Positions 1-64,000 of a DNA stretch of 64,000 nt are shown one piece after another. The position numbers and the translations under genes were made by a program. Positions within the stretch are counted from its first letter, which is position 1. Every line of letters starts with the position of its first letter. Below the pieces are notes generated by a model. That model had not been told where the DNA came from. It worked only from the letters and a program-made list of their open reading frames with translations, and searched no databases. The DNA is taken from the sequence record LC768500.1. One strand, given 5' to 3'.

Positions 1-1
1 A

Positions 2-355
2 GGTGTTTCGGCGATATTCATCGACGAGGTTCAGTTCGTTCCAGTGCGAGTGCTTAGCGCGATCATGGTAATGTGTGACACCATGGATATTCCTCTTCTC
101 TGCTACGGTCTCCGTAACGCTTATGATGGTAAGGGATTCCCGGGATCTGATTTCTTATTACGTCACGCTGATAAACTGGTTGAATGCAAATCGATTTGTT
201 GGTGTGGTAAAAAGGCGACCCACAACATGATGGTTGTCGATGGGAAAGTGGTAAGGGAAACCACGTCAGGGGGAAATATGGTTGTCGGCGGTAATGAACT
301 GTATCACGCCGTTTGCAGGTATCATTTCTTCGAAGGCAAATACAAAGAAGATTAA
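2..355 (+). CDS. tdk: Thymidine kinase, 5'-truncated by the window edge
   Basis: Frame is open from base 2: IFIDEVQF (Walker B), CYGLR, FPGS..LL..AD, Zn-knuckle C-x-C (ICWCG) and Y-x-x-x-C-R-x-H, all type II TK motifs. Confidence 0.92.
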   Translation, partial: GVSAIFIDEVQFVPVRVLSAIMVMCDTMDIPLLCYGLRNAYDGKGFPGSDFLLRHADKLVECKSICWCGKKATHNMMVVDGKVVRETTSGGNMVVGGNELYHAVCRYHFFEGKYKED

Positions 356-375
356 CTTATATTTATTTTGAGATC

Positions 376-393
376 TACATTATCATGGTGTAA
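376..393 (+). promoter_or_regulatory. Putative early (vRNAP) promoter TACATTATCATGGTGTAA
   Basis: Matches 56687-56704 (TATATTACCATGATGTAA) at 15 of 18 positions; both precede T-rich leader + AGGAG + ATCATG; resembles the phiKZ early TATTAC consensus. Confidence 0.55.
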
Positions 394-433
394 GCATAGT
401 ACGTTTTTATTTTCCTTTTTAGGAGTTAACATC

Positions 434-928
434 ATGATGAGCCAACTTGTAAATATTCTGAGTGAACACAGATCGGCGTTTATTTGGCCTTCCAACATCC
501 TTCAGTTAGAAGATGAATACTTCTATCTCTCGGTCAAGATTACGGAGAGTGGTGTGGTCAAATGTATCTTCCGGAACAAGCTCACCAAAGACGTCCGTAA
601 GTTCGACTTCTCTGATAGCATTTTTGATAAAGAGGGGTTATGGGATTACTTCAATGCGATCGGCAAAGAAGTCTACGCCATTGGGATTGACTACGGTAAA
701 GGGTTCCAGCTGAAGATGTTGTTTGAGCCGATTAAGGCGATGATCACCGATAAGGCACATAAGCCTTATAATGGACATCTTCCAAGAGACGTAAGAGCAC
801 CACTATTTTCCCCGGTTAACGCCCACAGCATTTATCTCGACGAAAACGGCGAAGTCACACTCGATGGCTTCGAATGGGCTTCTCGTGGATTGCAATTAAA
901 AATCATCGAAGAGCTCTTAATTAACTAA
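434..928 (+). CDS. Hypothetical protein
   Basis: ORF track 368-928; AGGAG at 421-425 favours ATG 434. Confidence 0.75.
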   Translation: MMSQLVNILSEHRSAFIWPSNILQLEDEYFYLSVKITESGVVKCIFRNKLTKDVRKFDFSDSIFDKEGLWDYFNAIGKEVYAIGIDYGKGFQLKMLFEPIKAMITDKAHKPYNGHLPRDVRAPLFSPVNAHSIYLDENGEVTLDGFEWASRGLQLKIIEELLIN

Positions 929-971
929 TTAATGTTATGCTAATTAGCTCATCACTGTAAAGAGGATTAAG

Positions 972-1448
972 ATGAAAAACCTGCTCGATTTAGTGCTCAA
1001 ATTTTTCATTGGGCTTAACCCAGGCCTGGCCGTACTGATGGAAGGTGGTTCGATCGTCAATGTGGTTGAAAAACCAGAAATCGATCGTTACGCCGGTGAT
1101 ATCATGCGTCCGGACGGCACAACCAAGCTTCTGTCGGTAACCTGGAAACCGGGTACATTTAAAGGCGTGTTCGGCCTCGATCCAGCCTTTGCTCCCGTCA
1201 CGCAGGATGAAGCAGGCACCACTGAAGGTATCTTCCTGAAGACCGACGGCACGCCTTACTTTGCGTTGACGGCTGAAAATGCTACCGAAGCCAAAATCGA
1301 AGAAATCCTCGGATATGCTTTCGAAGAAGGTACGGTCGCAGTAGACACCGAAACCAAAAAGGTCAGCTTCGCAACGTCTACCATCGTTGCTGAAATCGAT
1401 CTGGTCGTTATCGAAGCGGCTCCGGTGGCCGACGGCCAACTGCCGTAA
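972..1448 (+). CDS. Hypothetical protein, possibly virion-associated
   Basis: 158-aa ORF, GAGGA RBS, strongly biased codons, followed by a hairpin. Confidence 0.75.
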   Translation: MKNLLDLVLKFFIGLNPGLAVLMEGGSIVNVVEKPEIDRYAGDIMRPDGTTKLLSVTWKPGTFKGVFGLDPAFAPVTQDEAGTTEGIFLKTDGTPYFALTAENATEAKIEEILGYAFEEGTVAVDTETKKVSFATSTIVAEIDLVVIEAAPVADGQLP

Positions 1449-1456
1449 TAAGTAAC

Positions 1457-1490
1457 CTACTCCTACGTCCTTAACGGGGCGTAGGAGTAG
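1457..1490 (+). terminator. Intrinsic terminator hairpin
   Basis: CTACTCCTACGTCC-ttaac-GGGGCGTAGGAGTAG just after the stop codon. Confidence 0.75.
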
Positions 1491-1553
1491 TTCGTTAATT
1501 ATAACTGACTTTTTTAATATATAACCACCAACGTTCATTTAGGACATAACACC

Positions 1554-1760
1554 ATGTTGTATGACGCAATTGAAGTTTGTTTTATCGTAATCTCCATTCT
1601 TTCCTTTATCTGGGTAATGAAGAAGAAAGGAACTGGGGCGATGTTAATTATTGCGTTTTCTATTGTTGTCGTGGCAGGATGTCGTTATCAAGATAACGCC
1701 GATACCGAACAAGCTTTAGAGCATCCAAAATATACCAAATCTAACTGCGGCTGTTTATAA
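1554..1760 (+). CDS. Small membrane protein (two hydrophobic segments, lipobox-like VAGC)
   Basis: 68-aa ORF with AGGA RBS. Confidence 0.65.
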   Translation: MLYDAIEVCFIVISILSFIWVMKKKGTGAMLIIAFSIVVVAGCRYQDNADTEQALEHPKYTKSNCGCL

Positions 1761-1772
1761 GAGGAACTGATT

Positions 1773-2066
1773 ATGTTTTATGATTTAGTCAAGGTTTGCA
1801 AGGAACTCGTATTTTCTCATACCTTCAACGAAAGCAATCCTGACAAGGGTTACTTCGATACCTGGAAGTGGCGTAAGTTACTCATTAACGTGGTAAGCGT
1901 AACGTATCACACCCCTAAGCTTGCCGCGCTCAGTCCGCTCTTAAAGGCTATTTCCAGTAAGCAAGACGGGCTGACAATTTCCCCACAAACCGACAGCCAA
2001 GGACGGGTCACGCGAATTACGGTGACACACAATAATAAATCAGTGGGTTTCAGATTCAAACGTTAA
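1773..2066 (+). CDS. Hypothetical protein
   Basis: 97-aa ORF, GAGGA RBS, operon spacing. Confidence 0.7.
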   Translation: MFYDLVKVCKELVFSHTFNESNPDKGYFDTWKWRKLLINVVSVTYHTPKLAALSPLLKAISSKQDGLTISPQTDSQGRVTRITVTHNNKSVGFRFKR

Positions 2067-2079
2067 AGGAATAATCGTC

Positions 2080-2652
2080 ATGGGATACATCGAGCTTAAA
2101 CACGGAACTGATAAAGACTACGTTCCCTACCGCACCAATGACATCTACGAATTAGATGAAGATATCACCGTCTTAACCGACGATACTCGGGTTATCGACG
2201 AAAATAAAGAAACCTACTTTTTTGTGCCAGGGGTGGACGCAGAAAACATCAAGGTTAAGGTCGGTGACGTGAACCAGTTTTTACTTTTCTGGCCCGTGAA
2301 GGAAGGGGTTGAAATCAGACTTGTTTCGTTTGGGACTGGTAGAAAAACCACAAAAGTGGTTGGGTTCCTCATGACCGAGTTTCATCACCATTCCATTTAC
2401 GCCAGCGTGTTCTCGTCCCTGCTGCATCGAGAATCGAAAATGAATTTCCGCAGTAATAAACTGGCTACAGGGATCATGTGTAAATTACTTCACCGGTGCC
2501 TCAAAAGCTTTAAGCTCAAGCATCCTTCGCTCGGACGTATCTATCTCGATATCGTATCTGATAACGGTGTTATTAAGTACGTTAACCAACACGGTAATTT
2601 TAGTGGATTGTATTATCGATTCAATCCAGGATTTAAACCAGAATTACGCTAG
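2080..2652 (+). CDS. Hypothetical protein
   Basis: 190-aa ORF, AAGGA RBS. Confidence 0.75.
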   Translation: MGYIELKHGTDKDYVPYRTNDIYELDEDITVLTDDTRVIDENKETYFFVPGVDAENIKVKVGDVNQFLLFWPVKEGVEIRLVSFGTGRKTTKVVGFLMTEFHHHSIYASVFSSLLHRESKMNFRSNKLATGIMCKLLHRCLKSFKLKHPSLGRIYLDIVSDNGVIKYVNQHGNFSGLYYRFNPGFKPELR

Positions 2653-2660
2653 GAAAAAAT

Positions 2661-3203
2661 ATGTCAGATATTATCGCTTACAATAAAGCGCGGCTGGTTA
2701 ATGGGTTTGAACTCGTTTGCCATCATCGCACTATTCACCTGTTCGAAGATGTTTTCGAGAAGGGCAGGTACAATAAAGAGTTCGTTGCTAAATTTGACGA
2801 ACTGGAAGTATTTTTGGATGTTCGTTACGCGATCATCTTAGGGAGAAAAGATAAAGATCTCACACTGCATCTAATTCGCAGTAATGCAGCTCGTGAGATC
2901 GTCAGCTGGGATTATCATTACAAGTCCAATGATAACCGATCTGACAATTGGAAGATGGAGGCCATCGGGCAGTTTATCATCAGTGACATGGAGCAGGGGT
3001 ATTTCTCCCTCTCCCCTGGTTATCGAAGTGATATCAACGACCTACTGACTTATATCGGTGGTCAAGAGAAAGAGGTCAATATTCGCAATACAGAAATCAG
3101 CGTCAGTGAGGGTAAATTTAACTTCGTAGGCCGTAACGGACAGATCGGCCCGGGTTTGTTATCAGAGACCAAACCCGTTAACCTCATTAAGTTGTGGGCA
3201 TAA
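2661..3203 (+). CDS. Hypothetical protein
   Basis: 180-aa ORF, AGGA RBS, terminator follows. Confidence 0.75.
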   Translation: MSDIIAYNKARLVNGFELVCHHRTIHLFEDVFEKGRYNKEFVAKFDELEVFLDVRYAIILGRKDKDLTLHLIRSNAAREIVSWDYHYKSNDNRSDNWKMEAIGQFIISDMEQGYFSLSPGYRSDINDLLTYIGGQEKEVNIRNTEISVSEGKFNFVGRNGQIGPGLLSETKPVNLIKLWA

Positions 3204-3242
3204 TAATAACTCCTACTCCCGATAAGGGAGTAGGAGTTATTA
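3204..3242 (+). terminator. Intrinsic terminator hairpin
   Basis: 17-bp perfect stem TAATAACTCCTACTCCC-gataa-GGGAGTAGGAGTTATTA followed by a T-run. Confidence 0.85.
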
Positions 3243-3272
3243 ACTTTTTTGTTTTTAGAATAGGAGGGTGTA

Positions 3273-4526
3273 GTGCACGATGATTTTTATGACCGCCATG
3301 ACCACGTTTTCGTTTTCGTGCAAAAATTTGATTTAGCTCATCCTGAACTAATAGACCGAACCGTAGAGGAGAAATTCGAAATTTATACTAAGGACTATCC
3401 CGATTATGATTGTTGGGCTCAACTGGTTTATTATTTCAAGGACGGCGGGGTGTTTTCACCAGAAGGGGTGAGACTTTCAATGAGGGGGATGGTGGTTTCT
3501 CCGTTGAAAAGACTCAACCGACCCATCCACGAAAGAATAAACGAAATGGTGTTCAGGGAAGGGGCGAAAAAACAGTCAGGTTATCCTAGGATAATGATCG
3601 GCGATTTAGGACTTTCAATGCACAGACTGATCGCATCTACTTTCATAAAAAGACCCGATCATTTAAAGCTTATCCCATTTATGCTTTTACACGTCAATCA
3701 TAAAAATGGGATTAAGAACGATTACAGACCTAATAACTTAGAATGGACTACTCCTAAGGAAAACGCGATCCATAGCGCCATGACGGGACTCACGCCACAG
3801 GGACTAGCCCACACAAAAACAATATCGGTACTCGGGTTCTTCTCTTTACCAGGAAAGTGGTTCGGGAAAACCATTTCATTTAGTGGAAATAAAGAGATTA
3901 ATTCCGCAGAACTGTTTTCTCAAACAATGATACACGAAAAGGTTAGGGAAGGTGGGTTGTACAAGGGTTTTAAGTGGATTAGCGTATCTGAAGAAGAGTA
4001 TAACAACCATCCACACGGTTTAGAAGATCCAGAATTTAAGAGATTTATCGACGAAGGGGGAAACACTTACCTTGATGAAAGAACTAATTTTCTTATAGGG
4101 ACAGTGATTCACGAATGCGCTTATAAAGGGCTGCAATTTATTATTTTCGGTGAAACAATGATCGAGCGTAACGGATTCCCGGCTAATCGTTTAATGGAGT
4201 TTTATAAATCCAAAGAATCGGATTCTTATTTATCAAAGGGATGTCTTTTTGTGAGGGGGGATCTGTCCGACCTTGAAAAATTTCCGCGTGGAATACCCGA
4301 TGAGCTGGTAACCATTTTATCTAGGGAGAGGGGAGATAAGTTCTATCCCGTGATCGCCAATAAAGATGGAGAGGATAAGTTATTTGCATCTAAAGAAGAG
4401 TTATCCGCGAACGGGTTTATTTATAAAGAGGTTAAGAAAAATATACGGGGAGAGACGGGAAGTCATAGGGGTCACGCATTCAGATGGGCGGAACGATTAT
4501 CGGGGTCGTTCCAACCGTCAGACTAG
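3273..4526 (+). CDS. Free-standing HNH homing endonuclease with C-terminal DNA-binding repeats
   Basis: MHRLIASTF...HVNHKNGIKNDYRPNNLEWTTPKENAIH is an HNH_3-type motif; GTG start with AGGAGG RBS. Confidence 0.88.
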   Translation: MHDDFYDRHDHVFVFVQKFDLAHPELIDRTVEEKFEIYTKDYPDYDCWAQLVYYFKDGGVFSPEGVRLSMRGMVVSPLKRLNRPIHERINEMVFREGAKKQSGYPRIMIGDLGLSMHRLIASTFIKRPDHLKLIPFMLLHVNHKNGIKNDYRPNNLEWTTPKENAIHSAMTGLTPQGLAHTKTISVLGFFSLPGKWFGKTISFSGNKEINSAELFSQTMIHEKVREGGLYKGFKWISVSEEEYNNHPHGLEDPEFKRFIDEGGNTYLDERTNFLIGTVIHECAYKGLQFIIFGETMIERNGFPANRLMEFYKSKESDSYLSKGCLFVRGDLSDLEKFPRGIPDELVTILSRERGDKFYPVIANKDGEDKLFASKEELSANGFIYKEVKKNIRGETGSHRGHAFRWAERLSGSFQPSD

Positions 4527-4626
4527 GACGTATCATGTGGTCCGCTGGCACGGGTAACCTCAAAGACACCATTGGACAAAGTAAACCCATCCCCGCCTCT
4601 CCAGAAATCACTGGTTAAACTTTATA

Positions 4627-4656
4627 ATAACTACCGGGAGATTTCCCGGTAGTTAT
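4627..4656. terminator. Bidirectional terminator between convergent genes
   Basis: ATAACTACCGGGA-gatt-TCCCGGTAGTTAT. Confidence 0.8.
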
Positions 4657-4659
4657 CAG

Positions 4660-6708
4660 TCAAAATAAATCCATGACGTTAGAGAGATATTTATTTAACG
4701 GTAATGTTTCTGATTCATTATTCATGATATCAAATGACTCATTGCCGTCTATAACACGTAATGCTGGGTTATTAAGAGAACTCTGAGCTAATAATTGCTC
4801 GACGTTCTCTTTAGACCACTGCATGATATCTACGCTTCTGGTCATGATGTTTATTTCATTTCCAGTATCGAGTTCAATTAACCAGAAGAAACAAGGGGCG
4901 TCCTGCCCCTGTCTAAAGATCCTCGCCTTGGTTTGTTTCATTTCGTAATCGCGCCAAGGGGCGTCCATCATAATCTCCTGATTTGCAACGACCATGTGCG
5001 CCCCTTCCTTTAGGGTCTTAAAGGTCGTAACCCCAGGATTATACGTCGGATCATCAGTGAATATACTAATGAGTTTCTCTTTACTTAATTCTGCGTCCCC
5101 GTAAACGAGTAAGGGTTTTAATCCCTCTTCCTTAAGATAAGTGTTAACTTCATTAAGGACGTCGACATAAGAAGTAAAGATTAATGTTTTCTTTTCTACC
5201 TGATTAATAAGCCCTGGAAGATTAGCATGCCTTACTACTGATCTGACCGCATCAATCCTCGCTTTACCCAAGACATTCCCTAACGCCTCACCTTTGATCT
5301 TTAATCCCACATATTTTACTGCTGATTTAATATTTCTGAATTGTTTCAGTTTATCTCCTCGTAAGCGGGCTTCAATATCGATCTCGACGTTCTTAGCATA
5401 TTGAGAGTCTTCGGAGTCGGTGAAGTTATTATATCCTTGTGTTCTGAACTTATTAACGATCTGACGATAACGAACCAATCTTCCTAATTGGGATGGATCG
5501 TCTTTTACATAATGTTCGTAATCTTCCAGAACGTGATTAAAGAAATTGAGGAACGTTGGCATGTTTGTTTCGTAAAACTTAACACGCTGTTGTATGTAAG
5601 CTAACATGTCAAGTCGTATTGCTTTTAGAGTGAATCTTTCTCCGCCGGGTACGACGACTGGAAGCATGACTACGTCAGGTTCTTCATCTAGCCCCACAAC
5701 GCTGTCTATGACGTATCTCGTCTTTCCTAAGCGATGGGCGAGCAATTCATTGAGTTTATCTCTGGACAAGCCATAGGACTTCAGGAAGCGTTCTCGGGCA
5801 TTGCCTTTAAAGAATGGATCGATCGCACAGAACATCGGATATGTTTCTTTCCCGGAATTTTTTAACAAGGTTCCGCTCATAGGCAGAGCGTCTTTAAAGT
5901 CGAAGTGGTCTACAACGGAAATCAAGTTTTGCGTTTGTTTAGAGGAAAGTTCGTTAAAGTTATGGCTTTCATCGATAACAAGGTCGACCCCACCGTTGCC
6001 AGCAAACTCAAAAATGCGTTCCACCGCTTTAAAGAAATCCGGTGATCGGGTGGCTTCGATATGGAATACGTAATATTCGGCGTCTCTATCCAACGGTCTA
6101 TTTTGTCGAGTGGTCCAGTATTTGGGGGGAGTGACGAATACCTTTTCTTCAATGTGAAATTTCCAAACTGTATTTAGCACAACGTCAGGAGCAATAATGA
6201 TATGTTTCTTATTCCCCGTCAGACGCGTCCACATTAAGGCCGTAGGCGTTTTTCCTGAACCAGGTTTAGCGTCTAATAGCAATCCCTTTAGGTGATAAGA
6301 TGACTTAATTCCTTTATACATTTCTAAGAACCCCATCTGAGTAGGATGTGGTTTTATTTTAAACTGCTTTAAAAAAGAAGCTTTGTCTATCGGATAAGCT
6401 GTAGGGGTAACGGTATCCTTTATCCAAGTATCCGTTCTGAGTTTAATTTGGAGTTCGTTAAGGTTCTTGCGACTACTCCAGGTATTTCTTGACTGGAGTA
6501 TCTTTGTTATTAGATGATCCAACTCCAATAAGAAAAAGTTATCCGTAACGAACTTATTGGACCCAACACGTCTGAACATATAACGACCTGGCGTGCTTGT
6601 ACCATACGCGGTCTGTATGTCGTCATTAAAGTTACGGAAGTTAACATGATTGATTTCCGTAATAGTCGGTCCTTGTTTAACATCAGGCCCAAAGATATAG
6701 TTTAACAT
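4660..6708 (-). CDS. Superfamily 2 (SNF2/DEAD-like) helicase
   Basis: DAKPGSGKT (motif I), VIDESHN (II), MSGT (III), QTKARIFRQGQ (VI); start ATG 6708 or TTG 6714. Confidence 0.9.
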   Translation of the reverse strand: MLNYIFGPDVKQGPTITEINHVNFRNFNDDIQTAYGTSTPGRYMFRRVGSNKFVTDNFFLLELDHLITKILQSRNTWSSRKNLNELQIKLRTDTWIKDTVTPTAYPIDKASFLKQFKIKPHPTQMGFLEMYKGIKSSYHLKGLLLDAKPGSGKTPTALMWTRLTGNKKHIIIAPDVVLNTVWKFHIEEKVFVTPPKYWTTRQNRPLDRDAEYYVFHIEATRSPDFFKAVERIFEFAGNGGVDLVIDESHNFNELSSKQTQNLISVVDHFDFKDALPMSGTLLKNSGKETYPMFCAIDPFFKGNARERFLKSYGLSRDKLNELLAHRLGKTRYVIDSVVGLDEEPDVVMLPVVVPGGERFTLKAIRLDMLAYIQQRVKFYETNMPTFLNFFNHVLEDYEHYVKDDPSQLGRLVRYRQIVNKFRTQGYNNFTDSEDSQYAKNVEIDIEARLRGDKLKQFRNIKSAVKYVGLKIKGEALGNVLGKARIDAVRSVVRHANLPGLINQVEKKTLIFTSYVDVLNEVNTYLKEEGLKPLLVYGDAELSKEKLISIFTDDPTYNPGVTTFKTLKEGAHMVVANQEIMMDAPWRDYEMKQTKARIFRQGQDAPCFFWLIELDTGNEINIMTRSVDIMQWSKENVEQLLAQSSLNNPALRVIDGNESFDIMNNESETLPLNKYLSNVMDLF

Positions 6709-6738
6709 CACCAATCACCCGTTATTAGGAGTAGTAAA

Positions 6739-8016
6739 ATGAATTCTGTCGACATCAACACCTATAAGAAATTCTTCTCTGCTGTTGCCGCTGAACTGTT
6801 CAGTAATCTGGAAGATCTCAAAATCGTTTCCCATCGTCACGCGCTGTTAAATATTCTGTTTATCGACGGGATCAAAATCAGTACGGGTGAACGTCGCCGT
6901 TATGCCTTCCACGAAAAGCATCTGAAGGCGGTCAAAGAACGCATTAACCTGGGCGACTTCTCTTTCCTCGATGAGCAGGTTCGGGATAAAGATTTCCAGC
7001 CGCGACAGTATAAAGGCGTCGAAATCGATCACGCTTACGGCTATGTGGTCAGCGCGGTCCCGGTCTTCACTTCCATGGAACAGCGCGGCACCGGCGATAA
7101 GGAATTCGACAACATGACCACCGGCCAGCTGGCACGCGTTGATCAGTGGTTCACCGACTACGCTAAGAAAGAAACCGACCAGCTGAAAACCATCGCCGAT
7201 CTTACCGAAGCCTGGGGTAAATTCACCACGACGGTCAAGGATCACGATCTCTACTTCGGATTCGACATCGAAGATCATAAAATCAGTCTGACGCTGGATA
7301 AAGCACCTCCTATCGCTGATGAGATCAAGATCCTTCGTCAGCCGGTTACTCTGGAGCAAATCGCCGAGTTCTCTGAAGATGACCAGAAACACATCGCCGG
7401 TGTTCAGGCTGCCATTGACAAGATGAACGAACTCACTTCTGAGTTCTTCGGTATCGAGCTGGGTAACAAATACCTCACCCAATTCCGTGAGCGTATTTGG
7501 GAACAGAACTTCTCCATGCCGCTTCAGTACCAGACCAACATCGTCTATGAGTTCACCGATAACACGCCTGAAACTCGTGCCCTCGTAGAGGAACAAGTCG
7601 AAAAGGCCATCAGTCTGCTGAAAGATAAAGAAGCTGAGCTGGGTAATCGCGTCTACCTCGACACTAACTCGCTGGCGACCTTCGTTATTAACGAAGAAGG
7701 CGCTAACGAATACTACGATTACCCAGTTGTCCGTGAGATGTGGTCGAAGTTCGTTCGTTCGTTCGGTAAAGCCATCCTCAACCTGATGAACCAGACCGAA
7801 TCGGTTTACTTCAAACCCTACATCTCTAAGGTAACCAAAGTGGAAACCGAAGATACTGTAGCGGCGCCGGCTCGTGGCGAAACCCCACATCTGGTTGCAG
7901 TGGATGAACCGGCTTTTGTAGATGGTGATGCAGAAGTGGCGGTTGAGGGCGATTCTGCCCAGGATGAAACCTATGCGCTCGAAGGCAACGCTCAGGCTCC
8001 TAGTCAAACCGTTTAA
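6739..8016 (+). CDS. Hypothetical protein with acidic C-terminal tail
   Basis: 425-aa ORF, AGGAG RBS, strong C-ending codon bias. Confidence 0.85.
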   Translation: MNSVDINTYKKFFSAVAAELFSNLEDLKIVSHRHALLNILFIDGIKISTGERRRYAFHEKHLKAVKERINLGDFSFLDEQVRDKDFQPRQYKGVEIDHAYGYVVSAVPVFTSMEQRGTGDKEFDNMTTGQLARVDQWFTDYAKKETDQLKTIADLTEAWGKFTTTVKDHDLYFGFDIEDHKISLTLDKAPPIADEIKILRQPVTLEQIAEFSEDDQKHIAGVQAAIDKMNELTSEFFGIELGNKYLTQFRERIWEQNFSMPLQYQTNIVYEFTDNTPETRALVEEQVEKAISLLKDKEAELGNRVYLDTNSLATFVINEEGANEYYDYPVVREMWSKFVRSFGKAILNLMNQTESVYFKPYISKVTKVETEDTVAAPARGETPHLVAVDEPAFVDGDAEVAVEGDSAQDETYALEGNAQAPSQTV

Positions 8017-8034
8017 TCGATAACGCAAAGAAAC

Positions 8035-8066
8035 TATTCCTCCTACCCTTACGGGTAGGAGGAATA
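8035..8066. terminator. Bidirectional terminator
   Basis: TATTCCTCCTACCC-ttac-GGGTAGGAGGAATA between convergent ORFs. Confidence 0.8.
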
Positions 8067-8083
8067 TATTTCTGTTATTTTTT

Positions 8084-8743
8084 TTACGGCGTTTGTTCAT
8101 TCTTAGCGGCTATTAATGCAGCCTCTAATTCCTGAATGTACAATTGTTGTTTGGTTATGGTTTCGGCTTGCTTAGCAAGTTTGATTTGATCCGTCTCTGC
8201 ATTAGCGATAGCGTTAAGCCGAGTAGATTCAAATATTTCCGCGTCTTCTTTCGACACATAAGCCCTGGTAGGAATACTACCAATGTAGCTCTTCGCGTTG
8301 ACAAGTCCGAAGTTAGTTTTCGCGTAATCTTGGAAGTGATCGATCAACGTGTTAATTTTATCCGCCATCTGAGGAGGGCATGCCCCCAGGTCGGTGTAAA
8401 CAACAAATCTTTCAAAGATCACCCCGTCAATTAGGGGAAATGATTTGATATAGGTGCTGGGAATATAAACCGGAGATCCGTTTTTAGAGGTCAGGGTAAT
8501 GATTGCCCCGTTATTCTCTTCTACGAGATCTAAGATACTTTCATAAGCATCTTCCGAAATCCCTACTGGTTCGAACATCAATCCCCAAACATCAATATTC
8601 CTGTTTCGGAACTGTGCCGCCGTACAGACGTCTTCCACTTTATAAAAGATGGACTCGTCGACCACTGTTGTAAAGGGTGTGATCGCGGTAAATTGTCCCG
8701 CGGCATAGAGTGAAGGAATGACGTTTTTATCAGTGTCTGCCAT
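8084..8743 (-). CDS. Conserved jumbo-phage protein, probably virion-associated
   Basis: 219-aa ORF downstream of the 445-aa gene; GAGG RBS; gene-order inference. Confidence 0.65.
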   Translation of the reverse strand: MADTDKNVIPSLYAAGQFTAITPFTTVVDESIFYKVEDVCTAAQFRNRNIDVWGLMFEPVGISEDAYESILDLVEENNGAIITLTSKNGSPVYIPSTYIKSFPLIDGVIFERFVVYTDLGACPPQMADKINTLIDHFQDYAKTNFGLVNAKSYIGSIPTRAYVSKEDAEIFESTRLNAIANAETDQIKLAKQAETITKQQLYIQELEAALIAAKNEQTP

Positions 8744-8753
8744 GGACTAACCT

Positions 8754-10091
8754 CTATTCGGTAATAATCCCGTCTTTAATAAACTGGGCCTTGGTCACCA
8801 TTTGGAATCGGGTGGACCCCACTTGAATGGTTGCGAAGAGAATATTGTCCTTGACCAGACGTTTGATCCCTGCCGGCACCAGACCGTCTTCAGTTAACAC
8901 TTCTGCTCCGCTGATCAGTGTTTGCATGGCGGTGATGAAGTCGGTTGTGGCCGTAGACATCCATGCGAACTGGGAATCGGTAGAAGGGATGAGCTGATAA
9001 TCAGGGTAGAGTTCTTTGATTTTAGTCACGCCGTTAAAGTTCGTCGGTTTACCGGCGAAACAGACTTTAGCGGATTTATAAAGGAAAGGAACAACCTGCG
9101 CTGATTTTATGATGTTATCTGACGTAAAACCTATGAGGTATTTCGTCGGATTTGTTAAAAGTGTTTCGTAGCTGGCAATCGGAGAGTACAGCGAACTTCC
9201 ATCTGTTTTATTCTCCAGGCCTAATTCATCCCAATAAGGGATCGCAACAAACTGCGTCGGGTTAAAAAGATCAGGGATGGCGTTCTCCCAATCCTCTTCA
9301 CTTTCAGACGTTAATGCCAAAATGGCATTTGCTATCTCGGTGTAGATCTGATCTTCCTGATCGTCGGCGTTACCGTAAACCAACACAGTGAAATAAACGG
9401 TGTTGTAATTCGCGGTGTTTACCAAGTCATAGACTTTGAACGGATAGACGAAACGAGAGCTGTATCGGTATTCGCCGTCATTGGTTGCTGCTAAGACGCG
9501 TTGCTCGATCACGCTAGGGGTTTCTTGAGCAAGTCTGGTAGCGAGCTGCTGATAATTCAGTGTGACGAGTTTATCAATTTCGTCATCTGGAAGTACCAGG
9601 ATGGGGACGATTTCACAATAAGGATATTCCGCTTCAAAGTAAGCATTAGCGAACCAGATTTTAAAATAAACGGTATCCCCGTTAGTCAGCGTCTGGGTAC
9701 CCTCAATATGAGAAGGAAGATAAATGACACTATTCGTGACCATCGTTCCTACACCGCTAAATACCACGCCAGCGGTAAATTGCGCTTGCACTAACTGCAA
9801 ACATGCTGTACTATCGTTAGTTAATACTCCGGCCACCGCCTGTTGATATAGCCACTGAGCGATGTCCAGCTGTTTGTTTTTTGTTTCGTCCGGCATGATT
9901 TCGGCAACATCATCCTTCACGCCATAAAAATTAATTAAGGTGGGGATGCGATCATCGCTGCGATAGAAACCCGGATCTTTCGAATACGCTCTCGTTTTGC
10001 TAGACAGCTCCCCTAACGGGGAAACCACTTTCTCGTGGTTATCACTTAGCGCCGCAATAGCACTAAATGAAAGGTATGAATATTTGCTCAT
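8754..10091 (-). CDS. Putative virion structural protein (phiKZ gp157-like by synteny)
   Basis: 445-aa ORF; position next to the RNase H-like gene as in phiKZ-like genomes. Confidence 0.6.
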   Translation of the reverse strand: MSKYSYLSFSAIAALSDNHEKVVSPLGELSSKTRAYSKDPGFYRSDDRIPTLINFYGVKDDVAEIMPDETKNKQLDIAQWLYQQAVAGVLTNDSTACLQLVQAQFTAGVVFSGVGTMVTNSVIYLPSHIEGTQTLTNGDTVYFKIWFANAYFEAEYPYCEIVPILVLPDDEIDKLVTLNYQQLATRLAQETPSVIEQRVLAATNDGEYRYSSRFVYPFKVYDLVNTANYNTVYFTVLVYGNADDQEDQIYTEIANAILALTSESEEDWENAIPDLFNPTQFVAIPYWDELGLENKTDGSSLYSPIASYETLLTNPTKYLIGFTSDNIIKSAQVVPFLYKSAKVCFAGKPTNFNGVTKIKELYPDYQLIPSTDSQFAWMSTATTDFITAMQTLISGAEVLTEDGLVPAGIKRLVKDNILFATIQVGSTRFQMVTKAQFIKDGIITE

Positions 10092-10117
10092 AATGTCGTC
10101 CGTTAAGGAAAGTGAAA

Positions 10118-10525
10118 ATGTTTCCCATAGCCAAAGAACTGGTAGATAGGTTCATAGAATGGCTCCTCAGGCGCGCGTCTGGAGAGACTTTAGAAGAAAA
10201 ACAGAACTCGGCTATTCGGTATATTTCCTACGTCGCCGGGGGATTATTGTGGGCGGTTTTGACCCTCGTCGTCATCGATATTAATTTATCTTTACGTATA
10301 CACACGACTGAAGGTGCTGCTGCGGCGGTTAACAAAATGTTCTCTACGGATAGAAACCCTATAGATGAACTGATTAAAATCAACCGCACGTTAAGCGACA
10401 GGGTAGAATCGCTCAGGGAAGAAAACATTCTTTTAATTAAGGATAACTTGCGTCTATTGGATCAAGCTAAGATCATGGAAGATGTTGTAAAAACCTGCAA
10501 AAGACCATCAACCAAAAAACAGTAA
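10118..10525 (+). CDS. Single-pass membrane protein with coiled-coil C-terminus
   Basis: TM segment YISYVAGGLLWAVLTLVVI then heptad-rich helix; AAGGA RBS favours ATG 10118. Confidence 0.7.
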   Translation: MFPIAKELVDRFIEWLLRRASGETLEEKQNSAIRYISYVAGGLLWAVLTLVVIDINLSLRIHTTEGAAAAVNKMFSTDRNPIDELIKINRTLSDRVESLREENILLIKDNLRLLDQAKIMEDVVKTCKRPSTKKQ

Positions 10526-10532
10526 TATTTTT

Positions 10533-10566
10533 ATACTAGGGATCCCAAATATGGGATCCCTAGTAT
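10533..10566 (+). terminator. Hairpin / terminator
   Basis: 15-bp perfect stem ATACTAGGGATCCCA-aata-TGGGATCCCTAGTAT. Confidence 0.7.
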
Positions 10567-10591
10567 TACACAATGACAAAGGCCTTGAACT

Positions 10592-12082
10592 ATGTCTGAG
10601 ATTAATCTCGTTTATTATTTAGTGAGTCGAAAAGTAGAAGGTAAGAAAACAGAAAGGGCTTGCGCAGGCGCTTTCGGTTATTCTTACGACGTATCCGTGG
10701 TGGGTAAGAAGAAGTTACAGAAAGACGTTCCGACTACGGTAGGGTATTATGTCGGGAATACAACGAGCAACGGAACTGTAGTAGAACCTATCGATTCCCT
10801 TTCTGTGGTTGTTTCTGATAGGGCTTTGGAGATAGAGGCTCAGCTGGACTTACTCAAAGTTATTCTGGAGGACGCTGTAGAACATGAGGATGTTAAGAAC
10901 ATCGGGTTAATTGGGAAATACCCATTGCTCGAAAAGCTTCTTACAGTGGACCCTTCCAAAATCGTAGAAAAGGAATATAAGTTAGGTAAAACGGAATTTA
11001 ATAAAGAGGCGGTTAAATCTCTTACAGATATCCAAGCTCTTATGGATAAACTAAAGGGAAGAAGTAAACTCGTCTTTAACTTCACACTAAGTGTCGAAGG
11101 TGGGATGGGTCCTAAGATGGCGTGGCAGTCGGCTGGTATCGCCGAGGTTGAAACGGTTTGGGGAATGGAACCCATTGCGGCTTTATACCGTCAGCCGATG
11201 AAAACTTTCCTTAATCCGGAGAGTGACTTTAACCGTATCATTTGCGGTAGTCGGTGGTATTTTAACACTGGCGAAGGTAACGACTTCTACGAGCTAAAAG
11301 AAGGATACCGCCGGTATGGTTTCGGTAAAGTCGAGAAAGATAAGAAGTATTACGGTAAGCTCACTCCAGATGTGACTTATTCCTCTTTCTACACACAGAC
11401 ACCGATAGCACTGTTGGATAAGCTTTACGACTATACCGAGAAAAGGACACATAACCCTAAAGGGTTGATGCTCGCCGGGAACATGCAGTTCGTCAGATCT
11501 AAGGAAATAGCCAGGCTTATCGATAACTGCCCTGGGGTGGTGAGAGAAAAGGACTTGATCGTTCCGTTTAGAATGGGTTCTCAGGACGAGCCTACTTTAG
11601 TAGAGCTGATTGACCCGCCTGGACTCACTTACCGCATCTCCGACGTCATGGAAGAACATGACATTATCTTACACAGTTTCTTAAATAAAGACGAGTTCAA
11701 TAAATTCGGTCAATATCAAAAGTTCTACGATATAACAAATATCATTTTTGAGAAACTCCCAAATAAAAAAGGGGAGATCAAGTTAAAGCTTCAGCCAGAC
11801 TTCACTCAAAACACCCAAACGTTTAAAGTCAACGTAGAACACCGCAAAGCGGTTAAAGCAGTACCTATAACGTTGAGCGTCGGATACGATTTACCAGAGC
11901 GAAATGCATTTAACTCAGTAAAGGATCCCGATGTTCAAGTTTGGGTTAACATTGACGAAGCCAACGACGGATGTTTGATCTACCGCATCATTGTTAAAGC
12001 GGAAGACTGGATTTACATACATGCGTCTGGATGCGCTAATGTAAGGGTCTTGAATAAAGCCGAGCTAGGTAGAAAAGATTAA
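10592..12082 (+). CDS. RNase H-like protein (phiKZ gp155-like), catalytic acids apparently degenerate
   Basis: 496 aa; GAFGYSY strand and synteny beside UvsX; canonical TDG, TDS and GNxxAD acids not visible. Confidence 0.6.
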   Translation: MSEINLVYYLVSRKVEGKKTERACAGAFGYSYDVSVVGKKKLQKDVPTTVGYYVGNTTSNGTVVEPIDSLSVVVSDRALEIEAQLDLLKVILEDAVEHEDVKNIGLIGKYPLLEKLLTVDPSKIVEKEYKLGKTEFNKEAVKSLTDIQALMDKLKGRSKLVFNFTLSVEGGMGPKMAWQSAGIAEVETVWGMEPIAALYRQPMKTFLNPESDFNRIICGSRWYFNTGEGNDFYELKEGYRRYGFGKVEKDKKYYGKLTPDVTYSSFYTQTPIALLDKLYDYTEKRTHNPKGLMLAGNMQFVRSKEIARLIDNCPGVVREKDLIVPFRMGSQDEPTLVELIDPPGLTYRISDVMEEHDIILHSFLNKDEFNKFGQYQKFYDITNIIFEKLPNKKGEIKLKLQPDFTQNTQTFKVNVEHRKAVKAVPITLSVGYDLPERNAFNSVKDPDVQVWVNIDEANDGCLIYRIIVKAEDWIYIHASGCANVRVLNKAELGRKD

Positions 12083-12092
12083 CTTGGTTGAA

Positions 12093-12128
12093 TATAACAG
12101 TTAGGGTCGTGAGACCCTAACTGTTATA
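12093..12128. terminator. Bidirectional terminator
   Basis: 16-bp perfect stem TATAACAGTTAGGGTC-gtga-GACCCTAACTGTTATA with GNRA loop. Confidence 0.85.
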
Positions 12129-12132
12129 CTGT

Positions 12133-12930
12133 TTACTTTAATTTACCCAGTTCTGCTGTTTGAGATTCAAAAACAGCGGTCAGTTCATTTAAGAGAACCA
12201 GCCCAGCACCAGTAACATTAATCAACGTATTATACGTATTAATGGTATCCTGGAGCGTTTTTAAACTATCCTTGTCGAAGACCAACTGGGACGTTTTGAT
12301 CTTGTCAACGATAATATTTCCCAGATGATAGACTTCGTCAATGCGATCAGCGAGGGAACGAATGTCAGAGGACTTAATACCAGATACCGCTCCATTGAAA
12401 TGCTCGACAGTATCGTAGAAGGATTTGAATGAATCGTAATACTGGTTAAGCCGATGATGAGTATTACGAGAAGACTGGATCCCTTCCATAAAGGACTGCA
12501 GATCGTTGGCCAGTGTATCCGTCTTACTCACACTGAACCAGAACGAAGAACCGACTGTCCCCGTCTTAGCAACGTCTTTCAGCCACTTGTAAATGCGACC
12601 GGATTCTGTTAACGCGGTAGAAAGCAGCAGCGCGGTGGAAGAAACCATTTTAACATAATAGCTCCATTCGGTTTTCTCCGGATCAAAATAAGCTGGGCCG
12701 GTCAAAGGAACCATTGTATGTTTAAAGTAATTTACTGTGGCGAGGTGTTTGGCTGTCTTGCCGTAATCGATGGTGTGGGCCGATGATTTAAGTTGACGAA
12801 ACGCCTCTTTAAATCCACGTGATATTTCGGTCATTTTAAGTGAAAGAGACTCACCGACAGAAAGTTTTTCAGAACCGTCTATACCGAAAATAACAGGTTG
12901 CTTAACCTGTTCGATAAAACTGTTATTCAT
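12133..12930 (-). CDS. Putative virion (head) protein, phiKZ gp153-like by synteny
   Basis: 265 aa, divergent from uvsX; N-terminal GSE/GES motifs resembling prohead-protease sites. Confidence 0.55.
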   Translation of the reverse strand: MNNSFIEQVKQPVIFGIDGSEKLSVGESLSLKMTEISRGFKEAFRQLKSSAHTIDYGKTAKHLATVNYFKHTMVPLTGPAYFDPEKTEWSYYVKMVSSTALLLSTALTESGRIYKWLKDVAKTGTVGSSFWFSVSKTDTLANDLQSFMEGIQSSRNTHHRLNQYYDSFKSFYDTVEHFNGAVSGIKSSDIRSLADRIDEVYHLGNIIVDKIKTSQLVFDKDSLKTLQDTINTYNTLINVTGAGLVLLNELTAVFESQTAELGKLK

Positions 12931-12989
12931 TACTGGCGCTCCGTATTATTAGGTCAATAGCGTTTTTCATAGAATCCAAGAGGTAAACG

Positions 12990-14444
12990 ATGAGTACCCC
13001 TTTTCAATTTTTACAAAATGTAAAAAGCAGCCCGATGGTTCACATCGGTTTTAACTATAGTCCGCTTTTTGATATGATCAATGGCCGGTTCTTTAAGGGA
13101 TACGATGAACAGTATTACCTGAACGGTGGGATCATGGACAACAACGCCACAGTAGGAGGAAGCAACACGCAGAAAACCGGACAGTTGGTATTTGCCTGCC
13201 GTCGTTTCCTGCAACGTTTCCCTATGGGGGTAATCATCTATGTTGACAGCGAGTCCACGTTAGACATTGGACGATTGGCTGATGCTGTCGATGCTGATTT
13301 CGGTATCCCTGGGTACTTCTACGATGAGATCTTCGACAAACGGTTCATCTATAAAACGAGTAAAGATGAATTCGATGGCACCGCTTTCCACAACCTCATC
13401 AAAGACGCTTACAACAACTTCAAGGACAACAAAGATAACCCGGACATGTATGTCCAAACTCCGTTCCTGGATAAAGAAAATAAACGGATCAAATGTATTG
13501 CGCCGATCATGGTTATCTGTGATTCTTTAAGCGACCTTCGTTTCACCGAGGCTTCCGCCAAATTCACAGAAGGTGATGTGGACGAGGGTGGTAAGAAACG
13601 CACTCGTGATATGGAGTTCGGTAACCTCAAACGCGTTGTCTTTGAAGACTCCAGCAACCTGGGTGGCATCGCCGGCCTCAGACTGTGGTGGGTGGGTCAG
13701 ATCGCCGACATGATTAACATGGACGGTAAGCCGATGGAGAAACAATCCACCTTCATCCGCCCAGGTAAGAAGATCGCCAAGTGTCCTAAAGCGATTCTCC
13801 AGCTCCCGAGCATCGGTTATGAGATCATTAAAGGCAGTGGGTTGAAAGTCGATCAAGAATGGATGTACCCGAATCCATTCGGTCGCGATGTTGTTATCGA
13901 CGCCGACGCCAGAGAAAACCCGGATTTATTACTTTACAGCTTTACAATGTATCGTAATAAAGGCGGGAGTTCCGGACTACAATGTTCTTTCATCGGTTCT
14001 CAGTCAGACGGGATCCAGGAAGGGCTGAGCATGTATCACACCATTAAAACCGACGGTTATTTCGGTTTAAGTGTGGGCAGCAAGGTCAGTCACGCTTGTG
14101 ACCTCATGCCGGACCTTAAAGTTGGCCGAACCACCATTCGTAAAATCGTCAATGAGAACCACCAATTCTACAGGGCGATCACTATCTGTTACCAGATGTG
14201 GTTCATGCAGAACTATTGGATGCGTTTGGATCACAAATACCGCATGACGCCAGCCGAATTATATGCGAAGGTGGCTGAAGCCGGTTACGACTGGACAGAA
14301 TTATTGGAAAACTCCGTCGATTACTGGCACCTCAACCCGGACATCAAGAAACATACTCTGACCACCATGCAGCTGTTGGCTGTTGCGTGTGGAGAAGGTT
14401 CTATTCCGTGGGCTTCTAATCGTTTATTAAAGCAAGCGGCATAA
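12990..14444 (+). CDS. uvsX: UvsX/RecA-like recombinase
   Basis: P-loop variant GGSNTQKT, YVDSESTLD, Walker B VICDSLS; 484 aa, the size typical of the phiKZ gp152 family. Confidence 0.85.
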   Translation: MSTPFQFLQNVKSSPMVHIGFNYSPLFDMINGRFFKGYDEQYYLNGGIMDNNATVGGSNTQKTGQLVFACRRFLQRFPMGVIIYVDSESTLDIGRLADAVDADFGIPGYFYDEIFDKRFIYKTSKDEFDGTAFHNLIKDAYNNFKDNKDNPDMYVQTPFLDKENKRIKCIAPIMVICDSLSDLRFTEASAKFTEGDVDEGGKKRTRDMEFGNLKRVVFEDSSNLGGIAGLRLWWVGQIADMINMDGKPMEKQSTFIRPGKKIAKCPKAILQLPSIGYEIIKGSGLKVDQEWMYPNPFGRDVVIDADARENPDLLLYSFTMYRNKGGSSGLQCSFIGSQSDGIQEGLSMYHTIKTDGYFGLSVGSKVSHACDLMPDLKVGRTTIRKIVNENHQFYRAITICYQMWFMQNYWMRLDHKYRMTPAELYAKVAEAGYDWTELLENSVDYWHLNPDIKKHTLTTMQLLAVACGEGSIPWASNRLLKQAA

Positions 14445-14499
14445 TTTGAAGGGGAGGGAGACCTCCCCCTACTTTTATTATTTAAGGATTATTAGGGTT

Positions 14500-14868
14500 A
14501 TGATTAAACCAGAACTAACCATTTTGATTGTCTCGGATTCTAACTTTAAGAATCTTTGTGATGACCCGACGAGTTATGTCGAAAAGCTCTACGGGATCTT
14601 AAACAATCGGTATAAGGTTCCTATCAAGATCATTACGGTCAGTGGTCGTTACGGACTCAGCGCAATCGATAGTAACATTGAGACGCTCGATGTTGAGGAT
14701 CGGAATAAGACGCTGTTCACCCAAACTATCGAGAACCACGCAGCGGTATTTGACGAACTGCAGATCATTTCTTTAAGTAACATCGTGGATCCCTTTATCG
14801 AAGGTGTAGCAGATACCATGAGTGCGTTACAAAAGAACATTACTCGTTATTCGTACAAACGTAAGTAG
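14500..14868 (+). CDS. Hypothetical protein (possible degenerate SLOG/YspA-like fold)
   Basis: ATG 14500 chosen after the hairpin at 14451-14468; fold guess from TILIVSDSNF only. Confidence 0.55.
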   Translation: MIKPELTILIVSDSNFKNLCDDPTSYVEKLYGILNNRYKVPIKIITVSGRYGLSAIDSNIETLDVEDRNKTLFTQTIENHAAVFDELQIISLSNIVDPFIEGVADTMSALQKNITRYSYKRK

Positions 14869-14874
14869 GTTAAC

Positions 14875-15549
14875 ATGGGTAACAGAAAAGCTGCCGAAGA
14901 CGTTATTTTGGATTTCGTGGGCAAACTCACTAAAGGTGGGTTTAACCTGAAGGTCTATACCGACCTTTTTAAAAACATGAACGACGCTCAGTTTGAACAG
15001 TTTATCGATAAGATCGATAAACAAGGTGGTATGCCGCTATGGACATCCAACTGGGATAAGAACGAGCATATCGAATACGACACTGTCCTCGGACTAGCCA
15101 AAGAATACGGGGTAGAACTCGAGACCCAACTCATTATCACCGATGAGGACACTGGGGTAGAACTCATCACACCAGAAACTTATTTGGTTGGGATAGCCGA
15201 GATCCGTAAACAGCGTCAGATGCTCGTTAAAAAGTTTGGTGCTGCTAAAGACGATACCAGCACCGACGACTTAACGGGTCAGGTTGTTGGGGATAGCCGA
15301 GGGACGGGCATTTCCTCTCCGGAGATTAAGATCCTTATGGCGCTCGGGCTCAACACCGTGGCAAAAGAGATCTACGATGTCAAAGGCGGTGATGAAAAGG
15401 CATTGGAAGTTTATAGAACAGAGCTCATGGAGACTGGATCGACTAACGTTAACAATGCCTTGAAGCGCGGCAGTGGTGTCAAATCCCTTCAGACCACCCA
15501 TTATCTGTTTAACGCCAGACACATCGAAAACAATATCGATAAGAGGTAA
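14875..15549 (+). CDS. Virion RNA polymerase beta subunit, C-terminal fragment (phiKZ gp149-like)
   Basis: KKFGAAKDDTSTDDLTGQVVGDSRGTGISSPE aligns with RpoB KMHAR...[22 protein letters not shown]; synteny after uvsX. Confidence 0.8.
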   Translation: MGNRKAAEDVILDFVGKLTKGGFNLKVYTDLFKNMNDAQFEQFIDKIDKQGGMPLWTSNWDKNEHIEYDTVLGLAKEYGVELETQLIITDEDTGVELITPETYLVGIAEIRKQRQMLVKKFGAAKDDTSTDDLTGQVVGDSRGTGISSPEIKILMALGLNTVAKEIYDVKGGDEKALEVYRTELMETGSTNVNNALKRGSGVKSLQTTHYLFNARHIENNIDKR

Positions 15550-15551
15550 CG

Positions 15552-15980
15552 ATGGAACACATCAATCGAGCTGTAGAAGTCTGGGCTCAAGAATTTGCAA
15601 CGCTGGCAGAAATCGACGAGCTCAAAGTTCTGCAAGATGCGATCAGTAATGCGATCATTACGAAGAGCATCCTTTCTTTTGACGAAGGCGTTTCTGAGCT
15701 CGAGCAAAGTTTATCCGCCCAGCCGGAGTACTACGATCAGATCCATGGTGTGATCTTCCGGCTATTGGCTGAGGTTCCTTTGGATAAGCTTAAAGCTGAA
15801 CTTAACGAGATCGTTACGGAAATGAATGAAACCGGGTATTTCAAACACTTACGCCCCACTCTGGATACTCCGATGGATGTTTTCTGTTTCGTTTTAAAGA
15901 TCTACTACAAACAGATCATTGCAGAGCTGGGCCGGCACATTCAAATCCCTACGAAGAAAACTCGCCCAACCAACGTGTAA
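15552..15980 (+). CDS. Hypothetical protein
   Basis: 142-aa ORF, GAGGT RBS. Confidence 0.75.
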   Translation: MEHINRAVEVWAQEFATLAEIDELKVLQDAISNAIITKSILSFDEGVSELEQSLSAQPEYYDQIHGVIFRLLAEVPLDKLKAELNEIVTEMNETGYFKHLRPTLDTPMDVFCFVLKIYYKQIIAELGRHIQIPTKKTRPTNV

Positions 15981-15989
15981 AGGATTCTC

Positions 15990-16688
15990 ATGAACACGCT
16001 TAACGTTTACACCGAACTCGATTCACTTTTTGATTCCCGGCGTGCGACTTTGGAATCACTCCTCCCTAGTAATGAAACCTGGGAAGGTGTTTACGCCAAG
16101 CAGTATAAAGAACGTAAGCTGGATCTATTCGAACGAAAAGAACTCGGGATAACCCAATCCATTTACGAACAGGCTTATGACAAAAGAGACCTGTCTTTAT
16201 TCACCAACATCAAACCGACTCAAGTACTGAGCAAGCTCCTGCTGTTAGTACTGGATAGCGAACAACTGGTCGGTAAACCAATCGCTTTAAACGTCGTCAA
16301 CATCACCATTAATCTTTATCCCTACGATCTTGACGAAGATTTGGTTAACGAGTTAGAAAAGAATATCAAACAAGCTTTGGTTTTCAAAAATGAACTCACT
16401 TTTGTTTCCAAACCTCCTACCGAACTCGATGCGAAATATTTTAAAAACTTTGATAACGTTTTTAAATACGACATCCTGATCGGTAAAGATTCTAAAACGT
16501 TCATGGAATCCTTAGCGAAAACTCCTATTAAAGACACGAAGTTCTTCGTACCGGATCTTTATGTTAAACAACCGGATAACGGGATCGTTTGCTCCCCTGA
16601 AGAACTTGTTGAAAGTTTTAGTTTAGTGCTTGCGCCAGCGCTTACATTACTTTGCGTCCGACATAGCGTTTATGATTACATGGAATAA
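15990..16688 (+). CDS. Hypothetical protein with HAD-like N-terminal motif
   Basis: VYTELDSLFDSR resembles HAD motif I. Confidence 0.6.
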   Translation: MNTLNVYTELDSLFDSRRATLESLLPSNETWEGVYAKQYKERKLDLFERKELGITQSIYEQAYDKRDLSLFTNIKPTQVLSKLLLLVLDSEQLVGKPIALNVVNITINLYPYDLDEDLVNELEKNIKQALVFKNELTFVSKPPTELDAKYFKNFDNVFKYDILIGKDSKTFMESLAKTPIKDTKFFVPDLYVKQPDNGIVCSPEELVESFSLVLAPALTLLCVRHSVYDYME

Positions 16689-16690
16689 CA

Positions 16691-16715
16691 GGAGAGAGGG
16701 CATTGCCCTCTCTCC
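16691..16715. terminator. Bidirectional terminator
   Basis: GGAGAGAGGGC-att-GCCCTCTCTCC between convergent ORFs. Confidence 0.75.
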
Positions 16716-16719
16716 CATT

Positions 16720-17214
16720 TTATACTGATGGCTTAACAATTTCACCTTCAAAGTCAACTGATATGGCGCCCATATCAAGTTCTTTGTCTTTGATCCTGCC
16801 GATATCGGCGAGTTGTGAAAGTGGAACATTAGGATCCAGGAAGGTAGGCTGACCTGGCGCGAAACTAGGAAGTTTTAATTCACCGGTGCTTAATGACTGA
16901 AGTGCGTCGACCATTTGTTTGAATGAAACTTTGTTGTCTTCATTCTCTTTTTTCTTCGCGCGTTCTTTTCTGTCATCTCGAACTGATTTTTCCAACTGAG
17001 TTAACAAAGAAGAAATCGCTTCCAGTAATTTAGGGTCACCGGGTTTATTGGAGTAAGCCATAGAGGCGATATCCAGTATCATACTACGGTGTGACTGCAC
17101 CGCCTGAATGAGCTGAGTCTGTTCAATATCTTCGTCAGTCGGATGGAGAGCAGCATTGATTGCAGACATCACCTTTTCTATCCGTATCTGAACGGGTGCT
17201 TTTTCGTCCATCAT
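16720..17214 (-). CDS. Candidate small terminase subunit (T4 gp16-like)
   Basis: DPKLLEAISSLLTQLEKSVRD matches the recalled T4 gp16 core [21 protein letters not shown]; 164 aa. Confidence 0.45.
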   Translation of the reverse strand: MMDEKAPVQIRIEKVMSAINAALHPTDEDIEQTQLIQAVQSHRSMILDIASMAYSNKPGDPKLLEAISSLLTQLEKSVRDDRKERAKKKENEDNKVSFKQMVDALQSLSTGELKLPSFAPGQPTFLDPNVPLSQLADIGRIKDKELDMGAISVDFEGEIVKPSV

Positions 17215-17284
17215 AATTTTTTAAACCTACATTATAGAAGTAGTGGAATAAATAAAATGTTTTTAGCCCTTAGGGAACGTTAAC

Positions 17285-17878
17285 ATGCTTAAGAAATTTT
17301 TCAACTGGCTGGGGTTTAAAAGCAAATCGATAGGTAAGGCAGATACCCCGTTAGACGTCATAGAACGCATCAGGGAAGGCTTTCTTCCTAAGAACATGCG
17401 AAGCTTAGATAAACCGTTGTCTCTTCTATACGATTTAATTAAGACGCTTCCTGAGCTGGAATACAATGATTATAAAAAGTTACAGCGTAACACAGTTAAG
17501 GTTAGATCGCTGAGTTCGTTAGACATGTTCCATCTTTTAAAATCATCGGTTTTATCCAGCCAAGCGGAATATATGGATGCGGTGCAACGTTTAAATAGCG
17601 TCGCTACCGAAAGGCCCTTTCTTCATTGGTACTCTGGAGAGGAAAGCGCTATCGCACTTAACGAATTGTTTTTAAAACTTCTACCTAAAATAATCCTTTT
17701 CCACCAACTTAACAACCAGAGTACATTTCAACAGAATGAAGATATAACCGGATTTACGAATATCGAGATCCGGTTCTTTAGTTCTGTTCAGCTAAGGTAT
17801 ATGGTCGAAGACTATATCAGCATGTTGGAAGTGCTACTCTCACATCATTTTGGAGGCTCGGTTGAAGAAGCCCACTAA
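17285..17878 (+). CDS. Hypothetical protein
   Basis: 197-aa ORF. Confidence 0.75.
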   Translation: MLKKFFNWLGFKSKSIGKADTPLDVIERIREGFLPKNMRSLDKPLSLLYDLIKTLPELEYNDYKKLQRNTVKVRSLSSLDMFHLLKSSVLSSQAEYMDAVQRLNSVATERPFLHWYSGEESAIALNELFLKLLPKIILFHQLNNQSTFQQNEDITGFTNIEIRFFSSVQLRYMVEDYISMLEVLLSHHFGGSVEEAH

Positions 17879-18278
17879 ACATCCCGTAGAACTTGAAATC
17901 TCTAAGTTATCCAATAACTCATGCGCTGACAGTGATTTAGCTGACGAGCCCGCAAGGTTATTCCGTAAGCTTTTACGTAAGCTTAACATGAATGTCGACA
18001 AACTCTGTTTGCTTATGAACGAGTATGTTAAGTGGACCGTGACGGGAGAGGACGAGGCTGAAATCAGAAAAAGACGTTCTTACACAATGGGGAACATTAA
18101 AGACACTTACTTTAAGAACCCCACACTGACTTTCAGCAAACTTATCGAGGGATTAAGTATCCTGAGAATGAGCAAAGTCGAGGTCATTCTCAGAGTCTAT
18201 GATAAGAAAGGCAATATGACCGAGGTCTCAGAAACTGTGAGAATCATCAGCAGCCCCGACGATAAAAAAGACGACTAA
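17862..18278 (+). CDS. Hypothetical protein
   Basis: GGAGG at 17852-17856 favours TTG 17862; overlaps the previous stop. Confidence 0.7.
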   Translation: MKKPTKHPVELEISKLSNNSCADSDLADEPARLFRKLLRKLNMNVDKLCLLMNEYVKWTVTGEDEAEIRKRRSYTMGNIKDTYFKNPTLTFSKLIEGLSILRMSKVEVILRVYDKKGNMTEVSETVRIISSPDDKKDD

Positions 18279-18290
18279 TCTTATAGCCCG

Positions 18291-18318
18291 AATACTCCTA
18301 CCTTAGGGTAGGAGTATT
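18291..18318 (+). terminator. Intrinsic terminator
   Basis: AATACTCCTACC-ttag-GGTAGGAGTATT then T-rich tail. Confidence 0.75.
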
Positions 18319-18350
18319 TAACCCTATTATTTATTTTTTAGGATATCGTC

Positions 18351-19469
18351 ATGGATTTAAATCCCAGTAGTATTTTTGACAACATCGATTTTAATTCTCC
18401 CGTATCCGACATTAAAAAAGAGGCGGATACTAAACTCGCCGATTTAAAAGGTAGCGTCCTTAACCCTATCAGCTCTAGTACCGCAAGGATTAAAGACGGC
18501 ATCGCCCTGTTAAACAACATGGACACTAAGTTTAACCAAGCGGTAACAGGATTTAAATCTGACGTCATGGGTGTCGCTAACAGTATTATCGGCACCCTTC
18601 AAGATGGATACTTCACCATTAATGAATTAGTGAGTATGGTCATAGGGGCTTACACCAGCCTGACTAATCTCGCTAACATTGGTGATGATCTCAAATCCAT
18701 ACTGGGGACTAACGTCAGTAATATCGACGGGTTCTTAGATCGGTTCAGCAACATCTTCGTCAGTAGCATCAACTCGAAGGTAAGAGCGAGCGGGTACAAA
18801 TCCAATACGGTTAGTAGCGGTGGCGAATTCCTCACCATCACTCAGAGTAATAATAATCCGTCTTCCCAAGCCATCATCGCAGCGTTGGGCAAGCTGTCAG
18901 TAGGCGATCTTCAGGATTCTTACGATAGTTCAGTTTCCACCGCGGTATACAGCACCCTCTTAGCACAAGCCGTTTCCAGTGGATTGACTTCTTCCTACGC
19001 CGATCTTTATAACAAGATCACGGATAAAACCGAAGCCGATAAGGCAGTTGTCTCGGCAATAGGTAACGCCCTTGCTAACGGCGATCTGACTTCAATTGAA
19101 AATCTCTTAGCGTTGATTACTAACAGCGGAGCGAAACTCACTATTGGTTCCACCTATCCCAATGCTGCCGAAACCCTGTTAAGTAAATATAAACCTCTGG
19201 ATTCTCAAGATGTTTCAGATTACCCGGCTATCTCCGAACAGCTGAAAACTATTTTGGTTCTCTTCGGGGGAGTGAATTGGTGGAAGGTTTACACCGCATT
19301 AGGTTGGGTTCCTAATTTACTTATCGCTTCTAAGCTCTCAAGTAGTGTCAGAGATATTTGGATGGAAGACGCCGAGCTCTTTGCATTAGTGGCTTGCAAA
19401 GGTTTCTTTAAAGAGATGACCGCACGTAAAGCCTTCTTAACCAACTTTCCACAAACCCCGATAAGTTAA
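18351..19469 (+). CDS. Putative virion structural protein
   Basis: 372 aa, Ser/Thr/Asn-rich and helical; structural-gene neighbourhood. Confidence 0.55.
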   Translation: MDLNPSSIFDNIDFNSPVSDIKKEADTKLADLKGSVLNPISSSTARIKDGIALLNNMDTKFNQAVTGFKSDVMGVANSIIGTLQDGYFTINELVSMVIGAYTSLTNLANIGDDLKSILGTNVSNIDGFLDRFSNIFVSSINSKVRASGYKSNTVSSGGEFLTITQSNNNPSSQAIIAALGKLSVGDLQDSYDSSVSTAVYSTLLAQAVSSGLTSSYADLYNKITDKTEADKAVVSAIGNALANGDLTSIENLLALITNSGAKLTIGSTYPNAAETLLSKYKPLDSQDVSDYPAISEQLKTILVLFGGVNWWKVYTALGWVPNLLIASKLSSSVRDIWMEDAELFALVACKGFFKEMTARKAFLTNFPQTPIS

Positions 19470-19504
19470 ATAACTACCGTCTCCCTTTGGGAGACGGTAG
19501 TTAT
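19470..19504. terminator. Bidirectional terminator
   Basis: ATAACTACCGTCTCCC-ttt-GGGAGACGGTAGTTAT. Confidence 0.8.
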
Positions 19505-19545
19505 AATTAGATCATTTTTTTTATCTTGGGAACTGCTGATGGAAA

Positions 19546-20598
19546 TCACTCTCGCTCAATTCTTTTAATAAAATAATTCTTATACATTCCATTGTTCCGA
19601 TAAGACCGATTCAGGTTAGCCGAGTTGGTTCCGAAATTGGTTAACTCTATTGTTCCGGTTAGTCTGGTGACGCACTTAGTGCGTTTATGAGTCAATTCCC
19701 ATATCACTCTGTCAGACCTATTCGACTTCCTCCCGGTTCTATCGTAATTATAATCTCTTATTGCATTTATCAAATTCTGCTCGGGATCTTTATAGTGTTT
19801 GGTGTACTCTTCCTTGGTTACCTCTTCCCATTTACATCCCTTATAGGTTTTAGCTTTACCTGTCCTAATGGCGTGAAGATTACGATTATCCAATCCAAAT
19901 TTAGCGCATTGTTCCTTGCCGCAAACGTATATCACTCTTTTCTTGAATCCTGGGATATCAATCACAGTACCTTTCATGGGAATGACGAAAGGATGCGACA
20001 AGTGCTTATGGGATACAAGGAGGTTATTCTCTTTGGCATGTTGCTTGTTCTGTTGTGGCGTGGTCCATTCTAATGAATTTACGTCGTTATCATCCTTTCC
20101 CTTTAAGTGGTTAACTTCAAGTTCAGAATAATCGTAAAGATTGAGCTCATCAGGTTTTGGAATCCAGGACGACGCAACGATCCTGTGCACCATCATTACG
20201 TATCCTGATTTCATATATACTTTATAACCAAAATGGCTAAACGTTCCTTTAACCATTTTGTACGTTCTTAAATTAAAAATTCTACCTCTGTTACTCACCC
20301 AAATATAAGTAAAAGATGTTGATGTTTTCTTATTAATATTGAGGTTCTTCGGGCTGTACGGAAAATAACTTGCCGGAACCCAATACTCTGATCTGGGATC
20401 TTCTTTTAATAATTTTGTTAACTTGGCATAATAAGCTTTCTTACGTTCTTCGTGCGATAAAAGATTCAATAAAGCGTTAGCCTTTTTTCCCATCGCATCA
20501 ATAATAGATTTATATTCTTTAACAAATAACGGGAGATTTCCTCTAGCTATTTCATCCCATTCTTCTTCAGTTCTTATTCGCGGCGGTCTGATTTTCAT
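19546..20598 (-). CDS. Free-standing NUMOD4-HNH homing endonuclease
   Basis: WVSNRGRIF (NUMOD4-like), VHRIVASSWI...EVNHLKGKDDNDVNSLEWTTPQQNKQH; GGAG RBS favours ATG 20598; AT-rich. Confidence 0.88.
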   Translation of the reverse strand: MKIRPPRIRTEEEWDEIARGNLPLFVKEYKSIIDAMGKKANALLNLLSHEERKKAYYAKLTKLLKEDPRSEYWVPASYFPYSPKNLNINKKTSTSFTYIWVSNRGRIFNLRTYKMVKGTFSHFGYKVYMKSGYVMMVHRIVASSWIPKPDELNLYDYSELEVNHLKGKDDNDVNSLEWTTPQQNKQHAKENNLLVSHKHLSHPFVIPMKGTVIDIPGFKKRVIYVCGKEQCAKFGLDNRNLHAIRTGKAKTYKGCKWEEVTKEEYTKHYKDPEQNLINAIRDYNYDRTGRKSNRSDRVIWELTHKRTKCVTRLTGTIELTNFGTNSANLNRSYRNNGMYKNYFIKRIERE

Positions 20599-20685
20599 GG
20601 TTACACTGCTCCAGATTACATTATTTATCATATAATAAGAAGCAGTGGTTTTCCATTAACAATACAAACCCTTGATATTAAAGGG

Positions 20686-22836
20686 TTACCTCGGAAATTG
20701 TTGGTGCCAGACGCGTCCAATATCTCCGATAATCGAGTCGTTCACAATACCCGCGATATTACCCGCAGAAACAGACTGACTTATCGAGTTCTTAGCCGTG
20801 GTTAATCTCCTTGATAATTTGTTCCATCTTAAAACGGTATCAAGGTAATCCGACCCGGATAATCTCGTAATGTAGTCGGTATATTTCCCGGTATCGATCA
20901 ACATCCTGTTAACCGCTTCAGCAGGGTTCGTCATATCGAGTAAGGAGACCGCCCTGGAGATAGGAAGCGAGACATGTTTTTCTAAATCGACAAAGGAGAT
21001 ATCAACAGTACAGTTCAACGGTTTACGGTCTTTCTTCCAACCACCAACACCTTGTCCAAAGGAGATCGTTGCGGAATCGACCATACACGTTCTCATGATG
21101 GCACGACTCTTAGAAAAGATCTTACACAGGAAGGGTGATGTGTGAGCTGAAGGACCTGCGCTTAACGGCAGAATGATCGGCATCAATAATGATAGCGGAA
21201 CCCAGATATTCATCAGTTGCGAATAAGGGTGTGCGTAAGTCGCCTCAAAATAGAAACGATAAGTTTCTTTATGTAGGTTTGCTGACGATTCGGCCCAGTG
21301 ATCAGGAATGTTGATATAAGAGTTGTTCATTAACGCCATGGGAATGTTAGCGATCCCTATGGAGTTAATACCACCCATAGCAACTTCTTTCAAACCACTA
21401 ATAACGCCGTCAACAACACCAACGCCTGTCATTCCTCCGGCTAAATCAAAACGAAGATCGTTAGCCGCTTTTGACATACTGTTGAATTTATCCGCTACGG
21501 CTGACTGGGTGGCAGAGTTAGAGAAGTTATCCGTTACCTCACCTAAATGTTCTACTCGCCAAGTAATAGCATCTAGACCGCCGTACCAAGATGTTTTAAC
21601 GAGATCAGCAACTTGTCCCGCCCACGAAGAGTCAGTGACGTTATCCGTAGCCGCAGTTAATCTCGCTGTAACGGATTCCAGACTCTCCGAAGCAGAGGAG
21701 AACTCACCTTGCCCGGAAGAGGCCGTGGTGGTCGTTCCACTTCCGTCAGTATTCATTGACGAAGCATCCGATGGTGCGGCAGTCGCCGTCCCTGTCCCGG
21801 TCGTATCCGTGGTAATTGCTTGCGGGAGTATGCTCGTGTAAGCATCTTGATCGGTAAATGCCGAGGCTTTCTCCGGGTAATACCCTTCTTCTTTAGCACG
21901 ATATTTACCGGTGGTGTTCAATTCCTTTTGCATCAACTCATTGACACCATACTGTTTCCCAGAGAGAGTTTCGGCATTGAACTGGATGTTTTTGGCAATA
22001 TCTGCCATCGCATCGTATTTTTCCTGAGCGGAGTTAATGATGCGTTCGTTGAGCTTCTCAATTTCGGATAAGAACTTCCGATATTTTCTCGTCCCTAGTG
22101 AGACCAGTCGAATAACGTCTATTGTTCCGTCGTCGTTAATACAGTCCGGAAATAATGCGTTTAATCGCGCTATTTCATTATAGTAATTCCCGGCTTCTTC
22201 TGGGTCAACACCATTGATAGGCGCTCCTGGCGGTTTCTTAATAGCAAGAACGGGTTTTATAAATCCTTGAGCTGTAGCAACGTCGTTTAAGAAGTTATTA
22301 GCTGCAGTCAGGTACATCCCCATGCTAGGCTTCACGTAATAATACTGATTACGCGGAGTATCCATGAGGAAGTCTAAGAACGTCATCCCGATGCTGATCA
22401 GCTGGATGGGCCAGAATGCCAAAGTCCCTAACCCCTGACCGAAATAAAACGCCAGGCTGGGGCTACGGCCTTTATTAGCCTGAATAGCTGCTACTGGGTC
22501 GAACATGCGTTCTAAGAAAGTCAGTATCCCTGTGAATTCTGGAACACCAACAGTGATGGTAAGAAGAGACGCATTATCGTCATAGATCTTCTTATACTGT
22601 GTTCCCATCCCGCCGTATGAGGAAGACAAAAATTGGGAATAACGGGGGTCTGTCGCCGGCCCAAATTGAGGGACTGGGTTGATGTACCGGTTATCCCCAA
22701 TCGCACTACTGAAAAAGTTGTAATAAAGGTCTTTGTTAAGGTGATCTCGGATAGTGACGTTATCTATCCCAGTGCACATTAATTTGAAAGACTTAGCGAT
22801 GAGATTTCTATCTCGTAAAGATATGCTGTTAGCCAC
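20686..22836 (-). CDS. Tail/baseplate-associated virion protein (phiKZ gp182-like)
   Basis: 716 aa immediately downstream of the tape measure; synteny. Confidence 0.7.
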   Translation of the reverse strand: MANSISLRDRNLIAKSFKLMCTGIDNVTIRDHLNKDLYYNFFSSAIGDNRYINPVPQFGPATDPRYSQFLSSSYGGMGTQYKKIYDDNASLLTITVGVPEFTGILTFLERMFDPVAAIQANKGRSPSLAFYFGQGLGTLAFWPIQLISIGMTFLDFLMDTPRNQYYYVKPSMGMYLTAANNFLNDVATAQGFIKPVLAIKKPPGAPINGVDPEEAGNYYNEIARLNALFPDCINDDGTIDVIRLVSLGTRKYRKFLSEIEKLNERIINSAQEKYDAMADIAKNIQFNAETLSGKQYGVNELMQKELNTTGKYRAKEEGYYPEKASAFTDQDAYTSILPQAITTDTTGTGTATAAPSDASSMNTDGSGTTTTASSGQGEFSSASESLESVTARLTAATDNVTDSSWAGQVADLVKTSWYGGLDAITWRVEHLGEVTDNFSNSATQSAVADKFNSMSKAANDLRFDLAGGMTGVGVVDGVISGLKEVAMGGINSIGIANIPMALMNNSYINIPDHWAESSANLHKETYRFYFEATYAHPYSQLMNIWVPLSLLMPIILPLSAGPSAHTSPFLCKIFSKSRAIMRTCMVDSATISFGQGVGGWKKDRKPLNCTVDISFVDLEKHVSLPISRAVSLLDMTNPAEAVNRMLIDTGKYTDYITRLSGSDYLDTVLRWNKLSRRLTTAKNSISQSVSAGNIAGIVNDSIIGDIGRVWHQQFPR

Positions 22837-22878
22837 GCCGTGTCTCCTGATTGGTGGGGCTTTCGCCCCACCGTATGG

Positions 22879-25800
22879 TTATTTGCTCGTATACCCCATC
22901 CTAGGATCTGGAGCTTTCTGGTTCTGGATTTCTTTAAGCAATTGAGCGAGTAAATCGTTAGTTCTTCCTTGGGCTTGAACTTGAGCCGTTGCGACCGGAT
23001 CGGGTTGCTGAACCGGTTTAGCCAACGGAGTTGGCGGCGCAGAAGTACTTTGCTCGGTCGGGACCTTAACACGATTAAGTGGGTTAGCCGGATCGGATTT
23101 GTACGCGACCGATCCCTCACTCACCGGGGTAGAAGGCACAGCTCCGATAGGTTTAGGTCCTTGATTAACCGACGGAGTAGTAATCGCTGAAACTGCCGCG
23201 ACACTGTTAGCTGTTCCTACGTTTTCCGATTTCATCGTAGGCGGTTTGGCGTCAGGGCTGACAGAGGAAACCGAACTCGGAGGAGTTTCCCCAGAAGAGG
23301 AAGGCGTCGCTCCAGCATTAGGATCCACCGTCAACTCATTGGAAGTCAAACGTTTCATATACTGCTGATAAAGTCTTGTCCTCGCCGGCATATCAGGCAA
23401 GCCGTTGGGGTTAAGTCCTTGAGCTGCATATTCAAACGAGTTGTTCTTCACAATGGACTGAAGTCGTTTACCAGTCGAGCCGTTGGAGAGATACCAGATC
23501 AAGGTTTTCGCCATGACTTCTGGATCAGTAGAAACTAACTCTGGATTCTTAACGAGGTCTTTCCCCACATACTGAGAGGCAGCTCTGAAGTTATCCTTAC
23601 CCGTAAGCTGAATGAACCCACGGCCTCTGTAAAGCCATCCGTCGTTAGGACCACTGTTACCCAACCTACCGCCATAAACCGCGTTAGCGATGGCCTGAGG
23701 GCCACCAGCCACGATCTGCTGGGCCTGCCCCATCGACTTCACTCTACCTGGGAAAATTTCCAACAGCCGACCTGGCTTGTAGTTCATGTTTTCCGCGGTA
23801 TTCTTAAATCCTCCGCTTTCAAAGTTAGCCAGAGCTAACATTTCAGCAATAAGACGAGGATCCGTGAAGCCGGCCTTAATCATCTCCTTCATGATTAATT
23901 GCTCTGCGGCTTTCTGGGGAACGCTAACACCTTTGTCTCCACCTCCCGACCCGCCTACCGGAGTGACACCAGAAAGATCAACTGTCGACGTATCGGTATT
24001 ACCCGTAATAGGTTTATAGTTGATGACTGGCTGACCGCCCGCGATGACGTTATCGCCCATTGCAGCGGTCGCAACAGCCTGATTTAATCCACCCTCACCC
24101 ATTGAGTGAGCCGAGGTATACGGAACGACTTCTTTAGCTCCAGAAGCTTTAACTTCTTTGTCACCAAAATTCAATTTCGCATTCTTCGCGGCGGTATCGA
24201 GGTTATTAACGATTGCTTTAACCTGAGGTGTGATCGACCCAGAAGTTGTATTAGGGAACGGCGACCATTTAACCTCCCAAACGGAAGTTGGGGTTTTACC
24301 GATATTCACTTTGAGCCCTAAAAGCTCTTTTGCGAAATCAAAAGCGTTAGTGGCAGTCATGGACTTCCAACCCGCGCTTGGTTTCACCCCCCTCATGATC
24401 CTCACGTATTTCACCCACGCCATACAGACTGGGAGGAAACGATCCCGGAACCACGTACACCATTGGTTAGCTTGGTCGTCAGTTATTCTGAATGAGTTCT
24501 TAAAGAGGTTATACACCGCACCTGTGGTAGAAGTGAATCTAGCGTCGTTACCGATTACACTGATGTAATCCTCACAATACCGTTCTAACTTCAACACAGC
24601 TTCAACACGCCATGGGATGTGTTCCGTGTCACCGTAGGCTGCTAATCTTAATGCGGTTATCCCGGCCAGAGGTTTATCGCCCCCTGGTAAAAGATCGGTG
24701 ATGTTAATTTCCATAACCGATTTTGTTACCGGATAACGTTTATTGATCTCTTCAATATCAGAACGATCCTCGTACGTCCCACCCACTCTCATTTTAAGAC
24801 TAGACCACCAACCTGCCTTCTCAGATTTTTCAACCTGTTCGGCGGAGGTCTTCATGGTCACAATGCCTTCTTTCTCTATCCCCTCAGCTGTTCTTCCGTG
24901 TCTTTCGTTAAAGCTTTTCAGTTCGTCCAAATACAACCTAACCTGATTAATGGTTTGGTCTTTACCCATTATAGGTGTGGCTTCATCGAACTGAGCGGCT
25001 ATCTGATAAGGATAAGGATTGATGGTACCGATCCTGTCGTTGATGGTGGAAACAGTAGAGTACAATTTAGCGTCGGTCGATTTATCGAACGTCTCAAAAT
25101 CCCTGTACCCCGCGGTATCGATCGCAGAAGCGTAAGTCAGGAAAATAGGTTTGAAACGAAGATTAAACCAAGTGAAGTAAGCCTGCTGCTGGCCCTTGTC
25201 ATTGGCTTGAGGTATGAAGCTTTGGAATATCTGTTCGAGAGGAGCTGATTTAGCTATTGAAGCCACCCCAGCGGTTACGACGACATATTCACGTAATGCT
25301 TCTTCGGCAGATCTGATCTTAGCGGCTAAATCTGACTCGACGTCCTTGATACCATATTGAGCCATACGAAGTTTGAACTGCGACCCTTTGCCTTTGGCGT
25401 AATACTTATAGATCAAATACCCGGCAACTGCAACTGCCCCAATCCCCAACGTTACTGGATTAAATAACAGAGGAGCGACGGCAGTAGCCAAAGCACCTGT
25501 ACCCGATACAATAGCCGACCCGGCAGCACTCGCACCAGAAGCAATAGCTGATCCGATCCCGAGGTTAATCCCCATAGCCGACATGGCGCTAGAACCCAAA
25601 GATACCGCCGAAGCCGCAGTAAGCGTATTGCTCGCCACATCCTTCCAGTTAGTCCCTTCGTGTTCTTCATTGGTGGCGTCGAGGTACATTCCTAATCCAG
25701 CGGTAGCCAAACCCGCTAAGCCGAATTTAAATGCCCTTCCTCTACCTACCCTACCGCCTCTAGTTCTTCTTCCTCTACGTCGGCCTGAAGCCCCTCCTGC

Positions 25801-28800
25801 AGCATCAACAATATCGTCAACACCATCAGATGCCCGGCGACCTAACAGACCAACAGTAAGGATCTTAGCTAACGACGTTAATCCACTTACAATAGCGGGT
25901 AGAGTGGTGATACCGAGGGTTAAGAATTTGGAGAGTTTAACACCAAGTCCGGCGACCCCACCCAAAATAGTTCCCATGGGGTTCTTAACGAAACCCAAGA
26001 GACCATTAAGGAATCCGCCACCTTTCTTCTCTTCATCGGGAGAACCGGAACCTCTCTCTCCTTCTCTATGACCGGCGAGATCGATAATAGCGTCCTGATA
26101 ACGAGATTCACGTTCAGCTTTCGCTTTACGTTCCTTATCTTCTAAAGAGTTTAAGCGAACATCATCCGTGTTTCCCATTCGGCTTGTTTCATTAACAATA
26201 TCAGCCTTGATATCCGGCATGTCGTTAATGTCATAACCAAACTTACGGCAAAGCAGAGCGTAAATACGATCGACCGAATTGGTAATAGGCGTATAGTCCG
26301 CGGTTACAAGATCGTTGATCTTATCTCCAGCTCGCTTACCGTAACCTTTAGCTCGATCACCCAGTTTCCTGCCCAGGTCAAGAAGTTTACCACCCATTAC
26401 TCCCGTCATACGTTTGAGGGATTCTATTTTCATCCCCCCTGATGTAATGAGCCCATCCTCGTATTCGGCTTGGGTAATAATGACGTCGCCGTTCTCATCA
26501 TACACCGGTCCGTCGATATCTCTCCAACCCTTTACAGGAACAACGCTACCATTCAAACGTTTGAAGTATTTACCGTTCTCAAAACCCTTCCTTGTCAGAA
26601 CAGGGGAATCCTCTCCGACTCGATAAACATCCATTTGGGTTATTCGATTGGTAATACCCTGACCTATGCCTTTCAATCGGTTAAGAGGATCTAACCAGTT
26701 AAAGAGTTTTAATCCGGCTGATTTCACCGCGTTTAAGCCACGAAGCACGACGGCCTTGCCTTCGGCACTGAACAGTTTACCCGAAAGACGTTTAGCGGAG
26801 ATCACGACCTTGGTTCCGAGATCAACGATCGATCCTTTGATCTCTTTCCAGCTGGTGATAATTTTCTTTAAAACTTTGTCGTAATACTGACGAGCTCTGA
26901 GTTTACGCGCTTCGAGTATTGGATCTTCACTCTCCCCATCGTAAATGTCTTCATCGTCACTGACGTCTCTGGCGTCCGCCATACTACGAACTTTGGTATA
27001 TAACGCCCAGGCTGCAGCACCACCACCGATCAACGCCGCTGTTTTAGGATCGTGAATCGCCAATCCCGCTAACCCACCTAACATCCCACCCAGCATCAGT
27101 GGTTCGTGAGCCAGCAGTTTATCCATGCCAGCACTGAAAATATCCTTAATCCCACCAAGACTTTTAATGCGGTCGAGGATGGTTTTCTTCTGTGCGGTAT
27201 CAGCGGCATCTTCAGCATCAGTTTTGGGCTTATTCACTTCGGCTGGCTGACGAGAAAGGATTTGTTTCAGGACTTCCAATTGTTCCTGATTAATATCCCT
27301 TATTCCCATTACAGAATCCGTTAAAGATTTAACTTGCTCTGGGCTTAATGCATTTCCATCTTGTCTGCCGGGAATCCCGAGTTTAAGCTGCTCGGTGAGT
27401 TCCGATAGGGCGGTAACTAATTTACCGGAATCCTTCCCGGACAACCCACGACGGTTATTGATAATGGTTTTCGAATTACCCCCACCCATTCCACCACGAG
27501 TAGGGAGAGGGCCTACGTCATCCTCTTCGATAAGGCCTTCGTTACCATTAAGCTCTGATTTTAACCGGTCCCATATCGCATCGGTGTTAAAGAAATCTGA
27601 CCCGTTTTCACTATTAATCAAATTCATTTCTCTTAATAGTGGATCGTAACCAGCGTTTCGTAACAAATCGATTTGCTGAGAAATATTAGGGAGATAGCCT
27701 TTGAGGTTTTTGGCTCGCAGACTAAGATCGGCCGCCAAACGTTTACTTTTAGCGGTCGGCATGTTCAACTGAGCTTTAATACCAGCCAGCCCAGATTTTT
27801 TAGCCGCTTCAATATGCTGGTCGGTTAACCTGAACGACCCCCGCATCACTTGTTCAATTTCTTTACGAATCGATGGAGTTAGCCCGTCTTCGTCTTCCAT
27901 CCCGAAATAGTTGAACGGGTTGAATCCTTTATCTTGGTCAACGTCTCTCGCCAAACGATAAGATAAGAAACGTTTAGCTTCTGGTGACAACGTCCCATTT
28001 TTGTCAATGACAGAAACCATGTCGGACGTACCTGAGGCCAACCCACTAAATTCTCTCCCATTCAACAAATTACGTTTAACCGCATTTTGGGTTTGTTTAT
28101 GGCTTAAGAACTTCCCACTGCGATAATCGAAGCGCTCTTCTTTCAGGTTATCATTACCCGTGCGTATCTTTTCCAAGCTCAGATGAAGCTTAGCGAACCA
28201 CCCAGGAATGATTTCATTTAACGTACGATCGGATTGACTGCTCCAGTAGCTTGGCTGAGTCAAATCCATCAAGTTACGTTTCTTGAGTTCGTACTGTTTA
28301 CCGCGGGAATCGTTGATATTAAAAGAAAGATCGTTTAACCTATTTCCCAGGAAATTTTTACCTGTTTGTTTTAAACGCCACGCTCTTTCACTTAACCGTT
28401 TTTCACCGGGAGCAAGTGAGTCAAGGTAATCGTCGTAGGTAGAAAAGTCTTCTTCGTAGTTAGCGTTATTGCGGAGAATGGTTCCTGCTAAACCAGCCGC
28501 GTTAGTTCCAGCGTATGACAGAACGCTACCCAACTGTTCCAACTTGCGATATTGCCGGCGGATGTTTTTGGCTTCTTTTGGATAGAGGGTCGCAAGTTTA
28601 TTAATAAGCTTAGCACCCTGCCCAGATTTAAAGAAAGCTGGTCCTCTCTCAATGACCTCGTTAGCTAGCATCTGCCCGATAATGGTTCCCATATTGAGAC
28701 CCATTCCTTCGGACATCTCCATCCCCATTCTACCCGCGCCAACCATTCCGCTTAAACCAGAAAGCATTCCTTCTCTGGCTTCTTTACCGAACGTCTCGGA

Positions 28801-29685
28801 CAGATAACCCATCACCCCACCGGACCTACGTCCGATTGTGGAGAAGATGGAATCACGCAATCTACCTTTAGCTGCCATAGCCAGGGAAGTTTTCTCGTAA
28901 TCACTCTTACCCGAATTAAGAGTGATCTTTTTAAGCTCGTCAATCTGACGATGCATCGAGGCTTCCATGAACTTGTAGTATTTAGCGTTGGTTAAATGCA
29001 TCCGAGCCAATAAGTTGATTTTAACCGCATCGTTCTTAGCCTGGATTTTATTCTGGTAACGCAAAATACCTTGAAGGGTGGTCGAGATCCCGCCTAACAG
29101 CGAATTGGTTGCTTGTTGCTGAGCTAATTGACGACCGCCAACTACCGCGGTCATGTTGTTGATAGCCCGCCCAATACCCACCATTGTTCCTGTCTGCTGG
29201 GCCGTAACTCCGCTTATAAAACCGGCTAAGCCATCTTCATCGACTTCTCCCATACTTGGATCAGAAGGCGTGTATCCTCCTTGATCCCAATGGCTAAAGT
29301 CCTTATTGCTGAAGGTCTCCAACCCCTGGGCAATTTTATTAGGAGCCTTGTCGCCGTGGCGGTCTAAGGTCATCTGAGCAATTGCCTGGAGATCTTCCAC
29401 CATATCTTTTGATCCGGCTTTGACCTCACTTAGGATCTCCTGCTTCTTCCAATCAAACTCTCTTTTTAAATCAAAGACAGTCCCAAATGATTTTGGGAGG
29501 AGCATTTTAGCCGTTCTCAACCTACCTTCTGAACTTCCTATCGTACCGCTGTGGAGCTCACTGAGAAAACCGCTCCCCATGCTCGCAAAGAAACCTTTTT
29601 TAGGTGCGTTATCGAAGTCGAAGTCGAAATCTATATCGCCGGCGAATGGGTCGTCTCCCCAATCGTCGAAATCATCTTTAGCCAT
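22879..29685 (-). CDS. Tail tape-measure-like virion protein with C-terminal GH19 lysozyme domain (phiKZ gp181 position)
   Basis: 2268 aa, acidic N-terminus; FESGGF...ANAVYGGRLGN...DGWLYRGRGFIQLTGKDN is the GH19 signature; divergent from vRNAP beta'. Confidence 0.88.
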   Translation of the reverse strand: MAKDDFDDWGDDPFAGDIDFDFDFDNAPKKGFFASMGSGFLSELHSGTIGSSEGRLRTAKMLLPKSFGTVFDLKREFDWKKQEILSEVKAGSKDMVEDLQAIAQMTLDRHGDKAPNKIAQGLETFSNKDFSHWDQGGYTPSDPSMGEVDEDGLAGFISGVTAQQTGTMVGIGRAINNMTAVVGGRQLAQQQATNSLLGGISTTLQGILRYQNKIQAKNDAVKINLLARMHLTNAKYYKFMEASMHRQIDELKKITLNSGKSDYEKTSLAMAAKGRLRDSIFSTIGRRSGGVMGYLSETFGKEAREGMLSGLSGMVGAGRMGMEMSEGMGLNMGTIIGQMLANEVIERGPAFFKSGQGAKLINKLATLYPKEAKNIRRQYRKLEQLGSVLSYAGTNAAGLAGTILRNNANYEEDFSTYDDYLDSLAPGEKRLSERAWRLKQTGKNFLGNRLNDLSFNINDSRGKQYELKKRNLMDLTQPSYWSSQSDRTLNEIIPGWFAKLHLSLEKIRTGNDNLKEERFDYRSGKFLSHKQTQNAVKRNLLNGREFSGLASGTSDMVSVIDKNGTLSPEAKRFLSYRLARDVDQDKGFNPFNYFGMEDEDGLTPSIRKEIEQVMRGSFRLTDQHIEAAKKSGLAGIKAQLNMPTAKSKRLAADLSLRAKNLKGYLPNISQQIDLLRNAGYDPLLREMNLINSENGSDFFNTDAIWDRLKSELNGNEGLIEEDDVGPLPTRGGMGGGNSKTIINNRRGLSGKDSGKLVTALSELTEQLKLGIPGRQDGNALSPEQVKSLTDSVMGIRDINQEQLEVLKQILSRQPAEVNKPKTDAEDAADTAQKKTILDRIKSLGGIKDIFSAGMDKLLAHEPLMLGGMLGGLAGLAIHDPKTAALIGGGAAAWALYTKVRSMADARDVSDDEDIYDGESEDPILEARKLRARQYYDKVLKKIITSWKEIKGSIVDLGTKVVISAKRLSGKLFSAEGKAVVLRGLNAVKSAGLKLFNWLDPLNRLKGIGQGITNRITQMDVYRVGEDSPVLTRKGFENGKYFKRLNGSVVPVKGWRDIDGPVYDENGDVIITQAEYEDGLITSGGMKIESLKRMTGVMGGKLLDLGRKLGDRAKGYGKRAGDKINDLVTADYTPITNSVDRIYALLCRKFGYDINDMPDIKADIVNETSRMGNTDDVRLNSLEDKERKAKAERESRYQDAIIDLAGHREGERGSGSPDEEKKGGGFLNGLLGFVKNPMGTILGGVAGLGVKLSKFLTLGITTLPAIVSGLTSLAKILTVGLLGRRASDGVDDIVDAAGGASGRRRGRRTRGGRVGRGRAFKFGLAGLATAGLGMYLDATNEEHEGTNWKDVASNTLTAASAVSLGSSAMSAMGINLGIGSAIASGASAAGSAIVSGTGALATAVAPLLFNPVTLGIGAVAVAGYLIYKYYAKGKGSQFKLRMAQYGIKDVESDLAAKIRSAEEALREYVVVTAGVASIAKSAPLEQIFQSFIPQANDKGQQQAYFTWFNLRFKPIFLTYASAIDTAGYRDFETFDKSTDAKLYSTVSTINDRIGTINPYPYQIAAQFDEATPIMGKDQTINQVRLYLDELKSFNERHGRTAEGIEKEGIVTMKTSAEQVEKSEKAGWWSSLKMRVGGTYEDRSDIEEINKRYPVTKSVMEINITDLLPGGDKPLAGITALRLAAYGDTEHIPWRVEAVLKLERYCEDYISVIGNDARFTSTTGAVYNLFKNSFRITDDQANQWCTWFRDRFLPVCMAWVKYVRIMRGVKPSAGWKSMTATNAFDFAKELLGLKVNIGKTPTSVWEVKWSPFPNTTSGSITPQVKAIVNNLDTAAKNAKLNFGDKEVKASGAKEVVPYTSAHSMGEGGLNQAVATAAMGDNVIAGGQPVINYKPITGNTDTSTVDLSGVTPVGGSGGGDKGVSVPQKAAEQLIMKEMIKAGFTDPRLIAEMLALANFESGGFKNTAENMNYKPGRLLEIFPGRVKSMGQAQQIVAGGPQAIANAVYGGRLGNSGPNDGWLYRGRGFIQLTGKDNFRAASQYVGKDLVKNPELVSTDPEVMAKTLIWYLSNGSTGKRLQSIVKNNSFEYAAQGLNPNGLPDMPARTRLYQQYMKRLTSNELTVDPNAGATPSSSGETPPSSVSSVSPDAKPPTMKSENVGTANSVAAVSAITTPSVNQGPKPIGAVPSTPVSEGSVAYKSDPANPLNRVKVPTEQSTSAPPTPLAKPVQQPDPVATAQVQAQGRTNDLLAQLLKEIQNQKAPDPRMGYTSK

Positions 29686-29705
29686 TTTAACCTCGTGGTG
29701 CGAAT

Positions 29706-31145
29706 ATGCAACCTACTAATATTACGTTATTGAACCCAAACAAAGTGGCTTGGGCTCTCATGAAAGCCGTGACGTCAACAGACGTCCATGAGGGGATGAC
29801 CAACAACCTTCATGAAGATGGTTTATACTCTCCAACAATCTTCGGTCGTGTCGGTACCGACCAACGAGATAAAACTCAATCTTACATCAATGTTAAGATT
29901 CCTGTCTTCAACCCGACTTATTTTAAGGCTTTGATTGGGTTAAAGGGTTTGTATCTCGGAATAATCAAAGGGACGGAATACGCCCTTTGGGACGCATCAG
30001 AACGCGACTTCATAAAATCAAACCTCCTGGAAGGAGAAACCGGCTACAGTTTCTTTATGCGTCACTTTTACGACTTAGAGCCTAAGTTAAACGAAAGTTA
30101 TAAACGCAAACAGCGCGTAGAACTCTTTAATAAATTTAAAGACATCGCGTTGACTAAAAACATCATTGTCCTGCCGGCTGGTATTCGCGATATTCAAATA
30201 GAACCTAACGGACAAATCGTCGAGCCTGAAATAAATGATTTCTATCGTAAACTGATCTTCCGTAGTCGCAGCGTGGTTATCCAGGAAGGTGAAGAAGATA
30301 ATCCGATTTACGATAACATCCGTTGGGCGATTCAAAGCGTGTTTAACGATATCGATGATTATATCTTCCGACTGATGGAAGGTAAGCGTGGATTCTTACA
30401 GCGCCGAGTCTCAACTCGTGGTGTCGTCGGGGGTACTCGTAACGTTATTACCGCTCGTAAAGTTTCTGTTGCTGATGCGGATGATGATAATGGGGTTGAC
30501 GTTAACACCACAGATATCGGGATGTATCAAGCGCTGTTGGGTTTCCAATACGTTGCACGATATGCGTTACTTAAAGGTTTCTTAAGCCGCGTGTTTACGG
30601 TAGGGTCAAGTACGGCTAAACTCGTCGACCCCAGAACCTTTGAATATCAATACGTTGAAGTTGAGAGCAACATTGTTGACAAATGGTTGTCAGCCGATGG
30701 ACTCACCGCTTTGTTCAACGGATTCGGCACCAGGCACTTGCGTCATAAACCGATCAAAATCAACGGTTATTACATGGGCCTGACCTATGATGACGGTAAA
30801 TATGTCAAGTTACTCGGTGACGTAACCGAACTTCCTCCTGGGTTTGATAAGAAGTTCTGCAAACCATTGACTTACATGGAACTCTTCTATTTAAGTTGTG
30901 TCGAAGAAATAGAAAAGAGGATGCTTCAGGTTACCCGTTATCCGATTACTGGGATGGGGTCCATCTATCCTAGCTTCATCAAAATCAAAACAACGACTAA
31001 CGCCCAAAAAAGAATTATTTTAGATGATTACTGGGAAGAAGGTTATCGTTGCACATACTACCCAGTCAGAGAAACTAAACCAGATTATTTCGACGCCATG
31101 AGTGTCGATGGTAGTCGGTTAGGATTACTCGGCGGGGACTTCGAT
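29706..31145 (+). CDS. Virion RNAP beta' N-terminal subunit (phiKZ gp180-like), exon 1
   Basis: GLYSPTIFG, GKRGFLQRR..RGV; ends LLGGDFD exactly before the stop. Confidence 0.92.
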
Positions 31146-31525
31146 TGATTGCAAATCACATTTGCACAGTCCCACTAGACGCGAAAGCTCTAGTGCGTAT
31201 CTCCTTGAATTGTCTGGGAAGCTCACAAAAGTCTGATGCCTGCTTAGCAGGAGCCGATAAGGCAGAAATAAGTTCAGACCTGACCTATGCTAAACAATAA
31301 GGCTAAGGGTTATTAACAAGGGGCCATCAGCAGCGAACCCTACTTCGGTAGGAGACGTTCAACGACTAGAGCGGAAGCGCTCGTACTCTTTACAGGGAGT
31401 AAAGAGGAAGTGGGGAGAGGGCTAAGTTCGGCACTAGCCGAATACGTCTAAGATATAGTCTCGACGTCCAAGGTAAGACTTGGAGTACGCTAAAGCGTAG
31501 GGGTGTGGAAACACCTTAAGAACCG
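31146..31525 (+). mobile_element. Group I intron (IA2-like), ORF-less, 380 nt, in the catalytic DFD|GD motif
   Basis: U|...G junctions restore the frame; P1 with U31145-G31169 wobble; AATTGTCTGGGAA, ATCAGCAG, GTTCAACGACTA (31357), AAGATATAGTCT (31450); P2, P7.1, P7.2, P8 and P9-P9.2 hairpins. Confidence 0.93.
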
Positions 31526-31699
31526 GGCGACCAGTTGAATTCTAATTCAATCAACGGAGAGGATGCTATTGCTGAAGCTAAAGCTTTAATGGGCAGACGC
31601 GATTACTATATCACCGGCACGGGGCAGTTCCTTTACAGTCCAACGGTGGAACCTCACGAATTCTTATTCCGAAATCTCAGTAACGGACTCAACCTATGA
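31526..31699 (+). CDS. Virion RNAP beta' N-terminal subunit, exon 2 (57 aa; spliced protein 537 aa)
   Basis: GDQLNSNSINGEDAIAEAKALMGRRDYY...NGLNL*; its TGA overlaps the ATG of beta (ATGA). Confidence 0.9.
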   Translation, partial: GDQLNSNSINGEDAIAEAKALMGRRDYYITGTGQFLYSPTVEPHEFLFRNLSNGLNL

Positions 31700-34600
31700 G
31701 CGTATTATACCAACAGTTCTTCCGTAATTTTGTTCTTAGGAAAAAACAAGAAATTACAAATCCTAAGTTTCACCATCTGACGGATATGGTGTTGCCGAGA
31801 GAATCGGTAATGATGTATCTACCGAAGACGCAAGAAGATATCGGCCCAAGTACCGAGGAGCCCTTAATAGGGACTTACCCTGATGGGGTTAACATTTATT
31901 TCAACAGTCTTTATATAACCCCCATCGGAAGAACTCGACCCGTTCCCTTTAACGAAAAGCAATCTATACAGCTTTATCGTAAAAGCCATTTCAAATACAA
32001 CTGGGCGAGGACGCTGTCCAACTACCTGAGCCGTCGTCAGGAACTGTTGGTAAACAACATAGCGATGGGACCCCATCGTCACCGTTATGTCTTTACTCGC
32101 TTTGTTCAGTTCGAACGAGCTTACAACCAACTGGCTTCTGGGATTGAAGCCGTTAAGCAAATGAGTAAGGAAACGACCCGCAATCAATACTGGCGAATAG
32201 AACTTCCTCCAAGCATCCCCGATTATCGTCAACTGCTGGTAGCCGTCGATCATTATAAGAAGGCGTTCAAAGACGGTGTTTATACCACCACTGACAATCA
32301 GGCTGTACTCCCGTTTAAGGGCTACGGTTCTTATTGGATCATGGATTGGTACCTCTTCTTGATAGGCGAAAAGAACTACAGTCTGTTTAATCGCTTAGAT
32401 AAAGAAGAAATGGATAAACTCCACATCATCTTTAGTCATAATGGACTCAGCTGGGTAGTTAACCTTGGTATCGTCTCTCAATGGATGGAAGAACTTAACG
32501 ACAAGCACGGCAATCCCACCAGTATGCGTGTTAACGCGGCTAAACGGTTCCTGCTTGGATTTAGGGCTCTGATAGCGGGCGGCACGCTAAGCGAAACCAT
32601 AGAGGAGAAATCTCATGCCGCTGAGAATGTCGGATTGGGTACTGGAACGCCAGAAGAGGAAAGAAGAAGCCAGGAAGCTAATAAGGAATCAGAAGAAGAA
32701 CCGCTGGATCTCGATGAGTCTGAAGAGATTACTGATCAGTCTGTTACTATGCTTGATCTTTTCATGGGCAGCAAAAAGGCTGATACAGAATCTGATGATG
32801 ACCAAGGAGGAGAGGATTCAGGAGGAGCTGATGAGAATCACGGAGAAGAGTGGGCTGCAGCGGTCGACGATGAATTACTTTATAACGCCGAAACAGAAGG
32901 ATTAGGGGAAACCAAGAAAGTTATTTTCAGTACCCCAGAATCTGGTATCCTGAGAGCCTTAGAGCAAAGAGCCAAGGCCGGGACATTAACTGTTGCGGAA
33001 CAACGTTATTACACTAATCTCGCGCAATCATACAAAACGATCAAAATGCCTAACGGTGAAAGTCTTGAAAGTTTTGTTAAGATCGATCAGGCCAAACTCC
33101 GCCACCTTCCTGCTAAAATTGCTCCTGAGATGAGAGGGATCATCGACCCTTCTCAGCTACAAAGTAGAGCGACCAATCTTAAAACGAAATACTCTGAAGA
33201 ATTCCTTAATCGGGATATAGCCGGGATGATACTGAACATTCAGAACGCCGGTATCGTTTTAACCGACCTGAAACGTGAACGTATCGTCAATGCGGAATCG
33301 GCTTACGACGTTTATACCATGAACGTCCATCCTGTTGGCGGATCGCCTAAGACCGCAATGTTCCGCATCCCCAAAATTGACAAAGACGGAACCTTCACTG
33401 TCGATGGGGTAAAACAACATCTTCAACTTCAGCGTATGGAAATACCAATTCGTAAGATAAACTCTGAGCAGGTTGCTTTGACGAGTTATTATGACCGCAA
33501 GATCATGATGTCTCGTTCGACAAAGGTTGCAGATGATTACGGATTGTGGCTGAACAAACAACTTATTCTGTTGGGTGAGGCCGGTAAAGTATCTGGGGTG
33601 TTGGGCGATGTCTATAATCGTAGTTACGCTGTTCCTCGTACTTATTCTGCGTTAGCCAAGCGGTACCGAACATTAAAGGCTGGTGGGATTGAATTCAACT
33701 TCGATCTTTCTAGTCTTGTTGGCTCAGAGAAAGAAATCAAGAAACTGATTTCTCCTAACTGGGTTCCGGTGGCTAAAGAAGGTGACGGCTTCATCTTTAT
33801 GGATGATGGCGGTAACCTTTACAAAGATAAGACACACATTGGTTCTTTCGAAAGCCGCTGTGGAATTGACACGACGAAGGCCCCAGTCGATATCGTTACG
33901 GTGAATGTAAACGGATACGCTTTCCCTATCGGTGTAGTGCTCGCTTACTACTTCGGATTCGACGAACTTCTTAAAGCACTCAATGCTGACTATCGGACCG
34001 TTCCGGCCGGTGAGAAAGTTCGGATGGGTCAGGACGAATACGCGATAACCTTTAACGACGAAACGCTTATTTTCAACAGACGGGATAGTTTAACCGCACT
34101 TATCATGGGCGGATTCCGGAAGTTAGCGAATCTCAGTAACTTCTCTCGCTATGACCTAAACACAAAAGGTGTATGGGTGCCGGCTATCGGGGATAAGAAA
34201 GTCAAACCTGGTCATTTTGATGAAATGCGTTTGATGTTCGAAATGTTCATCGATCCGATCACCAAATCTGAACTGGTTAAAAGGGGCTATCCGACTGAGC
34301 TTCATTATCTCATGATCGAAGGCGTGAAAATGCTGAACACCGATCGAACTGCTCACGAGATAGAATTAACTGAGCAACGTTTCGTTGGGTATGAACGTTT
34401 TGCTGGCCGAGTCTATAATGAGATTGTTAAGTCAACGCGTCAATTCAGGAATAAAGGTAACGACAAACGTTTCACCTTCGATATGAACCCTGAAGCGGTT
34501 ATCATGAGTATCATCACCGATACAAGTGTAAACCTAGTCGAAGAGGTTAACCCCATCCACGAAATCAAAGAACAGGAAGTTGTTACCTTTGGTGGTACTG

Positions 34601-34843
34601 GTGGGCGAAGTGAAACGACAATGGTCAGACGTACACGTGGTCAGCAAGAGAACTATGCTGGGGTTATCTCCGAGGCTGGTAAAGACTCCGGTAAAGTTGG
34701 GTTCGTGAGTTACTTAACGAGCAACCCTAAGATCGCCGATTTCCGTGGTAACGTCGACCTAAGCATGCCTGACACTCTGAGCGGCAGACTGTCGGTAACA
34801 TCCAACCTTTTAGCTCACTCGACCTCCGATGACCCAAAACGGT
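31696..34843 (+). CDS. Virion RNAP beta subunit (phiKZ gp178-like), exon 1
   Basis: TFGGTGG, GVISEAGKDSGKVG, SDDPKR = RpoB HDDANR. Confidence 0.92.
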
Positions 34844-34857
34844 TAACTGTAATATTT

Positions 34858-34889
34858 TCCTGAGTACAATATTATGTTGAGACTCAGGA
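34858..34889 (+). promoter_or_regulatory. RBS-sequestering hairpin upstream of the intron HNH gene
   Basis: TCCTGAGT (34858-65) pairs perfectly with ACTCAGGA (34882-89), covering AGGAG; TATG in the loop at 34873-76. Confidence 0.7.
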
Positions 34890-34899
34890 GCAAATTAAG

Positions 34900-35952
34900 A
34901 TGAAACCAATTGAGTGTAAAGATTTTCCAGGGTATTACGAGATACCCAATTTTTCCAAGTACTGCATTAATAAAAAATCAGATATTATTCATAAACGCAA
35001 AAACAAAAAAATCAGACAGTACGACGTTAAATCTTCTGTGACGTCCAGGCCAGAAACCGGGTGTTATAAAAGAGTGACGATGTATTCTGATGATAAAAAA
35101 CTCCACGCCTTTTCGGTCCATCGGTTAATGGGCTTGGTGTTTAAACATCCTGGTGCCGGGTTTCACTCTCTACAGGTCCACCACGGAGATGGGATAAAAT
35201 TTCATAACGACATCGATAACTTAGAATGGGTTACACCCAAGACCAATATTGTTTTAGCAAACGATTATTACATGGGTAAAGCTAAAATACCTGTCCAAGC
35301 TAGGTCTAAAAACGGTGAAGTTCTAAATTTTTCTAATCTAAGTGATTGTGCTAAATTACTCGGGATCCATAGGACAACCCTTATCTCCAGATTAAGTACG
35401 TTTGGAGAAAAGTTTGTTCACCCAGAGGGCTATCAACTGAGGTACGGAAATTCCGATAAGCCATGGGTTGCACCAGACGAAGAATCAGCTAAGGACTTAG
35501 ATGAGTTTTACTCGTCACCCATTTTGGTAAAAAATCTCAACACTGGCGAAGTGAGGGAATTTAAAACAGCCAAAGGCGTGATGGAATTAATAGTAAGATC
35601 TCCGTCAAGCATAAGTACTTTGAGTAATGATTCGACTCAACCCATTGTGATGGGTAAAGATAACGTACCGTACATTCTCATAAAAAAATATTCTGGGGTC
35701 GATTTCAGGAGAGTTGACGATCCAATGAATGATTTTGTCGAACAACAGACCAATACCAGAACGGTAGTTGCGACGAATGTTACGACTAATGAAAAGAGAG
35801 TTTATACGACCGCGCAGGCGTGCGCATCTGATTTTGGAATAGGAAAAACTACACTTAATTGGCGTCTTAAGAAACCCATCCCTGGTGTTTTCGACGGATG
35901 GATTTTTAGATATTACGAGGCCCGTATGGGAGGAAACACCCATACGCAATAA
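34900..35952 (+). CDS. Intron-encoded NUMOD4-HNH homing endonuclease with NUMOD1-like repeats
   Basis: YYEIPNFSKYCI, VHRLMGLVF...QVHHGDGIKFHNDIDNLEWVTPKTN, repeated F.....CA..LGI..TTL..RL helices. Confidence 0.92.
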   Translation: MKPIECKDFPGYYEIPNFSKYCINKKSDIIHKRKNKKIRQYDVKSSVTSRPETGCYKRVTMYSDDKKLHAFSVHRLMGLVFKHPGAGFHSLQVHHGDGIKFHNDIDNLEWVTPKTNIVLANDYYMGKAKIPVQARSKNGEVLNFSNLSDCAKLLGIHRTTLISRLSTFGEKFVHPEGYQLRYGNSDKPWVAPDEESAKDLDEFYSSPILVKNLNTGEVREFKTAKGVMELIVRSPSSISTLSNDSTQPIVMGKDNVPYILIKKYSGVDFRRVDDPMNDFVEQQTNTRTVVATNVTTNEKRVYTTAQACASDFGIGKTTLNWRLKKPIPGVFDGWIFRYYEARMGGNTHTQ

Positions 35953-36277
35953 TCTTTAATTGTTCTGGGACGATCTCGAAGACTCTCATACCAAAGCGGA
36001 ATACGAAAGTATAGACGTCATGGTTTTAAAAGTTGAGAAGAGAGACGATCTAGCAGCGAAGCACCTACGTATCTTCGAGAGAAGAGATAGGGTGAACGTT
36101 CAACGACTATGGGTGAAACTCCCAGTAGATTTTACATGAAGTAATTTCGAAACAGGATTCCCTTCGAGTGAGCTGAAGAAGCTCGATACTCATGGGTGAA
36201 ATATAGTCTGCTCCCTACGGCGACGTAGCGGCGGGTGTCATAGCACACCGGGTTGAAGGAAGCAACCGGACATAAGG

Positions 36278-37386
36278 CTCTGTTCTCCGGGGTTCAGCAA
36301 AGCCAGGGGGTGTCTGCGACTAACTATCAGACCAACTGGTTACGTACCGGGGATGAATTGGTTATCGCACACCGGACATCCGAGCTTTATTCTAAACCAG
36401 CTAAACTCGACGGTAAAGTAATAAAGCTTACCAAAGAAGGCTTGGTGGTCGAATACAAGGATGGAACGACGGACAGTTATCCGTTAGGCTTAACCATCGG
36501 CAGTGCGTCTGGTGAATTCCACAGACACACAAGAGTCACTGATTTAAAAGTTGGTGATAGTTTCAATGCCGGGGATATTATCGGTTGGGACGAAATGTAC
36601 TTTGAAAGGGATTTGGCTAACCCTAATCAGGTGGCGTGGAAATGCGGGGTAATGGTGAGGATTGCCTTTGTTGAGAATCAGTTCACGTTTGAAGACTCCA
36701 TTGAGGTTTCTAAAGACTTCGCTGAGCAGACGAAAACGCCTTATTTGAAGTTGAAAGAATTCTCTTTAGACTTCGAACAAACTCTCGTCCCTCACGTAGA
36801 AGTCGGGTCGGAAGTCGACATGGACGCGATTTTATGCTCGATAGAGGATCCCCACGTAAGTGGTCTGGACGATTCTGATGACACTTTCTCAGGATTAGAG
36901 CGTTTAGGGGTTAAACAAATTCGGTCTAACCATCATGGCCGTGTTGTTAAAATTGAGTGTGTTTATAACGGTTCAATTGAAGACATGTCAGATAGCCTGA
37001 AAGGGTTTGTGGCTAAGTTAGATAAAGAACGTCAACAGCTCAATAAGGTCACTCATACCGGGATCGTTAACGGTAACGTTGGGGGAAACACGTATGTTAA
37101 GAAAGCCAGTGTTGAACCTAATCGGGTTACGGTTAAAATCTTTATTGAGGATCTCAATAGCTCCGAAACCGCCGATAAATTTGTGGTCGGTAACCAGATG
37201 AAAGGTACCGTGGGGAATATCGTGAACTACACAATGCGTACACTGGATGGTCGTATTGTCAAGATTCGATTCTCATTTAAATCGATGTTCAACCGTATGG
37301 TTCTGAGCTTACGAGATAAAATGGGCATCAATGAAGTTAACGCCAACCGCACTTCGGCAGCAGTTAAAGCTTTCAGAGGAAAATAA
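36278..37386 (+). CDS. Virion RNAP beta subunit, exon 2 (spliced protein about 1418 aa)
   Basis: RIAFVENQFTFEDS, ADKFVVGNQMKGTV = RpoB GDKMAGRHGNKGV region. Confidence 0.9.
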
Positions 37387-37387
37387 A

Positions 37388-38248
37388 ATGTCTATCGCCC
37401 TAACCAAAGCGATTAAAGATATCCAGGTATCTTTAAAAGAGGTGGGGCTTTATCCTTCTAAGATCGATGGTGTATGGGGGGATGGGAGTTCAACTGGCTT
37501 CCTTACCCTCATTAACTATTATGCGTCTAAAGAAGGTAAAGCGTCTCAAGTTAAAATCGGTCCTAAAGTCGGCAACGAAGTAGCCTTTAAAACAGTTCAG
37601 CAACAACTCCAAAACATCGGGCTTTACACCGGCGCGATCGACGGACTTTGGGGTAACGGAACCAAAACCGCTTTGGCAACTCTGAACAGCGCCTTCCGTT
37701 TAGGTTATCAACTGCCTAAATACAGCGCATGCTGGAGTAAGAAGGTTGAACCGGCATTCGTTGCCCGTTGTAAGAAATGGGTGGACGACGAAGCTCTGGT
37801 TCCTGAATGCCTTGATTACGTCATGGCGATTATGTGTTTCGAATCAGGTGGTACCTTCCGACCGGATATTCAGAATGGTGCTGGTGCCAACTATTGGGGT
37901 TTAATCCAATTCGGTACTGCGGCCGCAACCGATCTGGGTACTACTCTTGACAAACTCAAGAAGATGACTCAGATGGAGCAACTGGAGTATGTGTTTAAAT
38001 ACTTCAAGATGCGGATGAGATCGTACAAACTGAAAAGTCTGGAAGATTTCTATATGTCCGTATTTTACCCGGCCGCTATAGGTAAATCTCCTGACACCAT
38101 GATCTTCGCCAATGGTTCTGTTGGCTATCGTCAGAACATCGGTCTGGACGTTGACAAAGACGGTAAGATTACCGTTGGAGAAATCAGCGTTAAAATCTAT
38201 CAAACTTACTACGACGGGATGCTACCCGTTAATCGGAGAATTGTCTAA
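37388..38248 (+). CDS. Modular endolysin: two peptidoglycan-binding repeats plus lytic transglycosylase-like domain
   Basis: LKEVGLYPSKIDGVWGDGS and LQNIGLYTGAIDGLWGNGT repeats; FESGG catalytic Glu, YWGLIQF; ATG 37388. Confidence 0.85.
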   Translation: MSIALTKAIKDIQVSLKEVGLYPSKIDGVWGDGSSTGFLTLINYYASKEGKASQVKIGPKVGNEVAFKTVQQQLQNIGLYTGAIDGLWGNGTKTALATLNSAFRLGYQLPKYSACWSKKVEPAFVARCKKWVDDEALVPECLDYVMAIMCFESGGTFRPDIQNGAGANYWGLIQFGTAAATDLGTTLDKLKKMTQMEQLEYVFKYFKMRMRSYKLKSLEDFYMSVFYPAAIGKSPDTMIFANGSVGYRQNIGLDVDKDGKITVGEISVKIYQTYYDGMLPVNRRIV

Positions 38249-38409
38249 TGGACGATACCATTAAAGAAGCGGTCGCTATCGCCAATTTGTTTGAATTGGT
38301 TAAAGCAACGACCGGGAAAGTCGGACTTGAATATATGGCCCCCATTGATGATTCTCGTGCCGACGAAATTATCAGCGGTGCTATCAACGCGGCAGTAAAA
38401 GGACAATAA
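38248..38409 (+). CDS. 53-aa hypothetical protein missed by the ORF track
   Basis: TAATG coupling to the endolysin stop, GGAG upstream, ends 2 nt before the next ATG. Confidence 0.7.
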   Translation: MDDTIKEAVAIANLFELVKATTGKVGLEYMAPIDDSRADEIISGAINAAVKGQ

Positions 38410-38411
38410 CA

Positions 38412-39911
38412 ATGATCAAGCAATCTTCCGTTTTCATTGCGTTGCCTATCGCAGAAAGTTTGGTTGGTGTTAACAAAACCTTTGCTGATAAAAGCCATCC
38501 GCTCATCAAAGGCCTGAGCGATTGCAGCTATGGGTTGGTTCCCTATACCCTCGATAACCTTCCTTTGACTTTACCGGAAGTTACTCACGAGGAAATGGAA
38601 CACGGTTTGCTGCTGGATGAAGCCAGTACAACACTCGCTGAATCTGTTCGTAAGAGTTTCCAGCAAATCAGCCATTACCTCAAACCTTTCGCGAAAAATC
38701 TCATCGAAGAAATTTACAAGGCGACGGATATTGATGAAGACGCTACACGTCAGATTTTCGACCGTCTTCAGATTGAATACCGTAAGCTCGATTACAGCTT
38801 CTTCGATAGCCCGTTTTACCCGAAAGAGATTGACGGCTCTATCGACTACAGCAAGATCCCTCTGAAAGATCTGATGTTGCCGGATAACGCAGTTGATAAA
38901 GACTTCGGCGGGTTCGCCGATTATATCCAGGCGCCTAACGCAGAGATCAAAGAGATCTTTGAAGCTTATCAGCCGGGTTGGGCGTTCGATAAATTTATTG
39001 GGAACAACAACTGGGCTGACGTCTTCAATATTTTCAACGGTAATGTTGATCTGACAACGGCCGGTTACAAAGACCCGGCGCCTCTGTTCAGTCTGTACGT
39101 GCTGTTTACGAAAATGAAAGCGGATGAAAATCCGGCTCCATTCGTAAAAAATATCGAACTCCATCAGTATCGTGGTTACGTCAACCGGATGCATAACTTC
39201 CTGACCGTAGCGCTTGTTTTTTGTTCTCGCTACTATCGGGGTTTGAAACTCACTCCAATGCCTGTTTTATCTTTGGTAGGTAAAATGGAAATGGATCGTG
39301 GGATTAACCTCCTGCGCGGTAAAATCGTCGTAGGTCTTACCAAAAAAGGTCTTGATCTTTACGCAGCGGCGGCACCTGAAGGTTCTGTGAGTGAAGCTCT
39401 GGCCGGTAAAGCCGTAGCCATGATCGCAACCAAGTCCGATAAAGCTGGTTTGAACATCGTTGCAGGCGCAGAGTACTTCCAGGAAGTATTCCGCAATTAC
39501 CTGGCTGGCGTAACGGGATCTCTGAATGCTAAGATCACTGAATCCTGTCGGGGCGCAGTTGAGAATGCGCTGATCAAGTTCCAAAACGAACACGCGGAAC
39601 TCAAAGATACCGTGATGGGTCTCAATGACAAAATTGAATTCCGTCGTCTGAGCCACGCTCTGCAGTCTGACGTGGATGCGTTCGTTGGTGGTTATAAATC
39701 GCAAGTTGTCGCTAACGGTGTTCCGTTGTCTAAATACGTCATGGGATCTGATCTCGTCGCCTCTCTGGGTAACCTGATGGGTATGACGTTCGCGGCGGAT
39801 GTACTGCGCACCAGTTCTCGCTTGATCGGTTCAGGTGAGATCACCGATGTTCAGAAACGCGAAGCGCTGACCGAAGCGGTTGTAAAATCTTTAGTTAAAC
39901 ATCTTGTCTAA
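38412..39911 (+). CDS. Conserved virion-associated protein (phiKZ gp177-like by synteny)
   Basis: 499 aa, two genes upstream of the protease. Confidence 0.6.
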   Translation: MIKQSSVFIALPIAESLVGVNKTFADKSHPLIKGLSDCSYGLVPYTLDNLPLTLPEVTHEEMEHGLLLDEASTTLAESVRKSFQQISHYLKPFAKNLIEEIYKATDIDEDATRQIFDRLQIEYRKLDYSFFDSPFYPKEIDGSIDYSKIPLKDLMLPDNAVDKDFGGFADYIQAPNAEIKEIFEAYQPGWAFDKFIGNNNWADVFNIFNGNVDLTTAGYKDPAPLFSLYVLFTKMKADENPAPFVKNIELHQYRGYVNRMHNFLTVALVFCSRYYRGLKLTPMPVLSLVGKMEMDRGINLLRGKIVVGLTKKGLDLYAAAAPEGSVSEALAGKAVAMIATKSDKAGLNIVAGAEYFQEVFRNYLAGVTGSLNAKITESCRGAVENALIKFQNEHAELKDTVMGLNDKIEFRRLSHALQSDVDAFVGGYKSQVVANGVPLSKYVMGSDLVASLGNLMGMTFAADVLRTSSRLIGSGEITDVQKREALTEAVVKSLVKHLV

Positions 39912-39926
39912 TCGGGAATTTAATCC

Positions 39927-40652
39927 ATGAACTATTCGGCTCTAACGAGAAATAAGGATCGGGTCTTTAAAGCATTAAAAGAGTTAGAGGACCATTCGGT
40001 TATCGCTCTGGAGCCGTTAGAGGTTCATATCCCCAAACGCTTTATCGAGCGATCACTAGCCGATATCGGTGATAAGGTTGAAACGATCGGTGTTCTGGGG
40101 ATCGTCATTCCCGATGTCGCTTATTGCTGCATGTATCGCGTGGCTACTGTAACACTGTCACCAAGTAACATCAGGGAAATCACAATAGACGGCGTAAGAT
40201 ATGTTGTATTGGATTTCGAGAAGGGCGATACAGTCTTTAACAACATCGAGGTCGTTAAAGACGAACATCTCAACTATTCTTATTACATGGAGTTCGGGTA
40301 TTTCGCAAGGGTTCCTTGGTACGTCGATGTAACGATGGCACCTAAGCTTTTCGATTACGCCGGGCTGATCACCGGTAAGAAAGTAGGGACCAGTCCTCAG
40401 GTATTCAGGGTGCTTTACGGATTATCATATCGAGATCCCGATAACTACGAGATCGCTTATCGTTACGGTCCAGGAATTAAGGCCGGGAAGAAACCTCACC
40501 TGGTGGGGCTCAACAACGGCAGCATGTTGATAGATGGAACGTTCAACCGCCTCATGGGCGGATATCTGGCCGACAACACCATTGCGGCTATTCTTAATCC
40601 TGATACCAAAGTCACTGATTCAGAAAAAGTGATGAAGGGATCGCCAGAATAA
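39927..40652 (+). CDS. phiKZ gp176-like protein, candidate additional vRNAP subunit
   Basis: 241 aa directly upstream of the protease; synteny only. Confidence 0.5.
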   Translation: MNYSALTRNKDRVFKALKELEDHSVIALEPLEVHIPKRFIERSLADIGDKVETIGVLGIVIPDVAYCCMYRVATVTLSPSNIREITIDGVRYVVLDFEKGDTVFNNIEVVKDEHLNYSYYMEFGYFARVPWYVDVTMAPKLFDYAGLITGKKVGTSPQVFRVLYGLSYRDPDNYEIAYRYGPGIKAGKKPHLVGLNNGSMLIDGTFNRLMGGYLADNTIAAILNPDTKVTDSEKVMKGSPE

Positions 40653-40666
40653 AATAAGGGTAAACC

Positions 40667-41530
40667 GTGAGTCAGTTTTCTTTCGGCAACATTATTCTTG
40701 CCAGCAACGGTAAGAAAGGACTACTAAAGCCGATCGATGATTCTGGTTACTATCTGCTTAACGCGGGGGGATTTAACGTCCCTAACCGTAACGGGATTAA
40801 ATATACTGCCAATCAGTATATTCAAGAGTGTATGTCCGAGGACTCCGATCTCATGCGTCGTATTAAACGCGGTGAGGTTTATGGGGAATGCGGACATCCT
40901 CCTATGTTCTTTTACGAACGCGTCAACGGTGTGATAGTAAGAACCAAGATCACCGATCTGTATCAATGGATCATGCGTCTTAAAACTATCGACATGGACA
41001 GGGCGGCTTTCCACATTCGCAATATCCATTTTGATACTGATGCATGGACCCCTAACAACAACGGTCCAATCTATAACAGTATCGAAGTTAAACCTTACCT
41101 TTCAACGGTGTTTGGTAAGATGTTTGAAGAGAACCTGTTAACGCCTGATATGAATACCTCTGTCTCTATCAGGACGGTCACCGCTCCTCAGCAATTCGGT
41201 CATAAGTCTCGTGAGGTCGAATACTTCACTGGCTACGATTGGGTTTATGAGGCGGGTATGGATTGGGCTAACAAACACATGACTGCCGGATGCGAAGCCT
41301 TCCTGCAAGAAATGGTGTTTGATGAAAAACAATCCATGACGCTGGATACCGATACAGCTATTCAGTTGATCGAAGCAGGGCTGGAGAAGGTAGACAATAT
41401 TCGTAGCGTTGAGGGCGTCGAAGCCTTTGAATCTATCAAAGGACTGCTCGGGTCTCTTAAACGTCACAACGAAGATCGTAAACAGAAACACACCATTTCC
41501 TACGCTTCTAACTGTCTGGATTTATTCTGA
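40667..41530 (+). CDS. Prohead maturation serine protease (phiKZ gp175 / T4 gp21 family)
   Basis: NRNG..Y, YGECGHP (His77), SVSIRT catalytic Ser region. Confidence 0.85.
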   Translation: MSQFSFGNIILASNGKKGLLKPIDDSGYYLLNAGGFNVPNRNGIKYTANQYIQECMSEDSDLMRRIKRGEVYGECGHPPMFFYERVNGVIVRTKITDLYQWIMRLKTIDMDRAAFHIRNIHFDTDAWTPNNNGPIYNSIEVKPYLSTVFGKMFEENLLTPDMNTSVSIRTVTAPQQFGHKSREVEYFTGYDWVYEAGMDWANKHMTAGCEAFLQEMVFDEKQSMTLDTDTAIQLIEAGLEKVDNIRSVEGVEAFESIKGLLGSLKRHNEDRKQKHTISYASNCLDLF

Positions 41531-41531
41531 T

Positions 41532-41563
41532 AATAACTGGAGGGGGAAACCCCTCCAGTTATT
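41532..41563 (+). terminator. Intrinsic terminator
   Basis: AATAACTGGAGGGG-gaaa-CCCCTCCAGTTATT then T-run. Confidence 0.85.
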
Positions 41564-41616
41564 TTTTACTCACATCCTATTTTTATGTCGACATAACACA
41601 ATAAGCGAGTTTAACC

Positions 41617-42267
41617 ATGTTTAAGAAAGATCTCTCACTCACTCAACTTAACGATCTGGCAGCAATCAATTTTCTGGTAACCGCTCCTCTGGAAGTTAAA
41701 TTGATCAGCAACCTTTACGGTGAGATGGAACGTATTTGGGGTCAGATGCGCGATCAATATGGCGAACATCTCATCGAACGCAATCTCGGGGGCGGGGTTA
41801 AATCTGACGGCGTAAGAGATTATGCCGAGAAACTCACCGTTCTCGTTTTTAACTCCATCGGATCATTCCAGCGTGGCCTGTCAAAGAAAACCATCGGTGA
41901 TAAAAATGATGAAGCGACGACGCTCATTCGTCGTGTACCCGCATACACCGATCTGTCGAACGAAAAACTTTTCAAGATCTTCATGATCAATCTATTCGGT
42001 TACGACGAAGATCTTATCGCAATCTCTTTTGCGACTAACGATAAAGATCGTAGCAAACTGCTCTTCCGATACATCCTCAATCGTTTTGACGTCGTTCGTA
42101 ACAATCCTGAGTCCGAAGAACTTATGGAAGGTTTCTATCCTGATAACTTCTTCGAGATCGTTGCCGAAAGACCAAGCGACGTTTATCAGGAATGTTTCGC
42201 GTACATCGTGGAACAGGGTTATCCGGTCATGAAAGCGCTGCAGTACTACGCGTCCTCATTACGCTAA
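41617..42267 (+). CDS. Hypothetical protein
   Basis: 216-aa ORF with biased codons. Confidence 0.8.
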   Translation: MFKKDLSLTQLNDLAAINFLVTAPLEVKLISNLYGEMERIWGQMRDQYGEHLIERNLGGGVKSDGVRDYAEKLTVLVFNSIGSFQRGLSKKTIGDKNDEATTLIRRVPAYTDLSNEKLFKIFMINLFGYDEDLIAISFATNDKDRSKLLFRYILNRFDVVRNNPESEELMEGFYPDNFFEIVAERPSDVYQECFAYIVEQGYPVMKALQYYASSLR

Positions 42268-42291
42268 AAGTTTTAAGACCTATATAACTAA

Positions 42292-42356
42292 GGTGAGGCA
42301 AACACAGACAAAACAGTCTGGGTGATGTTGTAACATCATCTTTTTGTTTCCTCATC
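42292..42356 (+). ncRNA. Putative structured RNA leader (three-way junction)
   Basis: Closing stem 42292-303/42346-356, inner stems CAGAC/GTCTG and GGTGATGTT/AACATCATC; directly after TATATAAC. Confidence 0.45.
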
Positions 42357-42397
42357 TTTCTTATTTTAACATCCAATTTATTATCGAGGACCGAAGA

Positions 42398-42841
42398 GTG
42401 AGCAAACTTAACAAAACTTATGCTGAATCCCAAACTGCCGCTATCGCCAATCTGACCGAACACGCGAGCTACGACAAAGCAACGGCGCACACTACCTTTT
42501 CAGCAGAAAAGTTTTCTTTGCCTGAAGGGGTAACCCCTGAAAGTATTAAGACGCACAAAGATCTCTTCATTGACATCACCGGTGCGATCGAAGAAGCTAC
42601 CGCGCAACAAACGCTGGCTGCTCATAAGGCCGATGAAAAAATTCTCACCACCACGGGTTCTCTGGAACTGGGCGGGGTCGTCTTTACCTCTCAACACCAC
42701 CTGAAACAAAAAGTAGGGGAGCACGAACTGTTCGGCGGGAGTGTAACCAGCGTCGATTACATCTATTCTCCTGAAGCGACCGAATGGGCGGCAAGCATGC
42801 GCGCCAATAACGCGAGTATCGCCGAAGATCTTTTTAAATAA
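42398..42841 (+). CDS. Hypothetical protein, probably highly expressed
   Basis: GAGGA RBS favours GTG 42398; terminator follows. Confidence 0.8.
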   Translation: MSKLNKTYAESQTAAIANLTEHASYDKATAHTTFSAEKFSLPEGVTPESIKTHKDLFIDITGAIEEATAQQTLAAHKADEKILTTTGSLELGGVVFTSQHHLKQKVGEHELFGGSVTSVDYIYSPEATEWAASMRANNASIAEDLFK

Positions 42842-42848
42842 GGCATTC

Positions 42849-42875
42849 TTACTCCTGCCCTAAGGGCAGGAGTAA
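42849..42875 (+). terminator. Intrinsic terminator
   Basis: TTACTCCTGCCC-taa-GGGCAGGAGTAA. Confidence 0.75.
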
Positions 42876-42911
42876 ATAAGGCGTTTTATTTTTTTAGGGG
42901 AAGAAAGTAGA

Positions 42912-43190
42912 ATGGCTTCTAAGTCAACCACAAGAATCTACGAACTTGCTGATGGTGGGATTCGGATTGGGTTTGTGAGAAATGAAGGATCGATCAAGGT
43001 TAAGGTAGAACAGTTTGACCGAGAGCGCAAACTCATGAATCTGTATGGCGCAACCATCCATATTTTAGAAAAAGCGGGCGCCATCACTGAACTAAGAAAA
43101 GTATTAGGTAAACAATTTCCGCGTTGGGGATTCGACATGAATCCCGAAGCAAAGGAAGACATCGTGCTTACTTTTATCAAATTGTTCTAG
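42912..43190 (+). CDS. Hypothetical protein
   Basis: 92-aa ORF; hairpin at 43200-43224 follows. Confidence 0.7.
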   Translation: MASKSTTRIYELADGGIRIGFVRNEGSIKVKVEQFDRERKLMNLYGATIHILEKAGAITELRKVLGKQFPRWGFDMNPEAKEDIVLTFIKLF

Positions 43191-43309
43191 TATTTTATGG
43201 TAGGGGTGCTTTGGGCACTCCTACTGGACTCATCATGCATTTTAATTCAACACACAAAAAGAATGAGACCTGTACTATTAAAGTAAGAACAATGATAGGA
43301 GTTGCTTTC

Positions 43310-43993
43310 ATGGATTCAATAAGCTGGTACGGAAAATTTAAAGCAGTAACCGAGGATTTGATTCCGGTTGATCTTTTACGGTACTGCTTATGGTCGATCA
43401 CCTTTAATGACAAAGCGCATGATTTGAATCACGTTTATCATGTTTGTAAACAAGGGAACGATCTTGCATTATTACAAGATTACGATGACCACTGGCGAAG
43501 CCTAGTATTGGCCGGTTGCCTGCTTCACGACATTGGGTGTCGTTACGATCGTAAAACCCATCATCTCATAGCGTATGGGTTGGTCTTCGATTTAACCCAT
43601 CGTTATTGCACCGGACACTATTCGCCAGAAGAGACATTGATCATTGCGAAAAGTTGTCTGGAGCACAGAGCAAGCTGGGAGGGTGATTTCAGTCATCCTA
43701 TTTCAGAGACCGTCGCTCTGGCCGACAGAGGTATTCCTGATTTCGAGTTATACTGCAAACGAGCCGTTCAGTTCAGGTTAGATCAAAACCTGACTGAAGA
43801 TGTTTTGGTAGAAGAAGTTCGCGTTCACATGTTAGACAAGTTCCTACCTAAGACGGGTTACGTCTGGAAAAACTATCCTGAATTAGGATTGTCTTTATAT
43901 GAACAAGAATGGAAAGTGTTCCACGATAAACTTAAAGATGAAGCTGTCTTTAGAGAGGCTGTACTAGAAGCGTACCGTAAATTAAAATCTTAA
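43310..43993 (+). CDS. HD-domain metal-dependent phosphohydrolase
   Basis: AHDLNH...LLHDIG...THH...EHR...LAD gives H..HD..D; AGGAG RBS favours ATG 43310. Confidence 0.88.
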   Translation: MDSISWYGKFKAVTEDLIPVDLLRYCLWSITFNDKAHDLNHVYHVCKQGNDLALLQDYDDHWRSLVLAGCLLHDIGCRYDRKTHHLIAYGLVFDLTHRYCTGHYSPEETLIIAKSCLEHRASWEGDFSHPISETVALADRGIPDFELYCKRAVQFRLDQNLTEDVLVEEVRVHMLDKFLPKTGYVWKNYPELGLSLYEQEWKVFHDKLKDEAVFREAVLEAYRKLKS

Positions 43994-43997
43994 TCTA

Positions 43998-44032
43998 TAT
44001 TGTTAACGTCCTCATAAGGGACGTTAACAATA
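43998..44032 (+). terminator. Hairpin / terminator
   Basis: 14-bp perfect stem TATTGTTAACGTCC/GGACGTTAACAATA. Confidence 0.7.
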
Positions 44033-44050
44033 ACCTACGAGGAAATCACT

Positions 44051-44545
44051 ATGATTATTTTACTTGCTGTTTTTGCTATTATCCTTTGTATTGGTTTTTG
44101 TTATAAAAAGATCAATATCAAAAACGACATCGGAATCAAGGTTAACAACGCCACAAAGATGGTCATCAATATTAACCTTGGTAAAATTAAAGGCGAATTC
44201 AAGATCGTTAAACACAGTCGCTGTTTCAAACCCAGAGTCTCTCCTGGTCTAAATGGATTGGTTTATACCGTCCCTGTGTTTTGTACGTTATCTGAATTCA
44301 TCACCGGCTTATATTCTGAAGAAATAAGACCTTACGACAAACAAAAAGATAAACACCTCTTAGACGTCGTCAGAGCCATCGTAGGGGCCGAATTAAAGGA
44401 CGATGGTATGATTGCCTTATTCGACGACACGACCCTTTGTGAGACCGTAGAGAGAGCCAGAGAGTCATTTGTGATGAATAAGGATTATTTCTTCTCTGAG
44501 AAGGGGTGGAACCGAGGCAATGTTATTGCACCTATCAACCTTTAA
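44051..44545 (+). CDS. Hypothetical protein with N-terminal membrane anchor
   Basis: MIILLAVFAIILCIGFCY then KK. Confidence 0.75.
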   Translation: MIILLAVFAIILCIGFCYKKINIKNDIGIKVNNATKMVININLGKIKGEFKIVKHSRCFKPRVSPGLNGLVYTVPVFCTLSEFITGLYSEEIRPYDKQKDKHLLDVVRAIVGAELKDDGMIALFDDTTLCETVERARESFVMNKDYFFSEKGWNRGNVIAPINL

Positions 44546-44559
44546 TTAAGGATTTTAAA

Positions 44560-44700
44560 ATGTCTGACATGTTTGACGTGGATCAACTCAACAACCTGAA
44601 CCTGGAAGCGGTTGAAGAGAAAGTCGAATCTCTTCGTGATGGTGGCGGTGAAGTTGTCGAGGCTTCCGATGAATGTGAAGGCGGCGCCTGCAAAATTTAA
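44560..44700 (+). CDS. 46-aa acidic microprotein ending in an NrdA-like redox tail (DECEGGACKI)
   Basis: AAGGA RBS, biased codons, terminator follows; C-terminus matches E. coli NrdA ...DDGCESGACKI. Confidence 0.8.
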   Translation: MSDMFDVDQLNNLNLEAVEEKVESLRDGGGEVVEASDECEGGACKI

Positions 44701-44709
44701 AACGTGTAA

Positions 44710-44743
44710 TAACTCCTACTCCCCATGCGGGGAGTAGGAGTTA
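44710..44743. terminator. Bidirectional terminator
   Basis: 15-bp perfect stem TAACTCCTACTCCCC-atgc-GGGGAGTAGGAGTTA. Confidence 0.85.
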
Positions 44744-44764
44744 GCAGTACTTATTTTTTTTTTC

Positions 44765-45661
44765 TTACAGCATGTATTCAGGAGCGGTAACTTTAGCCGC
44801 TTCACGAGTCATCGCAGCAAGAGTACCAGAATCGGTAAGACTCTGGAGAATCGCCGTAGGCTGTAGGAATCCGGATTCGGCACCGCGACCAGCTGGGTTA
44901 TACATCGGGAGTTTGCTCAGGAAAGAACGAGCAATCTCTTTAGCGGCCTGGGTATCGAAATCGATCAGACCGGTGTATTCCATGTTGATGTCACGCATCT
45001 GACCGGCTTCGTCTTTGTTACGACGCATCTGGATTTCAACGGTGTTACGCGGCATGATACCTACTGCAAGAGCAGCATGGGCAACATCACGCATATTACG
45101 CGTCGGTTCCAGATAAATGTTCGCACAAGAGATTTGGTCGATCAGGAGATCGCCTGGATCGTCGAGGATAACCGCACGAGGATGGCCCAGATCCGGATCG
45201 TTCAAACCATACAGAGACCAGGAACGATGGAGGTTAGTATAAACCTCACCTTCGATATCCACGCCAGCATGGTTGATAACACCGAGGGTACGAGTACCGC
45301 CCGACGGCACTGAGAATACACGGCCAGAGAAACGCTGTTCTGCGAATTCGGTCTCAATACGTTCAGAGAGACCGGTGATTTCACGACTACGCGTTTCAAA
45401 CCAGGATTTCGCCAGTGAGTGGAGGATGTTACCTGCCGGCATACGGCTAAACAACGCAGGGGTACTGATACAGAAGCACCAGGTCTGCTGCTGAATATGC
45501 GGATGCTCGGAGACCATGTTGGCGATATTGGGAGCCCAGCCATACTGGCCCCCTTGAGGGCCATTCAGAACATGACGGTCGCCCACGCCGAACGCAGAGT
45601 ACCATTCAGAACTCCCAGGTACCAGCGTGCTTGTGTTCCTAAACGGAGTGTTGCTTGACAT
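44765..45661 (-). CDS. Tail tube protein (phiKZ gp30-like)
   Basis: 298 aa directly downstream of the sheath gene; GGQYGWAPN motif. Confidence 0.8.
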   Translation of the reverse strand: MSSNTPFRNTSTLVPGSSEWYSAFGVGDRHVLNGPQGGQYGWAPNIANMVSEHPHIQQQTWCFCISTPALFSRMPAGNILHSLAKSWFETRSREITGLSERIETEFAEQRFSGRVFSVPSGGTRTLGVINHAGVDIEGEVYTNLHRSWSLYGLNDPDLGHPRAVILDDPGDLLIDQISCANIYLEPTRNMRDVAHAALAVGIMPRNTVEIQMRRNKDEAGQMRDINMEYTGLIDFDTQAAKEIARSFLSKLPMYNPAGRGAESGFLQPTAILQSLTDSGTLAAMTREAAKVTAPEYML

Positions 45662-45676
45662 TTAGAGTCACCTTAC

Positions 45677-47836
45677 TTAGGAGTTAGTGGTATCGAGATC
45701 TTCTTCGTTATACGCAGCAAGACTCATGTTCATCATGTACTTACCTTTACGGAACCAGACGTTGGCAACGCTGTTCAGAACAGCTCGGCTACCAGCACCG
45801 GTTTCGTTGTAAGTGCAGTCAACCCGGAGGTCTTTGAACATGGTACCCATACGACGACGGATAGCTGCTTCAGAAGTATCTTTGACGGTTGACGCATAAG
45901 TTGTAGCATCAATGGTCGTATCACCGGATACCAGTGTCCACGCATCGGCTACGATCTTCTCAATACAAACCGCGGTGAAGTTAGTGATCAGGTCCTTCAA
46001 CACGGCGTCGTTATCGTCGTACACTGTTGGAAGTGCAGGACGGTAATACTGAGACGTGTTGTAAGGACGAAGACTGATACCACCTTCATCGAAGTTATTC
46101 GCAGCAGCGTCATCACCTTCGAAGTCCATGGTCGGAGAATGCATCTGGGTCAGAATGCGATTATCGCCATGATCCGGAGAATTCACCGAGCTCAGGTTAC
46201 CGGAGCTGTTACCGCCAAGACGAGCGAAGAAGTAAGCCAGGTCCAGCGTTTGCGGGAATTCAAGGCCGGTGCTTTCGTCGATGATCTTAGCATCCCACAG
46301 GGAGATAGCTGCACGGGACGCCGGAGTGCCGTAAAGCGAAGATTCCGGATACAGACGAATCTTAGTCGCCAGAGACTGCATCATGGAATAACGCTGGGCG
46401 ATGGTGTTGTCTTCCAGCCATTCGGAAGCCTGCAGGATCAGAATCTGATCTTTGCGGGTGTTCCAGAGCTCGATCAGGGCGTTCTTAATATCCAGGTTAT
46501 AACCCACGTCCCAGATAACAGATTGACGGTTGCGCGTCCAATCGTTAACAGTGGATGATTGGGCATAAGCCTTAATATCAGCCAGATACAGAGACTGGGC
46601 TACAGTCCAAGCGTCTTTGATGCTCAGCTGGTCGATATGGCCGTTGTTGGTCGCCGGGTCGAAGTTGTAAGTTCCTTCAACCGGAACTGGCGTAGTCCGG
46701 TCCGCTTTCAGGAACGGAGAGATGCCGCCAGCAGCGTCAATGTAACCGGAGTTAGCGAACGGGTTAGCGTCATCCACCAACATACACGCATAATACGGAA
46801 CGTTGGTATGGTTAGTCAGCGTGAACGGGTTCATCTGACGAATTGGGTTGACACCCGTTACGTTAACAAGCGCTGATTTACCAGCAGCCAATTCCGCCGC
46901 ATACAACGCCGCACAAACTTCCTGGATGTTCTGATCGTAAACCTTGACTTCGTAGAACGGAGCAGGGCGCAGAGTTACCTGACGGTTAACGTTAGCGTTG
47001 GTGAAGTCGCCCACTGCGGTCGCCAGGCTGTAACGAACATCGTACTTGTCTTTGGTGTTGAACAGCGTGTACGTTGCCGATTCACCGCCATTAACGTTGG
47101 AGAAGAAAGTCGGGACGCCCGTAGAAGATTTTACGTACATTCTCATTGAGAACGGGAACACGCCGTATTCTTCAACGAAATCTGACACCGAATCCCAATC
47201 CGTGGAAGCATTGAGGCCCATGGTCAAACCGTGCAGGTTATATGCGTCACCAACACCAGCCGGGAGTTCGAAGAACGGATACTGAGTAAACGTAACTTCT
47301 TCCCCATTCACCGTTTCGGTGAACGTCGATTTTACGAGCTTGCCGTATTCTGGCGTGGTCGGCGCGGTAACGTCGAGCTTAACCAGTTTAACGTAAACGC
47401 CCGGCACCGCGGTACCACCGGTAACAGGGATCAGTTCACCATCGTCGTCGAAAAGATAGCTGCCGTCAGTCGCACGCTGATACTGAGGAATAGATGTACC
47501 GTTCCCGATAGCGATAGCGTAAGCAACACGAGCTACTACGGTGTTGGCGGAAACACGGCGTACACCAAAACCACCCTGACCGCCGGAGGTGATCATCGAG
47601 ATCAGCTGAGATACCGCGGAGTAATAAGGGGTATCAGGATCCAGGATATCGCCGTAAAGATTGGTAAAGTCACTTGAGTTTATGAAACTCTGTCCGAGTT
47701 CACCCTTAGGGGTGACTACGGGAATAACCGGGTAATGACAAGGATACGTAGGCAGAGACGTTACCGGGTTTAAGCGGCTCTTATCGTCCATACCGTTATT
47801 GATGACTTGTCCCGGAATGATTTTTGTAAAGCTCAT
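45677..47836 (-). CDS. Contractile tail sheath protein (phiKZ gp29-like)
   Basis: 719 aa; TPKG..G, F..LYGD, YRPALPTVYD motifs; strong codon bias. Confidence 0.85.
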   Translation of the reverse strand: MSFTKIIPGQVINNGMDDKSRLNPVTSLPTYPCHYPVIPVVTPKGELGQSFINSSDFTNLYGDILDPDTPYYSAVSQLISMITSGGQGGFGVRRVSANTVVARVAYAIAIGNGTSIPQYQRATDGSYLFDDDGELIPVTGGTAVPGVYVKLVKLDVTAPTTPEYGKLVKSTFTETVNGEEVTFTQYPFFELPAGVGDAYNLHGLTMGLNASTDWDSVSDFVEEYGVFPFSMRMYVKSSTGVPTFFSNVNGGESATYTLFNTKDKYDVRYSLATAVGDFTNANVNRQVTLRPAPFYEVKVYDQNIQEVCAALYAAELAAGKSALVNVTGVNPIRQMNPFTLTNHTNVPYYACMLVDDANPFANSGYIDAAGGISPFLKADRTTPVPVEGTYNFDPATNNGHIDQLSIKDAWTVAQSLYLADIKAYAQSSTVNDWTRNRQSVIWDVGYNLDIKNALIELWNTRKDQILILQASEWLEDNTIAQRYSMMQSLATKIRLYPESSLYGTPASRAAISLWDAKIIDESTGLEFPQTLDLAYFFARLGGNSSGNLSSVNSPDHGDNRILTQMHSPTMDFEGDDAAANNFDEGGISLRPYNTSQYYRPALPTVYDDNDAVLKDLITNFTAVCIEKIVADAWTLVSGDTTIDATTYASTVKDTSEAAIRRRMGTMFKDLRVDCTYNETGAGSRAVLNSVANVWFRKGKYMMNMSLAAYNEEDLDTTNS

Positions 47837-47872
47837 GCTCTAAGCCTCATATTCGGAAAACGTTTTATTAAG

Positions 47873-47896
47873 ATATTTTTTTGATCAAAAAAATAT
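47873..47896. repeat. 24-bp perfect palindrome in the divergent intergenic region
   Basis: ATATTTTTTTGATCAAAAAAATAT. Confidence 0.85.
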
Positions 47897-47994
47897 AGAT
47901 GGCCGGCAATCGTATGTCTAGAGTCACCATAAGTTACTCTCGTTTAATTTAACCGAACCCGGCACATAACATTCAACATAAGGAGCGGGGAGTC

Positions 47995-48873
47995 ATGCTT
48001 CTCAACGCATACGAAACCACAGTTGGCAAACCCTTTGCGATCATGGATAAAGTCCAGGGCGTCCTAAAATCGTTAGCGACGATGGATGACTTAGACCATT
48101 CCAGTAAAGAAGGGGTTTATTTCATTACTTATGAAAACGGCAGCCAACTTCCTCTTTTTATTTTCCCTTTAAGTTTATTGGATCATCAGCGTCGTAAAAT
48201 CACCGTTGTTGACAAGCGCCCCTTCTCCAATAAAAAAGACATCATCATTAGCCCTGTGGAATTTATCGGGCAGTTCACCGCGGCGTGCATTCAGCAAGAT
48301 GTGTTTGAAGGAAACTTAAACACCATCAAAAATTCTCGTTATCTGACGACTCGCGGATACGCCAAATCCCTCAGCAATCGCATTGGGCGTCAGAGCGGTT
48401 TAGACCCAAGAGAAATGATTGAGCTCGCCATCATTCTAGGTCACTTCTTTGTGTGTCTCACAGAGAAGCAAAACGACGATTACCAGTTCGTTAGCGCCAA
48501 CGTACTGAAAAATGCGTTGCAATTAGATCAGAGTATGACTCAGCCTATTATTGAAGAGATGGGGTTCATTTCAACCATCCCTGAGCTGACCAAATATATC
48601 GCTGATCGACCGGGCTTTTTCAAACTGAAGAATTTCACCCAAAAAGATTTTATCGGGTTGGGTAGCAACATCATCTTCAGTAACCTCGGCAAACAGGTTG
48701 TTGGTGCAGCTCTGGAACACCCTCCATTATTTACCGGATTATGTTTTATGGCGCTGAAGAACAGAATGTACCTTCAGACTGTTTTGGGTCAGCAAATTGA
48801 TCCTAAGTACAACGAAAGATTAACCGATAGCTTTGTTAAAATGATCAACGGGAATTATCCCGTCCAACTTTAA
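47995..48873 (+). CDS. Conserved virion-associated protein (phiKZ gp28-like)
   Basis: 292 aa, divergent from the sheath; synteny. Confidence 0.65.
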   Translation: MLLNAYETTVGKPFAIMDKVQGVLKSLATMDDLDHSSKEGVYFITYENGSQLPLFIFPLSLLDHQRRKITVVDKRPFSNKKDIIISPVEFIGQFTAACIQQDVFEGNLNTIKNSRYLTTRGYAKSLSNRIGRQSGLDPREMIELAIILGHFFVCLTEKQNDDYQFVSANVLKNALQLDQSMTQPIIEEMGFISTIPELTKYIADRPGFFKLKNFTQKDFIGLGSNIIFSNLGKQVVGAALEHPPLFTGLCFMALKNRMYLQTVLGQQIDPKYNERLTDSFVKMINGNYPVQL

Positions 48874-48884
48874 AAGGAATGGAC

Positions 48885-51482
48885 ATGAGTGTGTCGTTAG
48901 TTCAACCAAGAACTGACTTGATACGTTACGCCGAGTCCAATATGTGGTCGTCTCCCTATAACGATCAACAATTCAGGCTGGAGCTACAACGTATCAGTCC
49001 CCCAGTAGGGTTGGTCAATACCTTTACGTATATGGGTAAAGGGAGAGGATTACCCGATTCCACTACCCCTCATCACGTCTATACTCTTAGTGGTACCTCG
49101 CTAGGGTACTGGAACTTCATCAACAAAAATATAAAAACTAATCCAGTTGATACCTGGGTGAGAGTTGATTGGCTCAGCCATCAACGTGGTGTTTATATTG
49201 AACTTTATCGCCCGGACGGCAGAATCTATCCAAGAGATTGCGCGTGGATCATGCGGACTTATGACGGTGCACACCTTCTTTGTGTGGAACGTTTAACCAA
49301 CTACCCGCTGCCATTAAACGATAACTTCTATCTACGGTGTTATACCCCTGATTGGGATATTTATCGTGGGGTGGAAGGAACCGACGAAAATAACGGGTTT
49401 CAGTATACCAGTTTCGTTGGTCCAACTCAGGCTAATCTCACGGCGCTCCAAACCCAACTCAATACGTGGAGTGGTTTAGGCGGATTATCGTCCATTTATG
49501 TCGATGGAATAAAATGTCCGTCTCTTCCTACCGTGTCGGCTGTTACGTCGAATACCATCGTAGAGATTTTCTACGATCCGACCGTTTATAGAGTCGATAA
49601 CTACGACTTGAAAACTCTGCCGGACTTCTATTCTGATTTGGATAGCAAGCGTAAATACATCGTCCACCCTCCTAAGGTTGAAGGTGACTGGGCGTTCCGG
49701 TACTTCGACGATTGCGACATCTACATCACGACCCCAACCGGGAAAGGGTTATATTTCAATATCAATAGTCCGGATGCATTGCGTCAACTCACTCACGCTG
49801 ACTATAGTGTGAGCGCTGATTACGTCGCGACCCTTATTGATACCCTGGCTGATCTTAAGAATCGAGACGATCTGAAATTGCAGGTGATTTATCGCAGCAC
49901 GAACTGGAGTCACGATCTCGTATGGGAAGCCAATCGAATCAGGTACCTTTACCGTCTTGATGATAATGGAATAATCAACGCAATGACTGCGGTTCACTCC
50001 ACGTTGCCTGAATGGACAGCCAGTGGTTTGGAAAATTCTTATTCCATGCTGATCAACAGACAGAAATGGGGAGAGCTGACCGATGAGAATATCGTTAAAG
50101 CGTTAGGGTTTAATGCCCTGACACAAGCTTTAGCATCATCACCGGTATCAATGCCCTACGTGGAAGGATACGCCGGTTACGACGTTCCTGTTAGCTTCCA
50201 GGAAGCTTGCGTGGCTTTTGAGTACGATGCCGATGGATTGCTCATCAACAATTATCCGTTGACTAACGCACTGAAATACGCTCCTAACAATCCAACCTGC
50301 GCCATGGTGGAGTTCATCGCTGGTAGTCCGGCCATCACCAGACATCAAGTGATTGGGAGTGATCCGGTTACGCTGTTGAGTAACTGGTCTTATTTAGCAT
50401 TGCAATCCGGCCGGTTAGTTTCCACCGGGGAATCTGACGGGAAATGGGCACCTGCGGTATTGGGGACTGACTATACCGTTACCAATGGTGTTCTTACCTG
50501 GATCCATGATTCAACAAACCGGATAGGTAGAGTTATCTTTAACGATGTTTTCCTTTACAAGGATTTCACGTTATCGCATCTCGACAACTCTATTTATTTC
50601 GCCATTACCGAAATATGGGAAGGCGGCGGGATAGCTGCGGACATCGCGCCGGCCAACATCTATATTTGGATGAACGGTCATCCCCTCATTCTTAACGTCG
50701 ATTACGTGATGGATTACCCTAGAGTGTTCATCAATAACAAGATGTATTTGAATGAGAGCGGAGAAAACGATTTTGTCGTGGCTGCGTTCGGGATAAGTAC
50801 GAGTTTAACTCAGCCGGTAGAAGAATCTGAATTAGGTTATATCGTCGGTGGGACCATAGGGGTTAACGGACGTTACAATATCCGGGACGGAAGGGATACA
50901 AGGCTTATCGCTGCGGGTCGCTTATTCCCATCTGGCGGTATCGATGATTCAGAGCAACACGCTCCTCAGAACGCCGGTTATTCTCTCAACGGTTACCCGT
51001 ATCAGGTTAAGCACGTTTATCAGACCGTTCAAAAAGCGGTGGATTTTAATAACTATCCTCGGTACGCCGAAGACAGGGATTTGGATAATCGCATCTGTAC
51101 TTACCTGACGACGTATTGTGAGAAACCAGGACCTATTGTTTGGCCTAACATCTCCGACAAATACAGATTGTTTAGTCCTTTCCTGAATCAGATCGTAAAC
51201 GCAATATTGCTGAAAATCATTACCGTCCCTGCACCAACCACAGGTGGGGTATTCAGTAAACAGGTGATCAATGAGCTAACCAAAGATTATCAATGGTTGC
51301 TTGATTACGATCCGGCTTTCTTGAAATACGACTTACGGTATTACACGATCAATCCGTTTTCCATGGCGGGTATGCAAACTGTAACAACCGCCCAGTTACT
51401 CTTCATCACTCAGGTTAACGAAATCTATCTCAATAGCGCGTGCGGCATAGAGGGATATTTTGAGGTAAATAATAATGTTTGA
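48885..51482 (+). CDS. Virion structural/baseplate protein (phiKZ gp27-like)
   Basis: About 865 aa; synteny between sheath and terminase; AGGA spacing favours ATG 48885. Confidence 0.7.
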   Translation: MSVSLVQPRTDLIRYAESNMWSSPYNDQQFRLELQRISPPVGLVNTFTYMGKGRGLPDSTTPHHVYTLSGTSLGYWNFINKNIKTNPVDTWVRVDWLSHQRGVYIELYRPDGRIYPRDCAWIMRTYDGAHLLCVERLTNYPLPLNDNFYLRCYTPDWDIYRGVEGTDENNGFQYTSFVGPTQANLTALQTQLNTWSGLGGLSSIYVDGIKCPSLPTVSAVTSNTIVEIFYDPTVYRVDNYDLKTLPDFYSDLDSKRKYIVHPPKVEGDWAFRYFDDCDIYITTPTGKGLYFNINSPDALRQLTHADYSVSADYVATLIDTLADLKNRDDLKLQVIYRSTNWSHDLVWEANRIRYLYRLDDNGIINAMTAVHSTLPEWTASGLENSYSMLINRQKWGELTDENIVKALGFNALTQALASSPVSMPYVEGYAGYDVPVSFQEACVAFEYDADGLLINNYPLTNALKYAPNNPTCAMVEFIAGSPAITRHQVIGSDPVTLLSNWSYLALQSGRLVSTGESDGKWAPAVLGTDYTVTNGVLTWIHDSTNRIGRVIFNDVFLYKDFTLSHLDNSIYFAITEIWEGGGIAADIAPANIYIWMNGHPLILNVDYVMDYPRVFINNKMYLNESGENDFVVAAFGISTSLTQPVEESELGYIVGGTIGVNGRYNIRDGRDTRLIAAGRLFPSGGIDDSEQHAPQNAGYSLNGYPYQVKHVYQTVQKAVDFNNYPRYAEDRDLDNRICTYLTTYCEKPGPIVWPNISDKYRLFSPFLNQIVNAILLKIITVPAPTTGGVFSKQVINELTKDYQWLLDYDPAFLKYDLRYYTINPFSMAGMQTVTTAQLLFITQVNEIYLNSACGIEGYFEVNNNV

Positions 51483-53190
51483 TACCAGCACCACATCGAC
51501 CACATCAAGTACGAGTGTTGCGGCGACGGGTCCTCAGTTACCTAACTCGAATGATCTACTCACCCCACTCGATATTTCCAACCTTTACGATCCGGATACG
51601 GTAGCTGATTCTGATGCGTCCAAATACATCGTTGGTCGTGAAGGCCAAACTGTCATAGACGGATTGAACCAACGAGCTTACGTCATTACTCACGTTGGTA
51701 CCGAAGATGCGAAATACAAATCAACGTTAAAACGGATAGGATTCGTTACGGATAGCGACGACAACTCCAGTGACATCATTGGTTTACCGGGACGTTTTGC
51801 CGGCAATGGTGTTTTGGGAATCGACTACAGTGTCAGGCCTCCTCGGGCTGTCGTCGACGGCCGAGTATGGGCTCCTGATGCAGCTTACGGTTTGCTTTAT
51901 AAAGGTGTAGTTATCGGTGATACCGGTCAGGTCATTTCTGTTCAATACGCGACTAACGGTGATTTGATTTCTAATCAGGTCCCGACTAAATTAGCTGCGG
52001 TTAACAACATGACCAACCACAGCATCTTCACCACTACTGCGTTTTCGGTGACTCAAACAGCTGATGAACTCCCTGACGGAAGTTTGTGTACGCTGGTGTT
52101 CTTCGATGCCGCCGGTAACATGATTCCTGAACCTTATGAACTTGGCGTGATGCACACTGCGTTGCTGAGAGATCATCAGATCGGGATCAAGTATGTTTCG
52201 GCTATTGAACTGATTTCTCCTTGGTTCACTGATACGACCGATCCTACTACGCTGAACATTCCTATCAACGTTGCGATGAGTTCGGTTCAATTCTCTGCGC
52301 GCATCCATTATAACGATGGATCAACCAAAGAGCAATTGATTGACGGAACCAAATGTGCGATCATCGGGCTCAATGAATACAAACCTACTACGGTAGGTCA
52401 GCGTGCTTCGATCGTACTTCGTTATTCGTTCGATGAGGGCGAACAGGCTTTAATTGCTACGCCTAATTATCCCGACATGATCACCCAGGCTTATCAGATC
52501 GTTTGTACTCAGGTTAACGGTGCTTACTCTCCAAAACTCTACACGTATCCAGTGTGGAACGGAACAGGGTATTCGCTCAAACATTACCTGTACGATCTTA
52601 CCCGCCGATATGCAACTGACGTCACTCAGCACGTTACGCTCAACGACACGTCGCCAGCCTTCCAGCCGGCCAACTATGGCGTTCAGCAAGACATGGTGTT
52701 TAACCTGACGTTGTCAGACGTATCTTCGACGTTTAAAGCATGGACGCTGGTACAACATACTTCTATTACGTTGTATAAAGCGAATACCGGGACGGGTCGT
52801 CGTTGGGGCATTCGGTACTCTTCTGCGAATAACCCTTACGTCGCTTATAACGTCGGGTATACCGAAGCCAATGGTGTTCAGTCCATTAACCTGGCTGGCT
52901 CCATCCTCACGATTTCTGATTGGTTGAATCGACTCTACTATCCGGTAGAACCATTGATCGATACCACGAAAGAATCGGCGGCTCTGGTTCCTAACTATAT
53001 CCGGTTGGTTGACACTAACGGGGTTACTCACGACCTTGAAATCAACGATTGGAATAAACCTCAAGCTCTCACTTCTCCTGTTGCAAGTGGTCAAACCCTC
53101 TTCCTGCAATGGATTCAGAAATCAGAGAACGGGGCCGAACTCCAATTGGCGACCACGGGTGTTGTTGTAGACGTCGCTCCGAGCAATTAA
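51475..53190 (+). CDS. Virion structural/baseplate protein (phiKZ gp26-like)
   Basis: 571 aa, beta-rich; immediately upstream of terL. Confidence 0.7.
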   Translation: MFDTSTTSTTSSTSVAATGPQLPNSNDLLTPLDISNLYDPDTVADSDASKYIVGREGQTVIDGLNQRAYVITHVGTEDAKYKSTLKRIGFVTDSDDNSSDIIGLPGRFAGNGVLGIDYSVRPPRAVVDGRVWAPDAAYGLLYKGVVIGDTGQVISVQYATNGDLISNQVPTKLAAVNNMTNHSIFTTTAFSVTQTADELPDGSLCTLVFFDAAGNMIPEPYELGVMHTALLRDHQIGIKYVSAIELISPWFTDTTDPTTLNIPINVAMSSVQFSARIHYNDGSTKEQLIDGTKCAIIGLNEYKPTTVGQRASIVLRYSFDEGEQALIATPNYPDMITQAYQIVCTQVNGAYSPKLYTYPVWNGTGYSLKHYLYDLTRRYATDVTQHVTLNDTSPAFQPANYGVQQDMVFNLTLSDVSSTFKAWTLVQHTSITLYKANTGTGRRWGIRYSSANNPYVAYNVGYTEANGVQSINLAGSILTISDWLNRLYYPVEPLIDTTKESAALVPNYIRLVDTNGVTHDLEINDWNKPQALTSPVASGQTLFLQWIQKSENGAELQLATTGVVVDVAPSN

Positions 53191-53202
53191 CGTTCGTTAT
53201 CC

Positions 53203-53232
53203 TAACTACCGGTCTGAAAAGACCGGTAGTTA
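53203..53232 (+). terminator. Intrinsic terminator
   Basis: TAACTACCGGTCT-gaaa-AGACCGGTAGTTA. Confidence 0.75.
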
Positions 53233-53274
53233 TATTTTATATCGAGACCGAGACAAACCGACAGGATAAAAAAC

Positions 53275-56200
53275 ATGTTTGCAAGTAAAGACGAATTAGA
53301 ACTACATCTTGCAAGAGAAAAACTTGCTATGATAGGAGCGACAGAAAGTCAGCTCCCCGAATACCTGCTCGATGACGACACAGAAGCGCTTCCCATCAGG
53401 ACCCCAGAAGAGTTGCTTCTAGCCCATTATCGAGAAGATACGTTAAGCGCGATCAAAACGGTCAGGTTCTTAAAGGACTTCGAACGTTATAACGCTAAAC
53501 CGGATCTGACGACGAAGAACATCTCTTTCTTAAAGGTTGCTGAAATCTTTAGACTGATGGGAATAAAGAATTACTATTTCTGCCTCCAGCTCAACAATCC
53601 GTTGCTGATAGGGGTGGATCCTTACGACCCCAACCTGACAGATGAACAAAAATTCATGATCCTCCAGGAGTGCCGTGAAAACTTCTGGTATTTCCTCCGT
53701 GAAGTACTTCATTTGAGTGGGGGTATTCAGTTCCAGGCAAACAGAGCAAACATCTGTTTCTTATGGTGTTATTTGTGTCACGTCAACACCATGCTTATCA
53801 TTCCCCGCCAATTTGGAAAGCTGAGCAAGCTAGATTCCTTAGTGAAGATCCCAAATGGATGGCGTAGAATGGGTGACATCAAGATTAATGATGTGGTTAG
53901 TACTCCAGATGGGGGTACGGCTAGAGTCTCTGGTGTTTATCCTCAGGGCGTTAAATCGTTATATCGTGTTACCTTTTATGACGGTCGTACGGCGGATGTT
54001 GGCGCCGAGCATTACTGGACTGTTTGGGACCCAGGTAAAGGCGACGGTGGCATCTGGCGCACACTCACTACGTTAGAATGCCAACAACGCATGACTGAGA
54101 TGAAGAAGTCGCATAACTATCTCTCCGTTCCTTTGGTTCAGCCTGATAATGACCCGGACAAGAAACTCGCCATTCATCCTTATGTCTTAGGTGTATTGCT
54201 GGGTGACGGCGGTATTTCTGGCAGTTCTGTTTTAATAACCAAACCCGACAAAGAACTTTACGATAAAGTCTGTAGTCTCATTCCTGATACTCTAGTCGCC
54301 GAATGGTGTAATGAAAAAACATTTGTCATTAAGCGCAGACCTGATGTTGAAGAAAAGACTAACGTAATGAAAGATAGTCTTAAAAGTGTTGATCTGATGG
54401 GCCTTCGGTCCTGGGAGAAATTTGTTCCTACAGATTATTTAAACGGCTCTTATCGTCAGCGTTTAGAGTTGTTGCAGGGTTTACTCGATACTGATGGACA
54501 CGCAGGTACCGGTGGTAACATTGAGTACTGTACGACGTCCCCCAAACTCGCTAAAGACTTCGTTTACCTTGCTCGTAGCATCGGTGCTATCTGTACTTGT
54601 AAAGAACGCCAGACGTATTATACCGACAAAGGAGAACGTAAACCTGGCCGGGTTTCTTATCGCATTAGCGTTCGTTATACGAAACCCTGGGAACTCTTCA
54701 CGTTAAGTCGTAAACGGGATCGTTTAGTTGACAAAACACGAGGGTTAAAATTTAACAGCCGTTTAACCATGCGTTCCATCGAGTATGTAGGGGAAGAAGA
54801 GACTCAGTGCATTGAAGTGGACCATCCTGATCATCTTTACATCATGGATGATTTCGTCGTCACTCATAATACTGTTTCTGCTCAGAGCATTATGTTCTGG
54901 CTAACTTACTTAACCGGGAAGTCTTACGAGTCCCACTTAATCACCCTGAAAGACGATAACCGTAGTCAGTTCGTAGAGGCGTTAAAGGGTATCCGTAACA
55001 ACATCCCGAGTTACTTAACCAACGTGGGGTGGCGAGATAAGGATAGCGGTAACTCGTTAACCTATAGTGCGTTTGGGGATGATAAGAAAAACATCTTCCG
55101 TATTAGCGTGCCGCAAATCGGTAGAGAAGCCGCTCGTAACGTCGGTCGTGGTTTGACTATCAAAACGCGTATGATCGACGAACCGGCATATATCAACTTC
55201 ATGGAAGAGATACTTAACGGTGCAGGTCCTAGTACGCTAACGGCTCGTGCTAACGCCAGAAGAATAGGCGAACCCTACGGGACGGGATTCATTACCACGC
55301 CTGCGAGTAAAACGACAGCCAGCGGCGAATACATGTACAACATGTTGATGGATGCGACCGAGTGGCGAGAAACGTTCTTCGACAGTTTTAACGAAAGTCA
55401 TCTGTACCAGCGTTTGATTAAAGCGAGTCCTGTGGAGGGAATCACCAGTCCTACCGTAGGCATGGTTTTCAACTACTTGCAGTTGGGTAGGAATAAAGAC
55501 TGGGTTAAGAAAACCATAGACGAGTTAAAGTTAAGTTTAGCCGAAGCGAAGATTGACTTACTGTTAATGTGGGACGATGCCAGTAAAGGTAAACTTTTCG
55601 ACGACTTAACTCGAGAAGCATTAAACGAGGGTAAACGAGGAATACTCTGGAGTCAGGAAGTAGGGAGTACGGGGTTGTTCATCGACTGGTTTATTACGCC
55701 AGAAGAACACACTCAAATCATTACTGGGAATAGTCAAACCTTTTACGTCGTCGGTTGTGATACTTCCGCTGCGCAAAACCGAGACGCCTGTACTGTCGTG
55801 ATAAGAGACGTCATGGACGGTAAAGTGATTGGGGTGGGTCGTTATCCGATAGCCTACTTAATGGACGTAGGCGAGGTATTACAGACGATCCTGTTAGAGA
55901 TTAAGAACAGCTTACTGATCATCGAGCGTAACTTCGCGCACCACATGATCGACCAACTGCTCGTTAGTCTTCCTGCATTAGGCATCGATCCCTTTAAACG
56001 TATCTTTAATCAGATCGTACAAGATCCGGTTAAGTACGAAAAAGAAATGATCGAGTTTAAACAACGTAATTTCGCTAACAGAGACAGTCACTTCTATCTG
56101 AGATTCAAACATCTGTTTGGGTTCGTTACCAATGCCAAAACGCGTGACGAAGTATATAGTTTTATCCAGGAAGCCGTAGGGACGACCGGAGATAAAATTT

Positions 56201-56673
56201 ACTATACCAAACTCATCGACGAGCTGGTTAACCTCAAAGAGAAGGGAGGTAGGATAGACCACGAAAACAACAAACACGATGACCTGGTTATCGCTTGGTT
56301 GTTGGGATTCTGGTTCTTGAAACTAGGTAACAACAAAAGTGAGTACGGAATTCCTCCAGGCATTAGTTTGAGTAAAATCAGCTTAATGCGTGTTGGGGAC
56401 GATAAGAATGAGGAAACCAACAGTGCGCACAATGAAGCGATGGTTGCACTCTATCGTCGTAAAGTTGAAGAGCTGAGTGACAGACTTATTAAAACCACCG
56501 ACAATACCGTAGCTCAAAGGATCGAGTACATGATTGACAAACTCAGCAGCATGATCCCTCAGGATAAGCGTAAGAGTTTGACCATCGATGAAATCGTTAG
56601 GAAAGCCAAGGAAGAAAGAGGCCGTCGAGTATTGGAAGCACGTAAGTTACGCAGTCGTTACGTGTATATCTAA
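53275..56673 (+). CDS. terL: Terminase large subunit containing an intein (782 aa after splicing)
   Basis: ECRENFWYFLRE, PRQFGK|T Walker A, MIDEPAY Walker B, VVGCDTS nuclease motif, HDDLVIAW. Confidence 0.93.
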   Translation: MFASKDELELHLAREKLAMIGATESQLPEYLLDDDTEALPIRTPEELLLAHYREDTLSAIKTVRFLKDFERYNAKPDLTTKNISFLKVAEIFRLMGIKNYYFCLQLNNPLLIGVDPYDPNLTDEQKFMILQECRENFWYFLREVLHLSGGIQFQANRANICFLWCYLCHVNTMLIIPRQFGKLSKLDSLVKIPNGWRRMGDIKINDVVSTPDGGTARVSGVYPQGVKSLYRVTFYDGRTADVGAEHYWTVWDPGKGDGGIWRTLTTLECQQRMTEMKKSHNYLSVPLVQPDNDPDKKLAIHPYVLGVLLGDGGISGSSVLITKPDKELYDKVCSLIPDTLVAEWCNEKTFVIKRRPDVEEKTNVMKDSLKSVDLMGLRSWEKFVPTDYLNGSYRQRLELLQGLLDTDGHAGTGGNIEYCTTSPKLAKDFVYLARSIGAICTCKERQTYYTDKGERKPGRVSYRISVRYTKPWELFTLSRKRDRLVDKTRGLKFNSRLTMRSIEYVGEEETQCIEVDHPDHLYIMDDFVVTHNTVSAQSIMFWLTYLTGKSYESHLITLKDDNRSQFVEALKGIRNNIPSYLTNVGWRDKDSGNSLTYSAFGDDKKNIFRISVPQIGREAARNVGRGLTIKTRMIDEPAYINFMEEILNGAGPSTLTARANARRIGEPYGTGFITTPASKTTASGEYMYNMLMDATEWRETFFDSFNESHLYQRLIKASPVEGITSPTVGMVFNYLQLGRNKDWVKKTIDELKLSLAEAKIDLLLMWDDASKGKLFDDLTREALNEGKRGILWSQEVGSTGLFIDWFITPEEHTQIITGNSQTFYVVGCDTSAAQNRDACTVVIRDVMDGKVIGVGRYPIAYLMDVGEVLQTILLEIKNSLLIIERNFAHHMIDQLLVSLPALGIDPFKRIFNQIVQDPVKYEKEMIEFKQRNFANRDSHFYLRFKHLFGFVTNAKTRDEVYSFIQEAVGTTGDKIYYTKLIDELVNLKEKGGRIDHENNKHDDLVIAWLLGFWFLKLGNNKSEYGIPPGISLSKISLMRVGDDKNEETNSAHNEAMVALYRRKVEELSDRLIKTTDNTVAQRIEYMIDKLSSMIPQDKRKSLTIDEIVRKAKEERGRRVLEARKLRSRYVYI
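53821..54870 (+). mobile_element. 350-aa class 3 intein with LAGLIDADG endonuclease
   Basis: Starts LSKLDSLVKIPNGW, block B HYW, LGVLLGDG and LQGLLDTDG, block F TQCIEV, ends VTHN|T. Confidence 0.92.
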
Positions 56674-56686
56674 ATTTTTATAAGTC

Positions 56687-56704
56687 TATATTACCATGAT
56701 GTAA
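56687..56704 (+). promoter_or_regulatory. Putative early (vRNAP) promoter TATATTACCATGATGTAA
   Basis: Contains TATATTAC; near-copy at 376-393. Confidence 0.6.
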
Positions 56705-56735
56705 ACCTCGTATAAACTTTTTAGGAGCTAACATC

Positions 56736-56951
56736 ATGAACAAGTTTAATGTTACCTTTATCCGTCACGACGATGCTCTGGTCGCTAACGTTCCTTGTGT
56801 CAACGAGGAAAAGGATGTGTTACTCGGAGGTGGGTTGGTCGATTCTCGTTTAGGTCATCTCGAAGTCGATATCAAAACGGGAACTCTCGTTCTCAGATCC
56901 AATTGCGCCAACGATTCACTTACGACGGAATGTCGCCTGCATTACATTTAA
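56736..56951 (+). CDS. Small hypothetical early protein
   Basis: 71 aa, AGGAG RBS, own promoter motif and terminator. Confidence 0.75.
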   Translation: MNKFNVTFIRHDDALVANVPCVNEEKDVLLGGGLVDSRLGHLEVDIKTGTLVLRSNCANDSLTTECRLHYI

Positions 56952-56954
56952 CAT

Positions 56955-56988
56955 TATACCCCTACGGCGTAATCGCCGTAGGGGTATA
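56955..56988. terminator. Bidirectional terminator
   Basis: 15-bp perfect stem TATACCCCTACGGCG-taat-CGCCGTAGGGGTATA. Confidence 0.85.
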
Positions 56989-56996
56989 GTTTTTAT

Positions 56997-57605
56997 TTAG
57001 TTTCTAATGTAATCCACCAACGCTTCAAAATCACCGTCGTAGAAATACGGCTTAATTTTGATTAAAGAACAAGCCGCAGACAAAGTGTTTTCGTAACGAT
57101 GAACGAATCGCTCAAAATACTCTCGGTTGAGAAGACGGGTTTCTTGATCATCTAAAGATACTCTTTTATTCCAAGCTCTATCTAAAAACGTATCATAATC
57201 GATTTTTACAAAGATAAGTTTATCGGGGTACATTTGGGTGTTGAATATTTTTAAAGCCTTTACGTTGCGTTCTATAACACTGTAAAGACCTATTCGACCA
57301 TTACCCTGATAAACCGCAGTAGAAATAAAACAGCGATCGGAGATAACTGTCTTCCCTTGATTTAAAGCAGGAACAACAACTTTATCTCCTAACTCTATTC
57401 GCTGAGCAATAGCGAGATAAAGTTTTGCTTCTTCACAAATCCCGTTATCGATAATGAGATTACGGATGGTTAACAAAGAGTCCGGAGACTTAGCCGGTTC
57501 TTCCACTTGAAGAACGTCGTAATTATCGGTCTTCAATCTCTCTGTTAGTTGTTTGGTTAAAGTTGACTTACCCGCTAAGTCCATGCCTTCGAGAACAATG
57601 TACAT
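56997..57605 (-). CDS. tmk: Thymidylate (dTMP) kinase
   Basis: IVLEGMDLAGKST P-loop, EEP, SDR..IS..VYQG, PDKLIFV. Confidence 0.93.
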   Translation of the reverse strand: MYIVLEGMDLAGKSTLTKQLTERLKTDNYDVLQVEEPAKSPDSLLTIRNLIIDNGICEEAKLYLAIAQRIELGDKVVVPALNQGKTVISDRCFISTAVYQGNGRIGLYSVIERNVKALKIFNTQMYPDKLIFVKIDYDTFLDRAWNKRVSLDDQETRLLNREYFERFVHRYENTLSAACSLIKIKPYFYDGDFEALVDYIRN

Positions 57606-57675
57606 AGTGAATTTCTCCTGTAGATTTTTATCACTATAACTTATTTATAACCGTTTTAATTTAGGAGTTAGTATC

Positions 57676-58017
57676 ATGGCTGAACACAAGAATACCTTAA
57701 ACGAAATAACAGGCGGAATGAAGCGAGGAGAGTTTTATTCTTTATCGGCGTCAACCCCTCCTGAAAAATCGGTCTTTCATAACACCTACAGTAATTCCGC
57801 TACACCTGAAAACAAAGTAGCGAGTATGAAACTTTTTATCTTCGATTATTACAACAATCTTAAACCGGATATGGTTTTCGCTTATAATCAAGAAGAAGCG
57901 ATCGCCATGATCAAAGAAGCGGTGATTACGGGTCAACCAGATAAATTTTATTCTTCGGTTAAAGAGATTGAAATTCCCGCAGATCCAGCTTACGTTCGTT
58001 ACAATTCCGGAGAATAA
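57676..58017 (+). CDS. Hypothetical protein with an N-terminal DnaB P-loop-like fragment
   Basis: LNEITGGMKRGEFYSLSASTPPEKSVF. Confidence 0.7.
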   Translation: MAEHKNTLNEITGGMKRGEFYSLSASTPPEKSVFHNTYSNSATPENKVASMKLFIFDYYNNLKPDMVFAYNQEEAIAMIKEAVITGQPDKFYSSVKEIEIPADPAYVRYNSGE

Positions 58018-58020
58018 AAA

Positions 58021-58947
58021 ATGGAAAAGAAAAAAGAACCATCTTTGTCTAAATCAGACTTGCCTGAAAATATGCTAAGAACTCCGTTTGATCTTGTTGA
58101 CGATTATCAAGAAAATAAAAAGGGTGTGGTTAAACTCGCCTTACCTAACGATCAACTCCCTACAGATGCGCTGGGTCGGACCCCTGACTTACGGTCGGAC
58201 GGTTCTCCTGCTTTTAGAAGAGAAGATCTTTTTAAAGGTTTACGGGCCGTCGAAATAGCACCTGTACCAGAAAAATCATCGGACTCCGGTAATGTGCAGC
58301 AACAAAGAATTGAACTTCTGATCAAAAAGATAGCAGAGATGTTCGATTGTTCTGAAGAACGGGCAGCTGGCATCGTAAAGGAAGCCCTGGCCCAAAGGAA
58401 TATAGACCAAACGCTAGACAGTATGTTTGATAACATTAGTAAATTTCAGGAAATCGGGGTTGTAAATGGAATGCCTCCAAAACTCATCCCTCCCGCCTCT
58501 GGTGTCATGTGGATCAATCTAGTAGATCCGGCGACCGGAGAACCTATTAAGAGAGAAGATCTCGTTAAAGCAATGCAAGACGTCGATCTGGAAGAGGCAT
58601 ATCCGGGTACTCGTAAAACAAATCCTGAGCTATACCGGACTTCACCTTATCCGACTCCCGAAGAGATGATTACTTCTCAGAACATCGGCATGGGTAAGTT
58701 GGTACACGTTACCGACAAATGGTTCTTCTATCGTCATCACCAATTCCACAGCATTCATCACAAACGTCGTAAAGCACACTTCGATGAAATCAGTCTTATG
58801 CTGATTCGTTTTAACTGGGTTCAGTACAAAGAAGCGCTGCATAAGAAGAAATATCATATCTTCGATAAGACCCCTCGGGCTAAGGCTGAACGTTTAGCAC
58901 TTAAACGTTCCAGAGAAAAGATTAAATCAACTTTGATGATTAGTTGA
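58021..58947 (+). CDS. Hypothetical protein with His/Lys/Arg-rich C-terminus
   Basis: 308-aa ORF, GGAG RBS. Confidence 0.8.
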   Translation: MEKKKEPSLSKSDLPENMLRTPFDLVDDYQENKKGVVKLALPNDQLPTDALGRTPDLRSDGSPAFRREDLFKGLRAVEIAPVPEKSSDSGNVQQQRIELLIKKIAEMFDCSEERAAGIVKEALAQRNIDQTLDSMFDNISKFQEIGVVNGMPPKLIPPASGVMWINLVDPATGEPIKREDLVKAMQDVDLEEAYPGTRKTNPELYRTSPYPTPEEMITSQNIGMGKLVHVTDKWFFYRHHQFHSIHHKRRKAHFDEISLMLIRFNWVQYKEALHKKKYHIFDKTPRAKAERLALKRSREKIKSTLMIS

Positions 58948-59255
58948 GGTTAGGCGTGGAGATTCCATTAGTAAGTTCAGGGGTTGGGATACACGATAGG
59001 TATTACGAGATAATCAGATATGGCTTTAACGAGTGTTTAAACGGATTGGATGACGAAAACAACCAAGCCAGTTACAAAGATTATCATGGCAATATTTTTA
59101 CGGCATCCCGATTGAGACCTAACAATAGCTCTAACTTTATTTATTCTTTCAGGGTAGGAGAACGAACCCTATTAACAGGTGTAACTGATCCAAGTGCGGT
59201 GGACTTAACGGAATACCGTAACCTTTTTAGGTTCATTAAAATCAAAGGTTATTGA
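58944..59255 (+). CDS. Hypothetical protein
   Basis: 103-aa ORF with overlapping start/stop on both sides; start codon uncertain. Confidence 0.6.
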   Translation: MRLGVEIPLVSSGVGIHDRYYEIIRYGFNECLNGLDDENNQASYKDYHGNIFTASRLRPNNSSNFIYSFRVGERTLLTGVTDPSAVDLTEYRNLFRFIKIKGY

Positions 59256-59257
59256 CG

Positions 59258-59689
59258 ATGAATGAACAAACCACTTATAAATCAGGTTATCTCCCCATCC
59301 AACTCGAAGGGTGCTCTAAAGAACAACTCATTGACATCAACGACCAGTTATTCAGCAGGCTTAAAGAACTTCGTAAAACCTATCTTCCGGGAGATTACGA
59401 AATCACCCTCATCACCGATATTCTGAAAGGCAAAGAACCCGAAAAGAATAGTTTCTTTTACAGTTTGGTCGGAACTCATACCACCCATCTGGGAGATCGT
59501 CTCGACTCAGAGTTTAAAATCAAATTAAATTCTGTGGCAATTTTCCCTTACTCTTGGGTTCTCAGGGGTCATAAAGCCAGAAACGATAAAGATCCCGAAA
59601 TTAAAAGATTGAAGAAACACCTCTTTCGTATTTATAAACACAATCTTCATAAGCGGTCTAAATTCCATAAATTAAGGAAAGGTCAATGA
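59258..59689 (+). CDS. Hypothetical protein with basic tail
   Basis: AAGGT RBS favours ATG 59258. Confidence 0.7.
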   Translation: MNEQTTYKSGYLPIQLEGCSKEQLIDINDQLFSRLKELRKTYLPGDYEITLITDILKGKEPEKNSFFYSLVGTHTTHLGDRLDSEFKIKLNSVAIFPYSWVLRGHKARNDKDPEIKRLKKHLFRIYKHNLHKRSKFHKLRKGQ

Positions 59690-60006
59690 GAGCTTGTAAG
59701 CAACCCTTTACGATACATCGATACCCTAGTGTCGATAAGTTAATAAGCGAACCCGGGAACAAATCTCTGCTGTTATTGAGTTTCTTCAACTTAGAGATCA
59801 AAATCAAGAACGCAGAGCTTAGGGCCGTTAACAATCCATTTCCAGGAGATGTTTTCTTTACTGAGGAAGTCGGTAACGATAAAATTCTCTTAGTTGTCCG
59901 GTTTAACCTCGGTACCGGGGAACGTTACTACCAACTCAATAATCTGGAATGGGTTGTTTGCACTAACTCTCTCACCGTGAGAGAACTCACTTTACTTTTA
60001 GGATAA
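59686..60006 (+). CDS. Hypothetical protein
   Basis: ATGA coupling. Confidence 0.7.
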   Translation: MRACKQPFTIHRYPSVDKLISEPGNKSLLLLSFFNLEIKIKNAELRAVNNPFPGDVFFTEEVGNDKILLVVRFNLGTGERYYQLNNLEWVVCTNSLTVRELTLLLG

Positions 60007-60011
60007 TCATT

Positions 60012-60518
60012 ATGAACGATATTTTTGTTGTTGGTAAAGCAGAACAATCTGTTATTGATAAAGCACGCGCCTACAATAACCTCGTCAATGAAACCGATTT
60101 CGGAGACGGTAAAATCAAAACGGTTAACGAAGCTATCGTGCAGCGTCTGCTCTGTGAAGCAGAGGAGCTCGGTTTAGATATCGATCAAGAGCCGTTTGCT
60201 TCTCTGGGGAATCGCCAATTCACATTCTACCGCGTCCCGGAAGACGCTCATCTCATTCCATGGCATAACCATGTTTTCAACATCTGTCAAGTGGAAGACA
60301 AACTTCAGGCACGTGACGCTAAAATCGTCGCGATGACATTGAACGGATTTGACTACCAGATCGAGGTTGATTCGGAACGAGGAACTCGTACCTACTACCT
60401 TAACGGTCAACGTATTTGCGATTGCACCGGTACTCCGACGTTACAAGATTTCAAAGATCTCTTCTCCGAAGAACGTCGTCGTTATTTCCAGCGATTAGAG
60501 CAGACCCTTCGGGGTTAG
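60012..60518 (+). CDS. Hypothetical protein
   Basis: 168-aa ORF, AGGA RBS. Confidence 0.75.
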   Translation: MNDIFVVGKAEQSVIDKARAYNNLVNETDFGDGKIKTVNEAIVQRLLCEAEELGLDIDQEPFASLGNRQFTFYRVPEDAHLIPWHNHVFNICQVEDKLQARDAKIVAMTLNGFDYQIEVDSERGTRTYYLNGQRICDCTGTPTLQDFKDLFSEERRRYFQRLEQTLRG

Positions 60519-60526
60519 GAGTTGAG

Positions 60527-61021
60527 ATGGATAAGAAAGGTCAAGGTTCTCTTTACGGTAAACTCTCCTTTTTGGGTTTTCGCACCGGTGAAAACCCAAA
60601 GGAAGGTTTCGATCTCCTAGATTTCGTATGGGGGGGGGTGACACCCGGTGAACTTTCCAATTCCGAAGTAATGGGGGTGTATTTAGATCCGTTCTCGCTT
60701 AAAGTAGAGAAAGTGGTGCTGAAGACGGGCGAAGAGGTAATGACGGCCGGTTGTACTCTAAACTACTCGGGTATAGCCGCTAATCACACAAGTCATATCT
60801 ACCATGTCCGGGCGGAGGTCTATGGAAGGGGTAATTGCAACTTCGGATTAATTTATGATCACGAAACTGAGAAACTCCATTTCATTGAACGCAGTGATAT
60901 TGACATCAAAGAAAGTGAGGAGCTTCAACACACAACTATTGAAAAACTCATACTTTCTTACGACGTGGTAAAATTCGAAGGTAGTCCGCAAGAATACATC
61001 GAATTTATGAAAACCCGTTAA
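60527..61021 (+). CDS. Hypothetical protein
   Basis: AGGAG at 60517-21 favours ATG 60527. Confidence 0.75.
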   Translation: MDKKGQGSLYGKLSFLGFRTGENPKEGFDLLDFVWGGVTPGELSNSEVMGVYLDPFSLKVEKVVLKTGEEVMTAGCTLNYSGIAANHTSHIYHVRAEVYGRGNCNFGLIYDHETEKLHFIERSDIDIKESEELQHTTIEKLILSYDVVKFEGSPQEYIEFMKTR

Positions 61022-61028
61022 AACCAAC

Positions 61029-61063
61029 TATACCCTCCTCCCCGATAAGGGGAGGAGAGTATA
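61029..61063. terminator. Bidirectional terminator
   Basis: TATACCCTCCTCCCC-gataa-GGGGAGGAGAGTATA plus long T-run. Confidence 0.8.
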
Positions 61064-61080
61064 ACTTATTTTTTTTTTTC

Positions 61081-62571
61081 TTACCGGTAGGCGTCTTTAG
61101 TCAGCGTTCGTAAAACGATATACAGCATCAGACTCGTTCTTAATGAACTTACTGTAATTCGGGTTTTTATCCCCGTCAGTTGTCTGACAATGTCATCGCC
61201 TTCATCTCGCATCTTAAAGACACTTTGGTTTTGACTACGGCTACTGAGGTACGCGCCCCGCATTCGACGTAACACTTCTCTCAGGTCGTTAGCCCGAATG
61301 CCGTTTTCCGTTAAGTATTCGAACAGGTGGGTGGTAACTTCGTCGACGAACTCTCTGTACTTAGCTCCCTTCGGCGAGTTATACTGATCGGGGAATACCC
61401 GGATAATTCGCTCCAGTTTATCCCTGGGAGAGTTGTCAATGGCTTCCGCAGCGTAACCTACCAGCTCGTCCTTGTAAAAGCCCGCAGAAGAACTGAGGAC
61501 GTTTTGGATGTAGTTTTTATACTGAGTAACGTTCTTCGTCACCTCTCGTACACTCACTCCATCTTCCAGCGTGACCATCCCGCCGTCCAATCTGACGATA
61601 TTCGTTTTCGATTTCACTTCATGGAAAACTTTGTTAATGTCGTTGATCACGCCTCTGAGTCGATCCTGGATATCACCGACCATGTAAATGATTTTCTTAT
61701 CATCATCCATGGTGGTAAACGTTTTATAGTGAATCCCTGTTTTGGGATCTAAAATAAACTCGGCTCTAGCTCGAATTAACGCCATCCAACTACCGTAACG
61801 TTTGATATCATAACGCATACTTAAACGGTTATAGGTTTCCATGGCGATCTCTTTCTTCGCCAGGTACTTATAATCGTTCGCCATAATACTCGTCAAACAT
61901 TTGTAATGGTACATCGCTAAGATGTTAACCATCGCATTGTGTTTAACGCGATCATGGAGATCGCTATGAAACGTCCGGTACAGCAGGTAAACGATGCTTA
62001 GGTTAAATACGTCACCGGTCACTTTCCAGGTCGCATTGATCAGTTTACAGGCGTGGAGGTTTTCTCGTAATTCTTCTTCGTCGACATCGAAGATTTCAGT
62101 GAACCAGCGATTTCTGTCTTCTGATGTGAAAACGATTCGGTGGATACCCAAATAGGGATTTCCGAAGAATTCCACGTACTGTTCGTTCTTGGTGGTAAAC
62201 CCAATGACATACCGAGTTAATCTATCGGCCCAACGGTTATCGATTTCTAAATCGTGTCCGAATGCGTTAAACACACCGAGTATCGCGTGATCGGTATTGA
62301 AATTGTAGTTGGGCAGCAGGGCTTCAAAACCAGATATCCCAAATGTTTTTTGAAGGAGTTTTTCGATTCCCTTGTCGGGAGTAATCTCTTCGAACATTTT
62401 GACTTCAGGTTCGGCGTCGTACATCCCGTCTTCGACCAACATCGGATCGCCGCTTAAAATCCCGCTAGGATCAAATACAGGCAGTCCAGAAAGTTTATCG
62501 AACCATTGACGGTCGTCATTCTGAAAATAGCTCTCAGAGCCATTGAGACGATCTGCGTACTGATTAAACAT
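61081..62571 (-). CDS. Conserved jumbo-phage hypothetical protein
   Basis: 496 aa, GGAG RBS; N-terminal GSE/GFE motifs. Confidence 0.75.
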   Translation of the reverse strand: MFNQYADRLNGSESYFQNDDRQWFDKLSGLPVFDPSGILSGDPMLVEDGMYDAEPEVKMFEEITPDKGIEKLLQKTFGISGFEALLPNYNFNTDHAILGVFNAFGHDLEIDNRWADRLTRYVIGFTTKNEQYVEFFGNPYLGIHRIVFTSEDRNRWFTEIFDVDEEELRENLHACKLINATWKVTGDVFNLSIVYLLYRTFHSDLHDRVKHNAMVNILAMYHYKCLTSIMANDYKYLAKKEIAMETYNRLSMRYDIKRYGSWMALIRARAEFILDPKTGIHYKTFTTMDDDKKIIYMVGDIQDRLRGVINDINKVFHEVKSKTNIVRLDGGMVTLEDGVSVREVTKNVTQYKNYIQNVLSSSAGFYKDELVGYAAEAIDNSPRDKLERIIRVFPDQYNSPKGAKYREFVDEVTTHLFEYLTENGIRANDLREVLRRMRGAYLSSRSQNQSVFKMRDEGDDIVRQLTGIKTRITVSSLRTSLMLYIVLRTLTKDAYR

Positions 62572-62579
62572 ATCGTCTC

Positions 62580-63425
62580 CTAGATCCGACTCGGGACTGA
62601 ATTTCTGATGGCGTTGTATCTCCGATCCGGGTCAGAATACGTCATGAGTTTTATCCAGCGAGTTTTAAACAATTCTTCGTACTGGTTAAGACTATCACGG
62701 TATTCGGCGATGTCGTCACGGATGATATCAACTTGAACCCCAGAACGCGCCACGCCTTCGTCGACTTTGTATCGAACGGTTTTCCAGATATAATTCTTGG
62801 TCATCAGGATAACCAAGTCGGCGAATACGTCGTAGGCTCTTGGATGGATCGTCGATAACCCATCGTCGTAACTCAGGATAAGTTTACCTGTCAGGGAGAA
62901 CACCCCACTCGGCGCCCCATGAATTACAAACGAGTTATTCCCGACGAGGGTTATGTTCGTGAACGTCTGGGGGATTTCTCGGTTGGGTAGCATCCCGTTG
63001 ATCATGGAGTTCAATGCGTCGTTGACAGTACCTACCCCACAGGAGTCGGCGTTGCCAAGCACGCTCATGATTCCGCTGGAGGAATTCATCGCCCCCTGGT
63101 AAACTTCCACAACCGAAATAATTTTCCGACCACCCGTCAAGAAATCTGGAACGTTCACCAGTTCCATTCCCTGTCCGAGATGTTCGATCCGTGATCCGGT
63201 TAAATCAATCAGTTCGGTTACCCCACCCTGGACGTTGCACCGGGGTAGGATGATCGCATGTATAATTTTTTCTCGAATACCTTGCTGAACGGTGGTCTGC
63301 GCGTACTGGTTATACCAGTTCCCGGTCAGATTCCCGTTAGGGTTCGAGAACGCAAGCTCCAACAGGTACTCAGGGATGTCACTCCCGTTGAGAACTTTGT
63401 TGATCGCGTAGTCCACGCAGTTCAT
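62580..63425 (-). CDS. Conserved jumbo-phage hypothetical protein
   Basis: GGAG RBS favours ATG 63425 (MNCVDYAINKV); 8-nt gap to the next gene. Confidence 0.75.
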   Translation of the reverse strand: MNCVDYAINKVLNGSDIPEYLLELAFSNPNGNLTGNWYNQYAQTTVQQGIREKIIHAIILPRCNVQGGVTELIDLTGSRIEHLGQGMELVNVPDFLTGGRKIISVVEVYQGAMNSSSGIMSVLGNADSCGVGTVNDALNSMINGMLPNREIPQTFTNITLVGNNSFVIHGAPSGVFSLTGKLILSYDDGLSTIHPRAYDVFADLVILMTKNYIWKTVRYKVDEGVARSGVQVDIIRDDIAEYRDSLNQYEELFKTRWIKLMTYSDPDRRYNAIRNSVPSRI

Positions 63426-63961
63426 AATCAACTCCCACACTGAGTTTCGGGACTGGAGAAATTTCCGTCTCGATAAAAAATTCAACTGAGAATTTTTACT
63501 CTGGGGTTTTCGGCGGTTATAATATTCCACTGCGGGAATTTAAAAACTCATCGGGTTTATGATCCCGTATGTTTTTGAGTTTTATTTCCCGTATAAAATA
63601 CTCCGTGCCGTAAGATAACACCCCACAGAAAAAACCTCGCCTTCGGAACATTTCCTCGAAGGCGAGTTGCCATGATCTCACTCGAGCAAGAATCAATCCG
63701 ACATACAATCCCAAGCGTTCCAAATATTTTCCATCGGGATTTTGGTTATCTGTAAATTTTTACACATGAATCTATTTTATATTAATATTTTTCGCGTGCG
63801 CGGATATTCTAAATTTTCAAAGATAATCTAAAACCGATTCCAGTTCTGGGTTTTTATTTTTCTGTGTTTTGATTTTCCAAATCCAATTTTCAAAAATCTA
63901 AATCTAAAAAATCTAAAAAATTTAATACTCAAAAAAATCAATTTTTCCTAGGGGTCCTTAT

Positions 63962-63987
63962 TACGCGTGCGTACGCCCGCACGCGTA
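63962..63987. repeat. GC-rich inverted repeat in the AT-rich terminal non-coding region
   Basis: TACGCGTGCG-tacgcc-CGCACGCGTA; CGCGTGCG also at 63793-63800. Confidence 0.8.
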
Positions 63988-64000
63988 TAAAAAATAAATA

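Follow-up and report, generated by a model that had tools for sequence, protein, structure and literature searches.

Among small terminases (TerS), the best reference for the gene considered here is gp16 of phage T4, a protein of 164 residues that belongs to the Pfam family PF11053 (DNA_Packaging) and for which structures are available both from T4 (9OOX) and from phage 44RR (3TXQ and 3TXS). The situation is different in the nucleus-forming jumbo phages, or chimalliviruses. Two recent reviews and the text of the phiKZ Tn-seq paper (PMC12676376) name the large terminase alone, and in this group the small subunit therefore has no settled assignment. However, a preprint describing Tn-seq of Serratia phage PCH45 lists a "small terminase (gp77)" as essential, though outside the core genome, so that one chimallivirus protein already carries this label (10.64898/2025.12.19.695335). 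The basis given there for the name is only a generic pipeline of BLAST, HHpred, AlphaFold DB and Foldseek.

The DNA analyzed here, a stretch of 64,000 nucleotides from record LC768500.1 (hereafter, the window), comes from Klebsiella phage phiKp_32, a Miami-like chimallivirus, to which it is 100% identical over the 3 kb tested; over these 3 kb, its identity to phage Miami is about 97%. A previous examination of the letters by themselves (the sequence-only reading) had proposed the ORF at 16720-17214 as a candidate small terminase, adding that TerS was not firmly assigned in this phage group, a remark that agrees with the two reviews and the phiKZ text and must be qualified in view of the PCH45 label. 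As developed below, the best single hypothesis is that this ORF encodes the chimallivirus TerS or a functional equivalent, although we place its likelihood slightly below an even chance.

The gene at 16720-17214 and its product

The candidate gene (16720..17214, minus strand) opens with an ATG and encodes a protein of 164 residues (P0001). Of its 495 bases, 24 differ from those in Miami and, because all of these differences are synonymous, it is a genuine gene under strong purifying selection. The intergenic region upstream of it (17215..17284, minus strand) is common to a divergent gene at 17285 and contains a ribosome-binding site, AGGT, at 17225-17228, that is, 11-14 nt 5' of the start codon; a ribosome-binding site is also annotated in the Miami record. 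On the opposite side, a terminator scan identified a perfect 11-bp GC-rich hairpin (16691..16715) lying between the convergent genes at 15990-16688 (plus strand) and 16720-17214 (minus strand), which the Miami record also gives as a terminator. This hairpin is likely a two-way intrinsic terminator, closing a single-gene transcription unit for the candidate. The 950-bp stretch in which it is found is enriched in terminator-like sites, with seven found versus 0.6 expected.

The convergent neighbor (15990..16688, plus strand; phrog_3328) serves as an anchor for synteny: it is the equivalent of EL ORF177 and Ea35-70 gp155, and stands where PCH45 has gp76 and phiKZ has gp168. This neighbor is conserved across chimalliviruses, yet its counterparts in phiKZ and PCH45 tolerate transposon insertions and are dispensable. 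On the same strand, a 224-residue protein (14875-15549, plus strand) matches the PHROG family "RNA polymerase beta subunit" (phrog_3233, 9.7e-80), an annotation likewise borne by its Ea35-70 counterpart, and a UvsX-like recombinase is encoded just upstream (12990-14444, plus strand).

The product of the candidate gene appears in databases as Miami gp226, EL ORF178 and OBP_271, all of them recorded as hypothetical, and it matches phrog_14363 (unknown function) at 1.6e-51. Among 5.8 billion clustered proteins, 26 relatives were found, and a full profile search with HMMER, covering 1.84 billion representatives, produced 28 matches with no bridge to other families; all of these proteins, from both searches, fall within its own compact family. 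By tblastn, this family occurs in EL-, OBP-, RisingSun-, Aeromonas- and Vibrio-type jumbo phages. Pfam searches with the protein and with all 19 family members gave only sub-threshold noise, a profile search of PDB sequences gave only chance matches, and no alternative known family was matched in the Pfam, PHROG and PDB-sequence searches. In the ESM Atlas, 4 of the 30 nearest clusters carry PF11053, which is the sole Pfam family present among them (score 0.91, 198 of 256 features).

The AF2 model of the protein begins with an N-terminal helix (residues 7-23); two long helices, 33-56 and 61-109, then form a hairpin, and residues 110-164 make up an acidic tail of low confidence. This shape agrees with the description in the sequence-only reading (a helical hairpin, a charged coil and a poorly structured C-terminus), and the hairpin carries the charged segment EKSVRDDRKER. 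In the family alignment (A1), conservation is strongest at Q-[LM]-EKSVRDDRKER on the second hairpin helix, with the EKSVRDDRKER portion invariant, and the tail bears a conserved LP[ST]F...LDP motif. Structural searches with Foldseek (PDB and BFVD) and VIA-align (48,161 chains) retrieved generic helical hairpins only, with a best Z of 7.1. Among viral models, the best non-self Foldseek match, and the sole family-relevant one, was gp156 of phage Ea35-70 (W6ARQ6, probability 0.77).

Possible kinship with T4 gp16 and a non-terminase alternative

The proposal that the ORF encodes a small terminase was born from its resemblance to gp16. The gp16 sequence quoted in the sequence-only reading is correct and represents residues 62-99 of the protein (NC_000866). 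The 20-residue pattern P-[KR]-x-x-E-x4-L-x-x-Q-[LM]-x-x-[ST]-x-R-[DE] is found gap-free at P61-D80 of the ORF and at P80-E99 of gp16. The statement that both proteins align almost residue for residue was excessive, since, even though the pattern and the quoted peptide are present, identity is about 22% over some 40 columns; BLASTP of the candidate against gp16 gave nothing. In the profile comparisons by which the candidate was to be checked, HMMER found no PF11053 match at E up to 10, either for the protein or across the 19 members of its family, and hhalign against gp16 yielded borderline P values of 0.0033-0.0064.

The first of these values derives from the comparison of A1 with the gp16 alignment, which scored 25.3 (probability 9.6%) on the motif stretch. 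The second was obtained with broader profiles, built from 38 family members and from a gp16 set including Vibrio, cyanophage and Pseudoalteromonas phages, with a score of 24.0 and the register unchanged; probabilities were 6-10% overall. The divergent gp16 sequences were drawn from GenBank phages, and a search for related loci with the gp16 alignment gave close T4-like relatives only. In 200 column shuffles used as controls, the 99th percentile was 24.0 and the maximum 26.0, with reversed profiles scoring about 14, which situates the score of 25.3 at approximately the 1% level.

The structural comparison can be made with models obtained by the same AF2 procedure for the candidate (helix 33-56, turn 57-60, helix 61-109) and for a protein 99% identical to T4 gp16 (P0029; helix 45-77, turn 78-79, helix 80-113). 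P61 of the ORF aligns with P80 of the gp16 relative, and each is the first residue of the second hairpin helix; in both models, a low-confidence tail begins at around residue 110-117. The candidate and gp16 are thus alike in length (164 residues each) and in their sequence of N-terminal region, central two-helix hairpin and low-confidence C-terminal tail, and they share collinear blocks in helix 1 (MILDIA versus MLMDAA) and helix 2 ([DS]-P-[KR]-x-[LM]-E-x4-L-x-x-Q). They differ in that helix 1 of the candidate is shorter (24 versus 33 residues), its helix 2 is longer (49 versus 34) and it has an extra N-terminal helix, while gp16 lacks the invariant basic stretch EKSVRDDRKER. The solved gp16 structures 3TXQ, 3TXS and 9OOX were absent among the listed Foldseek PDB and VIA-align matches, a two-helix hairpin being a poor discriminator.

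A calibration of the motif came from scanning the gp16 profile against the 125 window ORFs of 70 or more residues. The candidate ranked second by HMMER (E 0.17) and, as a single sequence, fell outside the hhalign top eight. The first position by both methods corresponded to the ORF at 62580-63530 (minus strand), in which HPRAYDVFADLVILMTKN scores 28.9 by hhalign. Despite its better motif match, this ORF was rejected as a rival TerS, as it encodes a portal-vertex protein homologous to the solved 12-mer chains PHIKZ042 (9xpe), gp36 (36za) and gp233 (11ed). The real start of this portal-vertex ORF is probably M36, and HPRAYDVFADLVILMTKN, almost the same as HPRAYEV, the motif of cyanophage TerS, was taken as a chance match. 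Because a portal-vertex protein surpasses the candidate on the gp16 motif, chance can produce a match this strong in 64 kb of DNA, and the claim needs more than the motif to sustain it. From the sequence comparisons, kinship of the candidate with gp16 can be regarded as no more than suggestive.

These results leave room for a different interpretation, to which we also assign a likelihood not quite reaching one half: that the protein is a helical oligomer or adaptor, essential and specific to chimalliviruses, whose role is not that of a terminase, and that its gp16-like motif is convergent or fortuitous. It might, for example, regulate the phage RNA polymerase, dock capsids at the nuclear shell, or act as a chaperone or scaffold in head or tail assembly. 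A gp16 similarity at the level of the chance match in the portal-vertex protein fits this interpretation, as do the abundance of helical hairpins (526 PDB representatives at a Z of 5 or more in VIA-align), the existence of sister subfamilies with no gp16 signal (see below) and the lack of a gp16 counterpart for the invariant EKSVRDDRKER. The surroundings of the gene could be read in the same sense, given that a tape-measure-like gene, structural genes and the gene matching the PHROG "RNA polymerase beta subunit" are nearby. However, these neighbors are on the other strand and the candidate gene is its own transcription unit, so genomic context says little. Also against a non-terminase adaptor, no alternative family was matched, the language-model neighbors included no named family other than PF11053, and the genome is otherwise devoid of a TerS: neither PF11053 nor Terminase_2 had any match in the genome of phage Miami, used in this search as a stand-in for that of phiKp_32.

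A conserved slot in chimalliviruses

In Miami and EL, the gene is flanked by conserved genes and is the only one there with opposite orientation. An equivalent slot, with the same strand inversion and occupied by a protein of 152-182 residues, was found in 10 further phages, namely PCH45, phiKZ, 201phi2-1, PhiPA3, Noxifer, FBKp24, PhiEaH1, 2050HW, Totoro and Ea35-70. Defined as a lone opposite-strand gene following the EL ORF177-like gene, the slot is filled in all 12 phages compared, and its occupants include phiKZ gp169, 201phi2-1 gp255, PhiPA3 gp198, PCH45 gp77 and Ea35-70 gp156. Whole-genome profile searches revealed one member per genome, belonging to one subfamily only.

The phiKZ-type slot proteins constitute other sequence subfamilies (alignment A3), and a pairwise BLASTP comparison of the candidate with PCH45 gp77 gave nothing. 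In a search of 38,880 PHROG families, the candidate weakly matched phrog_5894 (E 0.0025), a family that also matches PCH45 gp77. The hhalign comparison of A1 with A3 was collinear (P 0.013) and exceeded the 99th percentile (19.3) of 200 column shuffles, with reversed profiles scoring about 15; when A1 and A3 are merged, the invariant positions of one family fall on those of the other. The phiKZ gp169/PCH45 gp77 type (phrog_5894) shares with the candidate family the positions Q-x-x-[RK], P-x-D and [ED]-[KR], and differs from it in lacking the DPKLLE and EKSVRDDRKER motifs. A bridge between both types is provided by gp156 of the Agricanvirus Ea35-70 (7.6e-5 to A3 and 0.016 to A1), which occupies the slot on the same strand and combines DPKML, found in the candidate family, with GDIDKS..RQR, found in the phiKZ type. 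It is a protein of 152 residues and its similarity to the candidate family is weak (hhalign P 0.016). The merged A1 and A3 alignment scored no higher against gp16 (23.5), and neither A3 nor Ea35-70 gp156 gave any signal with gp16.

Each of these sequence signals is weak alone, yet together they are concordant. The slot, the strand inversion, the profiles, the bridge and the single copy support the notion that the candidate and phiKZ gp169, PCH45 gp77 and Ea35-70 gp156 are remote homologs. We conclude that one fast-diverging, single-copy gene is present in every chimallivirus clade checked.

This relationship gives access to genetic data on the counterparts. As the GenBank record of PCH45 has no gene numbers, gp numbers were assigned by counting CDSs, which made the slot gene (QFP93181.1) the 77th; as a control, PHROG identifies CDS 159 as the large terminase, in agreement with the preprint (10.64898/2025.12.19.695335). 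In the supplement of the phiKZ Tn-seq preprint (PMC12676376), PHIKZ169 shows 3 and 7 counts in two files and its neighbor PHIKZ168 shows 18186 and 19462, the meaning of the columns being deduced by us; on this reading, hardly any transposon insertions fall in PHIKZ169. The pattern in PCH45 is parallel, with gp77 essential and gp76 dispensable (10.64898/2025.12.19.695335).

A last interpretation, which we regard as highly improbable, stems from ONT-cappable-seq work in which PHIKZ169 was defined as a single-gene transcription unit (TU123) and a moron-like origin was proposed (PMC10914365): the gene would be an accessory one, acquired alone and placed in opposite orientation between operons, as its single-gene, opposite-strand unit with its own terminator might suggest, but this interpretation is close to refuted, given that all clades examined (12 phages) have the slot occupied, that 24 of 24 Miami differences are synonymous and that the counterpart is nearly free of insertions in phiKZ (PMC12676376) and essential in PCH45 (10.64898/2025.12.19.695335).

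A putative small terminase of nucleus-forming phages

The reading of the protein as a small terminase is favored because several lines of evidence converge on it: the TerS slot of the genome is open; the family is essential, single-copy and does not look structural; size and architecture are gp16-like; the motif lies in structural register with that of gp16; PF11053 is the sole lead provided by the language model; and the counterpart in PCH45 was independently labeled in the literature. None of them is decisive singly. The original proposal thus retains its candidate on the conserved slot, the essential counterparts, the PCH45 label, the PF11053 neighbors and the position of the motif. The proposed homology to gp16 on which it was built fared worse, in view of the missing PF11053 HMM match, an hhalign probability under 10%, a fold that does not discriminate, a sister subfamily with no signal and a stronger chance match in the window.

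If the protein at 16720-17214 is a TerS, its presumed partner is the large terminase (TerL) encoded at 53275..56673 (plus strand), a protein of 1132 residues including an intein, recognized by its match to phrog_2 (2.6e-42), a LAGLIDADG_3 domain and its alignment to PCH45 TerL. Whereas T4 gene 16 overlaps gene 17, the candidate gene lies 36.1 kb from terL, in accordance with the 36 kb initially reported, and this separation counts against a TerS role. The PCH45 enzyme has 702 residues. The intein of the phiKp_32 protein (LAGLIDADG, about 350 residues, at approximately 53821-54870) is inserted within the Walker A loop (PRQFGK | intein ... VVTHN | TVSAQ), and its first residue is apparently Leu, which is unusual.

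A mechanism can be envisaged for such a small terminase, by analogy with T4 gp16. The two long helices (33-56 and 61-109) would form a hairpin, and neighboring hairpins would pack laterally to build a ring resembling that of T4 gp16. DNA might be contacted by helix 2, through its invariant basic stretch (R79, R82, K83 and R85), by the N-terminal helix, or by both. The flexible acidic tail, with its LP[ST]F...LDP motif, could then recruit and activate the large terminase, and this activation would start headful packaging of the replicated DNA.

A broader proposal can also be formulated, which we consider conceivable and, on balance, rather doubtful: that the candidate, phiKZ gp169, PCH45 gp77 and Ea35-70 gp156 represent a single hidden gene that belongs to the core of every nucleus-forming phage, missed by core-genome surveys through its fast divergence, and that its product is a very divergent T4-type TerS acting at the chimallin shell, where it would mark DNA inside the phage nucleus and, with TerL, hand it to capsids docked outside.

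A 2025 review counts the docking of capsids for packaging among the unknowns of nucleus-forming phages. A single-copy candidate for the small subunit, essential in relatives and traced across the diverged clades checked, makes the transfer of DNA from inside the chimallin shell into capsids docked on its outside testable. In addition, this candidate suggests that fast-diverging genes recoverable by synteny are missing from the published core genome.

Follow-up and report, generated by a model that had tools for sequence, protein, structure and literature searches.

Interruption of the vRNAP beta gene in phiKp_32

The window (the whole stretch of 64,000 nucleotides analysed here) matched, at 100% by megablast, the final 64 kb of the genome of the Klebsiella jumbo phage phiKp_32 (LC768500.1). 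Its gene for vRNAP beta, the orthologue of phiKZ gp178 and PhiPA3 gp211-209 according to record annotations, is interrupted by an intron that the phiKp_32 record does not annotate. The features of the locus are as follows.

31696..34843, plus strand: exon 1 of vRNAP beta, ending ...GAT GAC CCA AAA CGG T (tblastn and junction against intron-less alleles)
34844..36277, plus strand: group I intron, 1434 nt (Rfam RF00028; missing in four relatives; ORF-less homologue at the same site in PS1 and CF8)
34857..34890, plus strand: 5′ leader hairpin of the intron, its 3′ arm holding the SD AGGAG (34886-34890) of the HNH ORF (fold)
34900..35952, plus strand: predicted HNH homing endonuclease ORF, 350 aa, in the P1 loop (Pfam, I-HmuI 1U3E and gp210 homology)
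35917..35922, plus strand: internal guide sequence (IGS; pairing table over 11 introns)
35923..35946, plus strand: P2 hairpin (RNAalifold on six homologues; most pairs with double-sided changes)
35951..36208, plus strand: catalytic core, all elements (Rfam and six-homologue consensus fold)
35951-56 and 36154-59, plus strand: P3 of the core
35961-36055, plus strand: P4-P5 of the core with extensions
36056-36099, plus strand: P6/P6a of the core
36105-09 (GACUA) and 36204-08 (UAGUC), plus strand: P7 of the core
36110-36149, plus strand: P7.1 and P7.2 hairpins of the core
36160-36196, plus strand: P8 of the core
36213..36277, plus strand: P9, P9.1 and P9.2 hairpins, then the 3′ splice site ...ACAUAAG-G36277 (consensus fold)
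36278..37386, plus strand: exon 2 of vRNAP beta, starting CT CTG TTC TCC GGG (..S LFSG; tblastn and junction)

Exon 1 corresponds to residues 1-1056 of the beta protein of phage Miami with 98.9% identity, and exon 2 to residues 1049-1418 with 99.5% identity (tblastn). Joined, the exons comprise 4257 nt or 1418 codons, the length of the uninterrupted and co-linear CDS of Miami. The 1434 nt of the intron are exactly missing in Miami, KPN8, YC1 and BUCTxx100, which match both of its flanks at 96.6-97.9% (megablast); a second carrier besides phiKp_32 is phage VB_ZK_P1. Relative to the intron-less alleles the junction 34843/36278 is exact, with U34843 as the terminal base of exon 1 and G36277 as that of the intron, and the spliced frame reads DDPKR-S-LFSG where the intron-less alleles read DDPKR-A-LFSG. 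The break is positioned one base into a codon (intron phase 1) inside a catalytic-region motif, the universally conserved 'DDxxRxL' of RpoB. Exon 2 does not open with a start codon at the junction, and the TTG annotated at 36253 falls within P9.2. The initial annotation of this DNA had already named vRNAP beta as the host gene and fixed the junction by reading frame and RpoB colinearity, all of which agrees with the Miami gene. phiKp_32 is a putative nucleus-forming phage, as judged from the Miami group, which is treated as chimallin-encoding (PMC10299810).

Ribozyme fold and covariation

The full Rfam model RF00028 (positions 1-253) was matched at 35894-36230 with 51.9 bits (E = 2.7e-10; gathering score, 50 bits). 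A consensus fold of six homologous introns (RNAalifold) consisted of 97 pairs, among which 51 showed double-sided compensatory changes, and 91% of cells were paired; in controls with shifted partners, 37-43% of cells were paired with 6-21 double-change pairs, while shuffles reached 76% of cells and at most 35 double-change pairs. Compensatory changes were present in P3, P4-P6, P8 and P9, and P7 is invariant and thus uninformative for covariation. The P2 hairpin still lies within the HNH reading frame, the stop codon of which is at 35950-52. Hairpins such as P7.1 and P7.2 are typical of subgroup IA. The omega-G is present as G36277, directly before exon 2, and the 3′ end of the intron (GGACAUAAGG) is common to phiKp_32 and PS1. 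The model match and the covarying fold, plus the lack of the element in four phages of ~97% identity, bear out the group I intron that had been proposed at 34844-36277; the element is, with high confidence, a mobile group I intron with IA-type hairpins interrupting vRNAP beta within 'DDxxRxL'. In four public RNA or mixed runs, none of them from a phiKp_32 infection, contigs skipping the intron read AAA AGG GCT, which is the intron-less allele rather than the ligated exons of this one, and they therefore carry no information on splicing.

Guide sequence, P1 and P10

The IGS is located within Glu-Ala codons, 12 codons ahead of the stop of the HNH ORF; this placement inside the last HNH codons, also proposed earlier, is upheld by covariation over 11 introns. 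In P1, G35920 wobbles with U34843, and C35921 and C35922 pair with G34842 and G34841, respectively; G35919 also pairs with the intron base U34844 (the +1 pair, U.G). In P10, GAG 35917-19 pairs with CUC 36278-80 of the 3′ exon. Among the 11 introns, which fall into two site classes, the pair between exon position -2 and the IGS covaries with the class (A-U versus G-C): the guide is GUC opposite exon GAU in seven of seven introns at the DD site, and GCC opposite exon GGU in four of four at the +10 site. Moreover, the +1 pair is retained in at least 10 of the 11 via four types (U.G, A-U, C-G and U-A), and P10 positions 2 and 3 are retained in PS1 and CF8 via A-U, C-G and U.G changes. P1 is short (three exon pairs plus one intron pair), which counts against the intron model. 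A possible extension via a bulged C35923 (C-4/G35924 and A-5/U35925) is compensated in PS1 (A-U) and broken in CF8, and its bases also fit P2.

The distance from the 5′ splice site to the guide is 10-86 nt in ORF-less homologues versus 1036-1300 nt in HNH-bearing introns; the ORF has thus been inserted into L1. Two other pairings were considered and rejected. An IGS near the 5′ splice site (ACUGU 34847-51 versus exon ACGGU) would leave a loop of only 2 nt and has no counterpart in ORF-less homologues. For P1, the Rfam alignment takes a local hairpin (35894-35925) with an exon-like 5′ arm (ACGGAU); this hairpin is distinct from the real P1, with which it could compete.

The HNH endonuclease ORF

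The 350-aa protein aligned co-linearly with PhiPA3 gp210 over 96% of its length (E 8e-27; 29% identity) and matched the I-HmuI structure 1U3E (E 1.5e-4). NUMOD1 at residues 288-320 scored above the Pfam cutoff (25.1 versus 22.8 bits), HNH_3 fell 1.1 bits short of it (23.7 versus 24.8 bits), and the Pfam HTH matches at residues 143-169 were weak; together with the homologies, these scores agree with the HNH coding assigned at the outset. The HNH motif spans approximately residues 91-116, and HTH/NUMOD1-like DNA-binding modules are predicted at ~143-169 and 288-320. His95, Asn107 and Asn116 are invariant in an alignment with gp210 and three other proteins, and His95 aligns with the catalytic His82 of gp210, mutation of which (H82R) abolishes nicking (PMC11620839). 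By homology, the protein would be an HNH homing endonuclease of the I-HmuI/gp210 type and is predicted to nick the intron-less allele. The hairpin at 34857-34890 has a folding energy of -15 kcal/mol (z = -3.06), and comparable hairpins precede the ORFs of the PhiPA3, 2050HW and Kodama introns, so that translational control of the HNH ORF by this leader is likely.

The same layout, with the HNH motif at the N terminus and extended DNA-binding modules behind it, recurs in I-HmuI, I-HmuII and I-BasI, the nicking HNH enzymes of the SPO1, SP82 and Bastille introns (PMC11620839 and established knowledge cited there). Enzymes of this type come from phage group I introns within a conserved polymerase motif, with related introns at nearby sites (PMC11620839). 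However, the host gene there is the DNA polymerase of Bacillus phages, and I-HmuI is half as long (174 aa in the crystal chain), its match to the phiKp_32 ORF being limited to the HNH region.

Related introns in vRNAP beta genes

The phiKp_32 intron is a real relative of the PhiPA3 gp210 intron and of an already known kind. Both interrupt vRNAP beta (gp211/gp209 in PhiPA3) at the conserved RpoB motif, share a homologous ribozyme core and carry in the P1 loop an HNH ORF that ends at or over the guide. Yet the phiKp_32 intron lies 10 nt downstream of the PhiPA3 position, following DDPKR and one more nucleotide instead of DD, and is in phase 1 with guide GCC, while that of PhiPA3 is in phase 0 with guide GUC; the two ribozymes are only distantly alignable outside the core, and the phiKp_32 element is known from sequence alone. 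The parallel with gp210 drawn in the initial annotation hence holds for gene, motif and ORF homology and fails for insertion site and guide, and the endonuclease target is not simply transferable from gp210. The further suggestion that the phiKp_32 intron is a weapon is one by analogy only.

Introns directly after the DD codons are found in PhiPA3, 201phi2-1, 2050HW, Kodama, C-ZP2022, phiRU and FishSpeaker. Those in 201phi2-1 (gp273/274) and EL/phiRU are likewise group I introns in vRNAP beta but, unlike that of phiKp_32, combine the DD site and guide GUC with the lack of an ORF; in the 201phi2-1 record, gp273/274 are entered as one joined CDS that a mobile element interrupts, and a note mentions mass spectrometry as the means of identification. 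A reading of the two sites as the outcome of retargeting draws on the guide (GUC to GCC), the exon pairing (GAU to GGU) and HNH proteins of ~29% identity.

The closest likeness in position is to the introns of Aeromonas phages PS1, PS2 and CF8, which are not annotated in their records. They interrupt the same gene at the identical point (..AA[A/C]GGT followed by CG TTG..), share the guide GCC and the 3′ end GGACA[T/G]AAGG, and their ribozymes are 73-74% identical to that of phiKp_32, with many compensatory changes. In contrast to phiKp_32, they have no endonuclease gene, and their L1 is 31-43 nt long versus 1077 nt.

Recent spread of the intron

The ORFs of phiKp_32 and VB_ZK_P1 differ from each other at 3 of 1053 nt, compared with 113 of 3148 nt for exon 1 (Fisher p ~1e-10 to 1e-13). 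The ORF is thus ~13-fold less diverged than the exons, and the HNH protein is 100% identical in the two phages, the exons of which differ by 2-4%. This contrast between ORF and exons suggests recent lateral spread of the intron. Intron-less sites with only 3 of 24 nearby bases different are in circulation, and the differences are clustered at -8, -2 and -1 (p ~0.005). The -2/-1 bases are TG in the intron-less alleles and GT in phiKp_32, a difference that could make either allele resistant. The recoding cited for an arms race consists of this TG to GT change plus 11 of 21 nt recoded around the site in PS1 relative to the intron-less ACP1.

No second site was found in the window when the 24-nt intron-less target was sought with up to three mismatches. 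Three scans of IMG/VR yielded no further intron at the same site: the HNH protein had no relatives there, the P7-P7.1 core pattern gave five loci, none matching vRNAP beta or HNH, and the 3′ splice-site pattern gave 23 chance matches.

Proposed mechanism and alternatives

In the proposed sequence of events, the pre-mRNA would fold such that the last exon bases GGU and the intron base U+1 pair with the guide G-GCC (35919-35922), which lies 1.08 kb downstream of the 5′ splice site because the HNH gene fills the P1 loop. Guanosine would attack after U34843, GAG 35917-19 would align the 3′ exon (CUC), and ligation of the exons after G36277 would restore the 1418-codon ORF with DDPKR-S-LFSG. The HNH enzyme, with its tandem HTH/NUMOD modules, would have a translation start of its own, an ATG with an SD that the hairpin masks, and, judging from its homologues, may nick alleles without the intron close to the DDPKR-A-L codons. 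Repair by recombination off an intron-bearing genome would then transfer the intron and, along with it, the -2/-1 bases on its flank (TG to GT), which the ribozyme requires for P1. Where the donor cannot template the repair, for instance when the genomes are kept in separate phage nuclei, nicking would disable the essential vRNAP gene of a competitor, as in the PhiPA3/phiKZ scenario.

That a free-standing HNH gene simply splits beta into two polypeptides, with a fortuitous or dead ribozyme match, would fit the three separate 'hypothetical proteins' listed in GenBank for phiKp_32, the natural splits that are common among the RNAP subunits of chimalliviruses and the free-standing HNH gene gp179 adjoining gp178 in phiKZ. 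It has almost no probability given the exact colinearity with the uninterrupted Miami gene, a break one base into a codon of an invariant motif, a second half that lacks a start codon at the junction (TTG 36253 being inside P9.2), and an Rfam match and compensatory changes as extensive as those above. A domesticated or decaying intron, in which the ribozyme splices but the endonuclease is inactive or has no cleavable targets and inheritance is only vertical, is improbable as well: the family does lose its ORF, as the ORF-less derivatives at the same site in PS1 and CF8 indicate, and the Pfam HNH score is marginal, but the ORF retains its full length and its catalytic motif, its product is unchanged between two phages with diverged exons, and near-matching intron-less sites circulate.

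The alternative with more weight concerns the effect of the intron rather than its nature, namely that intron-less relatives in the same cell import the HNH protein into their nucleus, where it nicks vRNAP beta and cuts their yield, to the relative fitness benefit of phiKp_32. By analogy, this may be the main effect, though we regard it as doubtful. PhiPA3 gp210 nicks phiKZ gp178 and lowers phiKZ progeny (PMC11620839), and gene, conserved motif and endonuclease family are as in that system. The host species is shared with intron-less relatives (Miami, KPN8 and YC1-like phages), and in one wastewater run (X12) the intron-bearing sequence occurred alongside a contig with an intron-less (AGG-type) junction. 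Miami is treated as chimallin-encoding (PMC10299810) and carries a tubulin-like gene, so that separate nuclei with shared import, as PMC11620839 outlines in its discussion, are plausible. However, the phiKZ nucleus excludes native gp210, and an effect of 3.7-fold was measured in that system (PMC11620839); the target must also be established afresh for an insertion site 10 nt off that of gp210. Furthermore, flanks of 97% identity would allow efficient donor repair whenever genomes mix, and the near-identical ORF in two phages diverged by 2-4% elsewhere indicates that the intron spreads. Co-infection is therefore no less likely to result in ordinary homing than in killing.

Implications for chimallivirus RNAP genes

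To our knowledge, PhiPA3 gp210 acting on phiKZ is the only 'weaponised' intron endonuclease studied by experiment. There, an artificial import tag was needed for the strongest effects, and the phage pair is rather divergent (PMC11620839). The phiKp_32 element adds a second, independently targeted member of the gp210 family in the same essential gene and, since cultured Klebsiella jumbo phages with and without the intron have flanks of ~97% identity, homing and interference should be directly measurable. Such pairs would also allow asking whether the phage nucleus makes a selfish element competitive.

A broader reading, put forward tentatively, is that the 'DDxKRxL' motif of vRNAP beta in chimalliviruses is the object of competition between two related intron lineages, retargeted to sites 10 nt from each other, the heavy synonymous recoding near filled and empty sites being a record of an arms race between endonuclease and target, and phiKp_32/VB_ZK_P1 versus Miami/KPN8/YC1/BUCTxx100 being natural pairs. 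If true, the Klebsiella phages with and without the intron would be the newly diverged pairs with shared nuclear import in which Birkholz et al. 2024 predict that an intron endonuclease would act as a potent weapon (PMC11620839), beyond mere homing.

The two site classes offer a clean case of co-variation between insertion site and guide, which helps in annotating chimallivirus RNAP genes, many introns of which are unannotated; the vRNAP beta record set of chimalliviruses lists 295 records. In the records of phiKp_32 and VB_ZK_P1, a single essential gene is wrongly broken up into three or four 'hypothetical proteins'.

Intron boundaries and host gene

The region 34300-36800 matched phiKp_32 (LC768500.1) at 100% identity and Raoultella phage VB_ZK_P1 at 98%, whereas for KPN8, BUCTxx100, YC1 and Miami only the flanks aligned (96.6-97.9% identity, 1067 of the 2501 bases being covered in each). 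By direct comparison, the block absent from these intron-less phages is 34844-36277: GAT GAC CCC AAA CGT GCT CTG in the intron-less allele corresponds to GAT GAC CCA AAA CGG T, 1434 nt and CT CTG in phiKp_32. In group I introns a U precedes the 5′ splice site and the last intron base is a G, and U34843/G36277 is the only pair that meets these rules with the frame kept. Exon 1 (31696-34843) and exon 2 (36278-37386) together measure 4257 nt, the length of the uninterrupted Miami CDS, whose protein is 98.9 and 99.5% identical to that of exons 1 and 2, respectively. Over the whole window, Intron_gpI at 35894-36230 (51.9 bits, E 2.7e-10) was the only Rfam family to exceed its gathering score. The intron is thus borne out, at the coordinates proposed in the initial annotation, by the flanks, the exon lengths and Rfam.

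The assignment of its host gene as vRNAP beta was likewise correct, because uninterrupted homologues are annotated as RNAP beta (Miami) or virion-associated RNAP beta (phage N1M2) and phiKZ gp178 is the beta subunit of the virion-packaged polymerase, by which early genes are transcribed (Birkholz et al., PMC11620839). Similarity to gp178 is noted in the records of PhiPA3 (gp211 and gp209) and 201phi2-1, the latter listing gp273/274 as a single joined CDS ‘interrupted by a mobile' element and carrying the note ‘identified using mass spectrometry'.

Guide sequence and ribozyme fold

P1 was tabulated for 11 introns of the vRNAP beta gene, all 11 of which carry G-Y-C immediately 5′ of P2. In the seven introns at the DD site, directly after the two Asp codons (PhiPA3, 201phi2-1, 2050HW, Kodama, C-ZP2022, FishSpeaker and phiRU), the guide GUC lies opposite exon GAU; in the four at the +10 site, 10 nt further 3′ (phiKp_32, VB_ZK_P1, PS1 and CF8), GCC lies opposite exon GGU. 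Intron +1 pairs with the base preceding the wobble G (U.G, A-U, C-G or U-A; 10 introns tabulated), the U-A pair of phiRU being read by eye. The 3′ exon CUC is complementary to GAG at 35917-19, and two of the three P10 pairs are kept in PS1 and CF8 via compensating changes. P1 is short (three exon pairs plus one intron pair), and its loop measures 1.08 kb in phiKp_32, with the ORF inside, and 10-86 nt in ORF-less relatives. Because the guide-exon pairings hold across the tabulated introns, the internal guide sequence had been correctly placed at 35917-35922.

The PhiPA3 intron lies directly after two Asp codons (PMC11620839), which reading of the loci confirmed for PhiPA3 and likewise for six other phages. 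In contrast, that of phiKp_32 is located 10 nt further 3′, after DDPKR plus one base, in phase 1 and with the guide changed to match; the likeness to PhiPA3 originally drawn therefore holds for the gene and for the gp210-homologous HNH, but not for the insertion site. Mutations that escape gp210 fall in the second Asp codon, at a distance of 2 nt from the gp210 site (PMC11620839). Given an insertion 10 nt from that site and a changed guide, the target of the phiKp_32 enzyme is a separate question from that of gp210.

ORF-less introns occur at the identical position in Aeromonas phage PS1 (391 nt; ..AAA AGG T/CG TTG.., the slash marking the insertion) and CF8 (403 nt; ..AAA CGG T/CG TTG..). They have the 3′ end GGACA[T/G]AAGG in common, and blastn aligns their ribozymes to 35946-36290 at 73-74% identity. 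RNAalifold on phiKp_32, VB_ZK_P1, PS1, CF8, FishSpeaker and phiRU yielded a consensus of 97 pairs in which 91% of cells are paired; double-sided changes occur in 50-51 of the pairs, with the caveat that the fold itself came from the same alignment. Moving partners by 1-3 columns left 37-43% paired with 6-21 double-changed pairs, and shuffling 76% with at most 35. The elements, on the (+) strand, are:

35923-46, P2
35951-56 / 36154-59, P3
35961-36099, P4-P6
36105-09 (GACUA) / 36204-08 (UAGUC), P7, invariant
between P7 and P3′, two hairpins, P7.1 and P7.2
36160-96, P8
36213-67, P9, P9.1 and P9.2

P7.1 plus P7.2 we take to be the subgroup IA signature of the established classification. The exact P7-P7.1 core string AACGACTANGGGTGAAACTCCC is present in five viral contigs (IMG/VR, L016-L020), in which neither vRNAP beta nor a related HNH is encoded near it; presumably, ribozymes related to the phiKp_32 intron reside in other genes too.

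In public records the gene parts are all named ‘hypothetical protein'. Exon 2 is annotated there as 36253-37386, from a TTG at 36253 inside P9.2, which is an annotation artefact, and so is the 59-aa ‘gene' VBZKP1_273 in the VB_ZK_P1 record (35960-36139; L003 5161-5340), wholly within the ribozyme core.

HNH endonuclease ORF

The intron harbours one ORF:

34900-35952 (+), HNH endonuclease, 350 aa

Pfam matched NUMOD1 above cutoff, HNH_3 at 1.1 bits under cutoff and HTH families weakly. I-HmuI (1U3E) was the only solved structure matched (E 1.5e-4), spanning the HNH motif (query vhHgDGikfhNdidNLeWVTpktN). Against phage genomes, tblastn of the protein returned 226 records, the best beyond both carrier phages being intron ORFs of Serratia phage 2050HW and relatives (32%, E 2e-30), with PhiPA3 gp210 also among the best (28.7% over 96% of length, E 8e-27). 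His95, Asn107 and Asn116 are invariant in a five-protein alignment, where His95 aligns with His82 of gp210; H82R in gp210 abolishes nicking (PMC11620839).

The last ~12 codons of the ORF, a non-conserved C-terminal tail, overlap both the guide sequence and P2 and are under constraint from RNA structure, not from protein function. The AGGAG of the ORF is buried in a stable hairpin (−15 kcal/mol, z = −3.1), and a comparable hairpin is found in three of four other HNH-bearing introns. In a nucleus-forming phage, transcription and splicing would take place without ribosomes present, so folding would not need to be disturbed although the ORF overlaps P1 and P2; the enzyme would be translated after export, from the excised intron or from unspliced RNA.

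Two further ORFs weakly resemble the HNH protein of the intron:

3273-4526 (+), 417 aa, within a ~1.5 kb block absent from Miami
19546-20631 (-), 361 aa, within a ~1.1 kb block absent from Miami

The former scores above the Pfam cutoff for HNH_3 (25.4 bits). A ribozyme was detected beside neither, and both are probably free-standing homing endonuclease genes.

Signs of intron mobility at the insertion site

Between phiKp_32 and VB_ZK_P1, exons 1 and 2 diverge by 3.6 and 2.0%, respectively, whereas only 3 of 1277 positions (0.23%; Fisher p about 1e-13) differ in the segment made up of the intron leader, the ORF and the ribozyme's first 168 nt. Divergence reaches 8.3% over the final 157 nt of the ribozyme (36121-36277 versus L003 5322-5478 of VB_ZK_P1), and the changes in this 3′ third mostly compensate one another, many of them within P7.2 and P8. 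The pattern suggests that a recombination breakpoint lies within the intron, and its simplest reading is that the part with the ORF was recently transferred laterally and that the 3′ end is mosaic. Variant bases of the 3′ third were also seen in wastewater run X12.

Relative to Miami and KPN8, fixed differences near the site are located at −2 and −1 (TG to GT, Ala to Ser), +17 and +35, with an additional one in phiKp_32 at −8; the exon bases that pair with the guide are exactly −2 and −1. Aeromonas phages ACP1 (L044, intron-less) and PS1 (L011, intron-bearing) both encode the peptide DDSKRSL, yet 11 of the 21 bases preceding the site are different, versus a background of ~7-10% (p about 1e-6). 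The difference fits either selection acting on the DNA target itself or a very short tract co-converted from a distant donor.

Parts of 34300-36800 are contained in 24 sequencing runs; a share near 0.46 is the value expected from intron-less alleles. Four RNA or mixed runs were compared with 34400-36700. Two contigs skip the intron, reading AAA-AG-GGCT, that is AAA AGG GCT, unlike the predicted ligated exons of the phiKp_32 allele (AAA CGG TCT). They carry the sequence of an intron-less allele and therefore provide no evidence of splicing. X12 (probably DNA) contained both VB_ZK_P1-type intron sequence and an AGG-type intron-less contig, so both alleles occur in one sample. No mention of phiKp_32 was found in the literature.

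Possible homing and interference

The best-supported reading is that of a mobile group I intron, active now or until recently, with a nicking endonuclease of the I-HmuI/gp210 type. The initial annotation had seen in the element a candidate weapon, which could act against intron-less relatives; we consider this conceivable but rather unlikely. For Birkholz et al. (PMC11620839), the most favourable case is that of close chimallivirus relatives in which import is shared and nuclei are separate. However, flanks ~97% identical make homing the default expectation wherever genomes mix, and the intron evidently spreads, its ORF being nearly identical in two diverged phages. Behaviour as a weapon would depend on whether a nicked Miami-type genome reaches the donor for repair and on entry of the enzyme into the competitor's nucleus.

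Group I introns in vRNAP beta were already known from PhiPA3 (with HNH) and 201phi2-1, and for related introns at neighbouring sites within a single gene, the DNA polymerases of Bacillus phages are the classical case. New are an intron unannotated until now, a second homing site with a matching guide sequence, and the existence of cultured near-isogenic phages with and without the intron.

Other introns in vRNAP genes

A second group I intron, absent from Miami, lies in the adjacent upstream vRNAP gene (orthologue of Miami_232, PhiPA3 gp212 and phiKZ gp180):

31146-31525 (+), ORF-less intron, 380 nt; Rfam 37.5 bits, E 5.6e-6, below gathering

Its exons join as ..TTC GAT/GGC GAC.., and the first 24 nt of the following exon differ from Miami at eight positions, all synonymous (p ~3e-7). 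In other chimalliviruses, namely Shewanella phage FishSpeaker (L015 902-2224, 5965-6305) and Vibrio phage C-ZP2022 (L007 130-1450), the neighbouring RNAP genes likewise contain additional HNH genes and group I matches; in C-ZP2022 a second Rfam match (40.7 bits) adjoins a second endonuclease gene. The vRNAP gene cluster appears to be a hot spot for introns in general. In GenBank, the gene with the 31146-31525 intron ends at 31148 and its exon 2 is left unannotated.

Follow-up and report, generated by a model that had tools for sequence, protein, structure and literature searches.

DNA precursors are made de novo only by ribonucleotide reductase (RNR), whose turnover is limited by the step in which a C-terminal tail re-reduces the active site. 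In class Ia RNR this tail has two kinds of partner, the cysteine pair in the active site of NrdA and the redoxin (thioredoxin or glutaredoxin) by which the tail is itself re-reduced, and we know of no other partners of an NrdA-type tail. In E. coli NrdA, the redox pair of the tail is Cys754/Cys759. The solved entry 1qfn, reportedly a mixed disulfide of the NrdA tail peptide with E. coli glutaredoxin 1, contains a free synthetic 25-residue tail peptide as its own chain (1qfn_B). Two other kinds of protein come close. Sml1/Spd1-type yeast proteins are small, largely disordered and act on the RNR large subunit, and the phage redoxins T4 NrdC thioredoxin and NrdH are viral genes in RNR electron supply.

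We analysed a 46-residue peptide of the Klebsiella phage phiKp_32 that has in common with the class Ia NrdA tail an Arg-Asp-Gly (RDG) hinge, an acidic spacer, Cys-x4-Cys and two residues before the end. It differs from NrdA in being without the catalytic body, in having its own N-terminal segment and in being encoded by phages without RNR. The NrdA ATP-cone, N-terminal and barrel domains (PF03477, PF00317 and PF02867), all three of which are carried by genuine NrdA, are absent from the peptide. It shares only the C-terminal Cys-pair tail feature and, judged by its sequence, counts as a homologue or mimic of the tail rather than as an NrdA. The 1qfn chain is likewise a free tail, but it is a laboratory construct and not a natural gene product. 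Sml1 and Spd1 are eukaryotic inhibitors and not tail copies, and they have no sequence relation to the peptide (no Pfam match at E ≤ 0.1). T4 NrdC and NrdH are folded, thioredoxin-type proteins that accompany a phage RNR, whereas the peptide is predicted to consist of helix and coil and is found in phages without RNR. It has neither the thioredoxin/glutaredoxin fold nor Cys-x-x-Cys: there was no Pfam or NCBIfam match, the model is helix plus coil and the Cys spacing is four. An earlier note on this DNA, made from the letters alone, knew of no described system of this kind, and we too found no description of a free-standing RNR tail in the literature, Pfam, NCBIfam, PADLOC or PHROGs. Our comparisons show that the peptide is an NrdA-type tail that stands free, is conserved and under selection, and occurs in phages without RNR. 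The object is thus well supported, and the mechanisms considered below are hypotheses.

A 46-codon gene in a nucleus-forming Klebsiella phage

The window, that is, the whole stretch of 64,000 nucleotides of LC768500.1 that was analysed, belongs to phiKp_32, a nucleus-forming Klebsiella phage of the genus Miamivirus with a genome of 251 kb. The last part of the window is 100% identical to phiKp_32 and ~98% identical to phage Miami, a 253-kb Miamivirus that has a nuclear shell protein and PhuZ tubulin and is thus a nucleus-forming jumbo phage. The record OR529409.1, 'Stenotrophomonas phage BUCTxx100', showed 97.9% identity to Klebsiella Miamivirus phages over the 3 kb compared, and its host label looks inconsistent with these relatives.

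The microprotein gene lies on the plus strand at 44560-44700 (46 codons and a stop), is the homologue of Miami gp244 and belongs with phrog_10239. Its translation agrees letter for letter with that given in the earlier note, is 46 aa long and ends in Cys39-x4-Cys44-Lys-Ile-stop, with the codons of Cys39 and Cys44 at 44674-44676 and 44689-44691 on the plus strand. A ribosome-binding site, AAGGA (44548-44552, plus strand), was read directly 7 nt before the ATG and 14 nt past the stop of an upstream 164-aa gene. Downstream, a 15-bp GC-rich hairpin (44710-44743) and a run of ten T (44754-44763) together span 44710-44763 and separate the gene from the convergent tail-tube and sheath genes. The hairpin folded at -29.9 kcal/mol (z = -6.9), and 0 of 200 shuffles folded as well; a simple terminator scan had missed it, the T-run beginning ~10 nt past the stem. 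The Miami annotation of the gp244 region gives the same RBS, CDS and terminator. The earlier statement that the tail is its own gene with RBS and terminator is therefore confirmed by these signals. Together with the purifying selection described below, the RBS and the strong terminator hairpin show that 44560-44700 is a real gene.

Three parts of the peptide were distinguished, all encoded on the plus strand. Family alignments delimit a variable, strongly acidic N-terminal segment (residues 1-25, 44560-44634). Comparison of the NrdA C-termini of E. coli and three phages with the family places an Arg-Asp-Gly-Gly-Gly hinge at residues 26-30 (44635-44649), and profile, tail and shuffle comparisons identify residues 31-46 (44650-44697) as an NrdA-type redox tail ending in Lys-Ile. 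The AlphaFold model of the 46-aa peptide contains a helix at residues 15-28 and coil, at low confidence (pLDDT 59). Of the helix and GGG hinge that had been proposed to precede the tail, the hinge is present in most, though not all, relatives, and the helix is only a low-confidence prediction.

The 164-aa gene upstream (44051-44545, plus strand), assigned by PHROG match only to phrog_35362 (unknown function), is probably co-transcribed with the microprotein gene. The product of this gene has a hydrophobic segment at its start that resembles a membrane anchor. The second gene upstream of the microprotein gene (43124-43993, plus strand) encodes an HD-domain phosphohydrolase-like protein (weak match, phrog_3921); the ORF as listed starts at TTG, and Miami annotates a shorter product of 228 aa. 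The microprotein gene of phiKp_32 closes a block beginning at the S80 prohead protease, and its neighbours encode the HD-domain protein, the unknown-function protein, and tail tube and sheath; it thus lies next to structural genes and not to genes of nucleotide metabolism. In Alexandra and the Snuvirus phages the gene sits between dCMP deaminase and thymidylate synthase, and one copy fused to a larger protein lies two genes from thymidine kinase. Comparison of the contexts across phages revealed no neighbour or partner conserved beside the gene. The 164/165-aa upstream genes of phiKp_32 and pEa_SNUABM_7 have an identical hexamer in common; a conserved upstream partner was rejected, as beyond this hexamer there is no wider similarity and these genes are unrelated to the small gene's partners in other phages. 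No maturase gene, such as one for a radical SAM enzyme, was seen beside the microprotein gene in the Miami annotation or in the other contexts read.

Likeness to the NrdA tail

Residues 26-46 match the C-terminal tail of class Ia NrdA over its full length, the match starting at the RDG hinge and finishing with Cys-x4-Cys-Lys-Ile-stop (~21 residues). The NrdA bodies of E. coli and three phages all end in Asn-Thr-Arg-Asp-Gly, and when the C-termini are set side by side Arg-Asp-Gly is the motif that closes the folded NrdA body and opens its tail. The conserved module of the peptide begins at this Arg-Asp-Gly and keeps in step with the phage NrdA tails along the acidic spacer and up to the last residue. 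A search with the family profile against 177,635 PDB sequences returned E. coli R1 for all ten best matches, the profile end being aligned to R1 residue 761, the last residue of the chain. The individual E-values were ~1 because only ~11 residues align. A phmmer search of the PDB with the single peptide did not find NrdA, whereas the family profile did. Compared with composition-preserving shuffles, the likeness to NrdA reached z = 25-31 and was equalled by 0 of 200 shuffles. The last eight residues of NrdA in 120 Enterobacterales clusters take two main forms (103 and 14 clusters). Those of the peptide are identical to the second form, that of Pectobacterium/Brenneria NrdA, and match E. coli and Klebsiella NrdA at 7 of 8 positions. 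The first reading of the C-x4-C-K-I end as like that of E. coli NrdA is thus borne out.

The spacer has 10 residues in the peptide compared to 16 in enterobacterial NrdA, with a sequence that also differs, and it is more strongly conserved among the free peptides than among NrdA tails. A search of all phage records with the 22-residue module yielded 110 records and 110 places, one in each. Two settings accounted for these places: a small gene standing free in a jumbo phage, and the extreme end of a gene annotated as nrdA in a phage of 105-178 kb, the latter in phages that include Colwellia 9A, Pseudoalteromonas PH357, J2-1, and Slopekvirus and related Klebsiella phages; Haloarcula virus records were the only outliers among the matches listed. 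A free module and an NrdA tail occurred together in 0 of the 110 phage records. T4-like Klebsiella phages with the same hosts carry NrdA tails of related form. Since the module is most like phage-encoded NrdA tails, it probably descends from the 3' end of some nrdA gene, of which it would be an old derivative. Recent capture from the host was rejected: the gene has no nucleotide match to E. coli nrdA, and its spacer is unlike enterobacterial tails.

Mimicry of the NrdB tail by the N-terminal segment was also considered. Window residues 4-15 (44569-44604) resembled the E. coli NrdB C-terminus (L017) to a nominally unusual degree, with 49 of 2000 shuffles as good. For the family z was 0.9 and 32 of 200 shuffles were as good, and the likeness was rejected as compositional.

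Conservation, fused forms and the absence of ribonucleotide reductase

The peptide matches phrog_10239, a PHROGs family of unknown function, with E = 2e-4 (residues 4-46 against profile positions 6-47 of 47), and has no match in Pfam (E ≤ 0.1), NCBIfam or PADLOC (E ≤ 0.1). Using tblastn, the whole peptide was found in 86 phage records, in 77 of them at a coverage of at least 80%. Free-standing copies are present in at least 77 phage records, and the genomes of every copy listed measure 212-307 kb. The hosts of the carrier phages are Klebsiella, Erwinia, Serratia, Dickeya, Salmonella and Yersinia. When 1.84 billion representative proteins were searched exhaustively with the profile, only 32 relatives emerged. 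In the genomes of 185,579 bacterial and archaeal species, a likeness to the whole peptide was seen at three loci only, and all three lie on metagenome-bin contigs: L009, L010 (Raoultibacter MAG) and L011 (Neisseria MAG, 75-kb contig). They are probably phage DNA binned with bacteria, because the same protein cluster, P0005, was seen on a 267.6-kb contig.

Conservation of the Cys pair, which the earlier note had singled out as a check, was strong: all 35 family members have the pair, and in each of them exactly two residues stand between its second Cys and the stop. The two cysteines are separated by four residues in 32 members and by three in the other 3. Of the 35 sequences, 34 end in Ile, and 22 have Lys as the penultimate residue. 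The N-terminal segment is present in all members with a recurring acidic-hydrophobic pattern, and the net charge of the free-standing members is -8 to -12. The Erwinia Snuvirus copy is identical to the window peptide in its last 21 residues and different in its N-terminal half. Over the last 16 codons in seven lineages pS was 0.72, near saturation, and pN was 0.19, with a conserved Ser switching between the TCN and AGC codon families; the gene is under purifying selection across these lineages.

Two members stand apart. P0135, a metagenomic member of 58 aa, has an extra Cys-rich N-terminus, with five Cys in its first 11 residues, before a normal module. The most divergent member, phiR1-37 g117 (L007:3959-4114), is without the Gly-Gly-Gly hinge and has its own predicted promoter and terminator. 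In a published RNA-seq study g117 was among the 26 of 367 phiR1-37 genes dropped for very low expression (PMC4848604), its mean total gene reads of 3.9, 1.5 and 1.2 being below the study cut-off (PMC4848604 Table S2). A check of expression, made for the phiR1-37 copy only, was thus unfavourable: g117 is nearly untranscribed, which is real evidence against expression in this phage.

In some phages the whole module, helix and tail, forms the C-terminus of a protein of 160-300 aa. The N-terminal domains to which it is fused are of two unrelated kinds, type A (three representatives, P0127, P0130 and P0134) and type B (four representatives, P0131, P0132, P0140 and P0142). The type B representatives include that of Salmonella phage SA002 (L006:3638-4129), and the type B member P0131 matches phrog_10239 with E = 7e-9. 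The fused domains are cysteine-poor, with no conserved Cys in type A or type B and none at all in type B. The type B model is confident for residues 1-106, followed by a disordered linker, the module's helix and a disordered tail. It has no analogue among solved structures and resembles uncharacterised ~100-aa proteins of other jumbo phages, in which the domain occurs unfused. Neither domain has a match in Pfam, PHROG, NCBIfam, PADLOC or PDB sequences. Deriving a function from the fusion partners was a dead end, there being no family, sequence or solved-structure match for the type A or type B domains.

RNR was searched for in the carriers by tblastn with E. coli NrdA and NrdB and by profile HMMs built from four NrdA/NrdB pairs. 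Neither protein was found in Miami and the window taken together, nor in the Alexandra genome, which was searched in full; the best scores in these sequences were below 9 bits compared to more than 700 bits for the controls. The best 'NrdA' match in Miami and the window, and in Alexandra, was the microprotein gene itself. The 240 of 272.6 kb of pEa_SNUABM_54 that were scanned (88%) also contained no NrdA or NrdB. The Miami annotation (300 genes) lists DHFR, thymidylate synthase, thymidine kinase, thymidylate kinase and a MazG-like pyrophosphatase. Thioredoxin, glutaredoxin and RNR of every class are absent from this complete annotation; on it alone, and for Miami alone, rests the exclusion of class II and class III RNR. 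The earlier remark that no nrdA is adjacent can thus be put more strongly than it was made: by tblastn and profiles, no nrdA or nrdB lies anywhere in the Miami/phiKp_32 genome. Of 17 loci on uncultivated viral contigs, 16 are free-standing copies, none of them with nrdA or nrdB within 10 kb, and the seventeenth is a true nrdA with its own tail. On a 33-kb IMG/VR contig (L050:6354-10063), a viral nrdA is split into two NrdA-matching frames ~1 kb apart; nrdB follows and the normal redox tail is kept. An intervening element such as an intron or a homing-endonuclease gene is the likely reason for this split.

Possible roles of a free tail in the host electron relay

Because an NrdA-type tail is known to partner only with the NrdA Cys pair and with thioredoxin/glutaredoxin, we infer that the peptide most likely enters the electron relay of host NrdAB, between NrdA and thioredoxin/glutaredoxin. 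Our best explanation, which we put not far below an even chance, is that it may act as a soluble extra dithiol shuttle serving host RNR. Host thioredoxin 1 or glutaredoxin 1 would reduce the peptide, and the reduced peptide would in turn reduce the NrdA active-site disulfide, in parallel to NrdA's own tethered tail. Deoxynucleotide output would thereby rise for a 250-kb genome, of whose precursors the phage itself supplies the dTMP branch only (DHFR, ThyA, Tk, Tmk).

Several observations count for such a shuttle. Both cysteines and the end-locked geometry are invariant, and a redox-cycling arm would need what has been kept, namely the cysteines, their distance from the end and the terminal Ile (35, 35 and 34 of 35 members). 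The carriers rely on the RNR of the host while bringing other enzymes of dNTP synthesis of their own, and dCMP deaminase, thymidylate synthase or thymidine kinase lies near the gene in several lineages. The pattern of one module per phage record, a free one never accompanying an NrdA tail, points the same way, as does the free tail peptide that forms an independent chain in 1qfn. The shuttle is also favoured because two parallel reductant routes raise RNR activity: when the active site was reduced directly by a second reductant during recycling of the native tail, activity was up to 3-fold higher (PMC4078304). In the chimallivirus phiKZ, knock-down of the RNR gene lowers plaque formation (PMC12571901). 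Four points weigh against a shuttle. A peptide in free form has to compete with the tethered tail, whose local concentration is very high; a simple shuttle does not account for the conserved N-terminal segment or for the fusion of the module to two unrelated cysteine-poor domains; phiR1-37 g117 is nearly silent; and the phiKp_32 gene lies beside structural genes rather than nucleotide-metabolism genes.

The main and serious rival to the shuttle, in our estimate doubtful, is a competitive decoy or inhibitor. The free tail would fill the tail docking site of NrdA or tie up glutaredoxin 1/thioredoxin 1, and would slow the re-reduction of the RNR of the host or of a co-infecting phage, or divert host redoxins. 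The identity with the NrdA tail speaks for such a decoy as it does for the shuttle, and the spacer, which is more strongly conserved when the tail is free than when it is part of NrdA, fits a peptide that needs a high affinity of its own. Possible targets exist in the T4-like Klebsiella phages of the same hosts, with their related NrdA tails. There is also a precedent in yeast Sml1, which reportedly (Zhang et al. 2007, as cited in PMC4078304) inhibits R1 in competition with its C-terminal tail. However, carriers without their own RNR would be inhibiting an enzyme on which they depend, the gene neighbours in several lineages promote dNTP synthesis, and invariance of both cysteines is more than a pure blocker would require. 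Because both are invariant, the sequence evidence leans slightly towards a redox-cycling role over blocking.

An adaptor is improbable, although it would best explain the N-terminal segment and the fusions. The tail would recruit host thioredoxin or glutaredoxin, and the N-terminal segment or fused domain would bind a phage protein or another host protein, so that reducing power or the redoxin is brought to a new client. The segment occurs in all members with its acidic-hydrophobic pattern, the whole module is fused to two unrelated phage-specific domains, and the type B domain, which folds confidently in the model, occurs unfused in other jumbo phages. In contrast, an adaptor finds no conserved partner beside the gene, no conserved cysteines in the fused domains (none at all in type B) and no fold or family match pointing to a redox client.

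It is quite improbable that the Cys pair is unrelated to RNR, serving in metal binding or in a modified-peptide precursor, or that the gene is merely what is left, in decay, of an nrdA end once captured. The nearly silent phiR1-37 copy, the Cys-rich N-terminus of P0135 and a similarity that spans only ~21 residues would fit such readings, but purifying selection with saturated synonymous sites in seven lineages, an end-locked NrdA tail identity far beyond composition and the lack of a maturase-type neighbour in any context read argue against them. Least of all do we credit the suggestion made earlier of a detached tail serving a tail-less or split phage-encoded RNR, for which split nrdA in viral contigs (L050, in two pieces) and the RNR reported for the genus Agrican357virus (PMC6690015) could be cited, but which in its class I form is refuted for the window's phage by the absence of NrdA and NrdB from Miami/phiKp_32 and is opposed by the same absence in Alexandra and the scanned part of pEa_SNUABM_54, by the 16 free-standing copies with neither gene within 10 kb and by the tail that the split nrdA of L050 itself keeps.

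In wider terms, it is possible, and we put it forward tentatively and clearly below an even chance, that the virus carries the detachable redox arm alone, without the body of the enzyme, and employs this arm in trans so as to accelerate or throttle host RNR. The finding touches RNR tail chemistry, small-protein modulators of RNR and phage auxiliary genes. If this reading is true, the gene would be the first of a new auxiliary class, in which the tail of an enzyme, encoded on its own, works as a diffusible electron shuttle. Viruses would then have a new means of adjusting a host enzyme, whereby one of its moving parts is either supplied or competed with, and enzymologists would gain a natural trans-acting tail for studying tail docking. 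Such a role would also give a function to a 'hypothetical' protein family in about a hundred jumbo-phage genomes.

Follow-up and report, generated by a model that had tools for sequence, protein, structure and literature searches.

The window analysed here is a stretch of 64,000 nucleotides of the Klebsiella jumbo phage phiKp_32 (sequence record LC768500.1, 251 kb), to which all positions refer. An open reading frame on its plus strand runs from 53275 to 56673 and is open throughout, and its 1132-aa product has 100% identity to a 'hypothetical protein' in that record, where it has a single matching place. The closest relatives of this product are encoded by the Klebsiella phages YC1 (99.4% identity), KPN8 and Miami (both ~93.6%) and by the Stenotrophomonas phage BUCTxx100 (99.0%), and at 45-53% identity there are homologues in jumbo phages of Vibrio, Aeromonas, Erwinia, Shewanella and Pseudomonas (EL). 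Miamivirus is classified in the Chimalliviridae and phiKp_32 itself is unclassified; it is a close relative of Miamivirus. Within the reading frame, an N-terminal and a C-terminal host segment (exteins) are separated by an insertion, the features of which are listed in Table 1.

Table 1. Features of the interrupted reading frame of phiKp_32 (intein residues are numbered from Leu1).
Feature	Position	Strand	Remarks
N-extein of TerL	53275..53820	+	182 aa; ends IIPRQFGK, the first part of Walker A
Predicted class 3 intein, Hint splicing domain split by LAGLIDADG homing endonuclease	53821..54870	+	Leu1...Asn350; 350 aa, ORF residues 183-532; starts LSKLDSLVKIPNGW, ends FVVTHN
Block A LSKLDSLVKIPNGW	53821..53862	+	residue 1 Leu, a non-nucleophile; Trp14 kept in 105/107; in register with 6bs8 from residue 4
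Block B core Gly61-Ala-Glu-His64-Tyr-Trp66 (GxxHxW)	54001..54018	+	His at B:10, WCT Trp at B:12
HYW (His64/Trp66)	54010..54018		
LAGLIDADG motif 1 VLGVLLGDG	54184..54210	+	acidic Asp129; read from sequence
LAGLIDADG motif 2 LQGLLDTDG	54472..54498	+	acidic Asp225
Cys330, block F position 4 (TQCIEV)	54808..54810	+	predicted initiating nucleophile of class 3 splicing
Block G end: Thr348 (WCT Thr), penultimate His349, terminal Asn350	54862..54870	+	all in 107/107
Thr+1	54871..54873		
C-extein of TerL	54871..56673	+	600 aa and stop; starts TVSAQS, with Thr+1 first, completing Walker A (GK/T)

With an E value of 2.8e-36, the PHROG family phrog_2 ('terminase large subunit') matched the N-extein. Profile searches of Pfam, NCBIfam, PHROGs and PDB returned no match for the C-extein or for homologues without the insertion, and none of the Pfam terminase models recognises the Chimalliviridae-type TerL of phiKp_32. 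The TerL fold was therefore examined with a natural intein-less homologue, P0055, which was modelled with AF2 (alignment A2) at a pLDDT of 82.7. This model matched T4 gp17 (3cpe/3ezk) over its full length with an E value of 2e-15, such that both the ATPase and the nuclease domain were covered, and it also matched the large terminases of T7, D6E, Sf6 and HK97. It separately matched structures of isolated domains, namely 2o0h and 4znl for the ATPase and 5m1f and 3c6a for the nuclease. The modelled protein thus combines the two parts that mark a TerL, an N-terminal ASCE ATPase with Walker A and a C-terminal RNase H-like nuclease. Because the P0055 fold matches T4 gp17 and other large terminases, the model identifies the interrupted protein as the large terminase and the split motif as the TerL Walker A. 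In RefSeq and GenBank, homologues carry names such as 'DarB-like antirestriction', 'gyrA' and 'ATP-dependent DNA helicase', as it is the intein that drives the match; once the intein is recognised, the genes of this whole jumbo phage family can be called correctly as terL. InBase reportedly lists a 'PhiEL ORF11' intein, which may be that of the phage EL homologue.

The boundaries of the insertion could be fixed by comparison. A search with the whole protein gave 120 relatives, 13 of which (773-787 aa) are without the insertion. In these 13 homologues PRQ[QFSAC]GK is directly followed by [TS]V[STG]xQ, and P0055 reads PRQFGK/TVSAQV, which reproduces both extein ends of phiKp_32 nearly letter for letter. 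Since the homologues run uninterrupted at this point, the junctions are fixed at GK/L...HN/T. This agrees with an earlier note made from the sequence, which had placed the insertion at these same positions, splitting GK/T of the TerL Walker A, and which had taken its residue 1 to be Leu (Leu183 of the reading frame). At the other junction, Thr+1 was found in 107/107 inteins at the same site when the extraction pattern allowed Thr or Ser, and in 94/94 inteins in which it was counted directly.

Searches with the 350 residues left little doubt about the kind of element. With phmmer, 18,813 cluster representatives were found at E<=1e-3 and 5,311 at E<=1e-30. In the PDB, the sequences closest to it were those of two class 3 DnaB mini-inteins, namely Msm DnaBi1 (6bs8, E 2e-8) and Mch DnaB1 (6rix, 6riy); the alignment was in register from intein residue 4 and again in blocks F and G, where 'TQCIEVDHPDHLY...VVTHN' stands against 'VRCVEVDNPEHLY...VPTHN'. 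Judging from the phmmer, PDB and Pfam matches, the identity as an intein is far beyond chance. Class 3 inteins have been defined by a non-nucleophilic residue 1 and by the WCT triplet of Trp at B:12, Cys at F:4 and Thr at G:5 (PMC2807308). All class 3 features of Tori et al. that are readable from sequence were present in the phiKp_32 element (residue 1, WCT, Thr+1, His64, His349 and Asn350). Moreover, Asp54, His64, Trp66, Cys330, Thr348, His349 and Asn350 were invariant in the 107 same-site inteins. The WCT triad and Thr+1 stand as the earlier note had read them. The pattern also held in a wider family of inteins in other host proteins, in which His64 and Cys330 were each found in 163/163 and Trp66 in 162/163. 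The catalytic Cys that 6bs8 and 6rix carry in 'VRCVEVD' aligned with Cys330, and the catalytic residues were unchanged across inteins of just 25-50% identity.

The predicted structure is in line with this assignment. An AlphaFold2 model of the intein, based on a 57-row alignment, reached a pLDDT of 95.9 and a pTM of 0.92. In Foldseek it matched TliVMA (1e-18), PI-SceI (8e-17) and PI-PfuI (6e-12), and its Hint part superposed on the class 3 inteins MchDnaB1 (6rix) and Msm DnaBi1 (6bs8) with a TM of 0.81-0.82, showing the HINT fold. The middle domain of the model matched I-DmoI, with a fold that is also like those of PI-SceI and TliVMA, and Pfam PF14528 (LAGLIDADG_3) was hit across intein residues 213-267 with an E value of 1.2e-7. 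This domain thus has the two helices, the acidic residues at position 8 and the pseudo-dimeric alpha/beta fold of a two-motif LAGLIDADG protein. That both LAGLIDADG motifs look intact had also been noted earlier, and this is correct, with Asp129 and Asp225 both present.

The two acidic residues were kept in 17/17 members of the subclade of ~350 aa that includes phiKp_32. The other 90 of the 107 same-site inteins are shorter (255-323 aa) and have neither the LAGLIDADG acidic residues nor Pfam hits; because of these 90 members, endonuclease activity is not a general property of the inteins at this site. In comparison with phage Miami, dN/dS was 0.13 over the intein as a whole and 0.14 over residues 101-300, which were taken as the endonuclease part for this calculation. 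By this measure the intein is under purifying selection. Motif integrity and dN/dS together suggest that the endonuclease of the phiKp_32 intein would be active.

We next consider the residue at which the insertion begins. The earlier note had called Leu an unusual start, and whether this is so depends on the set of inteins that is considered. In the wider family Leu is indeed rare, with 3/163 versus 106/163 for Ala; the latter corresponds to the consensus start AQPLD..., which had likewise been given as typical and agrees with this family. Of note, 128 of the 163 best-scoring wider-family inteins lie after GK of other P-loop ATPases. At its own site, Leu ties as the commonest start (23/107). 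The 107 same-site inteins begin with L (23), M (23), A (15), F (12), E (10), Y (8), P (5), Q (4), G (4), C (2) or D (1), i.e. 11 residue types in all, and residue 1 was replaced 37 times or more along the extein tree (this tree, like the extein identity counts below, was built from joined exteins). Even among close relatives the start differs, as the intein of Miami, with ~97% identity to phiKp_32 in the DNA of the exteins, starts with Asn and that of P0002 with Ala. Such hypervariability is expected because residue 1 has no chemical role in the class 3 mechanism. Residue 1 is therefore unconstrained, and Leu1 is without special meaning. The family of 107 members can be regarded as a natural mutational scan, in which at least 11 residue types are tolerated at residue 1 but no change at His, Trp, Cys or Thr-His-Asn. 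This tolerance backs the published class 3 mechanism and adds no extension to it.

Altogether, these data are consistent with the view that the insertion, located at the Lys/Thr P-loop site of a single terL, is very probably a class 3 intein that is functional and carries a LAGLIDADG homing endonuclease. A splicing route can be proposed from what is known of the homologous inteins MP-Be DnaB and Msm DnaBi1. In this proposal, the 1132-aa precursor would be unable to bind ATP because its P-loop is split. His64 and Trp66 of block B would activate Cys330 (F:4) for an attack on the Lys182-Leu183 bond, giving a thioester branch, after which the N-extein would be transferred onto the hydroxyl of Thr+1. 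Cyclisation of Asn350 would then free the 350-aa intein, and an O-to-N shift would restore ...PRQFGK-TVSAQ... and thereby the active TerL of 782 aa. Leu1 would take no chemical part and would be free of selection. The freed intein would, via its endonuclease domain, cut the intein-less terL of co-infecting phages and copy itself in. Based on its relatives, splicing is predicted to depend on Cys330. Block B position 7 is Gly in phiKp_32 (GxxH), compared with Ser in MP-Be DnaB and Asp in Msm DnaBi1, and because of this Gly the detail of N-junction activation may differ from that in both inteins. Since terL is essential and present in a single copy, its P-loop is split and the phages grow, we infer that the precursor must be spliced in these plaque-forming, laboratory-grown phages.

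Comparison of exteins and inteins showed that the two have not evolved together. On the extein tree the intein was gained or lost at least 8 times, with at least 6 of these events forced by well-supported branches, and P0012 (with intein) and P0118 (without) have exteins that are 96.9% identical when compared at the protein level. Among the closest relatives of phiKp_32 no intein-less allele was seen, and four public runs contained no contig that skips 53821-54870, although an absence from contigs is not proof. The inteins themselves differed strongly between otherwise similar genes. Nucleotide identity between phiKp_32 and Miami was 97.6% for the N-extein, 76.9% for the intein and 95.2% for the C-extein, with a synonymous divergence (dS) of 0.115, 1.12 and 0.247, respectively. 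Because synonymous divergence is higher in the intein, its divergence reflects age and not relaxed constraint. The same trend was found at P0010 and P0011 (exteins 98.2% identical, inteins 86.2%), at P0014 and P0019 (95.7% and 64.5%), and at phiKp_32 and P0002 (96.8% and 73.4%).

The block in which phiKp_32 and Miami diverge extends from ~53778 to ~54720 and thus covers 43 nt of the N-extein and the first ~300 intein codons, while the final 50 intein codons differ hardly at all. These last 43 nt of the N-extein hold 8 of the 13 silent N-extein differences to Miami (P = 1.3e-6). A public sample, run X18, gave a similar picture in its Logan contigs, as the assembly forks at 53784/53813 and at 54688/54716, exactly where the diverged block between phiKp_32 and Miami begins and ends. 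One branch is 99.4% like the phiKp_32 allele and has a depth of 123, and the other is strongly diverged and has a depth of 47.5; the flanks have depths of 177.5 and 169, approximately the sum of both branches, with the caveat that contig depths are rough. The N-extein flank in this run is just ~93% like phiKp_32, and several phages are possibly present in the sample. These sequence comparisons indicate that intein alleles have been swapped between near-identical terL backbones, with a tract that resembles co-conversion. Together with the gains and losses on the extein tree and the dN/dS of residues 101-300, this exchange is indirect evidence that the endonuclease would cut the empty allele at a specific site. 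This allele swapping is a tidy example of intein evolution that is uncoupled from host-gene evolution, and it is the sole part of the analysis that might repay more work. A further-reaching interpretation would be that anciently diverged alleles starting with Leu, Asn or Ala circulate as cassettes, that the endonuclease serves as an inter-phage weapon or immunity marker at co-infection, and that the polymorphism is selected; we consider this doubtful, with a small chance of being right. An intron counterpart of such a weapon is reportedly found in PhiPA3, which is said to have a 'weaponised' intron endonuclease.

We also considered whether the insertion might act or splice differently from a class 3 intein as proposed above. 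One option is a different chemistry, in which either Ser184 of the reading frame serves as a class 1 nucleophile after a shifted junction, or Thr+1 attacks in a class 2 manner without Cys330. In its favour, Ser is residue 2 of the insertion, and an N-terminal nucleophile is missing from class 2 inteins too. If the junction lay after Leu, however, GKL-T would remain in the P-loop and Walker A would be broken, whereas the intein-less homologues show GK and then T, and position 2 is Gln in 68 of 94 aligned same-site inteins, so that there is no conserved nucleophile. On these grounds Ser184 as residue 1, which the earlier note had named as the finding that would speak against its reading, was ruled out. 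A class 2 mechanism was rejected as well, since class 2 inteins by definition lack the WCT triplet (PMC2807308) that all 107 same-site inteins share. Either chemistry is thus most improbable. Equally hard to credit is a degenerate insertion that no longer splices, i.e. a dead Hint/endonuclease remnant with which the terminase either works or is non-functional. Such a remnant would fit the GenBank annotation, which is just 'hypothetical protein', but it was rejected because GK/T of the P-loop is split in the only terL copy of cultured lytic phages, none of the catalytic residues varies among inteins of 25-50% identity, dN/dS is 0.13, and the frame has stayed open over 1132 codons.

A conditional intein deserves more attention, as the earlier note had suggested that redox- or stress-sensitive splicing through the catalytic Cys could gate DNA packaging, which would then be switched on only in permissive conditions. 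There is a precedent for this in the class 3 intein Msm DnaBi1, where H2O2 causes a reversible block by way of a disulfide between Cys48 and Cys118 (PMC6195587). In addition, any thiol nucleophile is oxidation-sensitive in principle, and the phiKp_32 intein has six further cysteines (87, 151, 163, 237, 258 and 260), five of which are in the endonuclease region (residues 101-300). None of these six is conserved across the 107 inteins, though (the Cys87 column contains L 48, I 22, M 11 and C 10), and the stretch from block A to block B contains no cysteine, unlike in DnaBi1 with its Cys48. Cys330 is therefore the only conserved cysteine, and because no second cysteine is conserved the suggestion is without support. 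Furthermore, the wholesale swapping of alleles between near-identical phages is more in keeping with a selfish element than with a tuned regulator. We thus think that gating of packaging is unlikely, and the class 3 homing intein described above remains our preferred reading.

Finally, the phiKp_32 element can be compared with known inteins. It is real, and it was correctly located and classed; elements of this type are already well known at this site. Class 3 dates from 2010, and the paper that defined it already placed most of its inteins in ATPase P-loops, including those of phage large terminases (PMC2807308). The Lys/Thr position in the TerL Walker A of mycobacteriophages has been described as a 'classic' P-loop intein site (PMC5050341), and a 2025 survey reported 293 TerL inteins in actinobacteriophages (10.1101/2025.01.02.630785). 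A literature search found no description of this intein family in Chimalliviridae TerL. The mycobacteriophage intein TerL1-a occupies the same site as the phiKp_32 intein, in the TerL Walker A where Thr follows the invariant Lys (PMC5050341), but its hosts are Actinobacteria and TerL proteins of the Terminase_1 family, whereas the phiKp_32 intein is found in a Chimalliviridae-type TerL and in Enterobacteria.

The prototype of class 3, the DnaB intein of mycobacteriophage Bethlehem (PMC2807308), shares with the phiKp_32 intein the non-nucleophilic residue 1, the WCT triplet, Thr+1 and the His-Asn end, as well as a LAGLIDADG endonuclease inside and the insertion in the P-loop of a phage ATPase protein. 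In contrast to this prototype, the phiKp_32 intein resides in TerL, starts with Leu and has the above-mentioned Gly instead of Ser in block B. Msm DnaBi1 and Mch DnaB1 (6bs8, 6rix; PMC6195587, PMC7664689) have block F 'xxC[IV]EVD..HLY' and block G 'THN' in common with phiKp_32, but they are mini-inteins without an endonuclease that have an Ala start and a DxxH block B, and the redox partner Cys48 of Msm DnaBi1 is absent in phiKp_32. The best structural matches of the phiKp_32 intein were PI-SceI, TliVMA and PI-PfuI (Foldseek E 1e-18 to 6e-12), with which it shares the full-length two-domain architecture; unlike the phiKp_32 intein, these belong to class 1 (Cys1, Asp at F:4), and their identity to it is just 12-17%.

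Comparison of the window with the close Klebsiella relative phage Miami, together with a public sequencing run (X18) assembled as Logan contigs, revealed cassette-like behaviour of a segment made up of about 43 nt of the N-extein and the first ~300 codons of the intein, which appears to be swappable as a unit. Between the window and phage Miami, dS reached 1.1 in this cassette (53778-54720) versus 0.1-0.25 in the flanks. In the X18 contigs, two intein alleles with depths of ~123 and 47.5 shared common flanks, and the assembly forked at 53784/53813 and again at 54688/54716. Of note, the deposited genome of Raoultella phage VB_ZK_P1 (PV662128.1) starts (bases 1-3) 2 nt ahead of intein codon 2, so that the N-junction of the intein is the point at which the record was linearised. 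The position may represent an assembly break at a polymorphic intein fork, as in X18.

Features in the window
Feature	Coordinates	Strand	Remark
TerL precursor	53275-56673	+	homologues variously named
Swappable cassette	53778-54720		N-extein end and intein
Block B position 7	54001-54003		Gly61 (GxxH)
Thymidylate kinase-like gene	56997-57605	-	directly downstream of terL, opposite strand

Among the 107 inteins at the identical TerL position, 90 (e.g. the protein homologues P0027-P0104) have no acidic residue at position 8 in either LAGLIDADG motif, and none of these 90 gave a Pfam LAGLIDADG match. These are most of the Chimalliviridae-type TerL inteins, with lengths of 255-323 aa (typically ~314 aa). 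Their middle domain is retained at full size and has not shrunk to that of a mini-intein.

For intein-bearing homologues of the TerL precursor, public phage records in RefSeq/GenBank give the names 'DarB-like antirestriction', 'gyrA: DNA gyrase subunit A', 'putative ATP-dependent DNA helicase' or 'hypothetical protein', and these wrong names are driven by the intein. The thymidylate kinase-like gene is annotated as 'thymidine kinase' in phage Miami and as 'hypothetical' in phiKp_32.

The same-site inteins of two metagenomic TerL proteins, P0010 and P0013, start with Cys and retain the full WCT triplet; in this they resemble the few WCT inteins with Cys1 or Ser1 that were left unresolved by Tori et al. 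(PMC2807308). In P0011, a near-twin of P0010 (exteins 98.2% identical), the first intein residue is Ala. At block B position 7, Gly is found in 86 of the 107 same-site inteins, and it is instead Asp54, upstream of Gly61, that is invariant in all 107. The window's intein, with its Gly, differs here from class 1 inteins, which have Thr, and from the class 3 references MP-Be DnaB (Ser) and Msm DnaBi1 (Asp).
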